NCBI GenBank assembly: GCA_017515795.1
Contig: JAFWEE010000013.1
Coordinates: 2,010-66,009, forward strand
DNA length: 64,000 nt
Direction: 5' to 3'
From: Bacilli bacterium
GTDB taxonomy: Bacteria; Bacillota_I; Bacilli_A; RF39; UBA660
Position 1 is the stretch's first letter, and every line of letters starts with the position of its first letter. Of the stretch, positions 1-64,000 are shown in pieces. Under the pieces are notes generated by a model, which did no database searches, was not told the origin of the DNA, and was given only the letters and a program-made list of their open reading frames with translations. The translations under genes and the position numbers were made by a program.

Positions 1-48
1 ATGTCCTGAATATGTGTTAACTACATACCATTGCTTTTCTTCTTCCAT
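1..48 (-). CDS. nusG: Transcription termination/antitermination factor NusG, N-terminal 16 codons (runs off window)
   Basis: Reverse complement of 1-48 reads MEEEKQWYVVNTYSGH, the NusG N-terminal motif; directly downstream of secE. Confidence 0.88.
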   Translation of the reverse strand, partial: MEEEKQWYVVNTYSGH

Positions 49-49
49 A

Positions 50-262
50 TTAGAACCATCCTTTAATAGCATTAATTATAGAACTAAAATCAATACCTTT
101 TACTAAACTAATTAATAATTGAATTCCCATAAAGAATAATGCAAAGAATATAACTGTTACTAATGTTACGATAACATTGTTAACTAGGTCTTTTCCTTTA
201 CTCCATCTAATTCTTTTAGCTTCAGTTTTTAAATCTAAAAATAAATCTTTTACTTTTGACAT
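50..262 (-). CDS. secE: Preprotein translocase subunit SecE
   Basis: 70 aa, EAKRIRWS-K motif followed by one TM helix; adjacent to nusG. Confidence 0.9.
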   Translation of the reverse strand: MSKVKDLFLDLKTEAKRIRWSKGKDLVNNVIVTLVTVIFFALFFMGIQLLISLVKGIDFSSIINAIKGWF

Positions 263-328
263 GTTTTCACCTTACTTTATTTCAAAATAAAAAACACTTC
301 TTTGTGTTTCTAAATAAAATATAACATA

Positions 329-353
329 AAAACCGTTATAAGTCAACGGTTTT
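329..353 (-). terminator. Rho-independent terminator of the DUF4417 module
   Basis: AAAACCGTT-7nt-AACGGTTTT inverted repeat 22 nt after the stop of 376..915. Confidence 0.7.
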
Positions 354-375
354 CATGTATATTTGTTAAATAATA

Positions 376-915
376 TTAAAATAATTTATTTACTCTTCTG
401 GAAACATTTACAACTAAGTTATTATCATCACCTTTATAGTCTTCAATAACCTTGTCAATTTCTAATATATCATTAATATCACTGTCAACATTAATGTTCA
501 TAGTTTCCATGAAGAACCAGTCTCTTGAAATAGTATAATCATGTTGATTTGTCTTTAAAATAATAGCTTCATCAAAGGATATTTCATAAGTGCCATCATT
601 TATAGTATCGTTAATTATTTCAATCGATTCAATTCTTTCATTTATGCTAAATTCTTTTACTTTATTATTATCAACTAAAAAGTTGAAATTACTAGTATTG
701 CTTACTTTATCAACAGTAAAATATGAAATAGATTCATTTTCTAAATCTGCAAAATTACTTTCGTGAGTATTGTTGTTAATAACTATACTATAATCCTCAA
801 ATTCTAATACAATATTAGCAAATATAGGATCAGTATATACTATTTTATTTAATATTTTACCTTTTAACTCTTTTAATACATCTAATTCTTTTAATAAAAA
901 ATCTTGTTTTATCAT
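376..915 (-). CDS. Acidic hypothetical protein (possible immunity/partner protein)
   Basis: 179-aa ORF, D/E-rich, GGAGG RBS, 4 nt from the upstream gene; no recognisable motif. Confidence 0.7.
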   Translation of the reverse strand: MIKQDFLLKELDVLKELKGKILNKIVYTDPIFANIVLEFEDYSIVINNNTHESNFADLENESISYFTVDKVSNTSNFNFLVDNNKVKEFSINERIESIEIINDTINDGTYEISFDEAIILKTNQHDYTISRDWFFMETMNINVDSDINDILEIDKVIEDYKGDDNNLVVNVSRRVNKLF

Positions 916-919
916 ATTA

Positions 920-1363
920 TTATTCCTCCTCTATATGAATTTTTTGATTCTTAACAGTAGTTTTTATATTGCTTTTTTTTACATTGATATCTACAGCAGG
1001 TGATTTTCCTTTTCTACTAGTCTTGGTACTAATTCTCATAGTAATTATGCTACCATCTGATAAAGAAGAAATCTTAAAATTATTGTCATTCTTTAATTTT
1101 GTTCCACCTTTTGATATCTTACTAAAAAAGTCATTGGCTGTTTTTATTGGATCTTTTGACTTGATCACTCTTACTTTATAAGAACTACCCTTCTCACCAA
1201 AATAGCCACTACCTGAAATAGGATAAGCATTTTTCATTTTTCCTATATTACTATTGATATTTCCTCTATTAGATTTATTTGTTCTGTTTTCTATTCTAGA
1301 TACAGATGAAGAATAACTATTTATATATTTGCCTGTATCCTTTATTCCATTAATTCTTCCCAT
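920..1363 (-). CDS. Basic hypothetical protein, possible small RNase/toxin-like domain
   Basis: 147 aa, K/R/S-rich; C-terminal DGSIITMR..S....SPAVDINV...QKIH pattern; overlaps the DUF4417 stop. Confidence 0.6.
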   Translation of the reverse strand: MGRINGIKDTGKYINSYSSSVSRIENRTNKSNRGNINSNIGKMKNAYPISGSGYFGEKGSSYKVRVIKSKDPIKTANDFFSKISKGGTKLKNDNNFKISSLSDGSIITMRISTKTSRKGKSPAVDINVKKSNIKTTVKNQKIHIEEE

Positions 1364-2075
1364 TTTTCTTACCTCTGTTTGAAATTCTTAAAGAATTTTC
1401 TGGAATAATAATTTTAACATTATTGTTAACAGCATATTTAAATATATCTAATATAATAGAATCATCATATGTTGTTGTATAAACAATTATAGCATGTAAC
1501 TCTAGATTATCAACAGCATATTTAACAGCTTTTTCTAATAGAAGTCTAGCATCAATATCAGTAATACATGATACTGCACTAAAGCATACTACATGACAGT
1601 CTTTTAAACCATCAACCATTAGTTCAAATGAATCATCATTTGTATATGTCATATTTGGTATTACTATGGTATTTAACTCCATAGTAAACCATAAGGATAC
1701 TAATCTTGCTTCAAATACCCTTATCATATTAACTAGTGGATATTCAAAATTATTGATTAAACTATAATCAGGTGAAATAAAGTATTTAACACCATGATAT
1801 TTCTTTTTAAAATAATCTAATCTCTTTTTATCATTATAAATAATTGAGTTTAATAATCCCTTTTGACCATTAAATAAACTATCCCATTCATAAAATGCTA
1901 CTGCAGTATGTGAAGTATAGTTAAACTTTCCAGGTCTATTAAATGATGTAATATAATCTGGATAAATATCTATATTACATTCTAATTTTGGCATATACTT
2001 ATCTGGAGTAGTAGTTGCCAATAAATCATAATACTCCATATTTATTTTGCTATTTAAATTTTTAGTTTTTCTCAT
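1350..2075 (-). CDS. DUF4417 domain protein
   Basis: FYEWDSLF...ISPDYSL...LWF...VIPNMTY...DGL pattern matches DUF4417 as I recall it. Confidence 0.7.
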   Translation of the reverse strand: MRKTKNLNSKINMEYYDLLATTTPDKYMPKLECNIDIYPDYITSFNRPGKFNYTSHTAVAFYEWDSLFNGQKGLLNSIIYNDKKRLDYFKKKYHGVKYFISPDYSLINNFEYPLVNMIRVFEARLVSLWFTMELNTIVIPNMTYTNDDSFELMVDGLKDCHVVCFSAVSCITDIDARLLLEKAVKYAVDNLELHAIIVYTTTYDDSIILDIFKYAVNNNVKIIIPENSLRISNRGKKNGKN

Positions 2076-2466
2076 TATAACAGGCTCCTTTCAATAAAAA
2101 TTGAGAAAATATTTGAAAAATTTTTTTAAAAATTATTTCAAATATTTGATCAAACATGTTATAATGAAGATGTAGTGAATCACCATTTGAATATAACATG
2201 TTGTGTCTACACGTTTTGTTATTCACAGTAACAAGACGTTTTTTTATACTTTCGTTTATAATTATGTATACCTCCTTTTCTTTAGATTTGAGTATTAGAA
2301 AAAACTCCCTCTACTCATAATTTTATCTTAGCACGGGAAATTATTATAACTATGTTGCAATTGCAAATTTTTTAATAAAATAAGCAAAAAATTAATAGAT
2401 ATATCACATTTTTAAATAATATTTAAATTTTTGTACAAAAAAGGAAGAAATAAATTCTTCCTTTTC

Positions 2467-3054
2467 TTATTCATTATATTCAATTGGTTCTGATCTTGTA
2501 CAAGAACCACCATTATTTTTTATAAAGAAATCTATTTTATCTAATGCTTCATAAGCATCACTTGTATCTATATCTATTATATTTGATAAGTAAGCATCTC
2601 CACCGGCTTCTTTTATTTGTCCTGTTGTCTCATAGTATAAGAATTCATATCCATATGTTTCATCATGTATATTACATGTAATAGATATATTCATAAGTCT
2701 ACCAGAGTTCTTTTCACGAATATTTTTAAATAATATATTGGCTACTATTAATAAAATTGGTAATAGAATTAGTAGGACTACTATTACTTTGATTATTTTT
2801 AATGTTAAACCTGCTAGTTTTTCAGTATTAGATGTTTTTTCTACTAATACTTCTTTTATATCATTATTAGTTAATTCATCTAAACTAACATTAAATATTT
2901 TAGATAATTCTTTTGATTGTTTTAAATCAGGAGAAGTTTCACCTAGTTCCCATTTAGAAATAGTTTGTCTAGCTACTCCTACTTTTTCAGCAAGTTCTTC
3001 TTGTGATAAACCATTCTTTTTTCTTAATTCCATTATCTTTTTTCCAATTTCCAC
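2467..3054 (-). CDS. XRE-family HTH regulator with one TM helix and extracytoplasmic C-terminus
   Basis: LRKKNGLSQEELAEKVGVARQTISKWELGETSPD; hydrophobic IIKVIVVLLILLPILLIVANI; start moved to GTG at 3054 after AAAGGAGG. Confidence 0.85.
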   Translation of the reverse strand: MEIGKKIMELRKKNGLSQEELAEKVGVARQTISKWELGETSPDLKQSKELSKIFNVSLDELTNNDIKEVLVEKTSNTEKLAGLTLKIIKVIVVLLILLPILLIVANILFKNIREKNSGRLMNISITCNIHDETYGYEFLYYETTGQIKEAGGDAYLSNIIDIDTSDAYEALDKIDFFIKNNGGSCTRSEPIEYNE

Positions 3055-3181
3055 AATAATCCCTCCTTTCAAATACAATCATATGATATTTGAAGTATGT
3101 TCTCTACCATTTTTAACTGGAAATTACGCCCTTTTTCTTAACATTTATTATAACATAATAAAAAGCAAATTAAAAATCTGC

Positions 3182-3838
3182 TTAAATTATTAATAGTAAT
3201 ATGACTCCTAAGATATCTGCTAAAAAATGTGGAATCCAACTACACCATGCATTATCTGTTTCTTTAAATACTAATCCAAATAATGATGAATCAATGAATA
3301 CAAATAGTAAGTCATATATTACTACTATAGTACTTCCTGCACTATAATGACCAAACGCAAATAGTATTGAAGATATAATAAGTGCTGGGATAAATTTAAT
3401 ATATTTAGTAGCCTTATTTTGGAAGAATGCCCTCCATGCTATTTCTTCTCCTAATGTAGATACTGCAAGTATTAGTATTGTTTGAATCATTTTTGATGTA
3501 TCTAAAAAACTAATTCTGTCATTTACATGTTCATTTACTTCTGGTAAAAATTTACTTGCAATTACAATAGATAAAATGCATGTTACAAATGGTAGTATTG
3601 CAAATATTATTGCTTTTGGATGATCTTTAAAGTCTTTAAATATTGTTTTAATATTAAATCCTTTGTTTTTAGTATTATTTGTCTTTCTAGTAACGAAATA
3701 AGCTATTACTCCAATGATTACTGATAGACCAGCTAGTTTAATTACTTCTCCATTATATTTAATATTAAATAAATTAGTAAATGATAATAATACCATTACT
3801 ATAAAAAATACTATTACAAGTTTATTACCCTTTTTCAT
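3182..3838 (-). CDS. CPBP (CAAX protease-like/Abi) intramembrane glutamic endopeptidase
   Basis: EEIAWRA, FAFGH and HFLAD motifs; multiple TM helices. Confidence 0.88.
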   Translation of the reverse strand: MKKGNKLVIVFFIVMVLLSFTNLFNIKYNGEVIKLAGLSVIIGVIAYFVTRKTNNTKNKGFNIKTIFKDFKDHPKAIIFAILPFVTCILSIVIASKFLPEVNEHVNDRISFLDTSKMIQTILILAVSTLGEEIAWRAFFQNKATKYIKFIPALIISSILFAFGHYSAGSTIVVIYDLLFVFIDSSLFGLVFKETDNAWCSWIPHFLADILGVILLLII

Positions 3839-3868
3839 ATATACACCTCTATTATAATTATAACATAT

Positions 3869-3892
3869 AAAAAAGATAGATTACTCTATCTT
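3869..3892 (-). terminator. Terminator overlapping the dinD stop; near-identical to the sigH terminator
   Basis: AAAAAAGATAGATTACTCTATCTT; 23/24 identical to 5544..5567. Confidence 0.7.
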
Positions 3893-4678
3893 TTTATTAT
3901 CAATATCTTTAATAGATGATTTAGGAGTTGGTAAGTCTTCTGGCATAGTTCCTTTTATCTTTTTAATGGATTCTCTTACTTCTTTAGCTACTTCGAAGTG
4001 TGTTAAGTTAGCTTCATATTCATTATCTACTTTATCTCTTTTAAGTTTACTATCAGTTTGTATTATTCTAAAGAGATTATCTGCTAGTTCTTCACTACCC
4101 ATAAAGTCTAATATATCTTGTCTATAGTTTAATTCTTTTCTCTTAGCTATATCATTAGCTGTCTCACCATTATAAAGGCCTTTATAGCCTGCATTATGGA
4201 ACTCACCAAGGTTCTTTACTCCAGAGTTTATTGCAGTCCTATTTAGACCATAATTACCGTTTCTAACTTGTTTTCTTATTTTGATTCTTTTATCATCCTC
4301 TGATAAATTCTTAAGTTCATCTTCGAGTAACTCTTGTTTTCTAGTTTGAATAGCAAAATAAGTTTGGCCTAGAGCTACTACTTCTTTTCTAGGATCAGCA
4401 TTTTGAGTTATTAAATAGCAAGCATATCTAGATAACTTATAATCTAATACATTTTGAATATTCCCATTTCCTCCTACTAACGGTTTACTGACCTCAGTAA
4501 ACTGTTCTGATAAAGAAATATTACTATTAATGCAAGATATTTTTGCATTATTAATTACTGTTTTAAAATTCTGCCATTTTTTATATTCTAAAACTACCAT
4601 TAATTCTCTTGCATACCAATATTCATTACCAACTTCATCTATATGTCTTATCTTTTCAAATATACTATTAGTAGTCAT
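3881..4678 (-). CDS. dinD: DNA damage-inducible protein D (BRO-N-like N-terminus)
   Basis: EYWYARELM..LEY..WQNF, YKLSRYACYLITQNADPRKEVVALGQTYFAIQTRKQE; start moved to ATG 4678 after GGAGGT. Confidence 0.85.
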   Translation of the reverse strand: MTTNSIFEKIRHIDEVGNEYWYARELMVVLEYKKWQNFKTVINNAKISCINSNISLSEQFTEVSKPLVGGNGNIQNVLDYKLSRYACYLITQNADPRKEVVALGQTYFAIQTRKQELLEDELKNLSEDDKRIKIRKQVRNGNYGLNRTAINSGVKNLGEFHNAGYKGLYNGETANDIAKRKELNYRQDILDFMGSEELADNLFRIIQTDSKLKRDKVDNEYEANLTHFEVAKEVRESIKKIKGTMPEDLPTPKSSIKDIDNKKIE

Positions 4679-4739
4679 AGACACCTCCAATAGTTATATT
4701 TGATATAAATATTAAAAATCCACTAAAAAAGACTAGTAA

Positions 4740-5489
4740 TTATCCTAGTCTTTTATTTATATTTCTATAAGTCATAGCTTCTTTTGGAAAATCGGCTTCT
4801 ATTTCTTCCTTATTCTCTAATTGTTCTTTTACTGATGCCATAAATGATTTTATAGTATCTGTAATCTTATCAGCTTCTTCTCTTGTAATACCATATTTAA
4901 CTAATTCTTCATCTGTGAAAGCAACTTTTCTTAAATGATATAAGTAGAAGATTTCACCAAGATGTAATCCTTGACTTCTCATCCTAAGAACTTCAGGATG
5001 TTTTCTTAAAGTTTCTATTATATCTTCGTTATCCATATCTACTTGAGATTCAAAGTCATACTTTAAAAATGGAATTGACGAATTTACTTTATCTAACATA
5101 TGAACTATTTTAGCTTCAAGATCTTTTTTCTCTTCAAAAGATGTAGAAGATCCTTCAAAATTCATAATATCATGATATTCACTTATTAAATATTTCATTG
5201 CTATAGCATTTACTCTTTGTTTTTCTTCTGGCGTAACACCTTCAAATCCTGTTATATCTCCTGTTATAACTTCTTCAAAATCATGATTTAAAGCATAATC
5301 AATCATTTTAAGAGTATCTACATTACTTGGTAAATATGGACCTAATAATCTAATCATAACTATTAAGTCTACAACGTGGTCTTTAACATCTTCTGTTCTA
5401 TCTCTTTTTATTTGCCATTGAAGAGGTCCACTTCTTCTTAGATCTCCAAGCATATCATAAGTAACATATAATTTTGCTTCTTTTTTCAT
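4740..5489 (-). CDS. HD-domain phosphohydrolase (YfbR-like nucleotidase)
   Basis: LRRSG..., EDVKDHV and ALNHDFEEVITGDI motifs. Confidence 0.75.
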   Translation of the reverse strand: MKKEAKLYVTYDMLGDLRRSGPLQWQIKRDRTEDVKDHVVDLIVMIRLLGPYLPSNVDTLKMIDYALNHDFEEVITGDITGFEGVTPEEKQRVNAIAMKYLISEYHDIMNFEGSSTSFEEKKDLEAKIVHMLDKVNSSIPFLKYDFESQVDMDNEDIIETLRKHPEVLRMRSQGLHLGEIFYLYHLRKVAFTDEELVKYGITREEADKITDTIKSFMASVKEQLENKEEIEADFPKEAMTYRNINKRLG

Positions 5490-5543
5490 ATTTATTCACC
5501 CCAAAAAGTAATAATATTATATATTATGAATATTATAATGTCA

Positions 5544-5567
5544 AAAAAAGATAGATTTCTCTATCTT
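5544..5567 (-). terminator. sigH terminator
   Basis: AAGATAGA-loop-TCTATCTT hairpin with T-run on the minus strand right after the sigH stop. Confidence 0.75.
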
Positions 5568-6177
5568 ATTCATTATTTTTTAATATATTTTGTACTTTAT
5601 TCTTAATCCTTGAAATAGATCCATCTACTGCTTTAGGAGTTATATTTAATAAAGCTGCTATTTCTTTATAAGTAAATCCTTGCATTCTAAGCTCAAATAC
5701 ATTATATTCTGATTCTGTTAAAACTTCTTTTACTTGATTAAATAACTCATTCTTTTCTTCCATTTCAATAAATGAATCTTCTGGATTAATATTCTTATCA
5801 TCAAATAATAAATCTATTAAAGGTCTACCATTAGTATCAGTAGTAGTATCTATAGAAATAGAATCATTAAGTATTCTATGTTTATCTCTAGTTATATTTC
5901 TAATAAAACTATACATTTGTCTATCAATACAAATATTAGCAAATGTAGAGAATTGAACATTCTTTTGTTCTTTATAGTCTACTATTGCTTGTGATAAACC
6001 AATCATACCTTCTTGTACTAAGTCTCCTAATTCATAACCTTTACTATTTAAGAAACTAGCATACTTCTTAGCTTTAATCTCTATAATATCTTTATATCTA
6101 TCATAAAAGATATCTTTAGCATCCTCATTATTTTCTGATATTAAATATAATAATTCATTATCATTTTCTTTATACAT
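5566..6177 (-). CDS. sigH: RNA polymerase sigma-H-like factor
   Basis: DLVQEGMIGL..AI.DY, FSTFANICIDRQM; region 4 LTESEYNVFELRMQGFTYKEIA; canonical position after rlmB. Confidence 0.85.
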   Translation of the reverse strand: MYKENDNELLYLISENNEDAKDIFYDRYKDIIEIKAKKYASFLNSKGYELGDLVQEGMIGLSQAIVDYKEQKNVQFSTFANICIDRQMYSFIRNITRDKHRILNDSISIDTTTDTNGRPLIDLLFDDKNINPEDSFIEMEEKNELFNQVKEVLTESEYNVFELRMQGFTYKEIAALLNITPKAVDGSISRIKNKVQNILKNNE

Positions 6178-6179
6178 AA

Positions 6180-6872
6180 TTATTCACCTTTTTGTTTAAC
6201 AACTTCATATATAAGGATACCTGCTGCTACAGAGGCATTTAAACTATTTACTTTACCTTTCATAGGTATACCTATAATAAAGTCACTTTTATCTTTAACA
6301 AGCTTACTAACTCCAGCACCTTCATTACCTATTATTAAGCATGTTTTAGAGTCATATTTAACTTTAGTATAGTCTTCTCCATCCATACAAGATGAATATA
6401 CCCAGAAACCATTATCTTTTAGAGTATCAATAGCATTAGCTAAATTACTTACTTCTACTACATCTATATTACTAAGAGCTCCTGCACTAACTTTCATAAC
6501 AGTACCAGTAATACTAACAGATCTCTTATTAGGAATAATTATTGCATCTACTCCAGCAGATTCTGCTGTTCTAATAATAGCTCCTAAATTATGAGGATCC
6601 TCTAAATGATCTAACATTACTACGAAGTTCTTATCAAGTGTATCTTTAATAGATTTATATTTAAAATCTTCTATTTCAAGAACTATACCTTGATGATTTC
6701 CTTCAAATTTTCTATCCATTTCTCTTTTATCCATTTTAATGACTCTAATATTATTATTTGCTATATCTTCTAAAATTCCCTTGTCATCAAAATTATTAGA
6801 TAAATATATAGTTTTTATTTCTTTATCACTATTAATAGTTTCTTTAAATACATTCTTACCATATACTATCAT
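6180..6872 (-). CDS. rlmB: 23S rRNA Gm2251 2'-O-methyltransferase
   Basis: SpoU motifs DPHNLGAIIRTA, GNEGAG, IPMKGKVNSLNASVA. Confidence 0.95.
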   Translation of the reverse strand: MIVYGKNVFKETINSDKEIKTIYLSNNFDDKGILEDIANNNIRVIKMDKREMDRKFEGNHQGIVLEIEDFKYKSIKDTLDKNFVVMLDHLEDPHNLGAIIRTAESAGVDAIIIPNKRSVSITGTVMKVSAGALSNIDVVEVSNLANAIDTLKDNGFWVYSSCMDGEDYTKVKYDSKTCLIIGNEGAGVSKLVKDKSDFIIGIPMKGKVNSLNASVAAGILIYEVVKQKGE

Positions 6873-6873
6873 A

Positions 6874-7257
6874 TTAAACCTCCGTAATTATTCTAATTAA
6901 TTCATTAATTCTATCCATATCTTTCTTTATATATAGATATCCAAATAAACATTCTAAAGAAGTCGCATGTTTATAAGTTAATATATCTGTATTTTTAGGA
7001 TGACTATATACTTTAGCATTTCTACCTCTTTTAACAATATCTATTTCATCATCCATAAGAATATTATTATCTAGTAAATAAGTTATAAACTTAGCTTGAT
7101 TCTTCGCAGTAACATAATTTAATGCTAAAGTTTGTAATTTATTTACTTTGTTATAACCTTTATTAATTAAATACTCTCTAATCATTAGTTCATATATACT
7201 ATCACCAATATAAGCATAAACTAATATATTAATACTATTTAAATCCATTTTTTCCAC
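6874..7257 (-). CDS. mrnC: Mini-ribonuclease III
   Basis: LVYAYIGDSIYEL, KRGRNAK, YKHATSLECLFGYLY; upstream of rlmB. Confidence 0.92.
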   Translation of the reverse strand: MEKMDLNSINILVYAYIGDSIYELMIREYLINKGYNKVNKLQTLALNYVTAKNQAKFITYLLDNNILMDDEIDIVKRGRNAKVYSHPKNTDILTYKHATSLECLFGYLYIKKDMDRINELIRIITEV

Positions 7258-7350
7258 CGCACATATAATAACATATATTATAAAAAAAGCAAATTTCTAA
7301 TTATATTATAATAATATATATAATAGGAAACAATTATAATAGACATGAAT

Positions 7351-8250
7351 TTACAAGATAATGTACTCTATAGGAATAATTCTTTTATTAGAAGTGTATT
7401 CTATATAATAGCCTTTATTTTTTCTACATAATATAATACCTTCGGTATAATTTTCATCATTAGTCTTTAAATGCTTATCTATATAATTCATATATACTTC
7501 TATTTGCCCTATGTGTTCTTTTTTTAATTCAGTTACTTTTAATTCTATAACTATATAACACTTATATTTAATATTATATAAAAGTAGATCTATAGAATTA
7601 TAAGTATCTCCTATTTTAATCCTGTATTCATTCTTTACAAAAGTGAATCCTTCTCCTAGTTCTTCGAGAAATGATGGTATTTTATCAAGAATCATTTCTT
7701 GAAGAGCCCTTTCAGATATATCATCATGATTTTTTGTATCCCTGATAATTATAGGATTCTTAACATAATCAACAACACTTGTTTCTTTACTTTCGATTAA
7801 TTTTTCTTTTGTTTTCTGTGGAAGTCTCTCATATTCATTAGATTTAATTCTCTGTCTTAGTTCTCTAACGGATAGATTATTGCATTCAATTTTACTAATA
7901 TAATAATTTATTTTGTCTATATTACTTAACGATAATAATTCAAGATAATGAGACCAAGTCAATTGGTCAGACATTGTCTGACCTTTTAAAGAATATAGAT
8001 AAAAACTTCGCATATATTTAAGATTTGTAATTCCATATCCTTTACCTAATTCTCTAGTTAATCTAGCAGAATACTCTTTTATAAGCTTATTTCCATATTT
8101 AGCTCTTTCTTCACCGCCTTGGGCTATTACTATTTCTTCGCCTACTTTTAAATAAGTTTCTAGGTCACTTCTATTCTTGCTATAGTCTTTAATTCTTTTC
8201 TTTATTTCATTATTAATTAATAGTTCTTTTATATTATTATAATGGTCCAT
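7351..8250 (-). CDS. YhcG/DUF1016 family PD-(D/E)XK nuclease-domain protein
   Basis: LTWSHYLELL, LSVRELRQRI, FLEELGEGFTFV, IDLLLY...VIELK, GQIEVYMNY. Confidence 0.88.
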   Translation of the reverse strand: MDHYNNIKELLINNEIKKRIKDYSKNRSDLETYLKVGEEIVIAQGGEERAKYGNKLIKEYSARLTRELGKGYGITNLKYMRSFYLYSLKGQTMSDQLTWSHYLELLSLSNIDKINYYISKIECNNLSVRELRQRIKSNEYERLPQKTKEKLIESKETSVVDYVKNPIIIRDTKNHDDISERALQEMILDKIPSFLEELGEGFTFVKNEYRIKIGDTYNSIDLLLYNIKYKCYIVIELKVTELKKEHIGQIEVYMNYIDKHLKTNDENYTEGIILCRKNKGYYIEYTSNKRIIPIEYIIL

Positions 8251-8381
8251 ATAAGCAAATTCCTCCTACATAATATATTTACTTTATTCTTATATAAATC
8301 CACTATTAAAAGGCATAAAAATGCCTATATTTTTTAATAATAAAAAGAATAATTTTTCTTATTTATTTGTGCAAAATGTAA

Positions 8382-8410
8382 TTGTAAAAATATAGTAATT
8401 ATGTTATTAT
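8382..8410 (+). promoter_or_regulatory. Sigma-A-type promoter with no downstream ORF
   Basis: TTGTAA(8382-87)-17 bp-TATTAT(8405-10) with extended -10 TG. Confidence 0.5.
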
Positions 8411-8416
8411 TTAGTT

Positions 8417-8490
8417 GGAATTGAAGGATGACGCTCTAACTAAACAATACGGTTAGATAATAAAAATAGTCGCTAATAGCGGCTATTTTT
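8417..8490 (+). ncRNA. Candidate ~75-nt small RNA
   Basis: Promoter upstream, internal hairpin TCTAAC/GTTAGA, and terminator 8462-8490 whose only mismatch is a G.U wobble on the + strand. Confidence 0.35.
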
Positions 8491-8510
8491 ATTTCATTAA
8501 ATAAGAATAC

Positions 8511-8789
8511 CTATTCAGGTATTCTTATTATTATTTCTCCATCTTTAGAATATAAATACTTTTCTCTAGCGTATTTCTCTATATAATCAGGATCTTGTAA
8601 CTTAGTAACAGTTCCTTTTAATTCTTCTTCTTTATCTTTTAATACTTCTAATTGAGTAGTATATTCTTTCTTTTCAGCTTTCTTCTTATATATATCTACT
8701 ACTGTTGAGCCTACACTTTTTATAAGCACAAAACCAATAGCAATATAAACAATAGCAAATAATAAAGTTTTCTTACTTATATTTTTCAT
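8511..8789 (-). CDS. divIC: Septum formation initiator (FtsB/DivIC family)
   Basis: N-terminal TM, coiled coil, LQDPDYIEKYAREKYLYSKDGEIII. Confidence 0.8.
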   Translation of the reverse strand: MKNISKKTLLFAIVYIAIGFVLIKSVGSTVVDIYKKKAEKKEYTTQLEVLKDKEEELKGTVTKLQDPDYIEKYAREKYLYSKDGEIIIRIPE

Positions 8790-8878
8790 ATGCACACTCT
8801 CCTAATTTTATAGTAGCAACTATAAATATAATTAGCAATATATATAGACAAGGGGTTTACAATAATAAAAGCAGAATA

Positions 8879-9391
8879 TTAATTCTGCTTTTTTATATTT
8901 ATACATATACCTATAATAGATCCCACTACTATAAAAGGAGCTACTCTCATAAATATCCATTCAAATGCTTGATAAAATGTTCCTAATATAGCCCATTCAG
9001 TAATAGTATAATCCCACTTCTCATAAGGTCTATCTAATATAGCAAATAATATAAATAATAAAAGAGTTCCTATACCTATAATAATAAAAGTTTTAATTCT
9101 TTTCTTTCTTTTCTCTTTTTGATAATTAGATAATTGTTCATTAATAACTTCTAATTTTTCAGATATTACTTTTAAATCATTTTTTTCTTTTATTTCTATA
9201 TTTTCTCCAAGTATATCACTTACAGGAGTTTCAAATAACTCAGATATATTTATTAACATCTCAGCATCTGGTACAGATAAACCTTGTTCCCATTTAGATA
9301 TAGTTTGTCTAACTACATGTAATTTAATACTTAATTCTTCTTGTGAAAGTCCTTTTTGTTTTCTTAATGTTTTAAGATTATCTTTTAACAT
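8879..9391 (-). CDS. XRE-family HTH regulator with C-terminal TM helices
   Basis: LRKQKGLSQEELSIKLHVVRQTISKWEQGLSVPDAEML; start moved to ATG 9391 after AAAGGAGG. Confidence 0.85.
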   Translation of the reverse strand: MLKDNLKTLRKQKGLSQEELSIKLHVVRQTISKWEQGLSVPDAEMLINISELFETPVSDILGENIEIKEKNDLKVISEKLEVINEQLSNYQKEKRKKRIKTFIIIGIGTLLLFILFAILDRPYEKWDYTITEWAILGTFYQAFEWIFMRVAPFIVVGSIIGICINIKKQN

Positions 9392-9483
9392 AATAATTCC
9401 TCCTTTCACATATATATTATTATAATTATATGAGGAGCTACAAGCAATGATTTTTAACATTTGTTTATATTATATGTTAGATA

Positions 9484-9533
9484 TATTTTTAGATAAAAAT
9501 ATTAGTTTAAAAATATATTTTTATCTAAAAATA
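9484..9533. repeat. Perfect 19-bp inverted repeat, 12-bp spacer
   Basis: TATTTTTAGATAAAAATAT (9484-9502) / ATATTTTTATCTAAAAATA (9515-9533). Confidence 0.85.
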
Positions 9534-9622
9534 ATATATATAAGGATTAAAATTTTATTTTATATATATTAAAAATTGTATTTTAGTATTACTAAAAAGG
9601 AGTTTTAGTATTGGAACTCTTG

Positions 9623-9814
9623 CAAAAAATAGATTTTTGAGATCAAAAGGACTCAAAAACCAATTTTTTGGAAGAAAAGACTCAAAAAAAGAGATTTAGA
9701 GAGAATAAGGAGCAAAAAAATGATTTTTGTATAACAAAAATGACTTTTTTGCATATATATTTATAGTTTTATATTCAAAAAATAAATTTTTGTATAGCAA
9801 AAATTATATTTTTG
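9623..9814. repeat. Array of six CAAAAA-N5-TTTTTG boxes
   Basis: Copies start at 9623, 9654, 9713, 9735, 9776, 9798; degenerate copies near 9683, 9828, 9881. Confidence 0.85.
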
Positions 9815-9938
9815 AAAGAATATTAATCAAAAAAGAGATTATTAATAGATTTTTATTACTAAAAAGATATTATTGGTAAGTAAAAATAGAATTTTGGGAA
9901 AAGAAAAAGAACCAAAATTGGTTCTTCGTTTGTAACAA

Positions 9939-11441
9939 TTAACTTCTTGCTTCTTTAGACTCAATTATATCATTTAAATCATTAATGATTTTTCTGCATT
10001 CCTCAGCTGATACTTTTACATTATTTTTAATACATTCTTTTGGATGAACAAGATTTCTTGTTACACGTATTTCATGTGCTTTGGTAGACTCATACCAATA
10101 TGGTTTAACAACAATTTTCAATTTTTGAATAATCTTGTTTAATTCTAAATCTCTTCCATCATCACCTAAAGCCACATCTAATATATTATCAGTCTTCTCA
10201 TATTCTGAAAGCCAATCTAACAGAATAGCTTCCAAAATAGAACCACATAGAATAATTGCAGATTTATAAGCGTTATTTTTAAAGCAAGTCTCAACCTCTT
10301 TTAAATCGTCGTTAATTAGTTCTTTAATCACTTTGTTTTTCATTTTAGAAATTGCACTAATAATATCATCATTGATTATTTTTTGTGATTCACTTTTATA
10401 TTCGGATTTATATGAATTTCTAATTAACTCATTGATCTCATATGGAGTAAGTTTTTTCGAATTCATAGTATATTGCATAACTTCATCAGCATTTTTAAGC
10501 ATCTCTTCAGTTGGAACAATTACTTTTAATTCTCCAAAATCCTTTTTCGTTAAAGCAGGAAAATATGAGCAATGTTGTGTAGAATTAAAGTAAATTCTAG
10601 CTTTTTCATCATTTAAATAACTAACTAAATAGTTATTCATTTTCTTCTCTTTAACTCTTAAAATACAATAGTTTCCAGATTTTATGTACACATCATCATA
10701 GTTTTTATTATATAAATAGAACTTTGGCTTTTCACCTACAAGTAAACAAATAATATCTCCATTAACAACTTTTATTGCTCTCGACAATCTTGCCTTAGGC
10801 AATTTTTCATAAACTAACGGATATTCAAAAGATTTTGAATCAATATATTTTGCTTCTATATCCTTATCAGTTGGCGCAGATACTATATCTGCTATATCTT
10901 TTAATAGTTTATATTCACTTTCTTGAAGTTCTTTCCTTATCTTTATGGCCTGCCTTGTATAATATATTGGATTTAGATTATTTTCATCAAACATTGAATA
11001 ATCACTTATGTTAAGATCATCTCTATCTACTTTATTCATTTCAATATAAGAATTAATATTTTCAATAAAATTATTAAAATCTTCAGTTTTATTTTTTAAC
11101 TCATGCCATTTTCCATCATAAGGACTTTTTCCTTGCTTTTCTGCTACTTTACCATTAAATATACCTGTTAAAAAAGTGGATGGTTTTGACATTGTAAAAT
11201 GAATTAAAGCAAAGTTGATTCCTGTCAAAGCAAATGGGCTTGGAATTTGAATAATAATATCTATATATTTATCAGCAATCGACTCACAAATGTTTTTGTT
11301 TAATACTCCTACTGGTAATAATGCATAATCATATTTATATGATCCATCTACAATTGAATCATATAAAGAATCCCTACCTATACCATAAAGAGGATATTTT
11401 TGTCTATATTCAAGTACTTCATCAAAATTCATTTTATTCAC
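9939..11441 (-). CDS. Fusion of a methyltransferase C-terminal remnant, an HsdS-like target recognition domain and a HEPN domain
   Basis: ALLPVGVL...IQIPSPFALTGINFALI (MTase-like, no SAM-binding or NPPY motif); LKDIADI...NGDII...YLVSYLN...ALTKKDFGELKVIVP (TRD); EVETCFKNNAYKSAIILCGSILEA...RNLVHP (HEPN RX4H). Confidence 0.65.
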   Translation of the reverse strand: MNKMNFDEVLEYRQKYPLYGIGRDSLYDSIVDGSYKYDYALLPVGVLNKNICESIADKYIDIIIQIPSPFALTGINFALIHFTMSKPSTFLTGIFNGKVAEKQGKSPYDGKWHELKNKTEDFNNFIENINSYIEMNKVDRDDLNISDYSMFDENNLNPIYYTRQAIKIRKELQESEYKLLKDIADIVSAPTDKDIEAKYIDSKSFEYPLVYEKLPKARLSRAIKVVNGDIICLLVGEKPKFYLYNKNYDDVYIKSGNYCILRVKEKKMNNYLVSYLNDEKARIYFNSTQHCSYFPALTKKDFGELKVIVPTEEMLKNADEVMQYTMNSKKLTPYEINELIRNSYKSEYKSESQKIINDDIISAISKMKNKVIKELINDDLKEVETCFKNNAYKSAIILCGSILEAILLDWLSEYEKTDNILDVALGDDGRDLELNKIIQKLKIVVKPYWYESTKAHEIRVTRNLVHPKECIKNNVKVSAEECRKIINDLNDIIESKEARS

Positions 11442-11495
11442 CTAATTTGATTATATCATATTAAATACTTATTTTTAAAAATAAAAAGAACAATA

Positions 11496-12113
11496 TTATT
11501 GTTCTTTTATATGGCCTATCTTTTTTCCATTAATATCTTCTTGAACTATTTCAAAAGTTTTAGGTGGTAATAAACCAACAATCATTAATGGCGTTGTTAG
11601 AATATTGTTTAATGGTTTTAAATATTCAACATATTTTTCATAACTACCTACAGCGCCATCAAATCCACCTGCTTTTTTCATTTCATCCGTTGCAGCAATT
11701 ATTATTCCAACCTTAGTTTGTATTGCTTTTTGAACGTGATTTAATTCGCTCGATAAAACCGGTTTAATTAAATTCCATGATACGTTTCCCCCATGGTTAA
11801 AAGCTACTTCAATAGCAACATCTTCTTTGGCAAAATCTAATCTCCATGTTCCTTTATTATCTGAATAATCTGGATCAGCAAAGATAAAACTTTGTCTTTC
11901 CCAACCTTTATCAACTAATCTTTCGTCTATTAGTTCATTAATTGCTTGAGAAATACTTTTTGCCTTTCTATGTTCAGTATTAAACTTATCTATAATATCC
12001 TTATCAGTAATATTAGTTAATGCATCAGTTAATTCACTCCATAATTTATTAATATTTTCATCCTCTACAAATATTTCGTGTGCATGTCTATGCGAATAAG
12101 TAATAAATTCCAT
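11496..12113 (-). CDS. BglII/BstYI-family type II restriction endonuclease
   Basis: RLDFAKEDVAIEVAF PD-(D/E)XK-like core, VGIII, GSYEK; divergent from a DNA methylase. Confidence 0.75.
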   Translation of the reverse strand: MEFITYSHRHAHEIFVEDENINKLWSELTDALTNITDKDIIDKFNTEHRKAKSISQAINELIDERLVDKGWERQSFIFADPDYSDNKGTWRLDFAKEDVAIEVAFNHGGNVSWNLIKPVLSSELNHVQKAIQTKVGIIIAATDEMKKAGGFDGAVGSYEKYVEYLKPLNNILTTPLMIVGLLPPKTFEIVQEDINGKKIGHIKEQ

Positions 12114-12172
12114 TTTTTCTCCTTTTAGATCTTGTTTAAATCAAAAAATTGATTTAAAATATAAATATATTG

Positions 12173-12201
12173 TTGATCTTTTTTTATACTTATATTATAA
12201 T
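12173..12201 (+). promoter_or_regulatory. dcm promoter with GATC inside the -35 hexamer
   Basis: TTGATC(12173-78)-17 bp-TATAAT(12196-201); GGAGG RBS before ATG 12242. Confidence 0.75.
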
Positions 12202-12241
12202 ATAAGTACAGTATATAAACAATATCAGGAGGTAACAAAAT

Positions 12242-13486
12242 ATGAAAAAAACAGTTGTAGAATTATTCGCTGGTGTTGGTGGATTTAGATGCGGATTAAA
12301 CAACGTCGAATTGAAAAATGATAAAGTTATTGAAAATGGTGATTGGAAATTTGTATGGGCTAATCAATGGGAGCCAGCAACAAAAACTCAAGAAGCATTT
12401 GATTGCTATGTTAAAAGATTTGGTGATAAAGATGCTAGTAATGTTGATATATTTGAAGTAGATAAAAAGAAAATACCTAATCATACATTACTTGTTGGTG
12501 GTTTTCCATGCCAAGACTATTCAGTAGCTCAAACACTATCAAACAGTAAAGGTATTGAAGGAAAAAAAGGCGTTCTATGGTGGGCAATAAACGATATATT
12601 AAAAATAAAGAAACCTCCATTTGTTTTATTAGAAAATGTTGATAGGTTATTAATATCTCCTGCAAAGCAAAGAGGAAGAGACTTTGGAATAATTCTTAGA
12701 AGTTTTCTTGATAACGGATATGCTGTTCAATGGAGAGTTATAAATGCCGGAGAATATGGACTTCCTCAAAAAAGAAGAAGAGTATTCATATTTGCATATC
12801 ATAAATCAACTAATTACTATAAACAATTATCAAAGAGTAATCCAAAAGATATTATTTTTAAAGAAGGAATGTTTGTTAAACAATTTCCAATTAAAAATAA
12901 AGAATTTGAATTCAACACATCAAACATATCAAAAGACTCATTTGATAATTTAATAGATGTAAGTAATAAATTTAAAACTCAATTCTATAATTCTGGAGTA
13001 ATGATGAATGGAAAAGTATATACTTCAAAAGTAATCTCAGACTGCAACGAAATATTTCCACTAAAGGAAATAATCCAACATGAAGAAGTTGATCAAAAAT
13101 TCTTTTTAAGTGATGAAGCATATAAAAAATTTAAATATTTAAAAGGAAATAAAAAAATACCTAGAGTTAAACCAAACGGGGAAGAATACTTCTATACTGA
13201 AGGTGCTATGCCATGTCCTGATAACTTGGAATCTCCTGCTAGAACAATGCTAACTAGTGAAGGAGGAATAAGTAGAACAACTCATATAGTTGAAGATTAT
13301 AAAACAAAAAGAATCAGACTATTAACTCCAATTGAATGTGAAAGAATTAATTGTTTTCCAGATAATTGGACTAATACCGGAATGACAGATAAAAAACGAA
13401 ACTTCATGATGGGCAATGCTTTAGTAGTTGGAATTATAAAAAAAATAGGTATAGAACTAGATGAAATAATAAAAAAAGAAGATTAG
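12242..13486 (+). CDS. dcm: C5 cytosine DNA methyltransferase, M.Sau3AI-like (probably GATC)
   Basis: ELFAGVGGF, GGFPCQDYS, ENVDRLL, QKRRRVFI, MGNALVV; segments WANQWEP, QRGRDF, PARTMLTSE closely resemble M.Sau3AI as I recall it. Confidence 0.92.
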   Translation: MKKTVVELFAGVGGFRCGLNNVELKNDKVIENGDWKFVWANQWEPATKTQEAFDCYVKRFGDKDASNVDIFEVDKKKIPNHTLLVGGFPCQDYSVAQTLSNSKGIEGKKGVLWWAINDILKIKKPPFVLLENVDRLLISPAKQRGRDFGIILRSFLDNGYAVQWRVINAGEYGLPQKRRRVFIFAYHKSTNYYKQLSKSNPKDIIFKEGMFVKQFPIKNKEFEFNTSNISKDSFDNLIDVSNKFKTQFYNSGVMMNGKVYTSKVISDCNEIFPLKEIIQHEEVDQKFFLSDEAYKKFKYLKGNKKIPRVKPNGEEYFYTEGAMPCPDNLESPARTMLTSEGGISRTTHIVEDYKTKRIRLLTPIECERINCFPDNWTNTGMTDKKRNFMMGNALVVGIIKKIGIELDEIIKKED

Positions 13487-13502
13487 AAAATCTTCTTTTT
13501 TT
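13471..13502. terminator. Bidirectional terminator between convergent dcm and DGQHR genes
   Basis: AAAAAAAGAAGATT-AGAA-AATCTTCTTTTTTT. Confidence 0.8.
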
Positions 13503-14604
13503 AATAATTAAACGGATTAAAATCATCTAAAGATTCATTTTTAATTTTATTACACCAATCTTCCGCTAAAACAGTTGTTGGTGTTTCACCACCAAAAGGA
13601 TTCAAACCTAATGACTTAATATAATTCCCATCTGGATTAAATAAATCTGAAGGAATATAACATTCTGTACCTGTTACTCTCTTTATTGTAGAAGATACAT
13701 ATTTTCTATTAAATAACTCTCTTTCTGATACTGCCTTATCGTATAAAGTAGGTAACATTAATATCATAAATCTAAATCCAGCAATTTTAGAAAACGGAGC
13801 ATAGTTTTTATCTCTATCTGTTATTTTTATTCCAACAGCATCTTCCCAACCGCATAGATATTCTGACAACAATTTAAATGTTATTTCATCAGATAATTCA
13901 TTCCCACCAAGAAATTTAATTTTAGACTTAGCTAAAATATTAATGATTTGTTCTGCCTTAAATCCACCAACTATTTTTTCTCCACCCATTATAATTCTTC
14001 CTTTTAGTGGAGAAGAATTTTCAGTATTTAATAATTCAACTACCTCATGATAAGTTTTTTCTTTATCCGATAACATGTTTAATTGTTTTCTAAACCAAAG
14101 TAATAAATTTGATTCAACTTGTTTTTGTTCCTCATTAGTATTTTTGAATATAAGTCTTCTAGTTCTTAATGATGGTGTTACATACATATTAAACGCTAAA
14201 TCATAATCTACAGAGTCATCAATTTTAATTTTTTCTTCTAAGAAAGAAAATAATCTGTGTTGACCATCCATTATATCAAAACAATTCTTATACTTTTCAA
14301 ATTCCTCTTTTGTTTCAGGAAACTCGGTATAATATAAATTATCTATTTCCGAATCTTCAACTTTTTTTGGATACAATCTATTATCATCACACGTTCCAAT
14401 AACAATTGATGTCGATAATGTTCCACCATTTGAAACGAATTCTGCTATTGAATCTAGTCTTTTAGGATTAACAGGTCTTTGAGCGTCTTGGACCTCATCA
14501 AACTCAGCCTTAGTTGCCATTTTTACTAAATCCCTAGCAGAAGCAGAACCAAGATAACTTGTTTCCTTATTCTGTTTTACTTCTAAAAGATATATTTTTT
14601 TCAT
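13501..14604 (-). CDS. DGQHR (DndB/ParB-like) domain protein
   Basis: QRPVNPKRLDSIAEFV, IMDGQHRL, FKNTNEEQKQV; start moved to ATG 14604 after AGGAGG. Confidence 0.85.
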   Translation of the reverse strand: MKKIYLLEVKQNKETSYLGSASARDLVKMATKAEFDEVQDAQRPVNPKRLDSIAEFVSNGGTLSTSIVIGTCDDNRLYPKKVEDSEIDNLYYTEFPETKEEFEKYKNCFDIMDGQHRLFSFLEEKIKIDDSVDYDLAFNMYVTPSLRTRRLIFKNTNEEQKQVESNLLLWFRKQLNMLSDKEKTYHEVVELLNTENSSPLKGRIIMGGEKIVGGFKAEQIINILAKSKIKFLGGNELSDEITFKLLSEYLCGWEDAVGIKITDRDKNYAPFSKIAGFRFMILMLPTLYDKAVSERELFNRKYVSSTIKRVTGTECYIPSDLFNPDGNYIKSLGLNPFGGETPTTVLAEDWCNKIKNESLDDFNPFNY

Positions 14605-14614
14605 AAAAAACCTC

Positions 14615-15091
14615 CTATACAATCTTTAATAAGTATCTAATCTGATAATCTATACTATCATTTTTCTTTTCATTACAATTACTACATAGCATCTGTAAAT
14701 TATTCTCGAGCTCATCACCAACATACTTAAATGGTACAATATGATCAGCATGAGAATTAATATCTATTTTTTTTCCGCAAAAAGCACATTTATAATTTTG
14801 TTGATTAAGTAATTTTATTCTTATACTATCATCTATTACTTTTCTGAATGAAGACTTATTTAAAAACGCATTCACTAGCAGTAATAATCTGTCAATTTTT
14901 TCATCAGATAAAGTCTCACCATATTCCCTTTCTACGAGTTTCATAATAGAATTTTTAGGAGATGATGAACTTGCTAAAATATTTCTTAATTTATTTCTTT
15001 CATTATAATCATCATATGCAACGCAAATATTTTTAAATATAGAAAGAAGTTGTGCTTCTTCTACAGCATTTAATAAAGACAATTCAGGCAT
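14615..15091 (-). CDS. HNH endonuclease with N-terminal helical domain
   Basis: CAFCG...ADHIVP...NLQMLCSNCNEKK. Confidence 0.9.
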   Translation of the reverse strand: MPELSLLNAVEEAQLLSIFKNICVAYDDYNERNKLRNILASSSSPKNSIMKLVEREYGETLSDEKIDRLLLLVNAFLNKSSFRKVIDDSIRIKLLNQQNYKCAFCGKKIDINSHADHIVPFKYVGDELENNLQMLCSNCNEKKNDSIDYQIRYLLKIV

Positions 15092-15194
15092 CTATTTCAC
15101 CTCAGTTTAATAATACCATAATAAAAGAAAAGTTCCAAGAGGATCTGTTTTTTTATTTACAAGCAGATCTACAATTTAGATCTATAGTTTTAGT

Positions 15195-15944
15195 TTATGT
15201 TTTTTCTTTTATTACCTCTAATACATCTTTAGTCTTATTTAATGGATATGGTACATTCTTCTTTTTGAAGTATTCTACTTTTTGTACTTTAGCTTTTATT
15301 AGTTCTCCTGCTCTATCCACTAGTACTATATCTCCACTAAAGATATCTTTATTATCTGTTTTATAATAATACATTAATCCATCAAAATCTTCTATTAAAG
15401 GATCAAAGTAACATACTGATACATATATATAATCATATTTAGGTAATTTATATTTATTTAGTTTTATTAGGAATTTATCAAATGCTTTTCTTGCTATTAA
15501 GTCATAGTCTAATATTATTCCATGTTTACCATTATATAAGAATGTTTGTTTAATACTATTTCCTATATTTTCATATTCAAAATGACCTGTTTTAAAAGCA
15601 TATTTATCATTATCATCAAATATTTTCATCATATCATCAGATGCTGTATCTGATAGATATTCCATATAATCTTGAAAAAACTTTACTCTATCACCATCAT
15701 ATTCTTCATATTTAGATTTTTTAAAATTTCTTGAATAACTCATATTACAATTAAAACAATGATATTTTAATCTATCTTCTTCTTTTAATAGTTTTTCGGT
15801 ATCATAGTCTTTACTAAAGTATACTTCTTTATATCTATATAATTGAGAAAACACTTCATCTGGAGCATTATAAGATAAATACTTTAATGGTTTGCCACAT
15901 TCAGGACAATTAACATTTAATATATCTAAAGACATTATTATCAC
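15195..15944 (-). CDS. Hypothetical protein with N-terminal Zn-ribbon
   Basis: CPECG...HCFNC; C-terminal beta-rich YYYKTD...GDIVLV segment. Confidence 0.6.
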   Translation of the reverse strand: MIIMSLDILNVNCPECGKPLKYLSYNAPDEVFSQLYRYKEVYFSKDYDTEKLLKEEDRLKYHCFNCNMSYSRNFKKSKYEEYDGDRVKFFQDYMEYLSDTASDDMMKIFDDNDKYAFKTGHFEYENIGNSIKQTFLYNGKHGIILDYDLIARKAFDKFLIKLNKYKLPKYDYIYVSVCYFDPLIEDFDGLMYYYKTDNKDIFSGDIVLVDRAGELIKAKVQKVEYFKKKNVPYPLNKTKDVLEVIKEKT

Positions 15945-15991
15945 CTATACCTATAATAACATATTATTGTTGTACATGCGTTTATATATTT

Positions 15992-17530
15992 TTAAAAAAT
16001 TATTTCCACACAATTTTCGTTAATGATATTTTTAATATAGTTTATAAAAGGTATTAATAATTTTGTGTTATCTTTAACTAATGAATATAAATTATATAAA
16101 TATTCGAAATAACATTTTTCAATTTCTACTTCAGAAAAAACTGTTACTCCATCAAGGAAATATGACATTTTTACTTGATCATTGAATAATAATTTATCTA
16201 ATTTATAAGGTATATTTTCAATTAGTTCTTGTACATTGATTTCAGAAAGTTCATATGATATTTGAAATCTAACATCTAATTCTGAATTACCAAATCTATC
16301 AGTTTTTTCATAATAAACAATATTGTTCATAATATCAGTTAATTGTTCTTTTATTTCCTTATTAGTGATTTTTTTATCCACTATAATCTCTTCATTTACT
16401 TTTTTGCTCTCTTTAAATCTTTTTATATCTTCTTCTATTTGTTCAATACTTTGATATCTTTCGTTTTGATCATTTATTAAACATTTATCAATAATTTTAT
16501 CTAAAAATTCCATTCTAATACCTTTATATTTATCAGTAATAGGTTTGCGGTGTGTTCCTTTATGTGGCTCATTATATACAATCCATTGCATTATTTGACC
16601 TATTGAAAATATATCAGATGCCTCAGTAGGTGTTTTCTTTCTATCTCGCTGTTCAGGAGCAGAAAAATCAAAGTTTGCCAATCTATCTCCTTTTTGAGTT
16701 TTAATATTTATATCAAAATTATCTGGATTATAATATGCTATCCCAAAATCAGCAATATTTAATCTATTATTTTCGTCAATTAGGATATTGTTTGGCTTAA
16801 GATCTCTATGAATAATTCCACTAGAATGTAGCTTTTTTACCGCATTTATTATTTGTGTAAATATCAATATAATTTCATCATCGGAAAATTTTTCTTTATA
16901 GATTAGGCTATTATTATACTTTTTCATAACTATAATAGGAACTCGTGCTTCATTAATTATTATATCATCATAAAAATATTGTTTAACTATTCCTTCAAAA
17001 TTATTAATTTCCATAATAACATTAATAAATTCGCGAAGAAATCTTTCCTTTTTTTCAGCAGTTGAGTTCGTAAGAATTTTAATAGCTACATCATGCTTAT
17101 TTAATTCTCCAAAATATACTTTGCCATTAGCTCCACATTTACATTCAAGAGATACATTTTTTATACATCCCATTCTTGTATTTATTTCAAAGTTGTTTTC
17201 TTTTAAATATTTACTTATATCCATTTCTTTAGAATAAACTTTTGTTTCTACATTCATATTATTCTCCATATTATCAATTAATGGGTAAATTATTTCTTTT
17301 AGTCGATCTCTTCTTTTTTCATATCCACCTATTTTTTGAAATTCGTGTCTTAAATCATGTTTTGTTTTGGATTTTTTTAATTCATTTGGAATATCAACAT
17401 TATATTTAACAAGACATTTCTTTAGACTATTCAAATTATTATAAAATAAATTTTCATCATAATCATTTTTATTATATGTAACAATGTCCTCTAATGCTAA
17501 ATAAAAACCTTTTAACTCTTTTATATCCAT
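15992..17530 (-). CDS. Hanks-type Ser/Thr protein kinase, soluble, with extra N- and C-terminal domains
   Basis: [32 protein letters not shown] all intact; no TM or PASTA. Confidence 0.92.
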
Positions 17531-17562
17531 GATACCCTCCTAAAATAGCTTTATTATATCAC

Positions 17563-17990
17563 AAAAAAAGAGCAAGAGTACAGGTAAATTCCCGCAGTCC
17601 TGCTCAATATTCTTGGTGCACGAAAAGACAGTACAGCAAGTATTTATAATTAGAGCTGTGGGAAATCGGTATGATCGCCCATCAAATGGTGCTCTAATTA
17701 TATAATTAATAGTTGGAGCCTCCAACCACTATCATAGCAACTGGATTAACGCTCCAACTACCGCATTTCTTACTATCCAGTTATATTTAATTAACTATAT
17801 TTCTAATTTGAATCTCCTATAGTAAATCGTAATAAATCTAACATATAAGTATTTTATAATTGTATCTTGTAACAAGCACATAACATGTAATTTGCAAGAG
17901 TATTAAAAAATCTATATTGGATAGTAAAAAACACTTGGGCTAAAAACTTTATATTTTATTTAATCTACAAAATAACTTAGTAGAACCCCA
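17563..17990 (-). ncRNA. Candidate ~430-nt structured RNA downstream of the DIP1984-like gene
   Basis: Helices 17645-56/17691-702 (12 bp), 17710-19/17751-60 (10 bp) crossing 17739-46/17775-82 (8 bp), long-range 17770-79/17918-27 (10 bp); GC-rich hairpin plus U7 at 17563-17605; no credible ORF. Confidence 0.65.
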
Positions 17991-17994
17991 ACTG

Positions 17995-18495
17995 CTAAAT
18001 CTCAAATTCAACAGAATTCAACTTAGATATTTCAAAGTCTGTTTTCTGTATTTCATTATCGATTTCTTCTAGTCTTTCTCTTAGTTGTTTAGAGTCGAAG
18101 TTTACTTTCTTACACTCAAAATAAGAATTATTAACTTCAGTTACTCTCTTTTTCGAATCCTTTAACATTAATAGTTGCTCATAAGTTGATTTAAGCTTTC
18201 TTAAATTAGTATTGTCTACTATTGCTTGTTGTATACTTCTTCCGTCGCTTAGTTTAAACTCGTTGTTTCTATCATATAGAATTCCCTTTAATTTAGATAA
18301 TTCAGTAGCACTTCTTTCTATTTCTTTTAGATCTAGATCAAATTCTTCTTTATTATCTTCAATTACGTTAACTCTTCCATCTAGTTCTTCAACTGATGTG
18401 TTGATAGCATACCCTTTAATAGAATAACATCTACTATTTAAGTATCTTTCATATTCTGATATTAAACTCATTAATGCTGAAATATTAGTTTTCAT
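17995..18495 (-). CDS. Coiled-coil protein, DIP1984/DUF6847-like
   Basis: 166 aa from ATG 18495 (AAAGGAG RBS); helical hairpin pattern, SIQQAI, C-terminal LEEIDNEIQKTDFEISKLNSVEFEI; family call from memory. Confidence 0.5.
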   Translation of the reverse strand: MKTNISALMSLISEYERYLNSRCYSIKGYAINTSVEELDGRVNVIEDNKEEFDLDLKEIERSATELSKLKGILYDRNNEFKLSDGRSIQQAIVDNTNLRKLKSTYEQLLMLKDSKKRVTEVNNSYFECKKVNFDSKQLRERLEEIDNEIQKTDFEISKLNSVEFEI

Positions 18496-18548
18496 TATAA
18501 TCACTCCTTTTGATGTAATTAATATTACTACACTAAAAGACGTAAGTG

Positions 18549-18565
18549 GTCGCGAAAAAAGCGAC
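18549..18565. promoter_or_regulatory. GTCGC-N7-GCGAC palindrome, putative operator
   Basis: GC-rich inverted repeat in an AT-rich 83-bp gap between the HTH gene stop and the next start. Confidence 0.6.
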
Positions 18566-18578
18566 AAAAAAAATACTG

Positions 18579-18947
18579 TTATAAAACAGTACCTGTGTAA
18601 GTATAGAGATAATCGTTTATGATATTTAAATCATAAATCTTCTTATCTAGACAAAACGCAATAACCAAATCAAATCTAGTATTACTTAATGAATATCCAG
18701 CACTATTTAACAATCTGTTAAAGTCATTTCTGTTTAAACATAAAGCAAGTCCTAGTTTGATAACTACATTCCTTCTAGGAATATAGTTGCTACTACATCT
18801 TATCTTAGAAAATAATTTTCTATCTATATCTACCTTTTTGTAAATCTCAGAATCCTTAACGCCCTTTTCATCTATGAAAGAGAAAAGAATTTCGTTAAAG
18901 CACATTGATCTACTGTGACTTAAATAGTCCTTGCAAACCTCTTTCAT
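18579..18947 (-). CDS. XRE-like HTH protein (family also seen fused C-terminally to macro domains)
   Basis: FIDEKGVKDSEIYKKVDIDRKLFSKIR...KLGLALCL...LLNSAGYSLS..FDLVIAFCL. Confidence 0.75.
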   Translation of the reverse strand: MKEVCKDYLSHSRSMCFNEILFSFIDEKGVKDSEIYKKVDIDRKLFSKIRCSSNYIPRRNVVIKLGLALCLNRNDFNRLLNSAGYSLSNTRFDLVIAFCLDKKIYDLNIINDYLYTYTGTVL

Positions 18948-19095
18948 ATGAACCTCCTATAATTTTAAAATTCTTAAATACACCGAATAAGTGTAATTTC
19001 TACCCAAATCATAAGGTTCAATCACTTATAATTACATTAGGACTTTCATATAAAAAATATTTAAATCACAGAGTTGATTTCTCAACTCGTTATAA

Positions 19096-19124
19096 AATAT
19101 ACCATATAATTGTTAATATGTCAA
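19096..19124 (-). promoter_or_regulatory. Sigma-A promoter of the HTH gene
   Basis: TTGACA-17 bp-TATATT with extended -10 TG on the minus strand. Confidence 0.75.
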
Positions 19125-19162
19125 AAAAATAAATATAATATCATATCTCTCCTTATATATTA

Positions 19163-19209
19163 TTTTATATTTTAGAAATATTTTTTAAGATAATTTCTAA
19201 AATATAAAA
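19163..19209. repeat. 17-bp inverted repeat; arms shared with 23620..23668
   Basis: TTTTATATTTTAGAAAT / ATTTCTAAAATATAAAA. Confidence 0.8.
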
Positions 19210-19233
19210 ATAAAACCAAGAATAATCCTGGTT

Positions 19234-21225
19234 TTATAGTTTACTAAACTGTGAATTATATAGGTTAGCATAAAATCCATTTTGTTTCATAAGCTCTTCA
19301 TGATTACCTATTTCTATTATATTACCTTCATTCATAACAAGTATTAAATTAGCATTCTTAATAGTAGATAATCTATGAGCTATTATAAATGAAGTTCTAT
19401 TTCGAGTTAATTTATCCATAGCTTTTTGTACTAGTTCTTCTGTTCTTGTATCTACATTAGATGTAGCTTCATCTAATATTAAGAATGGAGCATCTTCTAT
19501 CATACCTCTTGCTATAGTAAATAATTGTTTTTGTCCAGATGATATAGATTCATTATCTGTAATCATTTCATCTAATCCATTAGGTAATGTTTTAATGAAG
19601 TGGTCTACTCCTACTATTTTACAAGCTTCCATTATTTCTTCATCTTTAATATTTGGTTTATTATATTTAAGATTATCTTTTATAGTACCTTCAAATAACC
19701 AAGTATCTTGTAATACCATACAGAATAACTCATGTATATTCTCTCTAGATAAATCTTTTATAGATATACCATCTATTAATATATCTCCATCATTTATTTC
19801 ATAAAACTTCATAAGAAGATTAACTATTGTAGTTTTACCTGCTCCTGTAGGACCTACTATAGCTATTTTCTCACCAGGATTAACTTTAATACTAAAATCT
19901 TTAATAATAGTTTTACCTTCTGTATATCCAAATTTAACGTGATCAAATATTATTTCTCCTTTTGCCGAAGCTTTATCTAGATGTTTAGTTATATCCTCTT
20001 GATGGTTCATTTCTTTTTCATTTAAGAATTCTAATACTCTTTCAGAAGCTGCTGCTGTAGATTGAAGTGATGTCATAGATTGAGCTATTTGATTTAATGG
20101 ATTAGTAAATAATCTAATATATATCATAAAGGCTACTATAACTCCAAAAGTAATAGTATTCTTAGATACTAATAAAGCTCCAACTACACATACTGATACA
20201 TATCCAAAATTAGATATAAATCCCATAAATGGACCCATCATACCAGATAAAAATTGACTCATCATATTACTCTTATATAGACCTGTATTTAACTTATTAA
20301 ACTCTTTCTTAGTCTCTTTAGTACCATTATAAGTCTTAACTACTACATGAGAAGAATAAGTCTCTTCTATATATCCATTTAGGTCTCCTAATAACTTTTG
20401 TCTCTTATTAAAATACTTTTGAGATTTAGATAACATTATAAACATAAATATAAACCCAAATATACTAGATCCTATAGCAGTTAATGCCATTATATAATTT
20501 GTATAAAACATCATAACTATAGACCCTAAAAATAGTGTTAAATTAGATACTAATGTTATCAAAGAATTATTAAGATTAAATGATATAGCATCTACATCAT
20601 TAGTAACTCTAGAAAGGATGTCTCCTGTTTCATGATTATCAAAATAATTTAATGGTAAATTATTTATTTTAGTAGATATATTAGTTCTAAGTTTCTTAGC
20701 AAACTTATTAGATACTGATGCCATAGAAACCCCTTGTATATAATTAAATAAGGCTCCTAAAATATATAGAATTAATAAGATTATAGATATATGTTTAATA
20801 TTATCTACATTCATTTTAGGTTTAACAAGAGAATAAATACTCTTAGGTAACTTATCAAATTGTTTTAAAGCATTATCTTCATTAGTATTAGACATAATAG
20901 TTATAAACTCTTGTTGATCTTTAACTGTTATTGTAGTGTTATCTATAACTATAGGTCCTCTTAAATAATTATTTTGTACTTTAGTAGAAATTTCCTCTAA
21001 TTTTTCAGTATTAGGTTTAATACCATTAGTTATTTCATCTGTTAAATCAGATAATCTATTTGGAGCAATAATACTGAATATAGAACTTATAATAGCTAGT
21101 ATTAATGCTATAAATAGAACTACTCTCCAAGTTTTTAATTCTTTTAATAGTTTAAATATTGAACCAAAGAAATTCTTTGGTTTTTCTGTAGTATTCATTC
21201 TAGGCATTTTGAAGTTCCTCCTCAC
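19234..21225 (-). CDS. Multidrug-type ABC exporter, TMD-NBD subunit 2
   Basis: GPTGAGKTT, ISSGQKQ, LILDEATS, IAHRL; six TM helices. Confidence 0.92.
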   Translation of the reverse strand: MRRNFKMPRMNTTEKPKNFFGSIFKLLKELKTWRVVLFIALILAIISSIFSIIAPNRLSDLTDEITNGIKPNTEKLEEISTKVQNNYLRGPIVIDNTTITVKDQQEFITIMSNTNEDNALKQFDKLPKSIYSLVKPKMNVDNIKHISIILLILYILGALFNYIQGVSMASVSNKFAKKLRTNISTKINNLPLNYFDNHETGDILSRVTNDVDAISFNLNNSLITLVSNLTLFLGSIVMMFYTNYIMALTAIGSSIFGFIFMFIMLSKSQKYFNKRQKLLGDLNGYIEETYSSHVVVKTYNGTKETKKEFNKLNTGLYKSNMMSQFLSGMMGPFMGFISNFGYVSVCVVGALLVSKNTITFGVIVAFMIYIRLFTNPLNQIAQSMTSLQSTAAASERVLEFLNEKEMNHQEDITKHLDKASAKGEIIFDHVKFGYTEGKTIIKDFSIKVNPGEKIAIVGPTGAGKTTIVNLLMKFYEINDGDILIDGISIKDLSRENIHELFCMVLQDTWLFEGTIKDNLKYNKPNIKDEEIMEACKIVGVDHFIKTLPNGLDEMITDNESISSGQKQLFTIARGMIEDAPFLILDEATSNVDTRTEELVQKAMDKLTRNRTSFIIAHRLSTIKNANLILVMNEGNIIEIGNHEELMKQNGFYANLYNSQFSKL

Positions 21226-22972
21226 TTAATTGTGATAAGGCAATCTCTTTATATACTTCACAAGACTTTAATAATTCTTTGTGAGTACCCATACCTACAC
21301 ATTTTCCATTATCTAGTACTAATATCTTATCAGCATTCATAATAGTACCTATTCTTTGCGCTACTATTAAACTAGTAGCATCTTTAGTATATTTCTTTAA
21401 TTCTTTTCTTAAAGCTAAATCTGTTTTATAGTCTAATGCTGAGAAAGTATCATCAAATATATATATTTCTGGTTTTCTAGCAATAGCTCTTGCTATAGAT
21501 AATCTTTGTTTTTGTCCACCAGAAAGATTAGTACCTCCTCTTGCTACATGGGCTTTTAATTCTCCATCTAACTTAGAAACAAATTCTTCTGCTTGTGCTA
21601 TTTTAATAGCTTCTTTTATATCTTCTTCTTTTACTTTATGATCAGTTTCACCATAAGAAACATTATCTTTAACTGATCCAGTAAATATAACTGCTTTTTG
21701 AGTTATATAACCTAGTTTATTATTTAAGGTTTCAAAAGTATAATCTTTAACATTTATGTTGTCTACTAATACTTCTCCTTCTGTAGCATCATATAATCTA
21801 GGAATAAGGTTAATTAATGTTGATTTACCTGAACCAGTAGATCCTATAAATGCTATAGTTTCACCTTTATTAGCTTTAAATGATATGTTTTCTATTATAT
21901 ATTCATCAGCATCTGGATATCTAAATGAAACATTTTTAAATTCTACAGTACCTGTTTCTTCTGTAGGTTTATTAAATGTTCCTTCTTTAATACTATTTTC
22001 TTCATCTAATACTTCATTAATACGGTTAGCAGATATAGATGCTCTTGGTCCTATCATAAATACAAATGCTAACATTAAGAATGACATAATAACTTGCATT
22101 CCATATGATGAGAATACAACCATGTTTGAGAAGATTTCTACTTTATCTACCATTAATGAGTTAGATATTAGGTAGGCTCCTATTAGATATATACCAAATG
22201 TTAAGAAATGCATTACTATGTTCATAACTGGCCCTAAGACTGCAAATGCTTTTAAGTTAAATGTTTGAGTTTTAGTTAGGTTATTATTAACATCTTCAAA
22301 TCTATCTGATTGGAATTTTTCAGCATTAAATGCTCTAATAACTCTAACACCAGTAATATTTTCTCTAGTAACAGCATTTAGTTTATCTATTAGTTTTTGC
22401 ATTAATTTGAATTTTGGAACTACTACTATAAAGATAGTTATTACAACTGCTAGTAATAGTACTACGCATCCTGCAAGTAACATACTCCATTCTATGCTTT
22501 TACCTATTATTTTAGTTATAGCCATTACACACATAATTGGAGATCTAAGCATCATATGAAGTCCCATAGCTATAAATGTTTCTATTTGAGTTATGTCATT
22601 AGTAGTTCTAGTAATTAATGATGCTGTTTGGAATTTTTTCATTTCTTTTAATCCAAAGGATTCTACTTTATTGAAGATCTTTTCTCTTATGTTTTGGCTA
22701 AATGATGATGATAATCTAGCAGCAAAGTATATAGATATTCCTGCACATATAAAACTACTGAATGCAAATAAAAGCATCCAAGCACCTTGTACTAATATGT
22801 CATGAGACATATTATCTGAACTAGATTGTATTAGTCTAGTAATCTCTGACATATAATCAGGTATTTTTAATTCTAATGTAACATTTATATAAGTTAATAC
22901 TAAACAGAATAAAACTATTAACCATTCTTTAAATGAAAATTGTTTTAAGATTTTAATCATATTGTACTCCAT
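21200..22972 (-). CDS. Multidrug-type ABC exporter, TMD-NBD subunit 1 (degenerate site)
   Basis: GSTGSGKST, LSGGQKQR, IFDDTFS, VAQR: typical heterodimeric exporter partner. Confidence 0.92.
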   Translation of the reverse strand: MEYNMIKILKQFSFKEWLIVLFCLVLTYINVTLELKIPDYMSEITRLIQSSSDNMSHDILVQGAWMLLFAFSSFICAGISIYFAARLSSSFSQNIREKIFNKVESFGLKEMKKFQTASLITRTTNDITQIETFIAMGLHMMLRSPIMCVMAITKIIGKSIEWSMLLAGCVVLLLAVVITIFIVVVPKFKLMQKLIDKLNAVTRENITGVRVIRAFNAEKFQSDRFEDVNNNLTKTQTFNLKAFAVLGPVMNIVMHFLTFGIYLIGAYLISNSLMVDKVEIFSNMVVFSSYGMQVIMSFLMLAFVFMIGPRASISANRINEVLDEENSIKEGTFNKPTEETGTVEFKNVSFRYPDADEYIIENISFKANKGETIAFIGSTGSGKSTLINLIPRLYDATEGEVLVDNINVKDYTFETLNNKLGYITQKAVIFTGSVKDNVSYGETDHKVKEEDIKEAIKIAQAEEFVSKLDGELKAHVARGGTNLSGGQKQRLSIARAIARKPEIYIFDDTFSALDYKTDLALRKELKKYTKDATSLIVAQRIGTIMNADKILVLDNGKCVGMGTHKELLKSCEVYKEIALSQLSEEELQNA

Positions 22973-23011
22973 TCATTTTTTACACAAGTATAATTATAAC
23001 ATAATTTAAAA

Positions 23012-23036
23012 ATAAAAAAACCATGATTTAATCATG
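23012..23036. repeat. 25-bp direct repeat (terminator copy 1)
   Basis: ATAAAAAAACCATGATTTAATCATG, identical to 23660..23684. Confidence 0.85.
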
Positions 23037-23045
23037 ATTTAATTA

Positions 23046-23585
23046 TTAAAAACTTCCTGGTCCCCCACATCTATATTCACCAGCTCTTCTAGCGCCTTCT
23101 ATTCTTCTAGCTTCATTTTGTTCTAATCTACGAACTAACGCTTCATGACATTGTCTATCATATACAGGATCAATTTTAACTTTATGTACTTTTATTATTC
23201 CGTGTCTTATATCATAATCAAGTTTGATTTCTGGACTATATACAACTAATCCGTTCTTAATAGCCTTTCCTTTTGAACAATATTGTTCATCATATAAATC
23301 TTTAAATGAAGATGATAGTTCCTTAGCAGCGTTTATTTGATTACTTTTTTTAACAAGGTTATCCATATCTCCACTTTCACTTGCAGAACTTAATTCTTCA
23401 GCACTAATTGTAGTAGAACATAGTTTTCTTAAATAATCTCCTAATAAAAATGATTTATCTTCTATTAAAGTCTTTAATTCTTCATCATCGGGAAAATTTG
23501 CAAGTGCTTTATCAATAAATTCCTGTGGAAATTCCATTTTATCCTTGCATAATTCTCTTCTCATTTCATCAACCCAATTTGCCAT
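23046..23585 (-). CDS. Hypothetical protein
   Basis: ORF with GGAGGT RBS before ATG 23585; no recognisable motif. Confidence 0.65.
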   Translation of the reverse strand: MANWVDEMRRELCKDKMEFPQEFIDKALANFPDDEELKTLIEDKSFLLGDYLRKLCSTTISAEELSSASESGDMDNLVKKSNQINAAKELSSSFKDLYDEQYCSKGKAIKNGLVVYSPEIKLDYDIRHGIIKVHKVKIDPVYDRQCHEALVRRLEQNEARRIEGARRAGEYRCGGPGSF

Positions 23586-23619
23586 AACCAATACCTCCAA
23601 CTAAAAATATTATACCATA

Positions 23620-23668
23620 TTTTTTTATATTTTAGAATTGTCTTAAAATGTTCTAAAATATAAAAAAA
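23620..23668. repeat. 18-bp inverted repeat; arms shared with 19163..19209
   Basis: TTTTTTTATATTTTAGAA-13 bp-TTCTAAAATATAAAAAAA. Confidence 0.8.
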
Positions 23669-23689
23669 CCATGATTTAATCATGGTTTT
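23660..23689 (-). terminator. spoVG terminator (direct repeat copy 2)
   Basis: AAAACCATGA-loop-TCATGGTTTT hairpin plus T-run on the minus strand. Confidence 0.8.
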
Positions 23690-23711
23690 ATAAACTAAAT
23701 TAGTCTCTCAT

Positions 23712-23984
23712 TTATTCTTCTGTACCTTCTTCTGCTTTGTCGTATTCTTCTAAGATAGCTTTTTCAATCATTTCTCTTCCTTCTTGAGAAATTGGATGAA
23801 CGATATCTCTATATCCGCCAGTAGCGGTCTTTCTACTAGGCATAGCAACAAATAATCCGTTGTCTCCCGAAATAATTCTAATGTCATGAATAGCAATTAA
23901 ATCATCAAGTAATACAGATGCTATTCCTTTCATTCTTGACCCTTCTTTTTCAATCTTCTTAACATTAACTGATGTAACCTTCAT
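23712..23984 (-). CDS. spoVG: Septation regulator SpoVG
   Basis: MKVTSV...ASVLLDD..AIHDIRII.G.NGLFVAMPSRK...YRDIVHPI. Confidence 0.95.
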   Translation of the reverse strand: MKVTSVNVKKIEKEGSRMKGIASVLLDDLIAIHDIRIISGDNGLFVAMPSRKTATGGYRDIVHPISQEGREMIEKAILEEYDKAEEGTEE

Positions 23985-24028
23985 TTTACCCTCCTCTAGT
24001 TTATGCTACCTTAATTATAATATATTTT

Positions 24029-24631
24029 TTATTCTTTTTCAATATATTTAGCTTCCTTTACATTATCCTCTTTCTTTGATTTCTTATTGAAAACATAGAT
24101 GATAATGCACTCTGCTAAATCAAGTAGTGAGTATACTACTAAGAATATACCTATAATCACTGTAAGAGCTACTGCTCCAGAGAATGGATTAAGTACTAGT
24201 AATAATCCACAAGCTAATATAAATAAAGCTACAATAATACTTGCAATAGACTTTATTGTTTTGTTTATTAATATTGAATAATATAGTTTAATAACTCCAT
24301 TTATAATCATCCAAATACCAATTAATAAAGGTACTATAGATCCTACTATTTTTGGATTAATAATAATTACTATACCAACAATAATACATACTATTCCAAA
24401 TAGGAAACTAATATCTAAGTATTTTTGATTCTCTTTTGAAATAAAGAAGTTAATTGTAGGTATTAAACCTGTTACTAAAAGTATAATTCCTGCCCCATAA
24501 GATAGGAACGATAATGTTGTTTCAGGATACATTATTAAAAATATACCTACTAGTATTAAAGCTAGCGAAACAATTATTGATGTTCTAAACATACTTTTTA
24601 ATTTTGAATCAATGTATTCCATGTTATTCAC
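24029..24631 (-). CDS. HdeD/DUF308 family membrane protein
   Basis: Repeated G-x-rich TM pairs with NP motifs (IIINPKI, VLNPFSG). Confidence 0.7.
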   Translation of the reverse strand: MNNMEYIDSKLKSMFRTSIIVSLALILVGIFLIMYPETTLSFLSYGAGIILLVTGLIPTINFFISKENQKYLDISFLFGIVCIIVGIVIIINPKIVGSIVPLLIGIWMIINGVIKLYYSILINKTIKSIASIIVALFILACGLLLVLNPFSGAVALTVIIGIFLVVYSLLDLAECIIIYVFNKKSKKEDNVKEAKYIEKE

Positions 24632-24642
24632 CTCTAATATAA

Positions 24643-25230
24643 TTATAGCATATTTTTATTTATAAATTCATCTACTTGTTTTTCTATTTCTTCATAACTA
24701 GTATCTGTATTAATAACATAATAATTATTATCTATCGTATTTGTGTTTTTCTTTAATTTATCTAAATATATATAATAATCTTCCCTTGTTGCTCTTGATT
24801 TGTTATCACTTTTACCAAAGGATAATGCTCTATTATCAAGACGTTTAAGTATTGTTTCTTCACTACATTCTAATTTAATAACTATCATTTTAGCATTATA
24901 ACTATTATATATTCTTTTATATTCATCATAATAAAATTCAGAATCCCCATCGATAATATGACATATTTTATTTTCTAATAGATAATGTAATCTATCAATA
25001 ACTAATTTTACGACTAATTCTTTTGTTTCTGGAACATCATTATTTTCATTAAATAATCTACGTACTGCATCATTAGATGCTATAAATAGATTTAATTTAC
25101 TAGATAACATCTTAGTAATAGTAGATTTACCAAATCCTGGGCCTGCTATAAATAGTATTCCATATACATTTTCACTTTTATTTAATGGTATTTCATTAAT
25201 TAGTTGATTATAAATCTCGTTATATTCCAT
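24643..25230 (-). CDS. P-loop kinase (AAA_33-like)
   Basis: GPGFGKST Walker A, IIDGD, LECSEETILKRLDNR lid. Confidence 0.7.
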   Translation of the reverse strand: MEYNEIYNQLINEIPLNKSENVYGILFIAGPGFGKSTITKMLSSKLNLFIASNDAVRRLFNENNDVPETKELVVKLVIDRLHYLLENKICHIIDGDSEFYYDEYKRIYNSYNAKMIVIKLECSEETILKRLDNRALSFGKSDNKSRATREDYYIYLDKLKKNTNTIDNNYYVINTDTSYEEIEKQVDEFINKNML

Positions 25231-25270
25231 ATTACTACCTCTTATTGAAATTATAGCATAAAAAAAGATA

Positions 25271-26167
25271 TTATTTCTTAATATCTTTTTTACTTACTGG
25301 ATTAACATGTACCATTACATGTTTAACTTTATCATATTTCTTTTCTAACTTATCATGAATAGTCTCTGCTATATCATGTGCTTCTCTTAAAGTAAGATTT
25401 TCATCTAAACATATTTCAAGATCTATATATACTTTACTACCAAATAATCTAGTCCTAAGTAAATCAATTTCTTTAACATCTTTATTTTTCTTAACATAGT
25501 CATATATTTCTTTTTCAAACTCTTCATCACAAGAATGGTCTACTACTTTATTAGTAGCATCCATAAATATATCTATTGAAGCTTTAACTATAAATATAAA
25601 GATAACTATACTTGCTACTGAGTCCATTATTGGATAACCTATTCTTGCAAAGAATATACCTATTAGAGCTCCTACTGAAGATAAAGCATCTGATCTATGA
25701 TGCCAAGCATCTGCCATTAAAGCGCTTGAATCTATTTTTTTAGCATTATATCTAGTATACCAATACATAGATTCTTTAACTACTATGGAAACTAAGGCTG
25801 CTATTAGTGCAAAAACACCTGGAATAGTTATACTGCCAGTATTACCATCTAATATATTTTTAAGTGCACTATAAAATATACCTGAACCAGTTAAAAATAG
25901 TATTACTGAAAGTATCATAGCAGCTACACATTCTAATCTTTCATGTCCATATGGGTGTTCTTTATCTGGTTCTTTAGAAGATAATTTAATACCTATTATA
26001 ACTACAAAAGAACTAAATACATCTGAAGCGGAATGAATAGCATCACTTATCATTGCACTTGAATGTGAAAAGATACCTGCTAATAATTTGAATACTGCTA
26101 ATAATATATTTCCTATAATCGAAATAATAGATACCTTGTTAGCAACCCTTTTAAATTCATTTTTCAT
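25271..26167 (-). CDS. Cation diffusion facilitator transporter
   Basis: SDAIHSASD, HPYGHERLE, ADAWHHRSD, HVMVHVNP; start moved to ATG 26167. Confidence 0.93.
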   Translation of the reverse strand: MKNEFKRVANKVSIISIIGNILLAVFKLLAGIFSHSSAMISDAIHSASDVFSSFVVIIGIKLSSKEPDKEHPYGHERLECVAAMILSVILFLTGSGIFYSALKNILDGNTGSITIPGVFALIAALVSIVVKESMYWYTRYNAKKIDSSALMADAWHHRSDALSSVGALIGIFFARIGYPIMDSVASIVIFIFIVKASIDIFMDATNKVVDHSCDEEFEKEIYDYVKKNKDVKEIDLLRTRLFGSKVYIDLEICLDENLTLREAHDIAETIHDKLEKKYDKVKHVMVHVNPVSKKDIKK

Positions 26168-26184
26168 ATTTTCCTCCTTAAAGG

Positions 26185-26285
26185 ACAAAAAAACATCCTA
26201 GTTCAATGTAATTACACTGTCCCATGGATGTTTATCCACTGTTATATATTATAACCCGACTCCTAATGGTCTGATCAGTTTTACT
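26185..26285 (-). promoter_or_regulatory. NiCo (czcD) riboswitch with terminator
   Basis: Minus strand AAACTGATCAGACC..GTCGGGTT..AACAGTGG..CCATGGGACAGT matches the NiCo aptamer pattern; ACATCC/GGATGT-U7 terminator; upstream of a CDF gene. Confidence 0.8.
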
Positions 26286-26334
26286 TAATTAAATGTAAGT
26301 AAATTATAATATATGAAGTTATATTAGTCAATTA

Positions 26335-27042
26335 TTAATTATATATAAATACCATTCTATCTCTACCTTGCATATCTTTTTTACATTCAATAGAGGCTTC
26401 TGGTAAATATAATTCTTTTAGAGATTTAATTCTATCATATTGAGTCATACCTATTTCAAAAGCAATTATATATTTATCCTTTAAAATAGTTTTAATGTCT
26501 TTTAATATTCTTTCATAGAACTCTAACCCATCATTATCAGCATATAAAGCAATATTTGGTTCATTTTTATATACTATATCCATTATTTCTTCATCTTTTG
26601 ATATATATGGTGGATTAGATATTATTATATCAAATTTATTATTTATTCCTGTGTATAAATCAGTATTAATAAATGTTATATCAGTATTATTTAATTTAGA
26701 GTTATTTTTAGCTACTTCTAGGGCATCTTTTGATATATCTGAGGCAAATACATTAGAATCTATCTCTTTAGCTAAAGAAATAGCTATACAACCTGATCCA
26801 GTGCATAAATCTAATATATCTATTTTAGTATTAAATGTAGATTTAATCCTTTTAATAGTTTCAGAGACTAATTCCTCTGTTTCAAATCTAGGTATTAATA
26901 CACTATGATTAACATTAATTATATTACCCATAAAATCTACATTACCTACTATATATTGAACAGGTTCTCCATTATTAAGTCTTTCTAATGCTTCATCTAG
27001 ATTACCATTATAATATTTCTTTAAATATTCTATATCTGTCAT
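26335..27042 (-). CDS. prmC: Release factor glutamine methyltransferase
   Basis: VLIPRFETE, DLCTGSGCIA, SNPPYI; follows prfA. Confidence 0.95.
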   Translation of the reverse strand: MTDIEYLKKYYNGNLDEALERLNNGEPVQYIVGNVDFMGNIINVNHSVLIPRFETEELVSETIKRIKSTFNTKIDILDLCTGSGCIAISLAKEIDSNVFASDISKDALEVAKNNSKLNNTDITFINTDLYTGINNKFDIIISNPPYISKDEEIMDIVYKNEPNIALYADNDGLEFYERILKDIKTILKDKYIIAFEIGMTQYDRIKSLKELYLPEASIECKKDMQGRDRMVFIYN

Positions 27043-27068
27043 ATTATATTAAAAATAACATATAAAGA

Positions 27069-28136
27069 TTATATGTTATTATTTTCCCCTTCTAGTTTTC
27101 TTCTTTGATCTTCATTTATTAATGCTTCTATTAATTTATCTATTTCACCTTGCATAATTCTATCTAGAGCCATTAAAGTTAAGTTAATTCTATGATCAGT
27201 TACTCTATTTTGAGGATAGTTATAAGTTCTAATCTTTTCAGATCTATCTCCTGTACCTATCTTACTTCTTCTTTCAGAACCAACAGCTTCTTCTTGCTTT
27301 CTAATTTCTTCATCATAGATTCTTGATTTTAAGATTTCCATTGCTTTTTCTTTATTCTTAAGTTGGCTTCTTTCATTTTGACAAGTAACTACTATACCAG
27401 TAGGCATATGAGTAATTCTAACAGCAGAGTCAGTTGTATTAACACCTTGTCCACCAGCTCCAGAAGATCTATAAACATCAATTCTTAAATCTTCTTCTTT
27501 AATTTCTACATCAACATCTGTCATTTCTGGCATTACTAATACTGTTGCAGTTGATGTATGAACTCTTCCTTGTGATTCTGTTACTGGAACCCTTTGAACT
27601 CTATGAGCACCTGATTCATATTTTAGTTTAGAGTAAACATTTTCACCCTTAACCATGAATTCTATTTGAGAATATCCACCAGCAGTGCCTTCTTCAGCAT
27701 TAATTATTTCTATTCTCCAACCTTTACTATCTGCATATCTACTATACATTTCAAATAAGTCACCAGCAAATAGATTAGCTTCATCTCCACCAGCAGCTCC
27801 TCTTATTTCAACAATGATATTTTTATCATCGTTAGGATCCTTTGGAATTAGTTCTACTTCTATTTGTTTTTCTAATTCTTCTTTTTCAGTTTCTAAAGAA
27901 TTAATATCTTCTTTAGCAAGTTCTGCCATTTCAGGATCATTAACTAATTCTTTAGCTTCTTCTAAATTCTTTAGAACTTCTTTATATCTTTTATATAAAT
28001 TAACTACAGTTTCAAGACTAGATGCTTCTTTTGATAAGCTAGTCATAAGCTTAACATCATTTATAACTTCCATCTTTGTAAGTTCTGTAGATAATTCATT
28101 ATATCTATTTAAAATTGTCTCTAGTCTTTCTATCAT
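27069..28136 (-). CDS. prfA: Peptide chain release factor 1
   Basis: GGQ motif and PVT anticodon; ATG 28136 preferred over GTG 28145. Confidence 0.97.
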   Translation of the reverse strand: MIERLETILNRYNELSTELTKMEVINDVKLMTSLSKEASSLETVVNLYKRYKEVLKNLEEAKELVNDPEMAELAKEDINSLETEKEELEKQIEVELIPKDPNDDKNIIVEIRGAAGGDEANLFAGDLFEMYSRYADSKGWRIEIINAEEGTAGGYSQIEFMVKGENVYSKLKYESGAHRVQRVPVTESQGRVHTSTATVLVMPEMTDVDVEIKEEDLRIDVYRSSGAGGQGVNTTDSAVRITHMPTGIVVTCQNERSQLKNKEKAMEILKSRIYDEEIRKQEEAVGSERRSKIGTGDRSEKIRTYNYPQNRVTDHRINLTLMALDRIMQGEIDKLIEALINEDQRRKLEGENNNI

Positions 28137-28145
28137 AGTTATCAC

Positions 28146-28583
28146 CTATTCGTCTAAATCTTCTTCATCTATAATAGTTAATTCGTTAAAGTCATCTTCA
28201 TCATTATCAGAATCATCAGTAGCTTCATCAGAATAATCATCTTCTAAATCATCACTAACTACATCATCTTCATCTTCTTCAGACTTTTCAACATCTTCTG
28301 TTTCTTCCTCTTCATCATCAACTACTATATTTGCTTTATGATTTTCTTTTAAATCCCATAAAGAACTATTTATTAATATAAATCTACCATCAGTAGTTAA
28401 AGCAGTAAAGAAATCACCAATTTTTTCTTCAAATTCAGCATCATCAAGTTTTAATAACTTACATACTTCTTTAAATAAATTAGGTGTATTAAATTTCTTA
28501 CCCTTTTCCTTAATTACTTCATAAGCTATATCAGTATAACTCATTTGTTCTAATTCTTCGATTGTTTTTTCTTTTAAACTCAT
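28146..28583 (-). CDS. rpoE: RNA polymerase delta subunit
   Basis: SYTDIAY...FFTALTTDGRF...WDLK plus acidic tail. Confidence 0.9.
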   Translation of the reverse strand: MSLKEKTIEELEQMSYTDIAYEVIKEKGKKFNTPNLFKEVCKLLKLDDAEFEEKIGDFFTALTTDGRFILINSSLWDLKENHKANIVVDDEEEETEDVEKSEEDEDDVVSDDLEDDYSDEATDDSDNDEDDFNELTIIDEEDLDE

Positions 28584-28592
28584 TATATCCTC

Positions 28593-30284
28593 CTACATCT
28601 TATTTGGCATTTCAATACCAAGTAAATTCATACCAGATTTTAATATTTCACCAACCATGCTAATTAAGTATAATCTCGTTTTTCTTATTTCATCATTGTC
28701 ATCTAAAACTTTATTATTACTATAGAATGAACTATATTCATTAGCTAATTTAATTAAATATCTAGATAATAGATATGGTTCTTTCTTATTAATAACTTCA
28801 TTTAATACACTATTATAACTATAAATAGTTTTAATTAGTGCATATGACAAATCATCTGTTAATTTATCATAACTAACATTATTTAGCAATACTTCATCAT
28901 TTGTTTTCTTTAATATACTTTGAATTCTTACATACATATATTGAATGTATGGACTAGTTTCACCTTGGAAATTAAGCATAGTATCTAAATCAAATACTTC
29001 ATCTTTAATTCTTGAATTATATAAATCACTAAAGATAACTGCACCAATACCAACTTTTTTAGCAGTTTCATCTATATCTTCTAATTCAGGATTCTTTTCT
29101 AATATTACTTCTTTTGCTCTAGATATAGATTCATTAATAACGTCTTCTAGTTTAATAAAATTACCTTTTCTAGTAGACATTTTACCTTCTTTTAATGAAT
29201 ATAATCCATAAGAAACATGTTCTAATCCATCAACATATTTTTTATCTAAATCAAGATATTTAGCTACTGCAAATACTTGTTTAAAATGTAAATCTTGTTC
29301 ATAACCTGTAACATATATACATTTATCAAAATCATATGTTCTTGCTCTATATAATATAGCAGCTAAGTCTCTTGAAGCATATATACTACTTCCATCACTC
29401 TTTTTAACAATACATGGAGCATTAATACCTTCATCTGTTAAATCTACTATAGTAGCTCCTTCACTTATTTGAAGTTTGTTTTTAGCTTCTAACATATTAA
29501 TTACTTCATCAATTGAATCAACATAAGAAGCTTCTCCTCTAATACTATCAAAATGAATACCAAGCATATCATATGTCTTTTTAAATTCTTTTAAACTTAA
29601 TTCTTTAAATTGTTCATATAATGCAACGCATTCAGGATCTTTATCTTCTAATTTTCTAAAGTTTTCTCTACATCTTTCTAGTACACTTTCATCATTAGCA
29701 CATAAATCATTTATTCTTACATAGATTTCTACTAATTTATCCATAGAATCAGTACTTAAATCATATTCAGAACCCCATAATCTATAACCTTCAATTAATT
29801 TACCAAATTGAGTACCATAGTCTCCTAAATGGTTAATACTAATAGTGTTATATCCCATATATTTAAATATGTTATATAATGCATGTCCTATTAATGTAGT
29901 TCTCATATGTCCTATATGAAATGGCTTACATACATTTGGAGATGAATATTCAATTAATACAGTTTCATCATGTTTTTCTTTACCATAGTTTTCTTTATCA
30001 TTATCATATTCACTAAGAACAAACTTAGCTAAATATTCTCTATTAATAAAGAAATTAAGATAACCATTAACACTCTCTATTTTATCTATTCTTTCATCTT
30101 TAATCTTTTCTACTAATTCATTAGCAATATCTACTGGTGATTTATGCATTTCTTTAGATAAACTAAAGCATGGAAAAGCATAGTCTCCTTTAGAAGAATC
30201 CTCTATTTCCTTAATATAATCATAAACATCAATATTTATCTCTTTTTCAATTAAAGAAGAAATAATTTGTTTTATATCTGTCAT
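28593..30284 (-). CDS. argS: Arginine--tRNA ligase
   Basis: SSPNVCKPFHIGH, HLGDYGTQFG, KMSTRKG, YIQYMYVRI. Confidence 0.97.
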   Translation of the reverse strand: MTDIKQIISSLIEKEINIDVYDYIKEIEDSSKGDYAFPCFSLSKEMHKSPVDIANELVEKIKDERIDKIESVNGYLNFFINREYLAKFVLSEYDNDKENYGKEKHDETVLIEYSSPNVCKPFHIGHMRTTLIGHALYNIFKYMGYNTISINHLGDYGTQFGKLIEGYRLWGSEYDLSTDSMDKLVEIYVRINDLCANDESVLERCRENFRKLEDKDPECVALYEQFKELSLKEFKKTYDMLGIHFDSIRGEASYVDSIDEVINMLEAKNKLQISEGATIVDLTDEGINAPCIVKKSDGSSIYASRDLAAILYRARTYDFDKCIYVTGYEQDLHFKQVFAVAKYLDLDKKYVDGLEHVSYGLYSLKEGKMSTRKGNFIKLEDVINESISRAKEVILEKNPELEDIDETAKKVGIGAVIFSDLYNSRIKDEVFDLDTMLNFQGETSPYIQYMYVRIQSILKKTNDEVLLNNVSYDKLTDDLSYALIKTIYSYNSVLNEVINKKEPYLLSRYLIKLANEYSSFYSNNKVLDDNDEIRKTRLYLISMVGEILKSGMNLLGIEMPNKM

Positions 30285-30287
30285 ATT

Positions 30288-30659
30288 CTACTCCTTTATA
30301 ATTATTTTAATTTCAAAATTACCAGTATATTCGCTTTCAATATAAAGTCCGTAATCAATTATAACTGATTTTTCAGTTATTTCAAGACTATTTGTAATTA
30401 TATTTAAATTAAAAGTGGTATTCATTTCTTTTATTTCATATAATCCGTTAGATTTATTATCTTTATCAAATAATATACTTATTTTAGATTCTTTATTTTC
30501 TTTATTCATTTTAATAGTTTTATCTATTATAAACTCATAATTATCTTCATCAGTATTAAATGATAGTTTATTACCTTTTTTAGTATAATTAATACCTTTA
30601 AATTCAGTTAAACCATCATTATTTTTAATAAATAAATCTAACATGTAATATTTCACCAC
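30288..30659 (-). CDS. DUF1934 (YwiB-like) beta-barrel protein
   Basis: Beta-strand pattern, position upstream of argS as for B. subtilis ywiB. Confidence 0.5.
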   Translation of the reverse strand: MVKYYMLDLFIKNNDGLTEFKGINYTKKGNKLSFNTDEDNYEFIIDKTIKMNKENKESKISILFDKDNKSNGLYEIKEMNTTFNLNIITNSLEITEKSVIIDYGLYIESEYTGNFEIKIIIKE

Positions 30660-30738
30660 TTTTTCAAGTAAAAGTATATCATATATATAATAAAAAACCT
30701 ATTATTTTTCAATAAAAAAATGAAGATTTACATCTTCA

Positions 30739-31761
30739 TTATTCATTATCAATTATCTTTATTACAAATTGAGATATGTTACCAAACTTAAATTTGTCAT
30801 ATGAAGCTTTTACACCTTGATTAGATAAACTATTAACTAGTTCTACTATTTTTTGTTCAGCAAGTTCTGAATCAGGTTTATCTTCTATCATATTAAGTGT
30901 ATTATCTTCAATTAATTCAGGCTCTTCATATGTAATTGAACTAGATGAGAATCCTCTTGATTTAATAGGTTCTCTATATTCAGGAGATTCTAATACTTCT
31001 CTATGATCTTCTTCTTTTTGTAATTCATCAATTTTCTTTTGAATTCTAGCCATAATAGAATCAATATCAAATTCATCGTCGTCTTTTGATTTTTCTGGTT
31101 CATTATATGGATTACTATATGGTTTTTCTTCTACTGTTGGTTTAGATAACATTTCATTTATCATATCATCAGTATCTTTAACATTAATTCTATTTTCAAT
31201 TATAGTATCTAATAATTCTTCTTGTTTAGTTTTATCTTCTATTCTAAGTAAACTTCTAGCATGTCTTTCAGATATTTTATTATTTAATAAAGCATCTTGA
31301 ACTTTAGGACTAAGATTTAATAATCTAAGTTTATTAGAAATAGTTGCTTGAGTTTTACCCATACGAGTAGCTAATTGTTCTTGAGTTAAATATCCTCTTT
31401 CAAGAAGTTTCTTATATGATTTAGCTTCTTCAATTGGAGATAAATCTTTTCTTTGAATATTTTCTACTATTGCTACTTCAGCAGACTCATTATCATTTAA
31501 ATCTATAGTAACAGCAGGTACTTTATGTAATCCTGCTATATAAGCTGCTTTATATCTTCTTTCACCAGCAATAATTTCATATTTATTACCAATTCTTCTT
31601 AATACTAGGGGTTGTATTATTCCATGTTCTTTAATAGATTTAGCAAGTTCATTTAAAGCACCTTCATCGAATGCTAGTCTTGGTTGGAACCTATTAGGAA
31701 TAATATCATCTAAAGCTACTTCAATAACTTCTTTATCTAATGTATTTATCATGACAAACAC
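30739..31761 (-). CDS. noc: Nucleoid occlusion protein Noc (ParB family)
   Basis: IIPNRFQPR, AGERRYKA, ENIQRKDL, TQATISNKLRLL; follows rsmG; perfect NBS in window. Confidence 0.75.
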   Translation of the reverse strand: MFVMINTLDKEVIEVALDDIIPNRFQPRLAFDEGALNELAKSIKEHGIIQPLVLRRIGNKYEIIAGERRYKAAYIAGLHKVPAVTIDLNDNESAEVAIVENIQRKDLSPIEEAKSYKKLLERGYLTQEQLATRMGKTQATISNKLRLLNLSPKVQDALLNNKISERHARSLLRIEDKTKQEELLDTIIENRINVKDTDDMINEMLSKPTVEEKPYSNPYNEPEKSKDDDEFDIDSIMARIQKKIDELQKEEDHREVLESPEYREPIKSRGFSSSSITYEEPELIEDNTLNMIEDKPDSELAEQKIVELVNSLSNQGVKASYDKFKFGNISQFVIKIIDNE

Positions 31762-31799
31762 CTCTTTATTCTAAATATAATAATACTATAAAAGACCAT

Positions 31800-32507
31800 T
31801 TATTTCAATGGTCTTTTTTTAATTTGATCAAAGTTTCTAGGATATATTCTTTTATTCTTTCCTAGTTTCTTTATCTTAACTAGGTTTCTAATTGAGTTTT
31901 CAATTGGTAATTCAAAACTAATTACATCTTCTAATCTAGATTCTAGAAGTTCTATAGCTTTCATAGAGTCTTTTACTTCATCATCTAGGTTTGCTTTCAT
32001 GGCAACAAAGTAACCATTTACTTTTACCATTGGCATACAGATTTCTACTAAAGTATTTAGTTTAGAAACTGCTCTAGATACTACTAAATCATATTTTTCT
32101 CTATGTCTTTTAGCATAATCTTCTCCTCTAGTATGAATAACTTCTATATCAGTAAGTTCCAATTCTTTAATTACTTTGTTTAAGAAGTTACATCTTTTCT
32201 CTAAAGCATCTACTAGAGTAATCTTTAGATTTGGAAAGCAAATCTTTAGAACGATTCCAGGAAATCCAGCTCCTGTACCGAAGTCTAAAACACTTAATTC
32301 TTGGTTTAAATCTATTGCTTTAATTAGAGTTAAAGAATCATAAAAGTGTTTTAAATAGAAATCTTCTCTTTCAGTAATCCTAGTTAAATTAATTTTTTCA
32401 TTTTCTTCGATTACTAGTTCATAGTATCTATGTAATTTCTTACCTTGATTCTTAGTTAAAGTAATACCTATTTCACTTAGTAATTCTCTTAATTTATCTA
32501 TTGTCAT
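31800..32507 (-). CDS. rsmG: 16S rRNA m7G527 methyltransferase
   Basis: KHFYDSL, DFGTGAGFPG, SRAVS. Confidence 0.96.
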   Translation of the reverse strand: MTIDKLRELLSEIGITLTKNQGKKLHRYYELVIEENEKINLTRITEREDFYLKHFYDSLTLIKAIDLNQELSVLDFGTGAGFPGIVLKICFPNLKITLVDALEKRCNFLNKVIKELELTDIEVIHTRGEDYAKRHREKYDLVVSRAVSKLNTLVEICMPMVKVNGYFVAMKANLDDEVKDSMKAIELLESRLEDVISFELPIENSIRNLVKIKKLGKNKRIYPRNFDQIKKRPLK

Positions 32508-34317
32508 TGAAATACCTCTTCATATATACAGATAATATAGATATATCTGATGGATTAACACCACTTATTCTTAATGCTTGTCCTAAAGATAATGGTCTAA
32601 CTTCTTTTAATTTAATTCTAGCTTCTGATGCTAAGTTTGGAACATCATCATAATTGATATTCTCAGGAATCTTTTTATCCTCTAATTTATGCATCTTTTC
32701 AGCTTCTTTTCTTGCTTTCTTGATATATCCTTCATATTTGATTATTATTTCTGCTTGTTCTAATTCTAAGTAATCATATTTAGTAGATAATTTATCTTCT
32801 ATTTCAAAGATTGAATTCTCTACCCTCTTAACATAATCAAATAATGTCATTTTCTTATCTGCTTTAATAGTTAATTCTTTTAACTCTTCAATTATTTTAT
32901 TAATATTTTCTTCTTTTTTAACTAATTTATTATATTGTCTCTTATTTATTAGACCTACTTCATATCCATGTTTTCTAAGTCTTAAATCAGCATTATCACT
33001 TCTAAGAAGAAGTCTATATTCTGCTCTTGATGTTAGTAATCTATATGGATCTCTAACTCCCTTAGTTACTAAATCATCTATTAATACACCAATATATGCT
33101 TCATCTCTTCCAAGTATTAATGGTTCTTTATTCTCTATTTTTAATGAAGCATTAATACCTGCCATTAAACCTTGGCAAGCAGCTTCTTCATAACCACTAG
33201 TACCATTAATTTGTCCTGCTGTATAAAGATTTTCTATTATTTTTGTTTCTAATGATGGATAAAGGTCTCTTGGATCTATTGCATCATACTCAATAGCATA
33301 CGCATATCTAAGTATTTTTGCATTCTCGAGTCCTGGTAAAGAATGAACCATTTTTTCTTGTACATCATGAGGCATACTTGTTGAGAATCCTTGAACATAT
33401 ATATCATCAAAGTATCTTGATTCTGGTTCTAGGAATAATTGATGTCTTTCTTTATCTTTAAATCTAACTACTTTATCTTCGATAGATGGACAATATCTTG
33501 GTCCTGTACCTAATTTTTCTTGAATAGCACCATACATACTAGATTTATCTAAATTATCCATTATTATTTTATGAGTTTCCCCTGTTGTATAAGTTAAATA
33601 ACATGGTTCTTGTTCATCTAATTTATAATATGGTTTATCATCAAATGAGAATGTATAGTATTTATCATCTCCAGGTTCCATCTTAGTCTTAGAGAAATCA
33701 ATTGTATCTCTTTGAATTCTAGGAGGAGTACCTGTTTTTAGTCTTAGTATTTTAAATCCTAGTTTTTCTAAGTTATCACTTAAGAAAAGTGAAGGTCTAG
33801 TTCCAGCAGGACCAGATACTGTTCTTGTATCCCCTACTAAGATATTAGCTTTCATATAAGTACCTGTTGTTAATATTACTGCTTTAGCATTAATAATATC
33901 ACCATTAGATAATTTAACTGCTTTAATAGTATTATCTTCAATAATTAGGTCTTCTACTAAGTCCTCTACTATATCTATATTCTTATGTTTTTGTAATTCT
34001 TCTTGCATTAATTTTGGATAAGCAACCTTATCTGCTTGAGCTCTAAGCGATCTTACTGCAGGTCCCTTACTAAAATTAAGCATTTTCATTTGAAGTAAAG
34101 TCTTATCTGCAACTTTACCCATTACACCACCAAGGGCATCTATTTCTCTTACTACGATACCTTTAGCAGATCCTCCAATGTGTGGATTACATGGCATCAT
34201 AGCTATTTTATCAATAGATCCTGTAACTAATAATGTTTTATGTCCTTTATTAGCAGATGCAAAAGCTGCTTCACAACCAGCATGTCCACCACCTACGACA
34301 ATAACTTCATAGTCCAT
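32494..34317 (-). CDS. mnmG: tRNA uridine-5-carboxymethylaminomethyl modification enzyme
   Basis: GGGHAGCEAA, MPCNPHIGG, PRYCPSIEDK, GQINGTSGYEEAA. Confidence 0.97.
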   Translation of the reverse strand: MDYEVIVVGGGHAGCEAAFASANKGHKTLLVTGSIDKIAMMPCNPHIGGSAKGIVVREIDALGGVMGKVADKTLLQMKMLNFSKGPAVRSLRAQADKVAYPKLMQEELQKHKNIDIVEDLVEDLIIEDNTIKAVKLSNGDIINAKAVILTTGTYMKANILVGDTRTVSGPAGTRPSLFLSDNLEKLGFKILRLKTGTPPRIQRDTIDFSKTKMEPGDDKYYTFSFDDKPYYKLDEQEPCYLTYTTGETHKIIMDNLDKSSMYGAIQEKLGTGPRYCPSIEDKVVRFKDKERHQLFLEPESRYFDDIYVQGFSTSMPHDVQEKMVHSLPGLENAKILRYAYAIEYDAIDPRDLYPSLETKIIENLYTAGQINGTSGYEEAACQGLMAGINASLKIENKEPLILGRDEAYIGVLIDDLVTKGVRDPYRLLTSRAEYRLLLRSDNADLRLRKHGYEVGLINKRQYNKLVKKEENINKIIEELKELTIKADKKMTLFDYVKRVENSIFEIEDKLSTKYDYLELEQAEIIIKYEGYIKKARKEAEKMHKLEDKKIPENINYDDVPNLASEARIKLKEVRPLSLGQALRISGVNPSDISILSVYMKRYFNDNR

Positions 34318-34399
34318 GAATCCACCTCCTTTTTTTAAAGCAAAAGTATTATACTACAATATTTATATTATATCAAATAAAAAGAGCATTAGCTCTTTT

Positions 34400-34921
34400 T
34401 TATTCCCATACAAATGAATTTGCTATATATTCTGCGGCTTCTATAACACTATCTTCATCATCAAATTCAAATATAGTTGCATATATCATTACATATTTAT
34501 GATCACCCATAATATAATATTGAATTGCTTTTTGATCTTTAGCTTCCATATTAAATCTAAGTAATGGATAACCATTAGTTGTGGTAGAACCACTAGATGT
34601 TAAAGTAGCATTATACGCTTTAGCTTGATATGCCATTTGTTGCATTATAGCATTTTTAAAAGTATCTACTTGATCTATTGAATAGTAATTAGTTCCACCA
34701 TTAACAGATATATTATTTGGTCTAGAAGAATGTTCATCTTTTTTATCTACAAAGAATGGTTTTTCTTTAGTAGAATGGTCTTCCCTCATCATATAGTTTT
34801 CACTTATAGAAAATGATCCATAATTATCTAATTTATATGTTTTTTCTTTATTTTTACTATTAGTTAAACTACAACCAGTTACTAACAATAATATTCCTAA
34901 TATAACTAATATCTTTTTCAT
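34400..34921 (-). CDS. Lipoprotein of unknown function
   Basis: Signal peptide with lipobox LVTGC. Confidence 0.7.
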   Translation of the reverse strand: MKKILVILGILLLVTGCSLTNSKNKEKTYKLDNYGSFSISENYMMREDHSTKEKPFFVDKKDEHSSRPNNISVNGGTNYYSIDQVDTFKNAIMQQMAYQAKAYNATLTSSGSTTTNGYPLLRFNMEAKDQKAIQYYIMGDHKYVMIYATIFEFDDEDSVIEAAEYIANSFVWE

Positions 34922-34930
34922 TTATGACTC

Positions 34931-35872
34931 CTAAAATATTTTATTTAAAGACTTGTCATTCTTATAAACATCATCTTGATGTATTTGATAGTATAAACTA
35001 GTTATTTCAGGACAATCTAAATTATGTTCTTCTATAACTTTATATGCAGAATCTAAAGCATTTAACCCCTCTATTGTCATACCTACTTCATTCTTTATTT
35101 CTTCTAATTTTTTACCTTTTCCAAGAAGTATTCCACATTTAAGATTTCTACTATCTAAACTACCAACAGTAGTTAATAAATCTCCTAAACCAGAAAATCC
35201 AAGGAATGTTTCGGGTTTAGCTCCTAAAGCTGTACCAATTGAAATCATTTCTCTAAATGCCTTTGATAAATATGCAGATGTTGTATTTGTATCTTGATTA
35301 AGTCCATGAGCTTTACCATATCCTATTGCTATGATATTCTTTAGGGCTGCTCCTAATTGCATACCTAAAGGATCATTACAATCTTCTAATGTAATATAAT
35401 TATTTTGAAATACTCTTTTATATTCTTCAGGTCCATAATAATCAAAATATGTTGGTTTTTCAACATAAATTTGTTCTGCATGTGAAGGTCCTGATATAAC
35501 ACCTATTTCTCTATTTAATTCTTCTTTAGCAACTTCTGATAATACTTTATCTCCCTCTAATCCTTTAGAAGCTATTATTACTTGTTGATTACCAATAGTT
35601 TGAGCTATCTCTTTACAAGTATTTCTAACAGCAAATGAAGGAGTAACAATTAATATCAAATCTGTATCTTTAATTGCTTCTTCAATTGAAGTAGTACATT
35701 TAACATCTTCATTAATATGTCCTTGTATATATCTACAATAATGATATTCATTTATTGCTTCTTTTTCTTCTTCTGAAAAAGACCAAATTTTAACTTCATG
35801 TCCATTTTCTTTAATTAAATTTGCAAGAACACATCCAAAACTTCCACTTCCTATAACGGCTACTCTACTCAT
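34931..35872 (-). CDS. gpsA: NAD(P)H-dependent glycerol-3-phosphate dehydrogenase
   Basis: GSGSFG, ASKGLE, SGPSHA, LKNIIAI, GLGDLLTT...SRN. Confidence 0.92.
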   Translation of the reverse strand: MSRVAVIGSGSFGCVLANLIKENGHEVKIWSFSEEEKEAINEYHYCRYIQGHINEDVKCTTSIEEAIKDTDLILIVTPSFAVRNTCKEIAQTIGNQQVIIASKGLEGDKVLSEVAKEELNREIGVISGPSHAEQIYVEKPTYFDYYGPEEYKRVFQNNYITLEDCNDPLGMQLGAALKNIIAIGYGKAHGLNQDTNTTSAYLSKAFREMISIGTALGAKPETFLGFSGLGDLLTTVGSLDSRNLKCGILLGKGKKLEEIKNEVGMTIEGLNALDSAYKVIEEHNLDCPEITSLYYQIHQDDVYKNDKSLNKIF

Positions 35873-35877
35873 ATTAC

Positions 35878-37215
35878 CTACTTTCCTAGACAGAAGTTTG
35901 CAAATAATCTATCAATTAGCTTATCATCATAACTTTCGCCTATAATTTCATTTAATGTTTCACATATTTCTTTTATATCTATTTCAAGTATATCAATTGG
36001 AATACCACTATTAAATGATTCCATTAAGTGATTATTAATTGATATAGCTTTCTTAACTAATGATATTTGTCTACTATTAGATAAATATGTTAGTTCTTTA
36101 TTATTTAATTCTTCTAGATTATATAAATCAGATATCTTATCTTTTAGAATATCTATATCTTTAGTAGCACTTACCTTTACTACATCTAATCCTGTTGTAT
36201 CTAATTTAGTTTCTAGATCTATTTTATTAACCACAATTATTCTCTTTTTATCTTTTGTAATCTCTAATAGTTTCTTATCTTCTTCTGTTAGAGGTTCATT
36301 ATTATTTAATACTAATATAATTAGGTTAGCATCTTTAATTAGATTTAATGATTTTTCTACACCTATCTTTTCTACTACATCTTCAGTCTCTCTAATACCT
36401 GCAGTATCTATAATATTTAGTAAAACACCGCCTACTCTAATTTGTCCTTCTACTATATCTCTAGTTGTTCCAGCTATATCAGTAACTATTGCTTTATCCT
36501 CATTAATTAGTTTATTCAGTATAGAACTCTTCCCGACGTTCGGTCTACCTAATATTAATGTATTTATACCCTCTTTTATGATTTTTCCATTTTCAGATTC
36601 AATTAATAACTTCTTTAACTTCTCATCTATAAATTTAGATACTTCTTGTATTTGACTTTCAGTCATAACTTCAATATCTTCGTACTCAGGGTAATCAATA
36701 TTAACTTCTATATTAGAATTTATATCATATAACTTATCTACAATTTCATGAATAAGATTAGATATCTTACCTTCAATACCATTCATAGCAAGTTTTCTAG
36801 CATTTTCTGTTTTAGCATCTATCATATCCATAACAGATTCAGCTTCTACTAGATTTATTCTTCCATTTAAGAATGCTCTTTTAGTAAATTCTCCAGGTTC
36901 AGCTAGTCTTGCACCATTAGTTAATAATAATTCTAATACTTTATTAGTAGAACTAATACCACCATGACAGTTTATTTCTACTATATCTTCTTTTGTAAAT
37001 GTTTTAGGAGCCTTCATAATAGATACCATTACTTCATCTATTATTTCATTTCCATCTACTATATGACCGTAATTAATTGTATGACTATCCATTTTAGTTA
37101 GATCTCTATCAAATATCTTATTAACAATACTAATAGCATCTTCTCCACTAACTCTAACTATTGATATAGCCCCTACTCCAACAGCAGTTGAAATAGCACA
37201 AATAGTGTCGTTCAT
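35878..37215 (-). CDS. mnmE: tRNA modification GTPase
   Basis: GRPNVGKSS, AGTTRD, DTAG, NKID, C-terminal FCLGK. Confidence 0.97.
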   Translation of the reverse strand: MNDTICAISTAVGVGAISIVRVSGEDAISIVNKIFDRDLTKMDSHTINYGHIVDGNEIIDEVMVSIMKAPKTFTKEDIVEINCHGGISSTNKVLELLLTNGARLAEPGEFTKRAFLNGRINLVEAESVMDMIDAKTENARKLAMNGIEGKISNLIHEIVDKLYDINSNIEVNIDYPEYEDIEVMTESQIQEVSKFIDEKLKKLLIESENGKIIKEGINTLILGRPNVGKSSILNKLINEDKAIVTDIAGTTRDIVEGQIRVGGVLLNIIDTAGIRETEDVVEKIGVEKSLNLIKDANLIILVLNNNEPLTEEDKKLLEITKDKKRIIVVNKIDLETKLDTTGLDVVKVSATKDIDILKDKISDLYNLEELNNKELTYLSNSRQISLVKKAISINNHLMESFNSGIPIDILEIDIKEICETLNEIIGESYDDKLIDRLFANFCLGK

Positions 37216-37370
37216 GATATCCCTCCTTTTTTTGATTTACTTATTATAACTCTAAATAGTTTTTTTGACTACAATATCCTATTATAATAATACCATTTTT
37301 ATTTATATAATAGTTAAATAATAACTAAATTTAACATTAATAGTGTAAAAAAAACAATCTTTCGATTGTT

Positions 37371-37979
37371 TTATTCTACTGGTTTAATAACTACTGCTCT
37401 GTTTGGTTCTTCCCCTTCACTTTCAGTAGTAATACCTTTGAAGTCTTTTAATACTTCATGTATTAATCTTCTTTCATAAGAGTTCATAGAATCCATTCTA
37501 ACTGGTTCTTTAGTCTTTTGAACTTCTTTAGCTAAATTCTTAGCTAGTCTTTCTATATGTTTTTGACTCTTTTCTTTATAGTTTTCAACATCTAGAATTA
37601 TATTTATATGCATACCAGTTTCTTTTGTTAAAACTGCTCTTAAAACATTTTGAATTGATGAAAGTGTTCTTCCTTCTTTACCAATTAATATAGAACTATT
37701 ATCTGGATGAAGAATAATCTTTAAATAGTTATCTTTTCTAAGTGTTTCAAAGTTAACTTTTAATCCCATTCCTTCAACTAATGTCTTTAAATATTCTTTA
37801 GAGAATGCTAATACATCACTTTTTAATACAACATTTAATGTATATTTTTTCTTTTTTAATAATCCAACAGTTTCTTCTTTTGTTGAAGTTAACATTTCAT
37901 CTTCTTTAACATTTAATTCTTTTAATGCTTGAAGTGTTAATTCTTCAAGGTTTTTACCCTCGTATGTATATATTTTCAT
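37371..37979 (-). CDS. jag: Jag/EloR (KhpB) RNA-binding protein
   Basis: Jag N-terminus, KH LIGKEGRTL, R3H MNSYERRLIH. Confidence 0.93.
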   Translation of the reverse strand: MKIYTYEGKNLEELTLQALKELNVKEDEMLTSTKEETVGLLKKKKYTLNVVLKSDVLAFSKEYLKTLVEGMGLKVNFETLRKDNYLKIILHPDNSSILIGKEGRTLSSIQNVLRAVLTKETGMHINIILDVENYKEKSQKHIERLAKNLAKEVQKTKEPVRMDSMNSYERRLIHEVLKDFKGITTESEGEEPNRAVVIKPVE

Positions 37980-37980
37980 T

Positions 37981-38919
37981 TTATTCTGCCTTTCTTTTTT
38001 TAATTAATATAATAACTAAATTTTGAACTATTGTAAATAGTGTACTTGCAATCCAATATAATGATAATGCTACTGGTAAATTTAATGCCATAAATGTAAT
38101 CATACCAGTCATCATAATTGGCATTACATTTGGATTCATACCTCCTTGAGAAGGAGTAGCATTTTTATTCATAAAGAATGAAATAAATGTAGTTATTGCT
38201 ATTAATAATACTATTATAATATATGCCCAATGTCCACCAGCCATTGCTTTCATTGGAGTTGTTCCTAGAACTAAACCACATAGTTTACCTTCAAATATAA
38301 CTGGAACTCTATTAACTGCTTCATAAAATGCCATAATTAATGGAATTTGAATTAATGCAAATAAACAACTTGATACAGGATTAATCTTATATTTCTTATA
38401 TAATTGCATCATTTCCATAGATTTCTTTTGTTGTGATTCTTGATCATTCTTATTTTCATATTTCTTATTTAATCTATCAAGTTCTGGTTGCATCTTTTTC
38501 ATATTTTCTTGTTGTTTAATAGTCTTAATTGAGAATGGTGCAAGTATTAATCTAATTAGAATACCAAGTAATACAATAGTTATACCATAATTCTTAATTA
38601 ATTTATTTGCTCTAACTATTAACCAAGCAAGTGGTTTAACAAGTAGATTTTCCCATAAACCTTCATATTTACTATCTTTTACCTTAAAATTATCACATTT
38701 TGGTAATTTAGATATATCAACTTTTTTCTTATATTTGTTGTATTCTTTAACTAATCCTTTAGTTTCAGGTTGACATAATATATTTTCATATAATGTTAGT
38801 CTAACTGAATTGTTTTCATATACAACAGCTTTTTTACCATCTTTTAGTACTTTAGTACATCCTGTTAATAAAAATAAAGCAAAGAATAGTACTAATATTT
38901 TTTTTTTGTTCTTCTTCAT
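37981..38919 (-). CDS. yidC: Membrane protein insertase YidC
   Basis: Lipobox LTGC, ILIRLILAP, NPVSSCLFALIQIP, LYWIAS. Confidence 0.93.
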   Translation of the reverse strand: MKKNKKKILVLFFALFLLTGCTKVLKDGKKAVVYENNSVRLTLYENILCQPETKGLVKEYNKYKKKVDISKLPKCDNFKVKDSKYEGLWENLLVKPLAWLIVRANKLIKNYGITIVLLGILIRLILAPFSIKTIKQQENMKKMQPELDRLNKKYENKNDQESQQKKSMEMMQLYKKYKINPVSSCLFALIQIPLIMAFYEAVNRVPVIFEGKLCGLVLGTTPMKAMAGGHWAYIIIVLLIAITTFISFFMNKNATPSQGGMNPNVMPIMMTGMITFMALNLPVALSLYWIASTLFTIVQNLVIILIKKRKAE

Positions 38920-38920
38920 A

Positions 38921-39259
38921 TTATTCTCCTAATTGTTTTAATAAACTTAATAATTCATCTCTCTTTTGATCAAAATTAAGTAAATTAATGTCTTTCCTAA
39001 GTATTATAACATAATCTTGATTGCTTTTAAATGTTAAATTACTCTTATCTATAATATCTTTAACTTGCCTTTTATTCTTATTTCTAATAACAGCATTACC
39101 AAGCTTTTTAGATACACAAATACAAAATCTATAATATTTATTATTACTGTTTTCCTTATTATATATATAGTAATATCTATTATATAATCTTTTACCAGTA
39201 TTTATGATATCATTAATTTCTTGTTCTTTCTTTATAATATTTAATTTTTTCATATACAC
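38921..39259 (-). CDS. rnpA: Ribonuclease P protein component
   Basis: VSKKLGNAVIRNKNKRQVK. Confidence 0.93.
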   Translation of the reverse strand: MYMKKLNIIKKEQEINDIINTGKRLYNRYYYIYNKENSNNKYYRFCICVSKKLGNAVIRNKNKRQVKDIIDKSNLTFKSNQDYVIILRKDINLLNFDQKRDELLSLLKQLGE

Positions 39260-39292
39260 CTCTATACAAAAAAAACCACATGTAGTGGATAA

Positions 39293-39415
39293 TTATTTAG
39301 ATAATACTTTTCTTCCTTTTTTTCTTCTGCTGTTTAAAACGTTACCTTTTACTCTTGAGAAGAATCCATGAGTTTTTTTCATTTTTCTATTATTTGGTTG
39401 AAATGTTCTTTTCAT
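39293..39415 (-). CDS. rpmH: 50S ribosomal protein L34
   Basis: [11 protein letters not shown]...HGF...[10 protein letters not shown]; ATG 39415 after GGAGGTG. Confidence 0.93.
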
Positions 39416-39569
39416 TACTACACCTCCCAGGTCCATAAAACATATAAAATTATACTTATTTTTTATTGGTATGTCAACAAAATAATGCAATTTTTATAAA
39501 TATTGATAAATTTGTTAATTTCCTGTGTACAAATCATCATTTATTCCTTATAATATATAACTAATAAAA

Positions 39570-39725
39570 TTATCCACAATTGTCCACAGTTTTACAGATA
39601 TATGTATATTTGTTAATAACTTATAGTGTGGATAATGTAATTTGTGGATTGTGTGGAAAACTATATAATAAGTAATAAAATCAACAAAAATTTATCAACA
39701 GGATACTGTGGAGTATTGTGAATAG
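39570..39725. other. oriC, upstream DnaA-box cluster
   Basis: Perfect boxes at 39570 (TTATCCACA) and 39627 (TGTGGATAA); 1-mismatch boxes at 39580, 39652, 39692; gene strand bias flips here. Confidence 0.9.
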
Positions 39726-39806
39726 TGTATTTTTTGTTGAAAAATAAGAAAATTGTGATATTATTTAGTTAGAATGTAACTACAAAAATAGGGTGGTGAG
39801 GACAAA

Positions 39807-41177
39807 TTGGAAAATAAGGATTTATTGTGGAAAAAATTTTTATCGTTAATTAAGAAAAAAGTGTCCTCATTAGGATACGATATCTGGTTTAAAGATACTG
39901 AACTCATTGATTTAAATGAGGATGCAGTAGTATTAGTTCCAACATCAACTCATAAAAAACACTTAGAACAATCATATAAAGATATGATGGAGGAAATACT
40001 ATCAAGTATATTAGGTACTAATTTTAATATAGTATTCGTATTAAAAGATGAATATAATGTAGAAAATAAAGAAGAACCTATTAAAAGAGAAGAGGAAGAA
40101 GTAGATCTTAGTTATAAAAATAAGAAAATAACTAATTTGAATCCTAATTATACCTTTAATAGTTTTATGGTAGGGGAGAGCAATGAATTTGCTAGAACCA
40201 CAGCATTAGCTGTAGCAGAAAGTCCTGGTAAAATATATAATCCTTTCTTTATATATGGTAATAGTGGACTTGGTAAAACACATTTAATGCATGCAATTGG
40301 TAATTATATTGTGCAAAACTCAAATTTAAGAGTCTTATATGTAACAAGTGAAACATTTATTAATGATTTTCTTGGAATTAGTAGAAAACATATAGATGGT
40401 AATAATTTTGATTATATAGAAGCATTTAAAGATAAATATAGAAATATAGATGTATTATTAATAGATGATATACAATTTCTTGGAACTGCTCCTAAATCAC
40501 AAGCAGAGTTTTTCCATACATTTAATACATTATTTGATGATAAAAAACAAATTATAATATCTTCTGATAATTCACCAGATGATTTAAAAAATCTAGAAGA
40601 TAGACTTAAAACTAGATTTAATTGGGGATTAAAAGTTAATATTTTTCCACCAGATAATGAATTAAAAATTAAAATATTAAAAAACAAAGTATCAAATATG
40701 AATATTGCACAACATATATCAGACGATGTATATGAGTTTATTGCTAATATATGTGATTCTGATATAAGAACACTTGAAGGATCATTAACTAGAGTAATTG
40801 CTTATTCCACAATGTTCTTTGAAGAAGAAATAACCGTAGATTTAGCAATGGAAGCTCTAAAAGGAACATTTAATATAAATATAGAAAATAAAAATGATAT
40901 ACAAAAGATACAAAGAATAGTAGCTGATTACTATAATATAACTATAGATGATTTAAAAGGTAAGAAAAGGGCAGCTAAAGTATCATTTCCTAGACATGTG
41001 GCTATTTATTTAGCTAGAAATATGACAGATGAGTCTTTTCCAAGAATTGGAATGGAATTTGGTGGAAGAGATCATTCCACAGTAATGAATTCATGTGATA
41101 GAATACAAAGTGAATTAAAAACTAATGAAAATTTAAAAGAAGTAATAGAGGAGTTGAAGAAAAAAATTAAAAAGTAG
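39807..41177 (+). CDS. dnaA: Chromosomal replication initiator DnaA
   Basis: GNSGLGKTHL, LLIDDIQF, FGGRDHSTV; TTG start. Confidence 0.98.
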   Translation: MENKDLLWKKFLSLIKKKVSSLGYDIWFKDTELIDLNEDAVVLVPTSTHKKHLEQSYKDMMEEILSSILGTNFNIVFVLKDEYNVENKEEPIKREEEEVDLSYKNKKITNLNPNYTFNSFMVGESNEFARTTALAVAESPGKIYNPFFIYGNSGLGKTHLMHAIGNYIVQNSNLRVLYVTSETFINDFLGISRKHIDGNNFDYIEAFKDKYRNIDVLLIDDIQFLGTAPKSQAEFFHTFNTLFDDKKQIIISSDNSPDDLKNLEDRLKTRFNWGLKVNIFPPDNELKIKILKNKVSNMNIAQHISDDVYEFIANICDSDIRTLEGSLTRVIAYSTMFFEEEITVDLAMEALKGTFNINIENKNDIQKIQRIVADYYNITIDDLKGKKRAAKVSFPRHVAIYLARNMTDESFPRIGMEFGGRDHSTVMNSCDRIQSELKTNENLKEVIEELKKKIKK

Positions 41178-41270
41178 TGGATAAATATAAATTATTAACA
41201 ATTTATAAACAACCAAAAATCATTATATAATAAAGAAATAGGGTAGTTATAAACATTATCCACACTAATA
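41176..41270. other. oriC, dnaA-dnaN DnaA-box cluster and AT-rich region
   Basis: Perfect TTATCCACA at 41256; near matches at 41176, 41192, 41203, 41247. Confidence 0.85.
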
Positions 41271-41306
41271 AAAATAAAATACTAAAAAAAAATAGGAGGA
41301 ACAAAA

Positions 41307-42428
41307 ATGAAATTTTCAATTAAAAAAGAAATATTATTAGAAAGTCTTAATATAGTAAGTCATGCTATATCAAGTAAAAACATTATTCCAGTACTAGGAG
41401 GAATAAAATTTGATTTAAAGAAAGATGGTTTATACTTAGAAGCTAGTGATAATGAAATAGATATTAAAACATTTATAGATAAAAAGATGATAGATTCTAT
41501 AGAAAAAGAAGGATCTATAGTAGTACAAGGTAAATATTTATTAGATATTGTTAGAAAGTTACCAGATGTACTTATTAATATAGAAGTAGTAGATGGATTA
41601 AAAATACTTATTTATACAAATAATAGTAAATTTAATTTAAATGGCATTGATTCGGATGAATTTCCTGATATTAAAATAGAAAAATCATCTAATCCTATAT
41701 CTATAAGTAAAAAATTAATTAAACAATTAGTTAATCAAACAATATTTGCAACTTCTTCACAAGAAACTAGACCAATATTAACAGGTATTAATTTTAAAAT
41801 AGATAAAGATGTTATGGAAGTAGTAGCTACAGACTCTTATAGATTAGCTAAAAAGACTATTAAATTAGATAAAGCTGTGGATAATGTTATTAATATAGTA
41901 GTACCATCTAAAAATATAGGAGAACTTATTAAAATAATAGATGATTCTGATGATGAAATTAAGATTCATATATTTACTAATAAGATATTATTTGAAATTA
42001 ATGATATTTATTTCCAATCTAGATTATTAAATGGTAATTTTCCAGATATTAATAGATTAATACCAACTGAATATAAAATAGTAGTTAAAGCATCAACATC
42101 TGATTTATATGATGTTGTTGATAGAGCTTCTTTATTAACATCAGAAAAAGAAAAGAATGTTATTAAGTTTGAAATAAATGATAATGAATTAATAGTAACA
42201 TCTAATACACCAGAAATAGGTAAAGTAGAAGAGAGATTAAATATTTCAAATGAAACTGGTAATGATCTAAGTATTAGTTTCTCAGCTAAATATATGCTAG
42301 AGGCTCTTAGAACTATTTCATCTAATAATGTTAAAATTTCATTAAATGGAGAAATTAATCCTATTATATTAACTAATGAAGAAAATGATGATTTAATTCA
42401 ACTTCTATTACCAATTAAAACATATTAA
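41307..42428 (+). CDS. dnaN: DNA polymerase III beta clamp
   Basis: PVLGGI, VATDSYRL, SRLLNGNFPD, LLLPIK. Confidence 0.97.
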   Translation: MKFSIKKEILLESLNIVSHAISSKNIIPVLGGIKFDLKKDGLYLEASDNEIDIKTFIDKKMIDSIEKEGSIVVQGKYLLDIVRKLPDVLINIEVVDGLKILIYTNNSKFNLNGIDSDEFPDIKIEKSSNPISISKKLIKQLVNQTIFATSSQETRPILTGINFKIDKDVMEVVATDSYRLAKKTIKLDKAVDNVINIVVPSKNIGELIKIIDDSDDEIKIHIFTNKILFEINDIYFQSRLLNGNFPDINRLIPTEYKIVVKASTSDLYDVVDRASLLTSEKEKNVIKFEINDNELIVTSNTPEIGKVEERLNISNETGNDLSISFSAKYMLEALRTISSNNVKISLNGEINPIILTNEENDDLIQLLLPIKTY

Positions 42429-42514
42429 GAGAACTATGTTCTCTTTTTTTAGTGGTATTTTTTTACAAAAAGAGAAAAATATATATGATAAGTTCCTGAA
42501 AGGGGGAGTTATAT

Positions 42515-42964
42515 ATGGATATTTATGAAATAAATAAAAATACTTTAGCTATTATTCCTATTGGTTATAATAAATCTAAAGTAATAGAAAAAGATAATGA
42601 ATTTGTAGTAAATATGGAACCATTAAGTATAATTAAATATAGTTGTGAATATTTTGGTTCAACATACGAAGGAAGACATGCAGGCACAAAATCTATAATG
42701 AACATAACTCATAAATCACCAATTATAATAGAAGAATCTCATAATTTAATATGTTTTCCAACTACATCACCAAGACTTACTGGATGTTCATGGATTATAT
42801 TAAATAATATTAAGTCATTTAATGGTAATCATGAATCTACAGACATTATATTTGATAATAATTATGTATTAAATATAGGTATTTCTATTAATTCATTTGA
42901 GAATCAAGTACATAGATCATATATGTTAGAATCATTACTTAGAAAAAGAATAGAAAATTATTAA
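42515..42964 (+). CDS. comK: ComK-family competence transcription factor
   Basis: PLSIIKYSCEYFGSTYEGR...THKSPIII...FPTTSP...CSWI. Confidence 0.8.
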   Translation: MDIYEINKNTLAIIPIGYNKSKVIEKDNEFVVNMEPLSIIKYSCEYFGSTYEGRHAGTKSIMNITHKSPIIIEESHNLICFPTTSPRLTGCSWIILNNIKSFNGNHESTDIIFDNNYVLNIGISINSFENQVHRSYMLESLLRKRIENY

Positions 42965-43111
42965 AATTAGGAAACTCAATTACTAAAAAAATTGAGTTTT
43001 TTTACTAAATTTTAATTTATTTACCCATTTTTATGATATAATATACATGTATGGGTAGGTAATTGGTTTTACTATAAAGGTGTTAAAAATGGGCTTTAAA
43101 ATAGGTTAAAA

Positions 43112-46124
<3,013 letters not shown>

Positions 46125-46135
46125 GAGGTTAGGTT

Positions 46136-48619
46136 ATGGATCACAGTAGAGATAGATTAGAAGAAAACAATATAGTAAAAGAAATAGAAACATCATTCCT
46201 AGAATATTCAATGAGTGTTATTGTATCTAGAGCATTACCGGATTTAAGAGATGGTTTAAAGCCTGTTCATAGACGTATTTTATGGTCAATGTATGAATCA
46301 GGTTATACACCAGATAAACCTCATAAAAAGTCGGCTAGAATAGTCGGAGATGTTATGGGTAAATATCATCCACATGGTGATAGTTCAATATATGAAGCAA
46401 TGGTACATATGGCACAAGACTTTAGTTATAGAAATATACTAGTAGATGGTCATGGTAACTTTGGTAATATTGAAGGTTATGGAGCAGCTGCTATGCGTTA
46501 TACAGAAGCTAGACTTTCAAAATTATCATTAGAATTACTTAGAGATATAAATAAAGAAACTGTAGATATGGTATCTAACTTCGATGAATCTGAAGAAGAA
46601 CCTGCTGTATTACCATCTAGATTTCCTAATATATTAGTTAATGGTACTATGGGTATTGCTGTTGGTATGGCAACAAACATTCCACCACATAACTTAGGAG
46701 AAGTAATAGATGGATGTGTAGCTTATATAGATAATCCTGATATTGATACATTAGGACTTATGAATTATATAAAAGGTCCTGATTTTCCTACAGGAGGTAT
46801 AATTCTTGGTAATAGTGGTATTAAACAAGCTTATGAAACTGGTAGAGGATCTATTACTATCAGAAGTAAGGCTACTATTGAAGAAAAAGATGGTAAACAT
46901 TATATAGTAGTAGACGAAGTTCCATATGGAGTTAGTACTTCTGCTTTAAAGAATAAAGTAGCAGAACTTGTTCACAATAAAACTATTGAAGGAATTTCAG
47001 ATTATCATACAGATTTAAAGAATGGTGTTAAAATCACTATTACATTAAAGAAAGATGCTAATGCACAAGTTGTATTAAATAATCTTTATAAACATACAGA
47101 TTTTCAAAAGAATTTTGGTATTATCTTCTTAATGCTTGATAAAGGCGTTCCTAAAACTCTAGGATTAAAAGAAATAATAGCAAAATATATAGACTTCCAA
47201 AAAGAAGTAATTATTAGAAGAACTAAATATGATTTAGGTAAAGCAGAGGCTAGAGTACACATCTTAGAAGGTTTAAAAATAGCTTTAGATCATATTGATG
47301 AAGTAATTAAGTTAATCAGAGCATCTAAGACAGATGAAATAGCAAGAGATGGATTAATGAGTAAGTTTGGTTTAACTGAAATCCAAGCAAATGCTATTTT
47401 AGAAATGAAGTTAAGAAGATTAACTGGATTAGAAAGAGAAAAGATTGAAGAAGAATTAGCTGAATTATTAAAGAAAATTGAAGAATTTAAAGCAATTCTT
47501 GCTTCTGAAGCAAAAGTTCTTGAAATAATTAAGAAAGAATTATTAGAAATTAAAGATAAATATTCAGATGATAGAAGAACTAAGATTGATATGACTGCTA
47601 TTGATTATATTGAAGATGAATCTTTAATTCCAGTAGATAATATAATAGTTAATATTACTAAGAATGGTTATATTAAGAGAGTTCCTACTGATACTTATAA
47701 GGTACAAAATAAAGGTGGAGTAGGAGTTAAAGGTATGACTACTAATGAAGAAGATATTGTGGAAAACATGATATCACTTCAAACTCATGACCATGTATTA
47801 TTCTTTACTAATAAAGGTAAAGTATATAGAATTAAGGGTTATGAAATACCTGAATTCTCAAGACAATCTAAAGGATTACCAGTAGTTAACTTATTACCAA
47901 TTGAAAAAGAAGAAAAGGTAATGTCTATATTACCAATAAGAGATCATGATGAACTAGGTACTATGAAGATTACGTTCGTAACTAAACAAGGATTTGTTAA
48001 GAGAACAGATATAGCTGAATTTGAAAGTATTAGAAAAACTGGTAAGATTGCTATAGGATTAAGAGAAACTGATGAAATCTTAACTGTAATGCTTACTAGT
48101 GGTAATGATGATATACTTATTTGTGCAGATAATGGTAGAATGATAAGATTTAATGAAACTGAAATAAGAGTTCTAGGTAGATCTGCTAGTGGTGTTAAGG
48201 GTATTGAAATACCTGATGATGCTAAATGTGTAAGTGCTGTTGTTGTTAAACCTGAAGATGAAATACTTATAGTAACTGAAAATGGTTATGGTAAGAGAAC
48301 TAATGCTGAAGAATATAGACTAACTCATAGAGGTAGTAAAGGTGTTAAAGCCATGAATATTACTGAAAAGAATGGTCCAATAGTTTCTGTAAGTAAAGTT
48401 GAAGAAGATTCAGACTTAATAATTATTACAAATAATGGTATGATTATAAGAATTCCATTAGATCAAGTATCTAAAATGAGTAGAGTCACTCAAGGAATTA
48501 GAGTTATTACACTAAAAGATGATCAAAAAGTATCTTCTACATCTATTTCTAAGATTGAAGAAGAAAAAGATGAAAATGTAGAAGAAATTACTCAAGAAGC
48601 ATCTGAAAGTGTAGAATAA
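46136..48619 (+). CDS. gyrA: DNA gyrase subunit A
   Basis: HPHGDSS, AAMRYTE, GyrA-box-like QNKGGVG. Confidence 0.98.
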
Positions 48620-48636
48620 TCGAACAAAATAGCGAA

Positions 48637-48662
48637 CAAAATATTTCCCGGGAAATATTTTG
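48637..48662. promoter_or_regulatory. Noc-binding site within a perfect 26-bp palindrome
   Basis: CAAAATATTTCCCGGGAAATATTTTG; core 48643-56 is ATTTCCCGGGAAAT, the B. subtilis NBS consensus. Confidence 0.8.
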
Positions 48663-48693
48663 AATATAAAAATAGTATATTTTAGTTAATTTA

Positions 48694-48722
48694 TTGACTA
48701 TAAATACTAAATATAGTATATT
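48694..48722 (+). promoter_or_regulatory. Sigma-A promoter of ffs-tadA
   Basis: TTGACT-17 bp-TATATT, placing the start near 48729. Confidence 0.75.
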
Positions 48723-48728
48723 AAACAT

Positions 48729-48799
48729 GCACAACGAGAAAATTGGAACCTGGTCAGGACAGAGATGTAGCAGCCATAACAGTTCCTTCTCGTGTGTGC
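48729..48799 (+). ncRNA. ffs: Small signal recognition particle RNA (4.5S-type)
   Basis: GGAACC-TGGTCAGG-ACA-GAGA-TGT-AGCAGCC helix 8 signature; terminal stem GCACA.CGAGAA/TTCTCG.TGTGC. Confidence 0.88.
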
Positions 48800-48819
48800 T
48801 TTTTTATTGGAGAAACACT

Positions 48820-49224
48820 ATGAATCAATTAATATATGATGAATTAAATAAATTAGTAGATAAAGCTATTAAAAAAGATGAGGTTCCAGTAGCAGCCCTA
48901 ATAGTAAAAGAGGGTAAGATAATAGCTAAAGCATATAACAAAACTAATATATCAAATAATGTATTAGATCATGCAGAAATTATATGTATTAATAAAGCAT
49001 CAAAGAGATTACATAACTGGAGGCTTAATGATTGCGAATTATATGTTACATTAGAACCTTGTTCTATGTGCAAAGAAGTAATTAAGAAATCTAGAGTAGG
49101 TAAAGTATACTATATTCTTAATCAAAATGAATATGAAACAGAGAGTAATCCATCATATATTAAACTAGTTGATAATATAAATATTGAAGGGAAATTAAAA
49201 CAATTTTTCAAAGATAAAAGATAA
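48820..49224 (+). CDS. tadA: tRNA adenosine deaminase
   Basis: DEVPVAA, HAE, TLEPCSMC; start moved to ATG 48820. Confidence 0.88.
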   Translation: MNQLIYDELNKLVDKAIKKDEVPVAALIVKEGKIIAKAYNKTNISNNVLDHAEIICINKASKRLHNWRLNDCELYVTLEPCSMCKEVIKKSRVGKVYYILNQNEYETESNPSYIKLVDNINIEGKLKQFFKDKR

Positions 49225-49228
49225 TCAA

Positions 49229-49244
49229 TGTTCCACGTGGAACA
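49229..49244. other. parS site 1 (intergenic, within a 28-bp palindrome)
   Basis: TGTTCCACGTGGAACA. Confidence 0.92.
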
Positions 49245-49319
49245 TTGATTTTTATTTACAAAAATAATATATAATATAGTGTAAAATATGTTATAATTAT
49301 TAGAGAAAAAGGTGATGAC

Positions 49320-50957
49320 ATGATATATAAAGCATTGTATAGAAAATATAGACCTAAAACATTTAATGATGTATGTGGACAAGAAATAATTGTACAAACA
49401 TTAAAGAACATGATCATTAGTGATAAATTAACTCATGCTTACTTATTTGTAGGTCCTAGAGGAACAGGAAAAACAAGTATAGCTAAGATATTTGCTAAGA
49501 CTTTAAACTGTGAGAATCCTAAAGATGGTTGTTCTTGTGAAAAATGTTCTATCTGTGAAGCAAGTAATAATAATGAAAATATAGATATTATTGAAATGGA
49601 TGCTGCATCAAATAATGGTGTAGATGAAATAAGAGATATAAAGAACCATGTTACATTACTTCCAACTATATCTAAATATAAGATATATATAATCGATGAA
49701 GTACATATGCTATCTATGGGAGCTTTTAATGCATTATTAAAGACATTAGAAGAACCTCCTAAACATGTAATCTTTATATTAGCTACTACAGAACCACAAA
49801 AAGTTCCTTTAACTATACTATCTAGATGCCAAATGTTTGAATTTAAACCAATATCTGCATCTAAAATAGAGGAAAACTTAAGTAATATTTGTAAAAAAGA
49901 AAAAATAAAGATAGAAGATGAAGCATTAAAACAAATATGTGAGTATTCTAATGGTGGAATGAGAGATGCTATTGGATTATTAGACCAATTAAATGCATAT
50001 TCTGGTGGAAATATTAAACTAGAAGACGTAATTCTATTAAATGGTAGATTAAGTATAGAAGAAATAACCAACTTCTTTGATTTAGTTAATGATAATAAAA
50101 CAGAAGAACTATTTAAGTTTAGTGATTCTATTGATGTAGAAGGTAAAAACTATATATCAATATGTGAGGATTTTATTAAATATCTAAGAAATAATTTAAT
50201 AGATTATCAAATAAATAGTTCAAATGATGTAGTTAAGAAGTTTGGTAAAGATAATATAACTAAGATGATATTCACAATAACTGATTATATTAGTCAAATG
50301 AAGCTATCAAGTGATAAGAAGATATATTTTGATCTATTAATTATTAGATTATTAGATATATTTGATAAAAAAGAAGATAATGTTCCACGTGGAACATCAA
50401 AAGAAGAAGTAAAAGAAACTAAAAAAGAATCTAAAAAGACTGAAGAACTAGTTAAAGTAGAAAAAGAGAACAATGTTCCACGTGGAACATTGAAAGATAA
50501 TCCGTTATATAAGCAATATGATGAATTAATGAATATAAGAATTAACAATATATTAATAAAAGCTGATAAAAAATCTCTTACAGACTATAAAAATATATTA
50601 ACTAGTGATTCAGAACAATATAATTTAGATGAATTAAGGTTTAAAAATATATTATCTGACTGTGAAATTAAAGCTGCTAGTCCAAATGGAATAGTTATTG
50701 TTACTTCAGATGATAGTATTAGATATGAAATGTATGATAATTTTGATCTAATAGAGAAATGTGTACAAGATAAACTTAAAAATGAAGTATTAGTATGTAT
50801 ATATGATGAAGAAAAGTGGAATACCACTAGTGAATCATATAGAAAAAGACTAAGAAATAAAGAAGTAATTGATGAAATAGATGAATCAAGTGTATTAATT
50901 AATATAAAAAGTTCAAATAAAAGTGAATTTGATGACTTATTAGAGATAGGAGAGTAG
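49320..50957 (+). CDS. dnaX: DNA polymerase III subunit gamma/tau
   Basis: ALYRKYRP, GPRGTGKTS, IIDEVHML, SRCQ. Confidence 0.96.
   Translation: MIYKALYRKYRPKTFNDVCGQEIIVQTLKNMIISDKLTHAYLFVGPRGTGKTSIAKIFAKTLNCENPKDGCSCEKCSICEASNNNENIDIIEMDAASNNGVDEIRDIKNHVTLLPTISKYKIYIIDEVHMLSMGAFNALLKTLEEPPKHVIFILATTEPQKVPLTILSRCQMFEFKPISASKIEENLSNICKKEKIKIEDEALKQICEYSNGGMRDAIGLLDQLNAYSGGNIKLEDVILLNGRLSIEEITNFFDLVNDNKTEELFKFSDSIDVEGKNYISICEDFIKYLRNNLIDYQINSSNDVVKKFGKDNITKMIFTITDYISQMKLSSDKKIYFDLLIIRLLDIFDKKEDNVPRGTSKEEVKETKKESKKTEELVKVEKENNVPRGTLKDNPLYKQYDELMNIRINNILIKADKKSLTDYKNILTSDSEQYNLDELRFKNILSDCEIKAASPNGIVIVTSDDSIRYEMYDNFDLIEKCVQDKLKNEVLVCIYDEEKWNTTSESYRKRLRNKEVIDEIDESSVLINIKSSNKSEFDDLLEIGE
50381..50396. 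other. parS site 2 (inside dnaX)
   Basis: TGTTCCACGTGGAACA. Confidence 0.9.
50474..50489. other. parS site 3 (inside dnaX)
   Basis: TGTTCCACGTGGAACA. Confidence 0.9.
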
Positions 50958-50960
50958 AAA

Positions 50961-51254
50961 ATGAATATACAAGCATTAATGAAACAAGCACAAAATATGC
51001 AAAAAGAAATACAAAAGGCACAAGAAGAAGTAGGTAAAATGGAATTTATTTCTAAAAAAGAATTAGTAGAAGTTACTGTTAATGGTAATAAACAAGTATT
51101 AAGTGTTAAAATCGATGAAAATATAGAAAAAGATGATATTGAAGTATTACAAGATATGATTTTAATAGCTACTAACGATGCTATTAACCAAGCAAATGCA
51201 GAAATGGAAAAGAGATTAGGAAAGTATAGCCAAGCTATGCCAGGATTATTCTAA
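50961..51254 (+). CDS. ybaB: YbaB/EbfC nucleoid-associated protein
   Basis: LMKQAQNMQ, VEVTVNG, LQDMILIATNDA; between dnaX and recR. Confidence 0.92.
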   Translation: MNIQALMKQAQNMQKEIQKAQEEVGKMEFISKKELVEVTVNGNKQVLSVKIDENIEKDDIEVLQDMILIATNDAINQANAEMEKRLGKYSQAMPGLF

Positions 51255-51856
51255 TGAAATTTCCTAAAAGTTTAGAAGATTTAATAGAAAACTTTAAATT
51301 ATTACCTGGTATAGGTGAAAAGAATGCAGAACGATTAAGTTTTGCAGTTTTAAAGTTTAATGAAGAACAAATAGAAAACTTTTCCAATTCAATATTAAAT
51401 GTATCAAAAAAGATTAAAAAGTGTAAAAAGTGTAATAACTTAACTGAAGATTCTGATCTATGTACTATTTGTGAAGATGAATCTAGAGATGGAAGTGTAT
51501 TATGTGTAGTAGAAAGTACTAAAGATTTAATCTTATTTGAAAAATCAAATGCCTTTAAAGGTAAATATCATGTATTAGAGGGACTAATATCTCCACTTGA
51601 AGGTATAAATCCTGATGATATTAAGATAAATGAATTAATAAATAGAGTAAAAGAAGAAAAAATAAAAGAAATTATTCTTGCTTTAAACTTAAGTATGGAA
51701 GGTGAAACTACTTCCCTTTATATAATTAAGATGCTAGAAGGTATGGATGTATCTATTACTAAGATTGCAGCTGGTATACCAGTAGGTGCAGATATGGAAT
51801 ATTTAGATTCATTAACAATTCAAAAGGCATTAGAGGGCAGAATAAAAGTAGAATAG
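51254..51856 (+). CDS. recR: Recombination mediator RecR
   Basis: LPGIGEKNAER, CKKC...CTIC, MEGETT, GIPVGADMEYLD. Confidence 0.96.
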   Translation: MKFPKSLEDLIENFKLLPGIGEKNAERLSFAVLKFNEEQIENFSNSILNVSKKIKKCKKCNNLTEDSDLCTICEDESRDGSVLCVVESTKDLILFEKSNAFKGKYHVLEGLISPLEGINPDDIKINELINRVKEEKIKEIILALNLSMEGETTSLYIIKMLEGMDVSITKIAAGIPVGADMEYLDSLTIQKALEGRIKVE

Positions 51857-52774
51857 GTGGTGATAGATATGCTTGAAGATTATTTAAATGAACAAAAATT
51901 AGTTACTAAGATCTTATTAGATAGTTTGAATAATGATAAATTAGTTCAAGCATATTTATTTACATGCAATGATTTAGACTATTTAGAAAAATATGCTATA
52001 TCATTCTCTAAAAAGATACTATCTTCTGATAATAATGAGAAAATATGTAAGCAAATAGATGAAGGAAACTATCCTGATTTAACTATTTTATATCCTGATG
52101 GTAAAAATATTAAGAAGGAACAACTATCCGAACTCCAAAAAGAGTTCCAAAATAAACCTATTATTTCTAATAAAAAAATATATATAATTACTGAATGTGA
52201 GAAAATGAATGCAGCATCAGCTAATTCTATACTTAAATTCTTAGAAGAACCATCAGATGATATTATAGCTATACTGCTTACAACTAATCAAAATATGGTT
52301 ATACCAACTATATTATCTAGATGTCAGATCTTAAATCTAAATAATATAGCTACTAATAAAGATGTATATGAAATCTTTAATGAAAGATTTACTGAACTTG
52401 AAAGAGAAGATACTTTTGATACATATTTTAGTAAACTTTTAGAGTTTACTACAGATATAGATTCTATGAAAAAGAAGTTTTTTATCAAATATAAAGAGTA
52501 TGTAGATTATTTTAGTAACAAAGAAGATATTAAAATAGTTGTTGATTTTATGCTTTTCTTCTATTATGATATATTAAACCTTAAATTTGAGAGGGACCCT
52601 ATATATTTTTTAAAATATATAGACTTCTTAGAAAAGGTTGAAAAGAATAATTCTAAGGAAAGTATTAATTATAAGTTAGAAGTCTTAGAAAGAACTAAGC
52701 TTAGATTAACTTCTAATTCTAATATCAAGATGGTATTAGATAAGTTGATCATAGAACTTGGAAAGGAAATATAG
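51857..52774 (+). CDS. holB: DNA polymerase III delta-prime subunit
   Basis: SAANSILKFLEEP, TILSRCQ. Confidence 0.85.
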   Translation: MVIDMLEDYLNEQKLVTKILLDSLNNDKLVQAYLFTCNDLDYLEKYAISFSKKILSSDNNEKICKQIDEGNYPDLTILYPDGKNIKKEQLSELQKEFQNKPIISNKKIYIITECEKMNAASANSILKFLEEPSDDIIAILLTTNQNMVIPTILSRCQILNLNNIATNKDVYEIFNERFTELEREDTFDTYFSKLLEFTTDIDSMKKKFFIKYKEYVDYFSNKEDIKIVVDFMLFFYYDILNLKFERDPIYFLKYIDFLEKVEKNNSKESINYKLEVLERTKLRLTSNSNIKMVLDKLIIELGKEI

Positions 52775-52775
52775 T

Positions 52776-53570
52776 ATGAATATAGATGTTTATGGTGTTA
52801 CATTTAAAAAGTTTGGAAGAAAATATTATTTTACTCCAGGTAAATTAGATATTAAATGTGGTATGAATGTCATTGTTGAAACTGAAAGAGGTTTCCAATA
52901 TGCAGAAGTAGTTACTGATAGAGTAAGTATTAATAAAAAAACATTACTATCTCCAGTAAAGAGTATTGTTAGAGTATCTACTAAAGAAGATGACATTATA
53001 TATCAAAATAATCTAAAAGATGCAGAAATAGCTGCTAAAAAATGTAATGAATTAATTGAAAAGTTTAATCTTGAAATGAGATTAATAGATACTTCATATA
53101 ATTTTGAAAGAACACATTTATATTTCACTTATTTATCTAGTGATAGAGTTGACTTTAGAGAACTAGCTAAAGAACTTGCTAAGATATTTAAGGTTAGGAT
53201 AGAACTACGCCAGGTGGGTCCAAGAGACAAAGCAAAAGAAATTGGTGGTATTGGTCCTTGTGGAAGACCACTTTGTTGTTCTGAATTCTTATATTCATTT
53301 AATAACATCACTATAAACATGGCTAAGAATCAAAATATTTCTTTAAATCCTACTAAGATTAATGGTTTATGTAATAGACTTCTATGTTGTTTAGATTATG
53401 AAGATGAAACATATACTATATTAAAGAAAGATTTACCTAAAGTAGGTACAATCAAGAATTATGATGATAAAAAAGGAAAGGTTATATCTGTTGATCCAAT
53501 AAGTATGACTTATAAAGTTCAATTTGAAGATGGAGAAATTACAGATATGAGACGTAATGAAGGTCGTTAA
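52776..53570 (+). CDS. yaaT: PSP1-domain protein YaaT/RicT
   Basis: RVDFRELAKEL, IGPCGRPLCC, GLCNRLLCCL; start moved to ATG 52776. Confidence 0.92.
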   Translation: MNIDVYGVTFKKFGRKYYFTPGKLDIKCGMNVIVETERGFQYAEVVTDRVSINKKTLLSPVKSIVRVSTKEDDIIYQNNLKDAEIAAKKCNELIEKFNLEMRLIDTSYNFERTHLYFTYLSSDRVDFRELAKELAKIFKVRIELRQVGPRDKAKEIGGIGPCGRPLCCSEFLYSFNNITINMAKNQNISLNPTKINGLCNRLLCCLDYEDETYTILKKDLPKVGTIKNYDDKKGKVISVDPISMTYKVQFEDGEITDMRRNEGR

Positions 53571-54300
53571 TGATTTATTAAATATTAATGATATGAAAAT
53601 AGTTCAGGATACTGACTATTTTAACTTTTCATTAGATTCAGTAATACTTTCTGATTATGTTACTCCTAGAAAAGGAGATAAAATAATTGATTTTTGTTCA
53701 GGTAACTGTCCTGTTCCTATGATATTATCTACTAAAACTAAAGATAAGATATATGCTGTGGAACTTCAAAAGGAAATATATAAGCTTGGACTTGAATCAA
53801 TTAAGTTAAATAAACTAGAAAAACAAATAGAATTATTAAATATGGATGTAAAAGACTTATGTGATAAGTTTGAGACAGATACATTCGATATAATTACATG
53901 TAATCCACCATATTTTAAAATTAATGAACAAACTAAACAAAATGATAATGAAATAAAGAGAATTGCAAGACATGAAATATATCTTAATTTAGATGATATA
54001 TTTAAAGTATGTAAGAAATTACTTAAGAATAATGGTAAAGTTGTTATGATTCATAGACCAGAAAGACTAGAAGAAATCATGAAATCTATGACTGATAATA
54101 ACATTACACTAAAAATAATAAAATTCATTTATCCTAAAGAAGGACAAAATTCTAATATGATTATTATTGAAGGTAGAAAGAATGCTAGAAAAGGTATTAA
54201 AGTATTACCTCCATTAATTGTCCACAGTAAAGATAATGAATATAGAGATGAAATAAAAAAGATGTTTGGGGGCGATAGAAATGAGTCAAAAGAGTTATGA
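53557..54300 (+). CDS. yabB: YabB-like tRNA adenine N6-methyltransferase
   Basis: FSLDSVIL, DFCSGNC, CNPPYF, ARHEI, HRPERL. Confidence 0.85.
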   Translation: MKVVNDLLNINDMKIVQDTDYFNFSLDSVILSDYVTPRKGDKIIDFCSGNCPVPMILSTKTKDKIYAVELQKEIYKLGLESIKLNKLEKQIELLNMDVKDLCDKFETDTFDIITCNPPYFKINEQTKQNDNEIKRIARHEIYLNLDDIFKVCKKLLKNNGKVVMIHRPERLEEIMKSMTDNNITLKIIKFIYPKEGQNSNMIIIEGRKNARKGIKVLPPLIVHSKDNEYRDEIKKMFGGDRNESKEL

Positions 54301-55123
54301 TAATACTCCAACTTTATATCTTGTACCAACTCCAATTGGTAATCTAGAAGATATAACTTTTAGAGCAATTAATGTTTTAAAAGAAGCTGAAGTAATTTTT
54401 TCTGAAGATACACGTGAAACAAAGAAACTATTAAATTATTATAATATTGATAAGAAATTAATCGCATCACATAAATTTAATGAGAATGAATCTTCTAAAA
54501 AGATACTTGAATATTTAAAAAACGGACATAATGTAGCAGTAGTATCTGATAGAGGAACTCCAAGTATATGTGATCCTGGATTTGAACCAAGTTATCAAGC
54601 TATAGAGAATGGATTTAATGTAGTGTGCCTTCCTGGTGCAACTGCTTTTACACCTGCTTTAGCTATGAGTGGTCTTAATCCAAATAAATTTTTATTCTAT
54701 GGATTTCTTGATAGTAAAAAGAGTACTAAAAAGAAAGAATTAGAGAATTTAAAGAACGAAAAACATACAATAATAGTATATGAATCACCATACAGAGTTG
54801 TAGAGACGCTTACGTTAATAAAAGAGATAATGGGTGATAGAAATATTAGTGTTGCAAGAGAGATATCTAAGAAGCACGAAGAAGTTTATAGAGGTAAAGT
54901 AGATACTATTATTGAAGAATTAGGAGAACCAAAAGGTGAATTTGTAATCCTAATTGAAGAAAATAAAGATAAAGAATCATATGAGGATATAGATATAATT
55001 TCTCATGTGGACAAATTAATAAGTGAAGGTGAATCTGATAAAGATGCTATTAAAAAAGTAGCTAAGATGCATGGACTTATTAAGAATGATGTATATATAA
55101 AATATAAGGAGGCAAAGAAATGA
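54281..55123 (+). CDS. rsmI: 16S rRNA C1402 2'-O-methyltransferase
   Basis: LYLVPTPIGNLEDIT, SDRGTPSICDPG, YESPYR; TGA stop. Confidence 0.95.
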   Translation: MSQKSYDNTPTLYLVPTPIGNLEDITFRAINVLKEAEVIFSEDTRETKKLLNYYNIDKKLIASHKFNENESSKKILEYLKNGHNVAVVSDRGTPSICDPGFEPSYQAIENGFNVVCLPGATAFTPALAMSGLNPNKFLFYGFLDSKKSTKKKELENLKNEKHTIIVYESPYRVVETLTLIKEIMGDRNISVAREISKKHEEVYRGKVDTIIEELGEPKGEFVILIEENKDKESYEDIDIISHVDKLISEGESDKDAIKKVAKMHGLIKNDVYIKYKEAKK

Positions 55124-55680
55124 AATTAATCGTTGGACTAGGTAATCCTGGAAAAGAGTATGAACATACTCGCCACAATGTTGGGTTTGATGTTATTGAT
55201 TTTTTTGCTTCTAAGGTAGGAGCATCTATCGATAAAGATAAGTTTCAAGGATTATATACTAAAGGAAAAGTAGATGGAGAAGATATCATTCTTCTTAAAC
55301 CACAAAAGTTTATTAACTTAAGTGGTGATGTAATGAGAAAATATGCAGACTACTTTAAAGTAAATGAAAGAGATATATTAGTTATTCATGATGATCTAGA
55401 TTTAGAAGTAGGTAAGATCAAATTAAAAGAAAGATCTTCTTCTGGTGGTCATAATGGTATGAAAAATATTGAAGCTAATTTCAAGAATAATGAATATAAA
55501 CAATTAAAAATTGGTATATCAAATAATAAAGAATCTGATACTAAAGACTATGTACTTGGTAAATTTAGTAAAGATGATAGAGAAAAGATTGAAGAAGCTA
55601 TTAAAAAATCATACGATATTATTATTGATTATATAAATTTAGACTTTAATGAATTACAAAATAAATATAATAAGAGATGA
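55120..55680 (+). CDS. pth: Peptidyl-tRNA hydrolase
   Basis: VGLGNPG, TRHNVGF, HDDLD, GGHNG. Confidence 0.97.
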   Translation: MKLIVGLGNPGKEYEHTRHNVGFDVIDFFASKVGASIDKDKFQGLYTKGKVDGEDIILLKPQKFINLSGDVMRKYADYFKVNERDILVIHDDLDLEVGKIKLKERSSSGGHNGMKNIEANFKNNEYKQLKIGISNNKESDTKDYVLGKFSKDDREKIEEAIKKSYDIIIDYINLDFNELQNKYNKR

Positions 55681-55684
55681 TATT

Positions 55685-58600
55685 ATGATAGAGGATTTAA
55701 TCAGAATAGATAAATTTAATAATATAGGTATCACGGGGTTAACTAAGCAATTAACCTCTTTTTGCGTTGTAGACATTAAAAAGAATTCTGATAGAGATAT
55801 AGTATTATTAACTAATTCTATATATGAAGGAAATATGTTATATAGAGCTATATCTAAGTTATATAAGAATACTTTCTTCTTCCCAATGGATGACTTTATA
55901 ACAGAAGAATCAATATCTATATCACCAGATTTATTATCTATAAGATTAAGTACTCTAGATGGTTTAATTAATAATAAAGGAAATATCTTAATTACTAACC
56001 TTAACGGGTTACTTAGATACATGCCATCAAAAGAAGTATGGGCAAAAAGTATATTAAATGTTTCAAAAGGAGAATGCAATAAAGATGATCTAGAAAGAGA
56101 TTTATCTAACATTGGATATGAAAGAAGTCCTTTTGTTACTAAAACAGGTGAATACTCATCAAGAGGATTTGTACTTGATATATTCCCATATAATTTTGAA
56201 AACCCAATAAGAATAGAATTCTGGGGAGATGAAATAGATTCAATTAGAGAGTTTGATATAGACTCTCAAAGATCTATTAAAGATATAGATAAAGTAGAGA
56301 TATACCCAGTAAGTGAATTTATCAACAGTAAAAATATAGATATAGAACCTAAACAAAAGAATATTCCACAGGTTTTAGATGATTATGTCTCTATTTTTGA
56401 TTATTTAGATAATCCTATAACAATATATGATGACTTTGGAACTATTAGAAAGTCATATGATAGATTAACTGAAGATATATTAAATCTAAATAATGAATTA
56501 AAAAGAAATGATAAATATATGTTTAGTCTTGAAGATATTAATATTAAGGAAGAAATATATTTATTAAAGATAGATAATCTTATAGAAGGTAAGAAATTAG
56601 ATCATATCTATAATCTAAAAGGTAGAGAAGTAGATAGATTTAATTCTAATATTAATTATATTAATGAATACTTAACTAATGCTTTATTTAAGAAGAAAAT
56701 AGTTATTATATCTATTAAAGATGATAATAAAGTTAAGAACTTAGAGAAATTCCTAGATGTTCCACTATATAAAACTACTGTGGATAATATAGATAATACT
56801 AGAATAAATATTATTAAAACTGATTATGACTATGGTTTTGAAGTAGATAATCTAATTCTTTTAACAGAATATGAGTTATTCTCAAGTAATGAAAGACCTA
56901 ATACATATAAGAATAAGTTTAAAGTAGGTACTAAGATTGGTAACATAAATAACTTATCTATTGGAGACTATGTAGTTCATATTAATCATGGTATTGGTGT
57001 TTATAATGGTTTAAAGACTATTAAAAAGGGTGATATTAATAAAGATTACCTAGAAATCTTATATCATGGTAAAGATAAACTATATATTCCTGTGGATAAA
57101 ATAGATTTAATTACTAAATATGCATCTAGTGATAGTTATGTACCTAAGTTAAATAAACTAAGTGATACAGAATGGCAAAAGACTAAACTTAGAATTAAGA
57201 ATAAAGTAAAGGATATAGCAGGTAAATTACTTGAAATAAGTGCAAAAAGAAAACTTAAAGAAGGTTTTGCATTTGAAAAAGATAATGAAGAACAAATTAG
57301 ATTTGAATCTGAATTTGAATATGAACCTACTAAAGATCAATTAATTGCTATAGATAAAATAAAAGAATGTATGGAAAGAAAATATCCAATGGATATGCTT
57401 TTATGCGGGGATGTTGGATATGGTAAAACTGAAGTTGCATTTAGAGCTATATTTAAAGCTATACTTTCTGGTAAGCAAGTAGCTTACTTATGTCCTACAA
57501 CTATACTTTCATCTCAACAATATAAATCTGCTGTGGAAAGATTTAAGAATTATGGAGTAGAAATAGCATTATTAAACAGATTTACTACAGCAAAAGATGA
57601 AAGAATTATTAAAGAAAAACTAAAAGAAGGTAAAGTAGACCTTCTTATAGGGACACATAAATTACTTAATAAATCAATAGAATACAAGGATTTAGGACTA
57701 CTTGTAGTAGATGAAGAACAAAGATTTGGTGTTATGCATAAAGAAAGAATTAAAGAATATAAAGAAAATATAGATATTCTTACATTAAGTGCAACTCCAA
57801 TACCTAGAACACTTCAAATGTCTTTAGTTGGTTTAAGAGATTTAGCATTAATAGAAACACCACCTGCTGCTAGATATAGTGTTCAAACATATGTAATTGA
57901 AGAATCAGATCAAATACTTAAAGAAGCAATATATAAAGAGATGTCTCGCGGTGGACAAGTATTTGTATTATTTAATAATATAGAACATATTGAGCAAAAG
58001 TATCATGATATAAAGAGAATTGCTCCTGATGCAGAGATTAGAATAATACACGGACAAATGTCTAAAGAAGAAGTTGAAGACACAATGCTTTCATTTGTTA
58101 ATAATGAATTTGATATATTACTTTGTACTACTATTATTGAAACCGGTATTGATATTCCTAATGTTAATACATTAATAGTATTTGATTCTGATAGATTTGG
58201 ATTATCACAACTATACCAAATAAGAGGTAGAGTTGGTAGATCTGATAAGATAGCTTATGCTTATCTAACATATAAGAAAAATAAGAGTTTGACTGAGACT
58301 TCTGTTAAGAGATTAAATGCTTTAAAAGAATTTACTAACCTAGGTAGTGGATTCCAAATAGCTATGAAGGATCTATCTATTAGAGGTGCTGGAGATATAT
58401 TAGGATCTGAACAAGCTGGATTTATAGATTCAGTTGGATATGATTTATACACAAGAATTCTTAATGATGAAGTTGAAAGATTAAAAGGTAATATGGTTAA
58501 AGAAGTAGAAGAAATTGAAGATGAAAAACCACTTGTTGATGTAGATAACCATATTAAGAATGAATACATTAAAGATGAGAGTACTAAGATAGAAGTACAT

Positions 58601-58975
58601 AAGTTAATTAGTACAATTAACTCTCTTGATACACTTGGAGTAGTTAAAGAGGAAATTGAGGATAGATTTGGTAAAATTGATGAAGATCTTGAAATCTATA
58701 TGTATAGTAAGTTATATGAAAGTATGGCTAAAGAAAATGATATAGATCCTCTAATTAAGACTAATTTATATGTAGAATTTGTACTTAAGAATCCAGATAT
58801 CATTAACATAGATAAACTATTTATGGATTCATATAATATTACAGATAAGTTTAAATTCGAAAATAGAAATAATGGATTACATATAAAACTATTTACTCAT
58901 AACTTAGATAAACATTACATTTATTATTTAATTGAGTTTATGGATTTATATAAAAAGTGTTTAAAAGATAATTAA
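55685..58975 (+). CDS. mfd: Transcription-repair coupling factor
   Basis: GDYVVHINHGIG, GDVGYGKTEV, DEEQRFG, SATPIPRT, QIRGRVGR. Confidence 0.96.
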   Translation: MIEDLIRIDKFNNIGITGLTKQLTSFCVVDIKKNSDRDIVLLTNSIYEGNMLYRAISKLYKNTFFFPMDDFITEESISISPDLLSIRLSTLDGLINNKGNILITNLNGLLRYMPSKEVWAKSILNVSKGECNKDDLERDLSNIGYERSPFVTKTGEYSSRGFVLDIFPYNFENPIRIEFWGDEIDSIREFDIDSQRSIKDIDKVEIYPVSEFINSKNIDIEPKQKNIPQVLDDYVSIFDYLDNPITIYDDFGTIRKSYDRLTEDILNLNNELKRNDKYMFSLEDINIKEEIYLLKIDNLIEGKKLDHIYNLKGREVDRFNSNINYINEYLTNALFKKKIVIISIKDDNKVKNLEKFLDVPLYKTTVDNIDNTRINIIKTDYDYGFEVDNLILLTEYELFSSNERPNTYKNKFKVGTKIGNINNLSIGDYVVHINHGIGVYNGLKTIKKGDINKDYLEILYHGKDKLYIPVDKIDLITKYASSDSYVPKLNKLSDTEWQKTKLRIKNKVKDIAGKLLEISAKRKLKEGFAFEKDNEEQIRFESEFEYEPTKDQLIAIDKIKECMERKYPMDMLLCGDVGYGKTEVAFRAIFKAILSGKQVAYLCPTTILSSQQYKSAVERFKNYGVEIALLNRFTTAKDERIIKEKLKEGKVDLLIGTHKLLNKSIEYKDLGLLVVDEEQRFGVMHKERIKEYKENIDILTLSATPIPRTLQMSLVGLRDLALIETPPAARYSVQTYVIEESDQILKEAIYKEMSRGGQVFVLFNNIEHIEQKYHDIKRIAPDAEIRIIHGQMSKEEVEDTMLSFVNNEFDILLCTTIIETGIDIPNVNTLIVFDSDRFGLSQLYQIRGRVGRSDKIAYAYLTYKKNKSLTETSVKRLNALKEFTNLGSGFQIAMKDLSIRGAGDILGSEQAGFIDSVGYDLYTRILNDEVERLKGNMVKEVEEIEDEKPLVDVDNHIKNEYIKDESTKIEVHKLISTINSLDTLGVVKEEIEDRFGKIDEDLEIYMYSKLYESMAKENDIDPLIKTNLYVEFVLKNPDIINIDKLFMDSYNITDKFKFENRNNGLHIKLFTHNLDKHYIYYLIEFMDLYKKCLKDN

Positions 58976-59004
58976 AATGATATATAATATTTTATAGATT
59001 TGGA

Positions 59005-59496
59005 GTGATAACTATGAGAAAATTTGAAATAGTAACTAAAGAAGAATACTTAAAGAATGTAGAAGAAATGGATCATTTAGAATATGATGATCTAATGTGC
59101 CCAGTAAGGGGCACAAAACATAGTGCAGGATATGATTTTAGAAGTCCTATCTCATTTACTTTAAAACCAAATGAAATTATTAAAGTTCCAACTGGTATTA
59201 AAGCCTCAATGGAAAGTGACGAATATTTAGCATTATTAGTTAGAAGTTCTATGGGATTTAAATATAATATGAGACTATGTAATCAAGTTGGAATAGTAGA
59301 TAGTGATTACTATAATAATCCTGATAATGAAGGACATATATTTATAAAGATCCAAAATGAAGGTGAAAAAGACATAGTTATCAATAAAGGTGATAGATTT
59401 GCTCAAGGAATATTTAGCAAATATTTACTTGTAGATGATGATTCATCTGATAGCGAAAGAGCCGGTGGATTTGGATCTACAGGAAAGGGTGATTAA
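59005..59496 (+). CDS. dut: dUTP diphosphatase (trimeric)
   Basis: SAGYD, RSSMG, GIVDSDYY, RAGGFGSTG. Confidence 0.93.
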   Translation: MITMRKFEIVTKEEYLKNVEEMDHLEYDDLMCPVRGTKHSAGYDFRSPISFTLKPNEIIKVPTGIKASMESDEYLALLVRSSMGFKYNMRLCNQVGIVDSDYYNNPDNEGHIFIKIQNEGEKDIVINKGDRFAQGIFSKYLLVDDDSSDSERAGGFGSTGKGD

Positions 59497-59497
59497 T

Positions 59498-61060
59498 TTG
59501 AATAAATTTTATATAACAACACCAATATATTACCCTAGTGGTAAGTATCATATTGGTACAACATATACGGAAGTATTAGTAGATAGTTTAAAGAAGTATC
59601 ATAAGATGCTTGGTGAAGATTCATTTATGCTTACTGGTGCTGATGAACATGGACAAAAGATTGAAAATATAGCTAAAGAAAAAGGAATTACACCAAAAGA
59701 ACATGTTGATGAAATGGCTAAAATAGCTAAAGATTTATGGGCTTTAATGAAGATTGATTATGATAAGTTTATTAGAACTACTGATGATTATCATGAAAAA
59801 GTTGTTCAAGATATCTTTGAAAAGTTCTTAGCAAATGGTGATATTTATCTAGGTGAATATGAAGGTCTATATTGTACTCCATGTGAATCATTTTGGACAG
59901 AAAGTCAATTGGTTGATGGTAAATGTCCTGATTGTGGAAGAGAAGTTAAACCTGCTAAAGAAGAAGCTTATTTCTTTAATATGAAAAAATATCAAGATAG
60001 ATTACTTGAATATTATGAATCTCATCCAGATTTTATTAAACCAGATTATAGAAAACAAGAAATGTTAAATAACTTTATTAAACCAGGTCTTGAAGATCTA
60101 TGTGTTAGTAGAACTTCATTTACTTGGGGTATTCCTGTTCCATCAAATCCAAAACATGTTGTATATGTATGGTTAGATGCTCTAACAAACTATATAACTG
60201 CTTTAGGATATGGACAAGAAAATGATAATTTATTTAATAAATATTGGCCATGTGATATGCATGTAATTGGTAAAGATATTGCTAGATTCCATTTAATATA
60301 TTGGCCAATATTCTTAATGGCATTAAATTTACCATTACCAAAGACTATATTTGTTCATAACTGGATTAACATGAAAGATGGTAAGATGAGTAAATCAAAG
60401 GGTAATGTAATTTATCCAGAAGATTTAATTAGTAGATATGGTCTTGATGCATTAAAGTTCTATCTACTTGTAAGTATGCCTTCTTCTACTGATGGTATAT
60501 TTACTCCAGAAGACTTTGTTGAAAGATATAATTCACATCTATGTAATGATTTAGGTAACCTAGTTAATAGAACTATTTCAATGATTAATAAGTACTTTGA
60601 AGGAAATATTCCTGATTATAAAGGACATATTAATGAGGTTGATGAAACATTTGAAAATAATGTTAATAGTTATATTAAAGAAGCTAAGAGATATTTAGAT
60701 AACTGTGAATTCTCACAATGTGTATCTACTATATTCTCTATAGTATCTAGAACTAATAAATATATTGATGAAACTGCTCCATGGGCATTATATAAAGAAG
60801 AAAAGATGGAAGAACTTGCTTCTTGTATGAACCATTTAGCTTATGGAATTAAAACTATAGCTATTCTAATTAGACCATTTATGGAGGAAACATCTGATAA
60901 TATCTTAAGACAAATGGGATTAGATAATAATGTTACTATTGAAGATCTAAAGAATTGTAAGAACTTTGATGGTATAAAGGTTATTGAAAAAGGTGAACCT
61001 ATATTTGTTAGATTAGAAGATCAAGTAGAAGTTGAATATATAAAGGGATTAATGAGTTAA
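59498..61060 (+). CDS. metG: Methionine--tRNA ligase (short form)
   Basis: YITTPIYYP, HIG, YVWLDAL, KMSKS; TTG 59498 after GGAAAGGG. Confidence 0.96.
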   Translation: MNKFYITTPIYYPSGKYHIGTTYTEVLVDSLKKYHKMLGEDSFMLTGADEHGQKIENIAKEKGITPKEHVDEMAKIAKDLWALMKIDYDKFIRTTDDYHEKVVQDIFEKFLANGDIYLGEYEGLYCTPCESFWTESQLVDGKCPDCGREVKPAKEEAYFFNMKKYQDRLLEYYESHPDFIKPDYRKQEMLNNFIKPGLEDLCVSRTSFTWGIPVPSNPKHVVYVWLDALTNYITALGYGQENDNLFNKYWPCDMHVIGKDIARFHLIYWPIFLMALNLPLPKTIFVHNWINMKDGKMSKSKGNVIYPEDLISRYGLDALKFYLLVSMPSSTDGIFTPEDFVERYNSHLCNDLGNLVNRTISMINKYFEGNIPDYKGHINEVDETFENNVNSYIKEAKRYLDNCEFSQCVSTIFSIVSRTNKYIDETAPWALYKEEKMEELASCMNHLAYGIKTIAILIRPFMEETSDNILRQMGLDNNVTIEDLKNCKNFDGIKVIEKGEPIFVRLEDQVEVEYIKGLMS

Positions 61061-61102
61061 TCTCTTTTTTGTGTTATAATTAACAAAGAAACAGGTGATA
61101 AT

Positions 61103-61864
61103 ATGAAAATAATTGATACACATTGTCATATATATCCTAGTGAAATGGAAAATGCTGTGGATATTATTAAAGAATGTGCTAGTAATAATATAGATGTAAT
61201 ACTTAATGGTGTAGATATAGCTAGTAATAATGAAATAATCGAGTTATCTAAGAAATATGATAATGTTTATGCTGCTATTGGATTAAATTATGATGGGATA
61301 GATACATTTACAGATGAGGATTTAATACTATTAGAAGAACAAATTAAGAATAATAAAGTAGTAGCTTTAGGAGAAATAGGTATAGATTTTTATTGGACTA
61401 AAGAAAATAGTGATAAACAAATATATTTCTTTAAAAAGCAATTAGAATTAGCGAAAAAATATGACCTACCAGTGATTGTGCACGCAAGGGAGGCTTCTCA
61501 GAAAGTATTTGATATTATTAAAGAATCTAATGTTAGAAAAGGATCTATGCATTGCTATTCTGGAAGTACTGAATTAGCTAAAGAATATATAAAATTAGGT
61601 TTCTATATAGGAATTGATGGACCTGTTACATATCCAAATAATAAAAAAGGAATAGATTTAATTACTAATATTCCTGTGAAAAATCTATTATTAGAGACGG
61701 ATAGTCCTTATTTATCACCTGAAAGTAAAAGAGGGCAAGTAAATACCCCATTAAATTTAAAAGAGATTGCTGAAAAAGTATCTGAGGTAAAAGAAATTCC
61801 TATTGAAGAAATAATAGAAAATACATATAATAATGCAAAAATATTATTTAGATTGGAGGAATAA
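61103..61864 (+). CDS. tatD: TatD family hydrolase
   Basis: IDTHCH, GEIGIDF, VHAR, HCY, LETDSPY. Confidence 0.95.
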   Translation: MKIIDTHCHIYPSEMENAVDIIKECASNNIDVILNGVDIASNNEIIELSKKYDNVYAAIGLNYDGIDTFTDEDLILLEEQIKNNKVVALGEIGIDFYWTKENSDKQIYFFKKQLELAKKYDLPVIVHAREASQKVFDIIKESNVRKGSMHCYSGSTELAKEYIKLGFYIGIDGPVTYPNNKKGIDLITNIPVKNLLLETDSPYLSPESKRGQVNTPLNLKEIAEKVSEVKEIPIEEIIENTYNNAKILFRLEE

Positions 61865-61865
61865 T

Positions 61866-62663
61866 ATGAGTGATATATCAAATTTTGAATTTAAAAAGAA
61901 GTTTGGTCAAAACTTTTTAAAAGATAACAATGTTTTAAATAATATTGTGGAAAAAAGTGATATAGAAGATGATACTTTAGTTATAGAAATAGGTGTAGGT
62001 GCTGGTTATCTTACTAAATATATTGCATCTAAAGCTAAATATGTAGTAGGTTTTGAAATAGACGAAAGTCTAAAAGCTATTATTTATAATAATTTAAAAG
62101 ACTTTAATAATGTAGAAATAGTATATGAGGACTTTTTAAAGGCTAATGTAACTGAAATATTAAAGAAATATGATTATAAACATGTATATGTTATAGCAAA
62201 TCTACCATATTATATAACTACTCCAATTATAGAAAAGATAATAGAACTAAATATTGCAGAAAGATTAGTAATAATGGTTCAAAAAGAAGTAGGAGATAGA
62301 TTTAATGCTAAAATGGGTACTAAAGACTATAACTCTCTTACATTATATTTAAACTATTACTTTAAGATATCTAAGGTAATGGATGTATCTAGAAACTCAT
62401 TTATACCTAAACCTAATGTAGATTCTGCTGTTATTAGATTTGATAGATATTATAGAAATGATGCTAAAAGCGAAAATAGGCTATTTACTTTAATTAGAGA
62501 TTCATTTCAATTTAAAAGGAAGAATTTAAGAAATAATCTTAAGAATTACAACTTAGAAAGAATAGAGAATACTCTTAAGAAATATGGTAAGGATTTAACT
62601 GTTAGAGCAGAAAATATCTCTCTAGAAGAATTCATAGATATTAGTAATAATTTAGAAGGCTAA
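61866..62663 (+). CDS. rsmA: 16S rRNA dimethyltransferase
   Basis: KKFGQNFL, EIGVGAG, ANLPYYIT, PKPNVDSAV. Confidence 0.96.
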   Translation: MSDISNFEFKKKFGQNFLKDNNVLNNIVEKSDIEDDTLVIEIGVGAGYLTKYIASKAKYVVGFEIDESLKAIIYNNLKDFNNVEIVYEDFLKANVTEILKKYDYKHVYVIANLPYYITTPIIEKIIELNIAERLVIMVQKEVGDRFNAKMGTKDYNSLTLYLNYYFKISKVMDVSRNSFIPKPNVDSAVIRFDRYYRNDAKSENRLFTLIRDSFQFKRKNLRNNLKNYNLERIENTLKKYGKDLTVRAENISLEEFIDISNNLEG

Positions 62664-62764
62664 AAAGCCTTCTTTTTTGTATTTTAAAAAAGGTCAAATT
62701 ATTTGACATATAATTAGTCTTGTGGTATTATAGAGCACGTTTATTTCAAAGGGGGAATAACAAT

Positions 62765-63910
62765 ATGGAAAAGAAAGATAGATTATGGTATGAAAAGAAA
62801 TACATATCTAAACTTGAAAAAATGAATGCTTTAAAAAATGATGATGAATTAGAAGAAGCAAGAGATGATTTAAACGAATTTAAAAACAATGGTTTTTATG
62901 CTTCATCTAAAGCGGGATCATTAAGCAAAGAAGAATTCTTTGAATCAGAAAATAATAAAAATTATAGAAAATTCGTTACTAAAAATGCTTCACATATAGA
63001 TGAAGTTATTGATGGTAATAAATCTGCAGAAAAAGAAGTAAAAAGAGTTAAAAGAAAAATCGTATTTAGAAGATTTGTAAAAGTAGTTGGTAGTATAGCA
63101 ATAGTTGGTTTAATTGCTTATGGTGTTCATTCTTGTAGTAAAAACAAGAATAATACTAAAGTAATAGCTATTGGAGAAACAACTCCAACAACAACTTATG
63201 CTACAGAAGGTGAAACAACTTCAACTGTTATTACAGAAACTGCTTCAGTAGTAACTGAAAACACTGAACCAAATGAACCTACAACTAGTTATGATGAAAG
63301 TGGTGTTATACCTTCAATATCTGGTGATATGTCTGGTATAGTTATTGGAGAACCAACAACAACTAATGAAACTACAATTCCAACAACAAATGGTACAACA
63401 ACTCCAACAACAAATGGTACAACAACTCCAACAACAAAACCTACAGAAGGAACTGAACCAACATATACTACATTACCTACTGAACCATCAATTCCATCTG
63501 AAACAACAATTCCAACAACAAAACCTACAGAACCTACAACAAATCCAAGTTATGAACCTGGACCAAGTGGAATGCCTGTAGATCCAACTGGTGAACCAGA
63601 ACCAACAACAACATATACTACATTCCCAACTGAATCTACAATTGTTGAACCATCAGAACCAACAACAAAACCTAGTGATGAAACAGGACCAAGTGGAATG
63701 CCTATTGAAACTGGTGGACCAACAGAAACAACTGAAACATATTTCACTATTCCAGGTACTTCTACAAATGTAGAAGCTCCATCAGAAGGTTTATATTATG
63801 ATGGAATGATAATTGATGAAGTATCATATTATGGTTATAGAACTGAAATACCATTTAAAACAAAAACAAATCCTCTTAATACTAAGAGATTAGTTTTAAC
63901 TAGAAAGTAA
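62765..63910 (+). CDS. Single-TM protein with long Thr/Pro/Glu-rich repeat stalk
   Basis: Basic N-terminus, TM VVGSIAIVGLIAYGV, PTT/GPSGMP repeats. Confidence 0.75.
   Translation: MEKKDRLWYEKKYISKLEKMNALKNDDELEEARDDLNEFKNNGFYASSKAGSLSKEEFFESENNKNYRKFVTKNASHIDEVIDGNKSAEKEVKRVKRKIVFRRFVKVVGSIAIVGLIAYGVHSCSKNKNNTKVIAIGETTPTTTYATEGETTSTVITETASVVTENTEPNEPTTSYDESGVIPSISGDMSGIVIGEPTTTNETTIPTTNGTTTPTTNGTTTPTTKPTEGTEPTYTTLPTEPSIPSETTIPTTKPTEPTTNPSYEPGPSGMPVDPTGEPEPTTTYTTFPTESTIVEPSEPTTKPSDETGPSGMPIETGGPTETTETYFTIPGTSTNVEAPSEGLYYDGMIIDEVSYYGYRTEIPFKTKTNPLNTKRLVLTRK
63380..63438 (+). repeat. 24-bp in-frame tandem repeat (2.5 copies)
   Basis: CCAACAACAAATGGTACAACAACT, encoding PTTNGTTT. Confidence 0.9.
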
Positions 63911-63920
63911 GGTGTTAATA

Positions 63921-64000
63921 ATGAAAAAAATAAATGAATTATTAAAATTAAATAAGAAACAATTAGGAGCTTTAATATTAGCATTTACAATGGCTGGTTC
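63921..64000 (+). CDS. Partial ORF with signal peptide/TM (runs off window)
   Basis: AAGGTG RBS; MKKINELLKLNKKQLGALILAFTMAG. Confidence 0.6.
   Translation, partial: MKKINELLKLNKKQLGALILAFTMAG

Follow-up and report, generated by a model that had tools for sequence, protein, structure and literature searches.

A candidate protein–RNA cassette of gut Bacilli: a DUF6847-fold protein, a conserved structured 3′ RNA and an optional HTH regulator

Introduction

DIP1984 of Corynebacterium diphtheriae (PDB 3KDQ; Pfam DUF6847, NCBIfam NF038048) has a structure that dates from 2009 and was deposited with four chains; to our knowledge, no member of the DIP1984/DUF6847 family has a known function. The literature search on DUF6847 and DIP1984 returned no paper, and the publications that mention '3KDQ' deal, judging by their titles and abstracts, with other subjects. 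TRAP is a β-sandwich ring that binds 11 (G/U)AG triplets, spaced 2–3 nt apart, in the trp leader; OLE RNA, which is found in Bacillota and has OapA as its protein partner, is a large bacterial non-coding RNA with an unknown biochemical role. Ro60 (Rsr) is found with bacterial Y RNAs (YrlA/YrlB) and is often encoded with RtcB (PMC4201824).

The locus described here lies on the minus strand of the window, the 64,000-nt stretch of Bacilli DNA (contig JAFWEE010000013.1) that was analysed. Comparison with ~45 related loci delimits it as one discrete cassette of ~1.4 kb, from 19124 to ~17709, in which a promoter, a leader, the gene of a 122-aa HTH protein, a palindrome, the gene of a 166-aa DUF6847 protein and a ~290-nt 3′ RNA follow one another, all in the same orientation as originally predicted. 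Each feature listed in the original prediction was confirmed at its given position. The best explanation overall, to which the sequence comparisons give about an even chance, is that of an HTH-controlled cassette whose DUF6847 protein would bind its own 3′ RNA as a ribonucleoprotein. The original prediction had interpreted the unit as an inducible ribonucleoprotein module; as a whole, that interpretation appears partly supported.

Promoter and 5′ leader

The cassette is headed by a sigma-70-type promoter, TTGACA-17-(TG)TATATT (19096..19124, minus strand), with 11 of 12 consensus matches and an upstream TG; a consensus promoter had been proposed at this position, and relatives keep the −10 as TATGnTATATT, their homology to the window beginning at the −35. 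Alignment of relatives defines a structured 5′ leader of ~150 nt (18948..19095). Its 5′-terminal hairpin, GAGTTGA-gaaa-TCAACTC at 19088–19071, covaries among loci (GAGTTAA/TTAACTC, GAGCTGT/TTAGCTC); the box GTGATTTAAAT (19069–19059), which contains the palindrome ATTTAAAT and is followed by an inner hairpin, is invariant, and in every HTH locus it directly follows the −10. Further along the leader, UCCUAA(U) (19042–19036) is complementary to the ribosome-binding site AUAGGAGG (18960–18953), and this UCCUA/UAGGA pairing is kept in all 13 aligned leaders.

HTH regulator and candidate operator

The 122-aa HTH protein (18579..18947, minus strand) had been called XRE-like; the fold is upheld by AlphaFold2 and Foldseek, but no Pfam, NCBIfam or PADLOC family matches at E ≤ 0.1 (HTH_3, HTH_19 and HTH_31 are unmatched), and searches of the PDB gave zero sequence or profile matches. 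The AlphaFold2 model (pLDDT 89) has as its top Foldseek matches the Cro/C1-XRE regulators C.Esp1396I, ClgR and DdrO; nearly all best matches are of the XRE type, with target-normalised TM of 0.68–0.78 over 60–77 residues and weak E-values of 0.06–1. The modelled protein has a five-helix Cro/C1-type fold. There are 784 homologues of the HTH protein; in macro-domain (O-acetyl-ADP-ribose deacetylase) proteins its relatives make up the C-terminal domain, which agrees with the macro fusions mentioned in the original prediction. An obligatory HTH–DUF6847 pair is ruled out because the adjacent HTH is often missing: it is lacking at about half of DUF6847 loci, at four of the five family-genome loci examined first and at six of the 11 covariance-model matches described below. 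Across these loci the HTH is an optional partner of DUF6847.

Hairpin A (18566..18591, minus strand), TACTG-ttttaTAA-CAGTA, encloses the HTH stop codon and is followed by T8, making it terminator- or attenuator-like; its stem covaries among loci (GCTG/CAGT, CACCT/AGGTG, ACGC/GCGT). Palindrome B, GTCGC-N7-GCGAC (18549..18565, minus strand; arms at 18565–18561 and 18553–18549), starts 13 nt past the same stop codon, just as had been noticed from the letters; ~25–45 nt downstream of it the DUF6847 gene has a conserved −10-like box, TAGTAAAAT/TAATAT. The palindrome occurs as a single copy in the 684-kb host assembly, where ~0.04 copies are expected by base composition. Upstream of DUF6847 the palindrome is intact in 8/8 HTH-encoding genomes, one of which carries its HTH on another contig, and broken or missing in 4/4 genomes without the HTH; on this co-occurrence it behaves as a candidate operator of the HTH, the role first proposed for it. 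Its sequence is invariant rather than covarying, with one compensated variant (GTCTC/GAGAC) and most variants uncompensated, and its presence tracks the HTH gene; for these reasons an ordinary terminator is unlikely, and palindrome B could additionally act as an attenuator. The same palindrome is also found 3′ of the HTH gene ahead of RtcB and DUF2828 cargos; at locus L075 it occurs twice, ahead of RtcB and ahead of DUF6847.

DUF6847 protein

The 166-aa ORF (17995..18495, minus strand) is assigned to the DIP1984/DUF6847 fold by profile and predicted structure, in line with the likeness first suggested. It scores 27.0 bits against PF20935 (DUF6847), right at the cut-off of 27, and 26.4 bits in a six-frame genome search; against NF038048 it scores 30.4 bits for a cut-off of 70. 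A profile search of the PDB matches 3KDQ at E 7e-6, and the predicted model (pLDDT 96) has 3KDQ as its sole significant Foldseek match (E 5e-4, TM 0.65–0.69). The modelled protein shares the fold of this founding structure; its identity to DIP1984, however, is only 17–19%, and it stays below the NCBIfam cut-off. The architecture comprises four long helices and two β-hairpins, one hairpin bearing the conserved residues R117 and Y125; the ORF and long helices of the supposed coiled-coil protein are present, but the hairpins set it apart from a plain coiled coil. No nuclease fold was found in it by Foldseek, and the only PADLOC hit, LmuB at E 0.02, is a coiled-coil noise match. The clade of the window protein is narrow, with 114 clusters at 50% identity among 1.8 billion proteins; among control genomes, the six-frame search detected DUF6847 in Deinococcus radiodurans only.

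Structured 3′ RNA

The non-coding region 3′ of the DUF6847 gene spans 464 nt (17994–17531), and it folds far more stably than shuffles, with z −4.4 for the whole region and z −5.9 for the 3′ 261 nt. Within it the conserved RNA covers ~290 nt (17994 to ~17709) and begins 3–8 nt past the DUF6847 stop codon; it is laid out as a three-stem element (hp3), a long-range clamp helix enclosing an AT-rich loop, and a terminator hairpin. The full architecture is found, position-constant, at 32 of 33 distinct DUF6847 loci. The joint occurrence first put forward as a check for HTH, palindrome, protein and RNA holds for the RNA, whereas the HTH is adjacent at about half of the loci only; likewise, the large structured RNA of the original prediction is retained except for its last 140 nt (H2–H4 with the terminator), which are unconserved.

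The hp3 element (17932..17994, minus strand) starts right after the stop codon and consists of stems P1 (GGG/CCC), P2 (UCUAC/GUAGA, with the conserved loop UAAGUUAUUUU) and P3 (AAAA/UUUU), with an invariant linker UUAAAU. All five P2 pairs covary, with 99% of cells paired (alignment A4); the covariation of hp3 is 0.449 against 0.233 in shuffles, and none of 500 shuffles is as high. At the DNA level hp3 is 82–98% identical, compared with 70–82% in the coding sequence. The window hp3 resembles the UCUAC...GUAGAU hairpin of the Cas12a CRISPR repeat; a Cas12a-repeat mimic was set aside because the stem covaries freely among loci and CRISPR-repeat models gave zero matches.

The long-range helix joins a 5′ strand, GUGUUUUUUACUAUCCA (17918..17934, minus strand), to a 3′ strand, UGGAUAGUAAGAAAUGC (17763..17779, minus strand); it is 13–21 bp long and covaries among loci, with compensatory pairs ACTATCC/GGATAGT, ATTATTC/GAATAAT, CTTGTTGTC/GACAACAAG and CATTTTGACA/TGTCAAAATG. 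In the window the cognate duplex reaches −23.7 kcal/mol against −13.0 for shuffles; among loci, cognate pairs average −18.6 and non-cognate pairs −11.2 kcal/mol, and the cognate partner is ranked first in 15/31 loci and among the top three in 26/31. It is scarcely credible that such features amount to no more than chance hairpins plus ordinary terminators of AT-rich DNA between genes; AT-rich sequence does form many weak hairpins, and H2–H4 are indeed unconserved, but the fold z-scores of −4.4 to −5.9, the covariation above every shuffle and the constant position of the architecture in 32/33 loci all oppose this reading.

The apical loop held by the clamp helix (17780..17917, minus strand) is AT-rich and ~136 nt long; it carries TTACA/ACAATT motifs and UUAYAAU-like units repeated every 7 nt, clearest at ~17898–17850. 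The periodicity proposed at the outset is recovered by a lag-7 autocorrelation of 0.454 against 0.381 (z = 8.1, 31 loci pooled; p = 0.024 for the window alone), and the histogram of TTA[TC] spacings has its peak at 7; it is modest, with runs of 2–5 units and individual significance at 14/31 loci. TACAATT is enriched 29-fold in the loop, the length of which is nearly constant among loci. A small ORF inside the loop was rejected, short ATG frames being unconserved among loci, as was an internal promoter, there being no consistent −35/−10 pair. The loop motifs bear on a quite improbable reading of the region as DNA, in which it would serve as a recombination or integration boundary, or as promoters or operators (TTACAA and ACAATTTA boxes) for cargo: motifs of the ACAATTTA type look like the box where HTH transcription starts, homology breaks off at the ends of the cassette, and the downstream cargo is variable and co-oriented. 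Against this, the extensive compensatory changes, seen both in hp3 and in a helix that joins strands ~140 nt apart, indicate selection on a single-stranded fold; no integrase or transposase is present near the cassette, and the cargo genes are served by promoters of their own, located past the terminator.

H1 (17709..17762, minus strand), a 12-bp hairpin directly after the long-range helix, shows two compensatory changes relative to locus L053 (GGAGC/GCTCC versus GGGAC/GTCCC); it stands where the RNA is closed elsewhere by a T-run terminator, the T-run being weak in the window and in L053. The hairpins H2 and H3 and the strong terminator H4 (17563..17705, minus strand; H4 stem 17605–17570, T7 17569–17563) fall outside the conserved cassette. 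In a search of 401 family genomes, H2–H4 were seen in the same species only, apart from genome G006, in which H3 and the terminator are 86% identical and stand behind an unrelated gene; they are junction sequence toward the downstream kinase and the probable stop for read-through. A single 430-nt RNA reaching 17563 was rejected, as the L053 homology ends after H1 and H2–H4 are without relatives bar G006.

A covariance model of the 3′ element matches 11 of the 401 family genomes, once each and always directly behind DUF6847. In G199, a close relative, hp3 and the 5′ strand of the clamp helix are gone, and distant DUF6847 relatives (~31% identity) have a plain terminator only. At the gathering threshold, Rfam 15 finds only SRP RNA and a NiCo riboswitch in the whole window, both elsewhere, and a permissive scan (E ≤ 10) of 17400–19300 gives only noise; a known family was dismissed, neither threshold having produced a relevant match. 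Lying outside Rfam, the 3′ RNA would therefore extend the bacterial non-coding RNAs by a new class, with an unusual layout in which a clamp helix presents a periodic array.

Since the folded RNA follows the gene in almost every relative, the comparison points to an undescribed DUF6847 protein–RNA pair, for which a link to RNA damage is only possible; by the loci aligned here, the DUF6847 gene and a dedicated structured RNA are inherited jointly, and protein and RNA belong together. Co-inheritance can also be read in another way, which is judged unlikely though it deserves serious weight: the 290-nt region may be only a cis-acting 3′ UTR (for exonuclease protection, termination or translation tuning) or a source of a small RNA that would base-pair with other transcripts, with DUF6847 not binding. 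Strict linkage to the DUF6847 gene is equally expected from such a UTR; the RNA starts 3–8 nt past the stop codon without a visible promoter of its own and has a terminator at its end, and distant members manage with a plain terminator. On the other hand, the unpaired UUAAAU and the P2 loop are invariant and conserved beyond the coding sequence, the apical loop is nearly constant in length, and it has the 7-nt array; all of these would be superfluous for a simple stabiliser. Invariant unpaired bases, a near-constant loop and the array imply a sequence-specific trans factor, not necessarily DUF6847.

Genomic setting

The host is a gut bacterium with a tiny genome, represented by a 684-kb, 66%-complete assembly; such reduced-genome gut Bacilli have so far resisted cultivation. 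Downstream of the cassette are genes for a PD-T4-6/mad6-like kinase, an HNH protein, a DGQHR protein, a C5-methylase and a BglII-like nuclease, all on the cassette's strand except the C5-methylase. Profile searches with Pfam, NCBIfam and PADLOC found no enzyme, reverse transcriptase or nuclease inside the cassette, as the original prediction had maintained. Homology between the window and L053 runs from the −35 through the end of H1, with different flanks on both sides, and the same cassette is found in differing flanks across loci L090–L096. Other copies lie beside restriction-modification genes, beside RhuM or Bro genes, or within a conjugative element, and some are flanked by housekeeping genes.

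The neighbouring genes could be taken to mean that the cassette is an anti-phage or toxin–antitoxin-type module of the defence island, with an RNA that neutralises the protein or senses for it, like type III toxin–antitoxin pairs or abortive-infection systems. This is considered improbable: the cassette does adjoin kinase, HNH, DGQHR and restriction-modification genes, and the settings of several other copies are of a similar kind, but PADLOC found no defence-system model for it, and neighbours on both sides change (to housekeeping genes in some cases) while the cassette stays constant. It also lacks upstream tandem RNA repeats and a nuclease fold, and close relatives of this subfamily's DUF6847 protein are absent from phage, plasmid and viral-contig collections. 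The cassette had been placed at the edge of the defence island; it does abut the kinase, HNH and DGQHR genes, but by comparison of flanks it is separate from the defence-island machinery and abuts a variable hotspot; its location reflects a variable chromosomal hotspot rather than a common function. As a caution, conserved cassettes that flank defence islands need checking before being counted as island members.

Proposed function

In the favoured reading of an HTH-controlled ribonucleoprotein cassette, an HTH dimer would bind palindrome B, and probably also the ATTTAAAT box where its own transcription begins, and would repress the cassette as long as no signal releases it. Such a signal may relate to RNA damage or ADP-ribose, as the HTH domain is fused to macro enzymes, and HTH and palindrome head RtcB, DUF2828 and macro genes. 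The DUF6847 mRNA would include the RNA as its 3′ part, and an oligomeric, helical DUF6847 protein would bind it; contact would probably be made with hp3, through its invariant unpaired UUAAAU and loop, with the periodic array that the clamp helix exposes, or with both. In a manner broadly like that of Ro60–Y RNA, such a ribonucleoprotein would act on RNA that is damaged or foreign. A dedicated, covarying RNA gives the DIP1984 family its first concrete, testable hypothesis, namely that the protein is an RNA-binding partner.

The connection to RNA damage is based on a single locus with RtcB, three with DUF2828, and macro domains found fused or in the neighbourhood. Locus L075 has the order HTH–RtcB–DUF6847–RNA; at other loci the HTH is followed by DUF2828/DUF7788 or flanked by Macro. 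RtcB was seen at L075 alone among the loci, and none was found in the window's own 66%-complete genome. The recurrence of HTH and palindrome at the head of RtcB, DUF2828 and macro genes suggests an RNA-damage theme, and the regulator–operator pair with these links outlines a possible RNA-damage regulon in gut Bacilli. A broader reading is more doubtful and is put forward tentatively: DIP1984/DUF6847 proteins with 3′ RNAs may constitute a widespread, undescribed ribonucleoprotein, which here would belong to an RNA-damage regulon with RtcB, DUF2828 and macro, switched by the HTH via GTCGC-N7-GCGAC. In this broader reading the regulator, given the fusions of its domain to macro enzymes, may be the sensor for a product of RNA repair that derives from ADP-ribose.

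Comparison with known systems

Structurally, the 122-aa protein is matched best by the controller (C) proteins of restriction-modification systems along with further small XRE regulators (C.Esp1396I, C.AhdI, ClgR, DdrO); these are small dimers that bind a short palindrome beside the genes they control, as the cassette HTH would. The cassette HTH differs from C proteins in having no HTH_3 sequence match, in its extra N-terminal helix and C-terminal helices, and in having homologues fused to macro domains; its candidate operator is GTCGC-N7-GCGAC and not a C-box. Compared with type III toxin–antitoxin systems (ToxIN-like), the RNA lies downstream of the gene, the 7-nt loop units are its only repeats, and no nuclease fold is present.

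TRAP and the cassette RNA have in common a short unit that recurs at constant intervals along an unstructured stretch, an arrangement suited to an oligomer reading one unit per subunit; the period here, however, is 7 nt (UUAYAAU) in runs of 2–5 units, the protein is predicted to be helical, and the array sits in a 3′ RNA rather than in a leader, with no attenuation logic evident. OLE RNA is similarly a long, covarying non-coding RNA of Bacillota tied to particular protein genes, whereas the cassette RNA, far shorter, resembles it neither in sequence nor by model and would be part of its partner's own transcript.

Ro60–Y RNA differs from the cassette in its protein, as a profile search of the cassette finds no TROVE/vWA protein and the fold of its own protein is helical and unrelated; the cassette RNA is unmatched by the Y RNA model and sits 3′ of the gene in the same predicted transcript. 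Both systems nevertheless place a small, dedicated structured RNA gene beside a protein gene, and L075 adds the RNA-repair neighbour RtcB; bacterial Ro60–Y RNA has been studied in Deinococcus radiodurans, the sole control genome with DUF6847.

Organization and genomic setting of the cassette

The cassette lies on the minus strand, behind two ABC-transporter genes (ending at 19234, minus strand) and their terminator (19237-19210). It begins with a near-consensus promoter (19124-19096) and a 148 nt (~150 nt) leader (18948-19095), followed by the 122 aa ORF of an HTH regulator (18947-18579), a hairpin around its stop codon trailed by T8 (18591-18566), the palindrome GTCGC-N7-GCGAC, here palindrome B (18565-18549), and the 166 aa ORF of a DUF6847 protein (18495-17995); a 464 nt non-coding stretch then reaches the gene of a 512 aa Ser/Thr kinase (17530-15992), all on the minus strand. 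The kinase matches the defense models PD-T4-6 and mad6; beyond it lie a 249 aa protein, an HNH nuclease, a DGQHR protein, a C5 methylase, a BglII-like nuclease and a 500 aa protein. An inverted repeat, TATTTTAGAAAT...ATTTCTAAAATA (19163-19209), immediately precedes the cassette promoter. A strict pattern finds it once in the assembly, and it reappears downstream of an HTH homologue in the family genome G006 (locus L044, ~8640-8720). The assembly is 0.68 Mb and 66% complete with a G+C of 25.8%, and its relatives, labeled uncultured Bacilli or 'Tenericutes', have genomes of ~1 Mb. A NiCo riboswitch (26215-26288, minus) and a small SRP RNA (48719-48812, plus) match Rfam at the gathering threshold; both are ordinary and unrelated to the cassette.

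The original prediction placed the cassette at the distal edge of the defense island; a functional connection to the island is not borne out, as the same pair of genes is found amid differing surroundings. In L053, a metagenome contig from ENA, the HTH is 95% identical to that of the window and the cassette 91-95% identical; the DNA is near-identical from the -35 region through the end of hairpin H1, and similarity is absent upstream and downstream of these points. To one side its neighbors in L053 are a relaxase and small ORFs, and to the other they are a 152 aa gene, Macro, DUF4313 and TraG; over 1-8369 of this contig the cassette thus sits within a conjugative or mobilizable element, bounded by a MobA/VirD2-like relaxase gene and by genes for Macro, DUF4313 and TraG/VirD4. 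On other contigs the pair is surrounded by TelA/Band_7 and a DpnII-type restriction-modification system, by MazG or PPDK on one side with Maf, Bro and RhuM on the other, or by MMPL and a DUF285 surface protein. Two such contigs pass from variable genes into a mini-RNase III, SpoU and sigma-factor backbone, as does the window. Because the pair is constant while its surroundings change, the cassette adjoins a variable hotspot rather than belonging functionally to the island.

The HTH regulator and its candidate operator

The 122 aa protein has no match in Pfam, NCBIfam, PADLOC or PDB sequences. AlphaFold2, given a 20-sequence alignment, predicts eight helices with a pLDDT of 89; the Foldseek matches of this model are mostly Cro/C1-XRE regulators (C.Esp1396I, C.AhdI, C.BclI, ClgR, DdrO), with a TM of ~0.7 across the helix-turn-helix core but weak E-values. 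Two homologues contain a single in-frame stop, TGA in G093:C67:726-1079 and TAG in G431:C2:184365-184733; these may be pseudogenes, sequencing errors or the product of an alternative genetic code.

The promoter and, directly after its -10, a box containing ATTTAAAT (close relatives, GTGATTTAAAT; distant relatives, ACAATTTAAATATTT) are common to all HTH loci; this box is a candidate second HTH site, for autoregulation. The leader of close relatives adds a covarying 5′ hairpin and an inner hairpin, likewise covarying, and an invariant UCCUAU complementary to the ribosome-binding site AUAGGA; the leader may itself be a translational switch. The HTH stop codon is enclosed by a covarying hairpin with a T-run, after which comes palindrome B, which is invariant in sequence and does not covary. 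The palindrome also precedes DUF6847 where no HTH adjoins, and in locus L075 it occurs twice, before RtcB and before DUF6847. In whole-genome searches it was found upstream of DUF6847 in 8/8 DUF6847-positive genomes encoding the HTH anywhere, including G064 with its HTH on a separate contig; one of the eight has a compensated GTCTC/GAGAC variant and one a shortened arm. In the four DUF6847-positive genomes without an HTH, the box is absent or reduced to a half-site. Since its presence tracks the HTH across genomes, there is good comparative evidence for palindrome B as the candidate operator of this regulator, as was predicted.

The DUF6847 protein

The 166 aa protein scores exactly at the PF20935 cut-off and below that of NCBIfam DIP1984; a 41-sequence profile of it matches PDB 3KDQ (E 7e-6). 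The AlphaFold2 model (pLDDT 96) has 3KDQ as its sole structural match, with a TM of 0.65-0.69, and is predicted to fold into two β-hairpins and four long helices, which is more than the coiled coil first proposed. Searched exhaustively, 1.8 billion cluster representatives yielded only 114 relatives at E ≤ 1e-3, so the clade is small; among 14 control genomes, DUF6847 occurs in Deinococcus radiodurans only. In the library of papers searched, DUF6847 and DIP1984 are mentioned nowhere; the two papers containing '3KDQ', judged by their titles and abstracts, are on unrelated subjects.

The 3′ RNA

Alignment of the sequence downstream of DUF6847 genes at 24 loci reveals hp3, a three-stem element of 55-60 nt beginning 3-8 nt past the stop codon and more strongly conserved than the gene itself (82-98% identity, against only 70-82% in the coding sequence). 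Stem P2 (UCUAC/GUAGA) covaries at 5/5 pairs and is 99% paired, compensatory changes are also present in P1 and P3, and there is no variation in the linker UUAAAU or in most of the P2 loop. Overall covariation is 0.449 vs 0.233 in shuffles, a value reached by 0/500 of them, and the score collapses once the partners are slid by 1-3 columns. The hp3 covariance model matches 11 of the 401 family genomes, once each and always directly behind a DUF6847 gene, which upholds the proposed gene-RNA partnership; the HTH adjoins at only five of the 11, and so is not an obligatory partner. The P2 hairpin of the window with its flank (17964-17990, UUCUACUAAGU...GUAGAUUAAAU) resembles the Cas12a CRISPR repeat hairpin of Lachnospiraceae; this likeness is probably coincidental, as no CRISPR repeat model matched the hairpin and the P2 stem covaries in relatives.

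Right after hp3, 17-20 nt pair with a segment ~140 nt on to form a long-range clamp helix, with a T-run hairpin immediately behind its 3′ strand. This helix occurs in 32/33 distinct loci, with its 3′ strand at a near-constant distance, usually 200-217 nt past the stop codon; its sequences vary by locus while complementarity is kept. Duplex energies are -14 to -25 kcal/mol vs -10 to -13 for dinucleotide shuffles, and in 27/32 loci the observed energy is reached by at most 3/100 shuffles. Across loci, with the full downstream region as target, cognate strands average -18.6 and non-cognate strands -11.2 kcal/mol; the cognate strand is the best partner in 15/31 loci and among the best three in 26/31. 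In G199, the one locus without the helix, the 3′ strand and terminator persist, but hp3 and the 5′ strand are gone. The clamped loop is 100-160 nt long and very AT-rich. Pooled over 31 loci, its identity autocorrelation peaks at lag 7 only (0.454 vs 0.381, z = 8.1), and the TTA[TC] spacing histogram has a sharp peak at 7; the period is significant singly in 14/31 loci (window p = 0.024), in agreement with the predicted periodic loop. The repeat unit is UUAYAAU in runs of 2-5, and TACAATT is enriched 29-fold over its genome frequency.

The window's counterpart of the terminator hairpin is H1 (17762-17709), with two compensatory changes vs L053; because its T-run is poor, transcription may plausibly run on as far as the strong terminator (17605-17563). 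The predicted extent of the RNA holds through H1 and fails for 17705-17563, since the three hairpins ahead of the kinase (H2, H3 and the strong terminator) are present only in same-species contigs, save for an 86% identical copy of H3 and the terminator in a second species of this genus (G006:C2:6039-6117; L002/L044), behind an unrelated small gene. The H2-H4 region has no further match in the 401 family genomes. Island cargos may share H3 and the terminator as a junction or terminator module. The G006 copy of the two follows four small paralogous genes arrayed in tandem on one strand (L002, 1591-2691), encoding helical proteins of 67-84 aa with shared motifs such as 'IEMIEWL...KAL(K)I.HLEE', and precedes hydrolase-like and RelA/SpoT-like genes.

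In two DUF6847 relatives at ~31% identity, the gene is followed by no more than a plain terminator, or by a gap of 42-45 nt before a convergent gene. A phage-like relative at 26% identity (L102/L103, 1127-1607; context YonK, metallophosphatase, ClpP) has a 480 nt gap with a 13 bp long-range helix between GCCAATTCGTTTC and GAAACGAATTGGT, which lie ~300 nt apart; it may correspond, on a larger scale, to the clamp helix. As distant relatives show other 3′ arrangements, the hp3-clamp-loop RNA is a feature of the DUF6847 clade at ≥ ~50% identity.

Functional associations

The original observation is confirmed and its interpretation partly supported: the gene-RNA partnership, operator, macro link and periodic loop survive comparison. 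Binding of the RNA by the protein, induction of the cassette and its biological role are inferences. Locus L075 runs HTH, palindrome, RtcB (PF01139, E 5.5e-55), palindrome, DUF6847, RNA; a 425 aa protein of DUF6996, DUF6997 and DUF7226 (6791-8068) directly follows the RNA. At three other loci, L042, L022 and L036, the HTH and palindrome precede a hairpin-rich 170 nt leader and then a DUF2828/DUF7788 protein. This ~170 nt region (L042, 4555-4790) has no Rfam match and holds two similar hairpins (GACAC...GUGUC and GCCAC...GUGGC), each with an A(U/C)ACAGCAAA loop segment and then UUGU; it could be another partner RNA or leader. RtcB and DUF2828 were not found in the window's own genome (66% complete). 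In L022 the HTH has a Macro gene immediately upstream, and in L053 such a gene follows the cassette. By tblastn, the HTH domain occurs at 34-41% identity in plasmid and chromid records, under macro-domain annotations in Vescimonas and Selenomonas and, in one case, as the C-terminal part of a 337 aa 'O-acetyl-ADP-ribose deacetylase' in Peptoclostridium; the predicted fusion of this HTH type to macro domains holds, because the domain sits in macro-annotated proteins. Together with these fusions, the RtcB, DUF2828 and Macro neighbors are suggestive of a regulator tied to RNA-end repair and ADP-ribose chemistry.
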